Positions 1 through 20,253 of a stretch of DNA of 20,253 nucleotides are shown piece after piece. The translations under genes were made by a program, and so were the position numbers. Source of the stretch: Thermoanaerobaculia bacterium (GTDB lineage Bacteria; Acidobacteriota; Thermoanaerobaculia; Multivoradales; UBA5704); NCBI GenBank assembly GCA_044226625.1, contig JBGAGQ010000087.1, positions 1 to 20,253 of the forward strand. The letters are read 5' to 3'. Every line of letters begins with the position of its first letter. The stretch's first letter is position 1. The notes under the pieces were generated by a model. It saw only the letters and a program-made list of their open reading frames with translations. It made no database searches and was not told where the DNA came from.

Positions 1-666
1 CGCTTCGCGATGGACGAATGTCGAGACCCGCACCGAGGCGGGCGATTGCGCGAGCGGCAGCTCGGGCGCGCCCGGCAGGCTCGGCAGGCGCTCGCGCCAA
101 TAGGCGAGCGATCGGGCGTACGCCTCGCCCGCCTCGATCTCGGCGAGCGCCGAGACATAGTCGCGCAGGCCGATTTCGAGCGGCGGTAGCTGCGCCTCCG
201 AGTCGAAGTAGAGGCGAGTCAGCTCGCGCGCGAGGACGTTGAAGCTCCGCGCGTCGCAGGCGAGCAGCGAGAGCGAGACGTGCAGCCGCACGCCGCCGGC
301 CGGCAGGAGCGACGCTTCGAGCTGCCAGAGCGGACCCTGCTCGATGTCCGGTCCGTGGTCGGACATCCGCCGCCGGACGGCGAGCAGCCGCTCCGCCGCC
401 GCGTCCCCGGCGAGCGCTGAGAGATCGTGCACGGCGATTTCTACGGGCAAGTCGGGCTCGATCTGCTGCCGCCCGTCGGGCAGGATGCGCAGCCGCAGCG
501 CGCCGTGGCGGGCGACCAACGTCGCCCAAGCCGCTTCGAGGCGCCGGACGTCGAGCACCGGGAACTCGATCTCTTGGTAGGAGTGCGGCGAGGCGACCGC
601 CAACTCGTACGCCGTGGTGTGGCCGATCCAATACGCCTGCTGGAGGTCGGTGAGCGGGAACGGCTC
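1..666 (-). other. Heterocyclization (Cy) domain, N-terminal half, with degenerate core motif
   Basis: EPFPLTDLQQAYWIGH, RLEAAW..LVARHGALR...PDGRQQI, RLHVSLSLLACDARS (SLLACDARS at 244-270), YWRERLPSLPGAPELPL. Confidence 0.88.
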
Positions 667-3600
667 GCCCGCCCGCTCGGGCGCGGGCACGAGCGCCGGC
701 AGCGCCGTGAGCGCGCCGGCCGCCGCCGGGTCGACCCAGCGGGCCTCGACCGCCCGGGCGAGCGCCGAGACCGTCGGCGCCTCGAACAGCTCGCGGAGCG
801 GGATCTCCACCCGCGCCACGTCGCGGAGGCGGTTGAGCAACCGCGTCGCCAGCAGCGAATGGCCGCCGAGCGCAAAGAAATCGTCGCGCGCACCGACCTG
901 TTCGATTCCGAGCACCTCTCCCATGAGCCGGGCGAGCAGCCGCTCCGCCGGGCTCTCGGGCGCGACGAACTCCTCCGTCGCCTCGCGCCGCGTCTCTTCG
1001 GGCGCGGGCAGCGCGCGGCGGTCGAGCTTTCCGGTGGGGCCCAGGGGGAGCGCGGCGAGCGGCACGAACGCGCTCGGCACCATGTGCTCCGGCAGGCGGG
1101 CGGCGAGGCGCTCGCGCAGCTCGGCGACACCCGGAAGCGGCCGGTCGGAGGCGGCGATCAGATAGGCGACCAACCGTCGCTCCTCACCGCCGCCGAGCGC
1201 CTGGACCGTGCACTGGCCGACGCCGGGAACGCGCAGTAGCTCGGCTTCGATCTCCCCCAGCTCGATGCGGAAGCCGCGGATCTTCACCTGGTGGTCGATG
1301 CGCCCGAGGTATTCGAGCCCACCGTCGGCGAGGCGCCGCGCGAGGTCGCCCGAGCGATAGAGGCGCGCGCCGGGGGTGCCGTGCCACGGATCGGGGCGGA
1401 ACCGGTCGGCGGTGAGATCGGCGCGGCCGAGATAGCCGCGCGCGACACCCGCTCCGCCGACCTGCATCTCGCCCGCGACGCCCGCCGGAACCAGGTTGCC
1501 GCGCGCGTCCAACAGATGGACCTGGAGGTCCGGGATCGGCACGCCGATCGCGCTCCCCGCTCGGCCCAGGTCTTCGCGGCGGATCGGCCGGTAGGTCACG
1601 TGCACGGTGGTCTCGGTGATGCCGTACATGTTGACCAGGAGCGGCGCATCCTCCCTTGTCAAGGGGCCCTCGAAATGAGCGAACCAGGGGGCGAGCGACG
1701 AGATCTCCAACGCCTCGCCGCCGAAGATCACGTAGCGGAGCTTCGCGAGCGAGGTGAGCGCGGAGCCCGCGACCGCCTCGGCCAGCAGTTGGCGGAACGC
1801 CGACGGCGTCTGGTTCAACACCGTCACCTCTTCCGTGCGCACCAGGTCGAGGAACGCCGCGGGCGAGCGGCTGATCTCGTAGGGAACGATCACCAGCCGG
1901 CCGCCGTAGAGCAGCGCGCCCCAGATCTCCCAGACGGAGAAGTCGAACGCGAACGAGTGGAACATCGTCCAGACGTCGCGCTCGGAGAAGCCGAACCAGG
2001 CGTCGGTCGCGGTGAACAAGCGCGCCACGTGGGCGTGAGCGACCTCCACCCCTTTCGGCCGACCGGTCGAGCCCGAAGTGTAGATGACGTAGGCGGCGCT
2101 CTCGGGCAGGTCGGGGACGTCGGAAAGAGGCGTCGCCGCTAGCCGCGCGATTTCCGCCCGGTCGCGGTCGAGGCAGACGACGCGAGCGGCGGCGAGCGAG
2201 CCCACGGCCGACAGACCGGAGAGCAGCGGCAGGAAGCGCTCCTCGGTCACCACCGCCGCAGCGCCGCCGTCGGCGAGCATGAACGCCAGCCGGTCGGCCG
2301 GATAGGCCGGGTCGAGCGGCAGATAGGCGGCGCCCGCCTTGGCGATGCCGAGAAGACCGGCGATCAAACCGATCGACCGGTCGAGGCAGAGGCCGACTCG
2401 GTCGCCCGGCCGGACGCCGAGCGCGACCAGGCGCCGAGCGACCCGGTTCGCCCGCGCGTCCAGCTCGCCGTAGGAGATCTGGTCGAGGTCGAAGATGACC
2501 GCGGGCGCCTTGGGCCGGCGCGCCGCCTCGCGCTCGAACCGGCGGTGGAGCGGCTCGTCGGCGGCGAAGCGCGCGACGGGGTCGTTCCACACCGACAGGA
2601 GCTGCCCGAGCTCGGCCTCCGACAAGAGGTCGATCTCGGAGATCCGCAGGCCCGGCGCACCGGAAACCGCGGGGATCGCCGTGACCGCAGCCAGCGTCTT
2701 CAGATACCACCCCTGCATCCGATCGATCGTCGCCGGATCGAACAGGTCGGTGTTGTACTCCCACTCGGCCGAGATCTCGGCGCCCTGGTCCATGTGCGAC
2801 AGGTTGATCTCGAACTTCGCCACCCCTTCGTCGAGGGGATAAGTACGGACGTTCATCCGGTCGCCCGCGCCCTGGGCGTTCGCCCCGGAGGTCGTCGGCG
2901 GCACGTTCTGCAGCACGAACAGGACCTGGAACAGCGGGTTCCGCCGCACGTCGCGCTCCGGGTCGAGCGCGTCGACCAAGAGTTCGAATGGCAGGTCCTG
3001 ATGGGCGTAGGCGTCGAGCGCCGCGCGGCGCGCGGCGGCAAGCAGCGTTCCGAGATCGGGATCCGCCCCGACCCGGCCGCGCAGCACCAGGGTGTTGACG
3101 AACAGACCGATCAACGGCTCGGTCTCCTCGCGGTTGCGGCCGGCGACCGGCGAGCCGACCACCACGTCCTCCTGGCCGGTGATCCGCGCGAGCAGCGCCT
3201 GGAACGCGGCGAGCAGCGTCATGTAGAGCGTCGTGCCGTGCCCCGCCCCAACCCGGCGGAGGTCGTCGGCGAGGTCGGCCGGCAGGGTCTGCATTCGCCG
3301 CGCGCCGGGGAACGTCTGGACCGCCGGCCGCGGCTTGTCGAGCGGCAGCTCGATTCCGACCGGAATGCCCGCGAGCTCCTCGCGCCAGTAGGCGAGCTGC
3401 TCTTCGAGCACCTCTCCCGCGAGGACTTCGCGCTGCCAGGCGGCGAAGTCGGCGTACTGGATCGCCAGCTCCGGCAACGGCGAAGGACGCCCCGCCGCGA
3501 ACGCCGAGTAGAGCGTCGTCATCTCGCGCAGCAACAGGTCGATCGACCAGAGATCGGTCGCGATGTGGTGCATCGCGAGCTCGAACAGGTGGCTCTCCTG

Positions 3601-6600
3601 CCCCGGCCGTGCATCGAGCCGGTACAGGATCGGCCGGAACGGCGTGGGCTCCGAGAGGTCGAACGGACGGCGCGCCTCGCGCCGGGCGAGCGCGTAGGCG
3701 GTCCGGTCCCGCTCATCCCCTTCGACCGCCGAAAGGTCGATCGTCGGAATCCGCAGCGGGTGGGCCGGCGCCACCACCTGCACCGGCGAGCCCGCGACCA
3801 CCGCGAACGCCGTGCGCAGCACCTCGTGGCGGCGGACGATCTCGGAGAGCGCCGCGGCGAGCAGGTCGGCGCGTACCGGACCGTCGAGCAGGAACGGCGC
3901 GACGATGTTGTAGGCGGCGCTTCCGGCGTCCATCTGCTCCAGGAACCAGAGCCGCTGCTGCGCGAACGACAGCGGCAGGGGCCGGCCGTCTCGCGGCACG
4001 GGAACGATCGGCGGCGGCCCTTCCCCGCGCGCCTCCCCGCCGAGGCGGCGCTCGACCGCGGCGGCGAACGCCGCGAGGTCTTCCGTCTCGAAAAGGATCG
4101 CGAGCGGAACCTCGACCCCGAGCAGGCGGCGCAGCCGGGAGATCACCTGGGTCGCCATCAGCGAATGGCCCCCGAGATCGAAGAAGCCGTCCTCGCGGCC
4201 GATCCCCCTGGCCCCCAACCCCAGGACCGCGGCCCAGACACCCGCCACCACCTCCTCGACCGGGCCGCGCGGCGCGGCCGTTCGGCGCGACAGATCGAGC
4301 CGCTCGGGCGCCGGCAGCGCCCGGCGGTCGACCTTGCCGCTCGGCGTGAGCGGCAGCGCGTCGAGCACGACGAAGACCGACGGCACCATGTGCTCGGGGA
4401 GGCGCTCGCCCAGATGGCGAGACAGGTCGACTGTCGGCACCGCGCGCCCTTCGAGGAACGCGACGTAGCCCACCAGGCGCAGCTCGCGCGAGCCGGCTCC
4501 GAGCGTGCGGGCGACCACCGCCGCCTCGCGCACGGCGGGGTGGCCGGAGAGCAACGCCTCGACCTCCCCCGGCTCGACGCGGAAGCCGCGGATCTTCACC
4601 TGCGAATCGGCGCGGCCGAGGAAGGCAATCTCGCCGTCCCGCCGCCGCTCGGCGAGGTCGCCGGTCCGGTAGACGCGCGCCCCGGGGACGCCGCTCCAGG
4701 GGTCCGGGACGAAGCGCTCGGCCGAGAGGTCCGGACGCGCGAGATAGCCCCGCGCGAGCCCCGCGCCGCCGATCAGCAACTCGCCCGCGATCCCGACGGG
4801 AAGCGGCTGGAATTCGCGGTCGACCACGTGGAGGGCGAGGTTCGCGATCGGCTTCCCGATCGGCGGCAGCGTCGGCCAACCGAGCGGGTCGGCCGGCAGG
4901 TCGAACGCGGAGACCACGTGCGCCTCGGTGGGGCCGTATTGATTGTGGAGCCGCGCCCGCGGCACCCGGCGGAACAGGTCGATCAGGCCGCCGGTCGACT
5001 GGAGCTGCTCGCCCGCGGTGTCGATCTCCAGCCAGGCATCGGGCACCGGGCCGCGATCGATCGCCACCTCGGCGAGCTGTTGGAGCGCGACGAACGGCAG
5101 GAGCACCCGCTCGACTCGCTTCTCGACCAGGAGCGCGAGCAGCGCCTCCGGATCGCGCCGTACCGCGGCAGAGACGAGCACCAGCGCGCCGCCGCCCGCC
5201 CAGGTGGCGAACAGCTCCTGGCACGAGACGTCGAACGAGAGCGAGGCGAACTGGAGCGTGCGCAGCGCCCGTCCGCTCTCGCCGAGCTGCCAGGCGATCA
5301 GGTTCGCGAGCGCGCCGTGGCGCATCGCGACCCCCTTCGGCCGGCCGGTCGAGCCGGAGGTGTAGAGCACGTAGGCCGTGCTCTCCGGCCCGGCGCCCGC
5401 GCGGAGCGCCCACGGCCGGCGCGCCGAGGATTTCCGATCGGCCCGATACCGCGGCTCGCCGAGGTCGAGCGATTCGACCCGTCCGAGGAGCGCCGCGGGC
5501 GGGAGCGCGGAGGCGGCGCTACCGGCGGTGAGCAGGAAGCGGACGCCCGCGTCGCCGGCCATGAACGCCAGGCGCTCGGTCGGATAGGCCGGGTCGAGCG
5601 GCAGGTAGGAGCCGCCCGCCTTGAGCGCCGCGAGGACGCCCACGGCAAGCTCCGGCGAGCGCTCGAAGCAGAGCGCGATCGGCTCGTCCGCGCGCGCGCC
5701 GCGCCGCGCGAGATCCTCGGCCACGCCGTTCGCCCGCGATTCCAGCGCGCCGTAGGAGAGGAACAGGTCGCCGCTCTCGACCGCGATCGCGTCGGGGGCG
5801 GCGTCGGCCTGGCGCTCGAACAGCTCGTGCAGGCAGGAAACCCCAGCCGCCGGGGCGAGGCTCCGCGCCGTGGCGTTCGCCGCGGCGATCTCCGCGCGCT
5901 CGGGCGCGGTCGGGAGCGCAAGGTCGGAGAGCGTGCGAGCGCCGCGCGACAACCCGTCGAGCACGGCCTGGAGATGGCCGAGCAGCCGCTCGACCTCGCC
6001 GCTCTCGAAGCGGTGTCGGTCCCAGGTCGCTTCGAGCACCAGCCGGGCGCCCGGTTTGATCACCAGCATCAGCGGATAGCTCGCCCGGTAGCCGAACGCT
6101 CCGTCGTAGAGCGCCAGCCCGCCCACCTCGGAGCGCTGACCGCCGCTCGAGCGGTCGAACGGATAGTTCTCGAAGACCAGCACCGATTCGAACAGCGGCA
6201 CGCCGCGCGGCACGCCGCTCGCGCCCTGGACCTCGACCAGCGGGACGTGCTCCCACTGGCGCAGCTCGGCAAGCTCGTCCTGGAGGCGCCGCAGCCATTC
6301 GACCGACTCGGCGACGCCCGGTACCGCGACCGCCACCGGAAGGGTGTTGATGAACATGCCGACCATCTGCTCGGCGCCCGGCAGCTCCGGCGGGCGGCCG
6401 GCGAGCGTCGTGCCGTAGACCACCTTGGCGTCGCCGGAGCGGCGCGAGAGGAGCACCGACCAAGCCCCCTGGAGGAGCGTGTTGACGGTGAGCTGGTGCC
6501 TGCGCGCGAACGCCTCCAACCGTTCGGAAAGCTCCTCGGGCAGCTCGCGCTCGACCGCCCCCTGGACGTCCTCGCCCGCGGCGAGGTCTTCGCCCTGGCC

Positions 6601-9600
6601 CGAAAGCGCCGTCGGGCGCTCGACGTCGGCGAGGCGGGCGCGGAACCACTCTTGCGCCTCCGTCGCATCGGCGGCGTCGTGGCGCTCGATCCAGGCGATG
6701 TAGTCGCGGAACGGACGCGGGCGCGGAGGGTCGATCGCAGGACCCGAAACTTCGGCCGCGTAGAACGCCATCGCCTCGTTGAGCACCAGCGGCAGCGACC
6801 AGCCGTCGACCACCAGGTGGTGGTGAATCCACGCGAAGCGGTGCGAGCGCTCGCCGGTGCGGACCAGGACGAAGCGCACCAGCGGTCCGACCGGCAGGTC
6901 GAACGGCCGATCCCCCTCTTCGATCAGGAAGCGGTCGACCTCGCGCCGCGCCTCGGCGCTCTTTTCCCGCCAATCGTGGCTCTCGACCGGCACCGCGACC
7001 TGGCGGCGCACCAGCTGCAACGGACGGGCGAGGTCGCGCCAGACGAAGCCGGTGCGGAAGATCGGATGGCGGTCGACCACCCGCTGCCAGGCGCGGCCGA
7101 ACGCCGCGAGGTCGAGATCCCCTTCGAGGGAGACCCGCAGCTGCTGCGAGTATATCCCAGCCCCTCCTTCGAGGGTGTGGAAGAGGAGCCCCTGCTGGAG
7201 CGGCGAGAGCGGATAGAGGTCCTCGATCTCGCGCGGCGAAACCGTCGGCACCACCGCAATGACCTGCTCGAGCGCCGCCTCGTCGAGCCGGGCAAGCGGG
7301 AAGTCGGAGGGCGCGACGCCGCCGGCTTCCGGACGCCGGCAGTGCTCGACGATGCCGAGCAGCTCGGCGCGGAAGAGCGCGGCGAGCCGCTCGATCGAGT
7401 CGCGCCGGTGGACGCGTCGACCGAACAGGATCGCAACCTCCATGCGGCTGCCCGCGACGCTCGCCGAGACGTCGAGCAGATGGGTGCGCGGCTGATCGGG
7501 CGCGCGCTCCGGGCCCGGGTTCTCCCGCGCGCCCGCCAGCAGGCCGCCCGCGGCGAGCGCTTGGTCGAGCTGCCCCAGGTAGTTGAAGCTGATCTCGGAG
7601 CGGCCCGAGCGGCGGATCGCCTCCAGGTCCTCGGCGGCGCAGTCGCCCGGCGCGCTCCGCAGGTACTTGAGCGGGCCGAAACCGAAGCCGCGCTCGGGGA
7701 TCGCGCGGAGCGTCTCCTTGACCGCGAGCAGCGTGCGCGATGGATCGCCCGGATCGAGCGGATCGCGTCCCGCCCGCGGGCTGAGGTCGATCGACACCGG
7801 ATGGATCGCGGTAAACCAGCCGACCGTGCGCGACAAGTCGAGGTCGTCGGCGAACTCCTCGCGGCCGTGCGCTTCGAGGTCGAAGCGGAGCAACGAGGCC
7901 TCCTGGCCCCTCCGCGATCTCCCCGGGATCTCGTCGATCCATCGGCCCCAGGCGCGGGCGAACGCGGCGATGAGCGCGTCGTTGATCTGCGTCCGGTAGA
8001 CCGGCGGCACCTCCTGGAGCAGCGCGCGGGTCTCGCCCTCGTCGAGGTGCAGGGCGACCACGTCCGCGTCGGCCGCGAGGTTCGAGCCCGCCTCGCGCGC
8101 GTCGGCGAAATCGACCGGGATCGCTTCGGCCGGACGCGCCATCCGCGCCCAGAACGGGACCTCCGCGGCGAGCGCCTCGCCGTCGGCGCGCTCGGCCAAG
8201 CGCTCGCCCCACTGGCGCAGCGAGGTGGTCTTCGGCGGCAGCGCCGGCTCTTCGCCGCGCGCGAGTGCGCCATAGACGGCCTCCAGGTCCTCGAGCAGCA
8301 GACGCCACGAGACGCCGTCGATCACCAGGTGGTGGGCGACGACGAGCAGGCGGTCGCGTTCGCTCTCACCCTGCGGGCTCATGCGGACGAGCGCGAGGCG
8401 CGCGACCGGTCCGGTTTCGAGGTCGAGGCTGCTCTGGATGCGCGCCGCCGCGGCTTCGAGCGCGGCCGGCCGCTCGCCGACGGACAACGGCGAGAGGTCG
8501 ACGACCGAGAACGCCCCGGAAGGACCCGGCTCTTCGATTCGATGCGACCAGCCATCCGCCGTGCGGACGAAGCGCGAGCGGAGCGCGTCGTGATGCTCGA
8601 ACAGCCGCTCGACCGCGAGCGAGAGGACCGCGGCGTCGAGCGGCCGGACCGCTTCGAGCAGGACCGACTGGTTCCACCACGAGACCGACGGGAGATCGAG
8701 ATCGAAGAACCAGCGGGCGATCGGCGCGAGCGCGACCTCGCCCACCACCGCCCCCTGCTCGGCGGCGATCTCGCTCCCCTGCTCGCCGATCGCCGCGAGC
8801 TCGGCGATGGTCTGGAACTGGAAGACCTGGCGCGCGGTCAGGCGCAGTCCGACGCGCGCGGCGCGCGAGATGATCTGGATCGACAGGATCGAGTCGCCGC
8901 CCAGCTCGAAGAAGTTGTCGAAGATCCCCACCCGCTCGACCCGCAGCAGCTCCCGCCAGATCTCGGCGAGCGCCCGCTCCGCCTCGTTGCGCGGCGCCGA
9001 GTACGAGGTTTCGAGCGCCGGCCGCGCGGCCTCCTCGGGCGCCGGCAGCGCCTTCCGGTCGAGCTTGCCGTTCGCGGTGACCGGCAGCGCGGCGAGCGCC
9101 ACGAACGCCTGCGGCACCATGTACTCGGCGAGCCGCGACTGGACGAAATCGCGCAGCTCGCCGACGGTTGGCTCTTCGACGCCGGAGCGGAAGACGACGT
9201 AGGCGACCAGCCGGCGATCCGGCCGCGCCCCCGCCTCCATGCTTTCGACCTCGCGCGCGAGCACCACCGTCTCGCGGACCGCGGGGTGCTGGGAGAGGAC
9301 CGCCTCGATCTCCCCCAGCTCGATGCGGAAGCCGCGTACCTTGACCTGGAAATCGCGCCGGCCGAGGAACTCCAGATTGCCGTCCGGCAGATAGCGCGCG
9401 CGATCGCCGGTCGCGTACATCGTGGCGCCCGGCGTCGCGCCGAACGGGTCGGCGACGAACTTGCTCGCCGAGAGCGCGGGCTCGGCGGCGTAGCCCGAGG
9501 CGAGCACCGACCCAGCGATATAGAGGTCGCCCGGTACGCCGATCGGACACGGGGCGAGCCGCGCGTCGAGCACGTGGTAGCGCGCGTTCGCGATCGGCCG

Positions 9601-12600
9601 GCCGTACGGGATGCTGGTCCAGCCGGGCGGCACGACGCCCACGGGGAAGAAGTTCGACCAGATCGCCGCCTCCGTGGCGCCGCCGAGCGCGATCACCCGC
9701 GCTTTGGGAAACGCCCTGCGCACCCGGTCGGGAAGCGTCACGGGGATCCAGTCGCCGGAGAGGAAGACCAGCCGCAGCCTCGAGCGCGCGCCGCGCGGAT
9801 CGCCACCGCCGGGGAAGAAGCCGGCGATCTGGCGCAGCGCCGCGGGCGCGGAATCCCAGAACGTGATCGGCTCGTCGCAGAGGATCGCGACCATCCGCTC
9901 CGGGTCGTGGATCTCCTCCTCCGTCGCGACCCGGATCGATCCCCCGGCGGCGAGCAGGCCAAAGACGTCGTAGACCGAGAGGTCGAAGCAGAGCGAGGTG
10001 ACGAACAGCACGCGGTCCGAAGCGCCCACCGCGTGGGTCTCGTTCACCCACTCGATCAGGTTCTGGACCGGGCGGTGACGGAGGACCACGCCCTTCGGGG
10101 TACCGGTCGAGCCCGAGGTGAAGATCACGTAAGCGACGTCGTCCGGCGTGCCGAGCGGCGCCGGCCGCGCGGCGGAGACCGCGCGCAGCTCGGCGTACGA
10201 GGTCAACCACGCCGGCCCCTCGCCGTCGATCGGCGCATCGTCCACCGCGAGCAGGTGGGTGAGCGCGGGGTAACGTTCCGCGATCTGCTGGAGGGCCGCG
10301 ACGTGCCGACCACCCGCGATCGCCGCCCGCACGCCGAGCGCCTCCATCATGAAGCGCACGCGCGCCTCCGGGAAGCTCGGTTCGAGCGGCAGATACCCCG
10401 CCCCCGACTTGAGCACGCCCAAGAGCGCCGGGATCATCGCGAGCCCGCGCGAGAGATAGATCGCGACCATGTCGCCCGGACCGAGCCCGAGCGCGCGCAG
10501 CCGATTCGCGATCCGGTTCGCCTCGGCCTCGACCTCGCCGTAGGAGAGCGTCGCGGCACCGCACACCGCGGCGAGGCGCGAGGGGTCCTCGTCCGCCCGG
10601 CGCTCGAACAGCCGTTCGAGCCGAACCGGGGCCGGCGCTGCGACGAGCGCCGTATCGTTCCACTCGAATAGCAGTTGGTGGCGCTCTGCGGCCGAGGCGT
10701 TCGGCAGGTCGGCCCAGGAGCGGTCGGGGTTCTCGACCGCCGCGGCGAGCAACGCCCGATACCGCTCGCCGAAGCGTTCAAGCGTCGCACCGTCGAACAG
10801 GTCGGTCGCGTACTCGAACGACACCGACAGACCGTTCGACGCCTCGGTGGTCGAAAGCGTGAAGTCGAACTTCGCCGTGCCGCTCGACGCGTAGAGCGGC
10901 GCGGAGGCGAGGCCCGCGAGCTCGATCCCTTCGGTCGCCTCGGCCTGGAGCAGGAACATCACCTGGAACAGCGGGTTCCGGCTCATGTCGCGCTCGACTT
11001 CGAGCACGTCGACCAGGCGCTCGAACGGCACGTCCTGGTGGGCCGAAGCGCCGAGCAGCGTCTCGCGCACGCGGCCGAGCAGCTCCGCGAACGTCGGGAC
11101 CGCGGGCTCGCCGGCCAGCCGCGCGCGCAGCACCAGGGTGTTGACGAAGTAGCCGATCAGAGGCTCGACCTCGCGCCGGTTGCGCCCGCCGATCGGCGTG
11201 CCGACCAGCAGGTCGTCCTGCCCCGAGGTCTTCGCCAGCAGCACGTCGAAGGCGGCGAACAGCGTCATGAACAGCGTCGCGCGCCGCTCGCGGCCGAGCC
11301 GGCGGAGCGCGTCGAGGAACGGCGCGGGCAGGACGAACGGCCGGGTGATCGTACCGCGGTAGCTCGGCACCGGAGGCCGCGGCCGGTCGGTCGCGATTTC
11401 GAGCGTCGGCGGCTGGGCGAGCTCGCGCTTCCACCAGTCGACCTGTTCTTCGATCTGCGCGGCAAGGCTCTCCCGCTGCCAGACCGCGTAGTCGGCGTAC
11501 TGGATCGGCAGCTCGGGGAGCGGCGACGGACGGCCGGCGGCAAGCTCGGGATAGAGCGCCGCCACCTCGCGCATCATCACCTCGGTTGACCAGCCGTCGG
11601 ATACGTTGTGGTGCGCCGAAAGCAGGACGCCGTGGTCGTCCTCCGAGAGACGCCAGAGGAACGCCTTGAAGAGCGGACCGGCGGCCAGGTCGAACGGCTT
11701 CGCCGCCTCGATCGAGACCTCACGGTAGAGCCGCCGCTCGCGCTCCACCTCCGGCAGGTCGCTCAGGTCGCGCAGCTCGACCGAAAAATCGCCCGGCGGC
11801 GCGATCACCTGGATCGGCCGGCCGTCCGCGACCGCGAACGTGGTACGCAGCACGTCGTGGCGACGCACCACCTCGGCGATCGCCCGCTCCATCGTCGCGA
11901 CGTCGAACCCGCCCTTGAGGCGGAGCGCGACGGGGATGTTGTAGACCGACTGCCCCAGTTCGAGCTGATCCAGGAACCAGAGGCGCTGCTGCTGGAACGA
12001 CAGCGGCAGCGCGCGCTCGCGCCCGGCGGGGACGATCGGCGGCAGCGCCGCCGCGCCTCCCGCGCGCAGCTCGTCGATGCGCGCGGCGAGGCGCGCGAGG
12101 ACCGGCTTTTCGAACACGTCGCGCAGCGGCAGCTCCACCTGGAACGCCTCGCGTACCCTGGAGACCAGCCGCGCCGCGAGCAGAGAATGGCCGCCGAGAG
12201 CGAAGAAATCCGCCTCGGCGCTCGGATCGTGGGCGCCGAGGAGGTCCGTCCAGAGGGCGGCCAAAAGCTCCTCGCTCGCGCCGCGCGGCGCCACGTGGAG
12301 CCCTTGGCGTTCCTCTCCCCGATCCGGGGCGGGCAGAGCGCGCCGGTCGACCTTGCCGTTCGGCGACAGCGGCAGCGCGTCGAGCAGGACGAACGCGCGC
12401 GGCACCATGAACTCGGGCAACTCGCGGCCGAGCGCCGCGATCGCAGTCTCGACCCAACCCTCGCGGCGCGCCGCGTCGGCCAAGACCACGTAGGCGACGA
12501 GCGAGGCGCCCGACGCCTCCTCGCGAGCGACGACCACCGCTTCGCGCACTTCCGGCCGGGCGGTGAGCGCGGCTTCGATCTCCCCCAGCTCGATGCGGAA

Positions 12601-15600
12601 GCCGCGGATCTTCACCTGATGATCGAGCCGCCCGAGATATTCGATCTCGCCGGTCGGGAGCAGACGCGCGAGGTCGCCGGTGCGGTAGAGCCGCGCCCCC
12701 GGCTCGCCAGAGACCGGATCGGGCACGAAGCGCTCCGCCGTGAGGTCGGGCCGGTAGAGGTAACCGCGCGCGAGCTGCACGCCGCCCAGGAGCAGCTCTC
12801 CGCCGACGCCGAGCGGAGCCGGCATGAAAGCGCGGTCGAGGACGAACGTCCGCACGTTCGAGATCGGCCGGCCGATCGGAACGATCCGCCGCTCGCCGGC
12901 TTCGACCCCGTTCGGGACCGGATACCAGGTGACGTCGACGGCCGCTTCGGTCGGGCCGTAAAGGTTGTGCAGCCGCACGCCGTACGGCCGACCCAGCCGC
13001 TCGGCGAAACGCCGCGCGAGATCGGGCGGCAGCGCCTCGCCGCTCGCGATCACCCGTCGCAGCCCGGCCGCGCGCTCGAGGCCCGGCGCTTCGAGGAAGA
13101 TCTGGAGCATCGACGGCACGAAGTGGAGCGTCGTCACCCTCTCGCGCTCGATCAGGTCGAGCAGATAGGCGGGGTCCTGATGCCCGGCCGGGCGCGCGAC
13201 GACCAACCGCGCTCCGACCTGCAAGGGCCAGAAGAACTCCCAGACCGAGACGTCGAACGAGAACGGCGTCTTCTGGAGCACCACGTCGTCGGCACCGAGT
13301 GGGAACGCCTCCTGCATCCAGCGCAGGCGGTTCGCGATCGCGCGGTGGGCGTTGATCGCTCCCTTCGGACGGCCGGTCGAGCCCGACGTGAAGATCGCGT
13401 AGGCAGCCGAGAGGTCCGAAGCGGGCGCAACGCTCGATTCGACGTCGCCCGGAGCGTCGCTCTCGCCGCCGTCGAGCGGCACGAGGCGGGTCGAGGCGGG
13501 CACGAGCGCCGCCAACTGCTCCATCCGGTCGGCGTCAGCGCCCCCGGGGCCTCCGGCGATCCCCGCCAGCACGACGGGAAGCCGCGCGTCGGCGATCATG
13601 AAGCGCAGGCGCTCCTCGGGGTAGGACGGATCGAGCGGCACGTAAGCCGCTCCGGCGATCTCGATCGCGACGAGGGCGATCACCATCTCGAACGACCGTT
13701 CGGCGAGCACGCCGACCAGGTCGTCCGTGCCGACGCCGAGCGCGGCCAGACGCCGCGCGAGCGCGCGTGCCCGACGGTCGAGATCGCGGTAGCTCAGGGT
13801 CTCGGATTCGAACGTAAGCGCGGGCGCCTCGGGTGTGGCGCGGACCTGGACGGCGATCTGGTCGGCGAGCCGCTCGCCCACCTCTCGCGGCAACTCCGTG
13901 TCGTTCCACTCGACGACCGACTGGTGCGCCTCGGCGGGGCGGAGCATCGGCAGGCGGTCGAGCCGCGCTTCCGGCGCGGCGACCGCCGCTTCGAGCAGCG
14001 CCTCGAAATGGCCGACGAGCCGCTCGGCGGTCGCTCCGTCGAACAGGGCGGTGGCGTAGCGCAGCGATCCCGTGAGCTGGCCGTCCCGCTCCTCCAGGGC
14101 GAGGTGGAGGTCGAACTGCACGGTGCTCTCGTCGAACGCCGCGGCGTAGACCGCAAGCCCCGGCAGCTCGAGGGTCTCCTGCGGCGTGTTCTGGAGCACC
14201 AGCGCGACCTGGAACAACGGGTTGAACGCGAGCGAGCGCTCGACGCCCAGGGCGTCGACCAACCGCTCGAACGGCAGCTCCTGGTGGCCGTACGCGGCGA
14301 GCGAACGGCGGCGCACCTGCTCGAGCAGCTCGGCGAACGTGGCCGGCCCCTCGACCCGCGTCCGCAGCACGAGCGTGTTGACGAACAGGCCGATGATCGG
14401 CTCGGTCTCGGGAAGCGTCCGGCCGGCGATCGGCGTGCCGACCGCCACGTCGCCCTGGTTCGACCAACGCGAGAGGACCGTGGCGAAGCCCGCGAGCAGC
14501 GCCATGTAGAGCGTCGCCCCCCGCTCGCGCGCGAGCGGCTCGAGCGCCGCGGTGAGCGCGCGCGGCAGCCGCACCTGACGGATGCCGCCGTGATAGCTCT
14601 GGACCGGCGGTCGCGGGCGGTCCGCGGCGATTTCGAGCACGGCGGGGAGGCCCGACAGCTCGGCGCGCCAGAAATCGATCTGCCTTTCGAGCGTCTCGCC
14701 CGAGAGCCAGCCGCGCTGCCAGACCGCGTAGTCGGCGTATTGGATCGGCAGCGGCGGAAACTCCGGCTCTTCGCCCCCGACGAAAGCCGCGTACCCTGCG
14801 GCGATCTCGCGCACCAGGATGCCCATCGACCAGCCGTCGGAGGCGATGTGGTGCATCGCAAACAGCGCCCGGTGCTCGCGCTCGGCGAGCTTGACCAACG
14901 CGGCGCGCACCACCGGCCCGCGCGCGAGGTCGAACGGCCGCGACAGCTCCGCGTTCGCGATCCGGCGCGCCTCCATGGCGCGCGCGTTCGGCGACTCCGC
15001 GGATCCCATCGCGGAGAGATCGACGAGCGGGATCGCGACGGCCAGCCCTGAAGATGCGGGTTCCACCTTCTGCACCGGCAGGCCGTCGACCTCACCGTAA
15101 GTCGTCCTCAGGGCCTCGTGACGGGCGACCACGGCGGCGAGGCTCGCCGAAAGCGCGGGGACCGACAGCTCGCCCGCGAGCGTGAGCGTCGTGGGGATGA
15201 CGTAGGCGGCGTTACCCGGCTCCAGCCGATCGAGGAACCAGAGGCGCTCCTGGGCGAACGAGAGCGGGGGCTCGACGTCCGCCGACCGCCGCGCGAGCGG
15301 AATCCGTTCGTCGACGTAGGCGCGGCCGAGCGACCGGTCGAGCCACGGCGCGAGCTCGGCCGGGGTGGACAGGCGGAACAGCTCGGCCAGCTCCAGATCG
15401 ACGCCGAACGTCCGGCGTAAGCGCGAGACCGCCTGGGTCGCGAGCAGCGAATGGCCGCCGAGGTCGAAGAAGCTGTCGAACGCGCCGACCCTCGGCACCG
15501 AGAGAACCTCGGCGAAAACGTCGGCGATCATCTCCTCGACCGGCGTGCGGGGTGCGACGTAAGCCCCCGTCTCGGCGCGCCGCGCGACGAGACGCCCGCC

Positions 15601-18600
15601 GTCGGCCGTGGCGGGCATCTGCGGCATCTGCGGCATCTGCGCATTGAGCGCGCGGGCGAGCGCCGACCCGGCCCGCGTCCCGGTCCGCTCGTAACCCCGG
15701 ACCGCGGCGCGCTCGTCGAAGCGCCCGAGAAGCTCCAGCCCGCCGTCCGCACCAAAGCGCGCAAGCTCGCCGGTCCGGTAGACCCGGCTATTTTCCGTGC
15801 CGCCATCGGGGAGGAATCGGAAGGCGCTCCGCTCGACACCCGCTTCGAGGCCGAAGCCCTTGTCGGCAGGGGCCGAGAGCCACAGCTCGGCCGCGACACC
15901 GATCCGTGTCGGCCGGCCCTCCGCGTCGAGCACGTAGGCGCGCGTGCCGGGAGCGGGCGCGATCTCGGTCGCGCCGAGGCGAAGCGGCGACGGCAACGCG
16001 CGCGGATCGACCGCGCTCCATTCGACCGCGAGCTGCTGGCGCTCGGCGGGCGAGAGCAGGAGCGCCCGCTCGTGGCGCGCCTCGGGATCGCCCGCCATCT
16101 CGAGCAGGATGCGCAGGTAGAGGTCGTAGATCGCCTGCCCCTCGGCGCGCGGGATCTCGTTGCGGTCGTGCGCGAGGTCGAGGCTCAGGTCGTCGGTGAG
16201 CGGGTTCTGGACGAAGCCGATCGACAGCGTGAAGTTCGTCTCCTCGGACTTCTTGAAACCGCGCACCTGGATCTCGCCCGCGGTGAGGATCTCGCTCACG
16301 ACGTGGAAGTGCGTGAAGTTGAACAGCACCTCGAACAGCGGTCGGTCGCCGAAATCGCGCTGCAGCTCGGCGAGCGGGAAACGGCGGTGGACCATCATCT
16401 CCGCCTCGGCGGCGAAGACACGCGAGATCAGCTCGCGCCAACTGCCCGGCTCGATCTGGAACCGGAACGGCATCGTGTTCAGGAACAGGCCGCGCGTCTC
16501 GTCCGACCGAGCGATCTCGGGGCGCCCATGCGTCACCACGCCGGAAAGCAGATCCGTGGCCGCGGTGAGGACCGAGAGCATCTTGAGGTGCGCGGCGAGG
16601 CAGACGGTCCTGAGCGGCACGCCCGAGAGCGTGGCGAGCCGTTTCAAAGCGTCCGAGAGCCCCGGCGGGAAGAGCGGCGCGATCGCCTCGACGCGCGGGC
16701 CGACGCGCACCTCGGGCTTCGGCCAGCGCGGCACCAGGAGGAGCGGCGCGTCGTCGAGCTGCCCTTCCCAGTAGGCGCGCGCGGTAGCGCTCGCCGCCGC
16801 CTCGCGTTCGAGCGCCACGAACTCGCGGTAAGGAACGGGCGGCGGCGGCTCGACCTCCGGATGCCTCCCCGCGGCGAGCGCGGAGTAAAGCGAGAACATC
16901 TCCGTCAGGGTGGAATGCAGGCTCCAGCCGTCCAGGATCGCGTGGTTCTCGGTGAGCGTCAGTTGGAAGGACTCCGCCCCGCGCAGGTGAACGAACATGC
17001 GCAGTTGCGGCGCTCTCCGGAGGTCGAAATGCCGGTGCTTCTCGCTCTCGACGAAGCGGTCGATCTCCGCTTCCTGGGCGTCGAACGGGAGCAGCCGCAG
17101 GTCCGCCACGCCGATCGGCAGGCGCACCGAGTCGGGACGATGGACGACCTGGATCGGCTCGGAGAACGCGGCGAACTCGAACGACGTGCGGAGCACCGCG
17201 TGGCGCGCGAGCGTCCGACCGACCGCCTCGCGAAACGCCGCGGCGGCGAACGGCGCGCCGTAGAGGTAGATGCTGTTGACGTTGTGGTACGCGGCGTCGG
17301 CCGACATCCGCTCCATGTGGTAGAGCATGCCCGCCTGCATCCGCGCGAGCGGATAGGCGTCTTCGAGGTCGTCGAACGCGCGATCGACCCTCTCCCGGTC
17401 GACCGGCGAAAGCAGCGAGAACGGTGTGCTCTTGAGGCCCTGGACCACGGCGACAGCCGGACCGGCGAGGTCGAGGCTGGCCGCCAGCTCGGCGATGGTC
17501 GGATGTTGGAAGAGCTGCGGAATCGACACCTCGATGCCGCGGTTGCGCGCGTGGGCGATCAGCTGGATGCTGCGGATCGAATCGCCGCCGAGCGCGAAGT
17601 AGTTGTCGGTCACCCCGACCCGCTCGAGGTCGAGCACCTGGCACCAGATGTCGGCGAGCGTCCGCTCGGCCTCGGTGCGCGGCGCGACATAGCCGCCGCC
17701 GAGGTCGGGGCGGCTTGCCTCCGGCGCGGGCAGCGCACGGCGGTCGACCTTGCCGTGCTCGGTGAGCGGAATCCGGTCGAGCAACATGAACACGGCCGGA
17801 ACCTCGTGCTCGGGAAGCCGGCCGGAGAGGTGCGCCCGCAGATCCGAGACCGTGGGGGCGCTCTCGGCGCCCTTCGGGACGACGTAGGCAACCAGGCGGA
17901 CGCCGCCCCCCACGTCGTCGGCGCGCGCGAGCACCACCGACTCGGCGACCCGCGGATGGGTGTCGAGCGCCGCCTCGATCTCCCCCAGCTCGATGCGGAA
18001 GCCGCGGATCTTCACCTGGTGGTCGATCCGGCCGAGGTACTCGACGTCGCCGTTCGGCAGGAGGCGCGCGAGGTCACCCGAACGGTAGAGGCGCGCGCCC
18101 GACTCCGGGGCGAACGGATCGGGGACGAAGCGCTCGGCCGAGAGCGCAGGCCGGTTCAGGTACCCGCGGGCGACGCCCGCGCCGCCCACGAACAGCTCGG
18201 CCGGAGCCATCAGCGGCGCGGGCTGAAGGTAGGCATCGAGTAGGAACAGCGAGAGGTCGGGAATAGGCCCGCCGATCACGCTGCCCGACGCCTGCTTGAG
18301 GTCGACGGCGGCGATCGGCCGATAGGTCACGTGTACGGTCGTCTCGGTGATGCCGTACATGTTGATCAGGCGCGGCCCTCGGCCCGAGGAATCCGCCGTG
18401 CCGTCGCCGTAACGCTCGAACCAGGGGGCGAGGCTCTGCAGCTCCAGCGCCTCGCCGCCGAAGATCACCGCTCTCAAGGGCAGCTTCGGCCCCGGCGCCT
18501 CGGCGTCGGCGCGGATGAGCTGCCGGAACGCCGAAGGCGTCTGCGACAGCACGCTCACCTTCTCCCTCTTGAGCAGCGCGCGGAACGCTTCGGGCGTCCG

Positions 18601-20253
18601 GCTCACCAGGTACGGGACGACCACCAGGCGCCCACCGTAGAGGAGCGCGCCCCAGATCTCCCAGACCGAGAAGTCGAACGCGAACGAGTGGAACAGCGTC
18701 CAGACGTCCTTCGCTCCGAAGCCAAACCAATCGTCGGTCGCGAGGAACAGACGCATCGCCGCCGCGTGGGAGACCACCACGCCCTTCGGCTGGCCGGTCG
18801 AGCCCGAGGTGTAGATCACGTAGGCGGCGTTTTCCGGCCCCGCGCCGGTTCCGCCCTTGGGAGCTCGGCGTGCTCCCGCGTGCGGTGCCTCGTCCAGGCG
18901 GAGGATCGGAAGGTCGCTGCCGAGCAGCTCGGCGGGCAGCTTCTCTTCGAGGCCCCGATGCGTGACGAGCACCGTGGCGCCGCTGTCCCGGAGCAGGAAT
19001 TCGAGGCGCGAGGCGGGATACGCCGGGTCCATCGGCACGTAGCAACCGCCCGCCTTGAGCACGCCGAGAATCGCGACCGGAATGTCGGCCGATCGTTCGA
19101 GCAGGAGCCCGACGCGCGATTCGACTCCGACGCCGAGCGCTGCGAGCCTCCGGGCGAGGGCATCCGACAACTGATCGAGCTTCGCGTAGGACAGCCGCAT
19201 CGGCGTTTCGCCGTTGGCCGGATCGACCACCGCGGTCGCCCGCGGCGTCGCCCGGGCGTGCGCGGTGAAGCGCTCGTGGAGCGTCTGCTCGACCGCGTGC
19301 TCGCGGCGATTCGCGGTGCGGATCGCCTGCGCTTCCTCGCTCGGGCTCAGGTAGGAGAGCGCGGCGTGATGCGCAAACGGATCGGCCGCCATCGCCTCCA
19401 CCACCCTGCGGTAGTAGTGGTGCATCCGCTCGACCTGCTCGGTTGCGAGGTAGGGGTCGTTCTTCTCGAGCGTCAGACTCACCATCGCTTCCGAGATCGG
19501 ATCGCGCGAGAACGTCGCGGCGAGCGGGAAGTGGGTGACCGAAAGGTCGCTGTGTCCTCCCTGGCCGGAGACCGCGACCGAGCCCGTGCCGAGCACGCCG
19601 TGGACCGCGTGGAAATGGAGGTAGCTGAACGCCGACTCGAACAGCACCTGGCCGCCGCGCAAGCGCTGGATCGCGACCAGCGGATAGCGGCGATAAGGAA
19701 TCAGCTCGAGCTCGCTCGCGAACGTGCGCTTCACCAGATCGACCCAGGAGCCCGAGCCGAGCTCGAGCCGGAACGGCAGCGTGTTCAGGAACAGGCCGCG
19801 CACGTCGTCGCCGTCGGCCTCTTCCTGGCGCCCGTGAGTGGTGAGCCCGGTCACCACGTCGGAGCGGCCGTTCACCCGGCCCATCACCTTCAGGTGGGCG
19901 GCGAGCAGCGTGCTCTTGAGCGGTGCGCCGGCCTCGGCCGCCAATCGCTCCAGCCCTTCGACAATACGTAGGTCGTAATGCTCGGTCGGCTTGTGATCGG
20001 TTCCCGGCGGGTCGACGTGCGGGCCCCCCGGCCAGCGCGGTAGCCGCTCGACGTCGAGCGCGTCGAGCTTGCCGCGCCAGAAAGCCTGCGCCTCGGGCGA
20101 GGCGAGGATCTTCCGTTCGAGGAAGACGAAGTCGCGATAGGTGGTGCCGAGCGGCGGCCGTTCCGGCGGCGCCTCGCCGCGGACGATCGCGAGATAGTTC
20201 TCGAAGATCTCCGACAGCGTCGACATCGTGCTCCAGCCGTCCGAGATCGCGTG
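1..20253 (-). CDS. Giant multimodular NRPS, partial at both ends (>6751 aa; six carrier domains in the window)
   Basis: NRPS core motifs translate in one minus-strand frame from end to end: HAISDGWS at 20230-20253, five YxxY/FTSGSTGxPKG A3 loops, six GG(D/H)S carrier motifs and the Cy motif FPLTDLQQAYWIG at 622-660. I found no stop in the stretches I translated, and the ORF track lists no minus-strand ORF ending in this frame. The long plus-strand ORFs are in exact antisense codon register. Confidence 0.97.
748..963 (-). other. T domain
   Basis: DDFFALGGHSLLATRL; Ser codon at 856-858. Confidence 0.95.
1006..2556 (-). other. Adenylation domain, Thr-type (canonical code DFWNIGMVHK)
   Basis: AYVIYTSGSTGRPKG, FHSFAFDFSVWEIWG, VTVLNQTPSAF, VIFGGE, NMYGITETTVHVT, LPLGPTGKLDR. 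Confidence 0.93.
2680..3981 (-). other. Condensation domain 6, LCL type with HHxxxDL variant
   Basis: PLSFAQQRLWFLEQM, RHEVLRT, MHHIATDLWS (HHIATDLWS at 3544-3570), QYADFAAWQR, IGLFVNT. Confidence 0.92.
4051..4272 (-). other. T domain
   Basis: DGFFDLGGHSLMATQVISRL; Ser codon at 4162-4164. Confidence 0.95.
4309..5835 (-). other. Adenylation domain, Pro/cyclic imino acid type (code read as DVQLDAQVVK)
   Basis: AYVLYTSGSTGRPKG, NLIAWQ, QFASLSFDVSCQELF, ERVLLPFVALQQLAE, EIDTAGEQL, HNQYGPTEAHVVS, TPSGKVDR. Confidence 0.8.
5950..7230 (-). other. Condensation domain 5, DCL type
   Basis: EDLYPLSPLQQGLLFH, RHPIFRTGF, WIHHHLVVDGWS (6796-6831), GRPPEL..MVGMFINT, LFESVLVFENYP; directly follows the E domain. 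Confidence 0.93.
7321..8745 (-). other. Epimerization (E) domain
   Basis: LAPIARWFF, WNQSVLL, HHLVIDGVSW (8305-8334), LPPKTTS, DLEAHGRE, DLSRTVGWFT, KETLRAIPERGFGF, SFNYLGQ, followed by PSDFPLA. Confidence 0.95.
8788..8997 (-). other. T domain, epimerase-associated GGDSI type
   Basis: DNFFELGGDSILSIQI; Ser codon at 8890-8892. Confidence 0.95.
9040..10620 (-). other. Adenylation domain, Cys-type (code read as DLYDFSLIWK)
   Basis: AYVIFTSGSTGTPKG, SLCFDLSVYDVFG, ITFWDSAPAAL, VFLSGDWIP, ALGGATEAAIWSN, SIPYGRP. SGDWIP and LGGATE..IWS are Cys A-domain hallmarks. Confidence 0.82.
10732..12009 (-). other. Condensation domain 4, LCL type
   Basis: PLSFQQQRLWFLDQL, RHDVLRT, AHHNVSDGWS (HHNVSDG at 11593-11613), QYADYAVWQR, IGYFVNT. 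Confidence 0.92.
12070..12288 (-). other. T domain
   Basis: ADFFALGGHSLLAARL; Ser codon at 12184-12186. Confidence 0.95.
12331..13881 (-). other. Adenylation domain, Ser-type (code read as DVWHISLVDK)
   Basis: AYAIFTSGSTGRPKG, NRLRWMQ, LQKTPFSFDVSVWEFFWPL, TTLHFVPSML, VIASGE, NLYGPTEAAVDVT, SPNGKVDR. Confidence 0.92.
13981..15270 (-). other. Condensation domain 3, LCL type
   Basis: PLSFAQERLWFLDRL, RHEALRT, MHHIASDGWS (HHIASDG at 14833-14853), QYADYAVWQR, IGLFVNT. Confidence 0.93.
15337..15552 (-). other. T domain of the A-less module
   Basis: DSFFDLGGHSLLATQAVSRL; Ser codon at 15448-15450. Confidence 0.95.
15571..16020 (-). other. Truncated pseudo-adenylation domain (A*), about 150 aa
   Basis: After the C-A linker (LLSPAERQQLAVEW) the chain jumps directly to AYVLDAEGRPTRIGVAAELWL (A6 remnant), YRTGELARF (A7, D->E) and LELLGRFDERAAVRGY (decayed A8). 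There is no A1-A5, no TSGSTG loop and no A10 Lys. Confidence 0.9.
15614..15640. repeat. 9-bp tandem repeat (GGCATCTGC)x3, encoding QMPQMPQMP on the minus strand
   Basis: ggcatctgc occurs at 15614-15622, 15623-15631 and 15632-15640. Confidence 0.9.
16081..17364 (-). other. Condensation domain 2, dehydrating CmodAA type, active site TENHAILDGWS
   Basis: PFSLL linker then EDAYPLARMQAGMLYH, RHAVLRTSFEFAAFSEPIQVVH, LTLTENHAILDGWS (ENHAILDGWS at 16921-16950), CLAAHLKML, THGRPE, RGLFLNTMPFR, HRRFPLAELQR, FNFTHFHV, EETNFTL. Confidence 0.88.
17473..17682 (-). other. Peptidyl carrier (T) domain, GGDSI type
   Basis: DNYFALGGDSIRSIQL; phosphopantetheine Ser codon at 17578-17580. Confidence 0.95.
17722..19290 (-). 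other. Adenylation domain, Thr-type (code read as DFWSIGMVHK)
   Basis: LSYAKL, AYVIYTSGSTGQPKG, FHSFAFDFSVWEIWG, VSVLSQTPSAF, VIFGGE, NMYGITETTVHVT, PLTEHGKVDR. Confidence 0.9.
19378..20253 (-). other. Condensation domain 1 (N-terminal part outside window), dehydrating/modified-amino-acid (CmodAA) type
   Basis: HAISDGWS, YRDFVFLER, LKSTLLAAHLKV, TGLTTHGRQE, RGLFLNTLPFR, PYRRYPLVAIQR, FESAFSYLHFH, THFPL. These match the McyA/NdaA/AmbE/BlmVI-type clade rather than LCL. Confidence 0.8.

Follow-up and report, generated by a model that had tools for sequence, protein, structure and literature searches.

A condensation-carrier module with a decayed A-domain remnant in a lipopeptide assembly line of a Thermoanaerobaculia bacterium, its carrier probably charged by another A domain of the line

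Modules without an A domain are already known from NRPS lines, and their loader is usually guessed. In the biosynthesis of WS9326A, the internal A-less C-T module Cal19 depends on the clustered A-T didomains Cal22 and Cal23 and on shuttle thioesterases (PMC7539972; PMC10510592). The C-A*-T modules of KtzH (kutzneride) and GdnB (glidonin) are described as having a partial, non-activating A domain (A*) between an active C and T. KtzN, a stand-alone protein, serves the KtzH module, and the non-functional A* is described as critical for the transfer by KtzN; the glidonin A* has a small subdomain and is part of a termination module, which takes free putrescine (PMC10587159). In the hybrid NRPS-PKS lines of the thalassospiramides, Ttm has two A-less modules without a stand-alone A in the vicinity, and in Ttc an upstream T is loaded by a downstream A, the cases known earlier being limited to upstream domains that load downstream modules (10.1101/560987). 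The charging of these carriers by the A domains of other modules was shown by mutation, and the available parts of the descriptions contain neither a dehydrating condensation domain (CmodAA) nor an A remnant (10.1101/560987; PMC10510592). A CmodAA followed by a carrier without a working A is found in AmbE (CmodAA-T2-TE), which the initial annotation of the DNA studied here had cited as a CmodAA-pseudo-A-T arrangement; it is described instead as Q-A-MT-T1-C-T2-TE, a terminal arrangement with the TE next and a modified Glu as substrate, and no pseudo-A is described in the available portions of the sources (PMC10880069; PMC4357302). Both trans loading of T2 with Ala by AmbB (PMC4357302) and dehydration on T1 followed by transthioesterification to T2 (PMC10880069) are reported there, and the role of a carrier after CmodAA, trans-loaded or relay, is unsettled; the locus presented here bears on this question.

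The window (the whole stretch of 20,253 nucleotides that was analysed) is a single open NRPS frame on the minus strand, with 6,751 codons and no stop. It is part of a cluster pieced together from the contig overlaps C74-C67-C95-C45, an orphan line for a lipopeptide that is predicted to contain dehydro residues and D-Cys and to end in a thiazoline. In the module at 15337-17364, the Pfam hits were Condensation at residues 1-445 and PP-binding at 613-672; no AMP-binding family came up at E values of up to 0.1. The module consists of a dehydrating C domain, a gap with decayed A6-A8 motifs and an intact carrier (Table 1), which bears out the truncated pseudo-A module proposed initially. The gap from C to T measures 167 residues here versus 526-553 in four orthologues, close to the earlier estimate of about 150 versus about 520 codons. 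It contains an 18-residue linker, a stretch of about 92 residues that can be aligned with A6-A8, and a low-complexity linker of 41 residues. Neither A1-A5 nor A9 nor the A10 Lys is present in this stop-free frame, in agreement with the in-frame deletion of A1-A5 and the A10 Lys that had been suggested. The A6-A8 remnants noted at that time are also recovered: AELWLS marks the start of A6, YRTGE stands in place of YRTGD (A7 Asp to Glu), and GRFDERAAVRGY represents the A8 hinge, the A8 Lys being lost. The carrier motif LGGHSL is whole, its Ser (codon 15448-15450) intact as first read. We take the code of the upstream A domain to specify Thr (from specificity-code tables) and that of the downstream A domain presumably to specify Ser.

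Table 1. Features in and around the A-less module, in the order of translation (positions in the window)
Feature	Position	Strand	Characteristics
Upstream A domain	17749..19269	-	Code DFWSIGMVH; predicted to supply the donor residue for dehydration; candidate loader
Upstream carrier, GGDSI type	17479..17661	-	Would present the Thr-ended chain to CmodAA
CmodAA dehydrating condensation domain	16030..17367	-	Active site ENHAILDG; 217/240 orthologue-invariant residues kept
First in-frame scar	15967..16014	-	Short linker replacing the deleted A1-A5 (substrate pocket)
Decayed A6-A8 remnant	15691..15966	-	About 92 aa; 25/44 orthologue-invariant residues kept
Second in-frame scar	15568..15690	-	Low-complexity linker where the small A subdomain (A9-A10) was
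Orphan carrier (T)	15346..15531	-	LGGHSL; 38/44 orthologue-invariant residues kept
Downstream LCL condensation domain	13924..15267	-	70% identity to G006 (control G006/G081 69%); no visible shift
Downstream A domain	12352..13857	-	Code DVWHISLVD; leading candidate loader

By its sequence the C domain is a CmodAA. Its best solved-structure match was McyA (E 8e-114), far above the DCL and LCL entries, with the C domain of AmbE at 3e-50; the helix RTVCLAAH fits the [K/R]SVLLAAH signature of CmodAA, the accompanying RR pair is found in HRRFP (signature as given in the relevant part of PMC11342130), and NHAILDG keeps the DG and the second His. Asn replaces the first His of HHxxxDG, a variant that is common in this bacterial family and also occurs in the orthologues G006, G081 and L014. 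This replacement and the A-less state of its own module distinguish the domain from McyA C2 and the AlbB-type CmodAA, which it resembles in the structural-database match, the signature residues and the Thr module with GGDSI carrier upstream. The position after a module that we read as Thr-coded is the one expected for its class (Ser/Thr, beta-hydroxy), and from knowledge of the family it would be expected to dehydrate the donor residue.

A full A domain is present at the slot in all five orthologous clusters that are readable across it, and because of this the loss of the A domain is, as judged from these clusters, lineage-specific; a further orthologue, L014, which is about 80% identical, stops about 50 residues ahead of the remnant. 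The slot A domains are assigned to Ser (G006), Thr (G002 and G003), Ala (G081) and a Tyr-like code (DASTIAAVC, G098). Each neighbour of the remnant (Thr, Ser) carries a specificity that some orthologue uses at the slot, and the code of the downstream A domain is shared by the slot A of G006, the closest complete orthologue. The remnant itself shares 51% identity with the slot domains for Ser (G006) and Ala (G081), and 35-37% with those for Thr. Among 93 A6-A8 regions, the Ser slot A of G006 gave the top alignment score, Ala-type domains being nearly equal (168 vs 169.5), and in a tree of 94 such regions, from a thorough search that was unfinished, the remnant is placed on a branch of 2.07 with weak support. 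T and the following linker are closer to the Thr-slot orthologues (76/73% vs 65/68%); this and the ambiguous ancestry of the remnant count against loading by a neighbouring A domain. G098 has one module fewer between its Thr and D-Cys modules, so the family tolerates a shorter product, which likewise counts against neighbour loading. The same deletion was not found in 41 relatives searched with the remnant plus T (the two longer matches, G005 and G024, have unrelated deletions of the small subdomain), in 92 family and 401 class genomes, or in three protein searches by length class (proteins of 371 aa upwards, outside 3,381-3,712 aa). Scans of genomes and metagenomes gave no second carrier of the deletion; a Nocardia locus from these scans is an ordinary module.

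Of the residues invariant among orthologues, the remnant has kept 57%, compared with 86-90% in the C and T of its own module (counts in Table 1; Fisher p 0.004 versus T, 4e-7 versus C). This decay corresponds to some 0.25 neutral changes per site; a dead frame of 6,751 codons would by then be expected to hold about 97 stops, and none was observed. Strain overlaps at the two gene ends gave dN/dS values of 0.016 (1,024 bp) and 0.16 (781 bp), i.e., purifying selection. Since the remnant has decayed beyond C and T, the frame is free of stops and the gene ends are under purifying selection, the loss of the A domain appears to be old and not inactivating. Mild relaxation may have occurred, as this genome, among the five compared, has retained the smallest share of invariant residues in C, T and the following C (90, 86 and 88% vs 93-97, 93-100 and 89-97%). 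Had the deletion broken the line, the cluster would be a young pseudogene or yield truncated products only, and the intact A in the five readable orthologues, the failure to find the deletion in any other genome or protein searched and the damage to a second, upstream A domain would all fit; we regard this as improbable in view of a remnant decayed far more than its flanks, the missing stops and the constraint at the far downstream end (the overlap strain may lack the deletion, yet each pairwise pN is low enough to require constraint in both lineages). The combination of intact orthologues and a recent inactivating deletion, named earlier as a possible refutation, thus stands in its first half and fails in its second. 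That the A domain was deleted in silico by a collapse or chimera is very hard to credit, although at least two strains of the cluster are present in the bin (overlaps 93-94%; contamination 5.5%) and, among the contigs listed, none from another study runs across the remnant. Collapse could not produce a remnant that is diverged and has unique linkers; it is unlikely because the genome holds no near-identical copy of the remnant, whose identity to intact A domains is no higher than 31-51%. In run X1, perhaps the source sample, a share of 0.92 of 282 sampled words of 15000-17700 was present, and one contig matches 15646-16036 with no difference; on the C side it enters the first linker by only 22 bases, and it does not extend to T. 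These data go against the assembly collapse raised initially. Runs X2 and X3 and the RNA run X4 gave small word shares (0.05-0.16), and their listed pieces miss the remnant.

For the use of the carrier, the initial annotation offered three options, which proved the right set and can now be ranked. A stand-alone A or A-T protein that loads T in trans, helped or not by a type II thioesterase shuttle in the manner of kutzneride or WS9326A, is a poor prospect. The assembly comprises 133 contigs and may lack the gene, a lone A-T-TE protein is encoded on C76, and C84 carries, beside the only MbtH gene of the genome and together with a PPTase, the sole stand-alone thioesterase over the cut-off; the cluster itself has no shuttle thioesterase and, unlike that of Cal19, no A-T didomains. 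Against it, no A, A-T or thioesterase gene was found in the cluster flanks (start of C74, end of C45), which encode an HYR-domain protein upstream and an SDR, two transporters and an unnamed protein downstream; the C84 operon has no neighbouring A gene among the frames listed, and the A-T-TE protein of C76 brings a TE of its own, its code (NPRSRGGTV) being unusual. The critical role of A* in kutzneride would favour such loading, although our remnant retains A6-A8, lies in an internal module, has lost the small subdomain (still present in the glidonin A*) and is decaying rather than conserved. A specially made residue, as first suggested, also fits badly with the ordinary residues used at the slot by orthologues. 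Somewhat less doubtful, but still unlikely, is a relay without added residue, in which CmodAA would dehydrate the Thr-ended chain and pass it by thioester exchange onto the empty T, and the LCL domain would couple the Dhb-ended chain to Ser, the product being one residue shorter than that of G006. It needs no loader in a cluster without a stand-alone one, would likewise keep C and T under selection, and finds a parallel in AmbE and in the missing module of G098. The AmbE case, however, ends in a TE and its T2 is also loaded in trans, whereas our module is internal, with LCL-A(Ser)-T downstream and Thr as donor. The next LCL domain shows no sign of adaptation to a dehydro donor (Table 1), A loss is not enriched in CmodAA modules (12/386 vs 20/957 LCL, p 0.32), and the same product would presumably be reached more simply by a clean A-T-C deletion. 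Furthermore, among 386 CmodAA domains there are 12 other A-less modules of the CmodAA-T kind, and 10 of these precede an E (3) or a CmodAA-class domain (7), so that a new residue on T is needed (2 lie at the protein end; the cases are not independent, two E cases being 76% identical and six sharing one layout, five of these without a canonical T motif). If the relay were true, the five sister clusters with a full module would provide a natural before-and-after series for product shortening without module deletion, and a clean test of CmodAA thioester transfer inside a line.

We somewhat favour the reading that an A domain from elsewhere in the line charges the orphan T, the likeliest being the neighbouring Ser domain; reuse of a neighbouring A was among the options offered and fits best of the three. 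Both the charging of T as such and the identity of its loader are inferred. An ancestral CmodAA-A-T module of a FAAL-primed hybrid NRPS-PKS lipopeptide line would have lost its A domain through two in-frame deletions, the residual A6-A8 piece later decaying into a spacer while C and T remained in use. The upstream Thr would be converted to dehydrobutyrine by CmodAA, and the chain then coupled to the amino acid on the orphan T, supplied by the adjacent Ser domain or the upstream Thr domain. Loading with Ser would restore the Dhb-Ser-Ser predicted for G006 and loading with Thr the Dhb-Thr predicted for G002/G003; both might occur and give congeners. Ser, Thr and Ala-like A domains are present in the line, with specificities matching the slots of orthologues. 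Neighbour-loaded A-less modules, of the thalassospiramide/yersiniabactin type, are uncommon but known, and since the cases before Ttc all run from upstream to downstream, precedent favours Thr over Ser as loader. In contrast to the thalassospiramide lines, no skipping or pass-back is implied here. Loss of A domains beside neighbours of the same code is seen elsewhere in this cluster family, which counts for neighbour loading: in G002 a bare C-T is flanked by two DAIWQGQVI domains, G081 has three bare C-T modules, and in the present genome an upstream A between two domains of nearly the same code is short of about 27 residues including the A5 Glu. As sister genomes reveal what the slot formerly held (Ser, Thr, Ala or Tyr-like) and a second A domain of the same line is at an earlier stage of decay, the locus offers a tidy natural case for the shedding of redundant A domains. 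It is likewise suited to the question of which side, upstream or downstream, provides the A for an orphan carrier, which matters for product prediction and NRPS engineering.

AlphaFold predicted the C domain with confidence, with pLDDT of 22-63 over the remnant and <50 over T, which was barely covered by the alignment. The linker of the second scar carries a 9-base repeat in three copies (15614-15640), without a GATC core and with a single occurrence in the genome. GC at third positions is slightly low in the remnant (0.84; 2 of 222 windows are equally low, a weak signal).

The window is all of contig C95; one NRPS frame on its minus strand, open at both ends, runs through 6,751 codons without a stop and has the domain order CmodAA-A-T-CmodAA-A*-T-LCL-A-T-LCL-A-T-E-DCL-A-T-LCL-A-T-Cy. 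In the module under study, a dehydrating C domain (CmodAA) is followed by a decayed A remnant (A*) and an orphan carrier (T), and Pfam recognized the C domain and the carrier and nothing else. The C-to-T spacer of 167 residues opens with a short linker, continues with decayed A6-A8 sequence (about 92 residues) and closes with a low-complexity linker of 41 residues. In-frame deletion has removed both the substrate pocket and the small subdomain that bears the A10 Lys, and the carrier keeps its Ser. A structure prediction gave low confidence over the remnant. The C domain has the CmodAA signature as given in PMC11342130, and its best solved-structure match is McyA. The Pfam families, the motif survey of the spacer and the carrier Ser bear out the CmodAA / truncated pseudo-A / T module proposed in the initial annotation. 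The parallel drawn there with an AmbE CmodAA-pseudo-A-T layout gained no support, as no pseudo-A was found in the accessible text of the AmbE descriptions (PMC10880069, PMC4357302). The second linker contains a three-copy in-frame 9-base repeat (QMP x3). The genome has 11 perfect arrays of this kind, and the unit of this one occurs at no other site.

Coordinates of the module and of related features (G000, the genome of the window; C##, its contigs)
Feature	Sequence	Position	Strand
CmodAA-A*-T module	window	15337..17364	-
9-base repeat array	window	15614-15640	
Stretch identical to an X1 contig	window	15646-16036	
Overlap with C45	window	1-781	
Overlap with C67	window	19230-20253	
C-TauD / C-A(Asn)-T / CmodAA series	G000:C67	2-13783	-
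The same, continued	window	19330-20253	
Predicted D-Cys module; terminal Cy-A(Cys)-T-TE	window; C45	8790-10608; 2-4057	
Third module with damaged A (L068)	G000:C67	20899-34389	-
Further A-less module	G000:C6	524-16165	
Further A-less module	G000:C31	36865-44826	
Further A-less module	G000:C113	2-10120	
Unnamed gene	L061	9114-11081	-

An assembly collapse, named earlier as a raw-read check that could undo the reading, is very improbable as the cause of the missing A domain, because comparison of the genome with the remnant gave no near-identical copy, and because run X1 (which may be the source sample) contains 0.92 of 282 sampled words and a contig identical over 15646-16036, although that contig stops short of the T.

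The C domain as query against 92 family genomes gave four close matches (G006 72%, G081 69%, G003 62%, G002 59%), and the preceding C domain as second query added G098. The cluster is collinear in all five, each with a full A domain at the slot between this CmodAA and its T; L014, a closer metagenome orthologue, stops about 50 residues before the slot. The slot code is DVWHISLVD (Ser) in G006, identical to that of its next module, DFWNVGMVH (Thr) in G002 and G003, DLFNSALTY (Ala) in G081, and DASTIAAVC in G098, which has one module fewer ahead of the D-Cys module (residue names for A-domain codes are presumed throughout, after specificity tables). Among 29 family CmodAA loci, a full A comes next in 27, a contig end cuts one and a second C comes next in one. 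Judged from these five clusters and 27 loci, the loss is confined to the lineage of this genome, at a slot of already variable specificity. Recombination is described as concentrated in the A core, a hotspot for it (PMC8097286). The LCL domain following the slot in G098 (L070, C35) carries about 56 extra residues, inserted in frame past its active site, and the G081 and G098 cluster copies have several frame breaks.

Retention was scored for this genome, G006, G081, G002 and G003 (G098 and L014 left out) over columns invariant in the other four. The remnant keeps 25 of 44 such residues (89-100% in the other genomes), the CmodAA 217 of 240 (93-97%), the T 38 of 44 (93-100%) and the next LCL 212 of 240 (89-97%); T and remnant differ (Fisher p 0.004), and the A6-A8 stretches of both neighbouring A domains are 97-98% kept. 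In a simple simulation, decay to this level takes about 0.25 neutral changes per site, by which point a dead frame of this length would hold about 97 stops, against none observed. The strain overlaps at the window ends gave pS 0.24 with pN 0.005 and pS 0.15 with pN 0.027. Because the decay is selective, stops are absent and pN is low, the line was probably under selection while the remnant decayed, with C and T still in use. That C, T and LCL retention is the lowest of the five genomes in this one counts against this reading. A dead line is unlikely given the absence of stops, the pN values and the excess decay of the remnant. The loss is real and old, and the module probably functional; of the earlier scenario of intact orthologues and a recent inactivating deletion, the intact A domains were found, but old decay in an open frame speaks against recent inactivation.

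The T, if used, would be charged by another A domain or act as a relay. Of the three options first considered, reuse of a neighbouring A domain (read as Thr upstream, Ser downstream) is favoured, at somewhat better than even chance. Both neighbours carry a specificity that some orthologue has at the slot. With the Ser and Ala slot domains the remnant shares 51% identity, with the Thr ones 35-37%; the G006 Ser domain scored highest of 93, with Ala-type domains just below. A domains have been shed beside same-code neighbours elsewhere in the family, leaving a bare C-T once in G002 and three times in G081, and the damaged A of L068, upstream in the same line and flanked by A domains of nearly the same code, misses about 27 residues directly after A5 YGP, the conserved Glu and two positions of the code among them. 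In G002 the run matching that of L068 includes a bare C-T. The proposed working is of the thalassospiramide type, in which modules are loaded from one another, also downstream to upstream, without a stand-alone A, as reported in 10.1101/560987.

A relay station adding no residue is less likely though a real possibility: AmbE is described as moving the product, once dehydrated, from T1 to T2 (PMC10880069), and the G098 cluster demonstrates that the product can be shorter, but AmbE T2 was also shown to accept Ala in trans (PMC4357302), and 10 of 12 short CmodAA-T modules precede an E domain or a further one of the CmodAA class, implying that the T receives a new residue (these cases are not independent). 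They come from 375 distinct proteins (P0002-P0151 and P0272-P0496; a further 120 retrieved proteins were left out), all retrieved by similarity to this module's C domain, in which short C-T modules made up 12 of 386 CmodAA, 20 of 957 LCL and 2 of 171 DCL cases (CmodAA against LCL, p 0.32). Charging by a stand-alone loader is improbable, since the cluster flanks showed no gene for a stand-alone A, A-T or thioesterase; the sole stand-alone thioesterase above cut-off in the genome lies on C84 with the sole MbtH gene and a PPTase.

The deletion was shared by none of the orthologue slots. P0075 has an independent CmodAA-A*-T-E module with the same A6-A8 type of remnant. P0013 and P0453 have independent CmodAA-T-E modules. 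Six proteins (P0317, P0336, P0337, P0344, P0362, P0387; three named as Streptomyces or Kitasatospora) have the recurring A-less layout C-A(Ser)-T-CmodAA-T-CmodAA, their first CmodAA 45-71% identical and the second T motif non-canonical in five. The further A-less modules of this genome are two C-T-C-T runs adjoining Ala-code A domains and one C, tiny A6-A8 scar and second C without carrier. The module resembles the kutzneride and glidonin C-A*-T modules (PMC10587159); the glidonin A*, however, keeps the small subdomain lost here, and the kutzneride / WS9326A type has a stand-alone loader (PMC7539972; PMC10510592 section 5.4.2), which this cluster lacks. The literature covered, chiefly open main texts, gave no account of this cluster, nor of any CmodAA-remnant-T module placed internally. 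Loading of A-less modules is already known, and the orthologue series makes this case somewhat more useful.

End overlaps link C74, C67, the window contig (C95) and C45 in that order (140 bp at 100%, 1,024 bp at 93%, 781 bp at 94%). The 93-94% overlaps, with almost all differences silent, show that the bin mixes two strains of the cluster. The cluster comprises a FAAL-like A-T followed by five NRPS modules, a PKS module ending in C followed by two modules ending in C-TauD, a degenerate-C-A(Asn)-T protein, and the large protein containing the window, which ends Cy-A(Cys)-T-TE. The C-TauD fusion, the interface-type C-A(Asn)-T protein (such domains are described in PMC13638107) and a CmodAA with EPHAISDG suggest Asn beta-hydroxylation, then dehydration to dehydro-Asn or another modification; the series is kept in G002, G081, G098 and L014. 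The same orphan line has two putative dehydro-residue-forming C domains, and with the predicted D-Cys and terminal Cys modules thioether or disulfide chemistry is possible. A HYR-domain gene lies upstream, and an SDR, a MacB/FtsX permease, a cyclic-peptide exporter and an unnamed protein downstream. The unnamed gene (L061; equivalents L049, L051, L054), without a Pfam or NCBIfam match in the two copies scanned, encodes 580-650 aa with a twin-arginine-like stretch and sits after the exporter in this genome, G002, G003 and G081.
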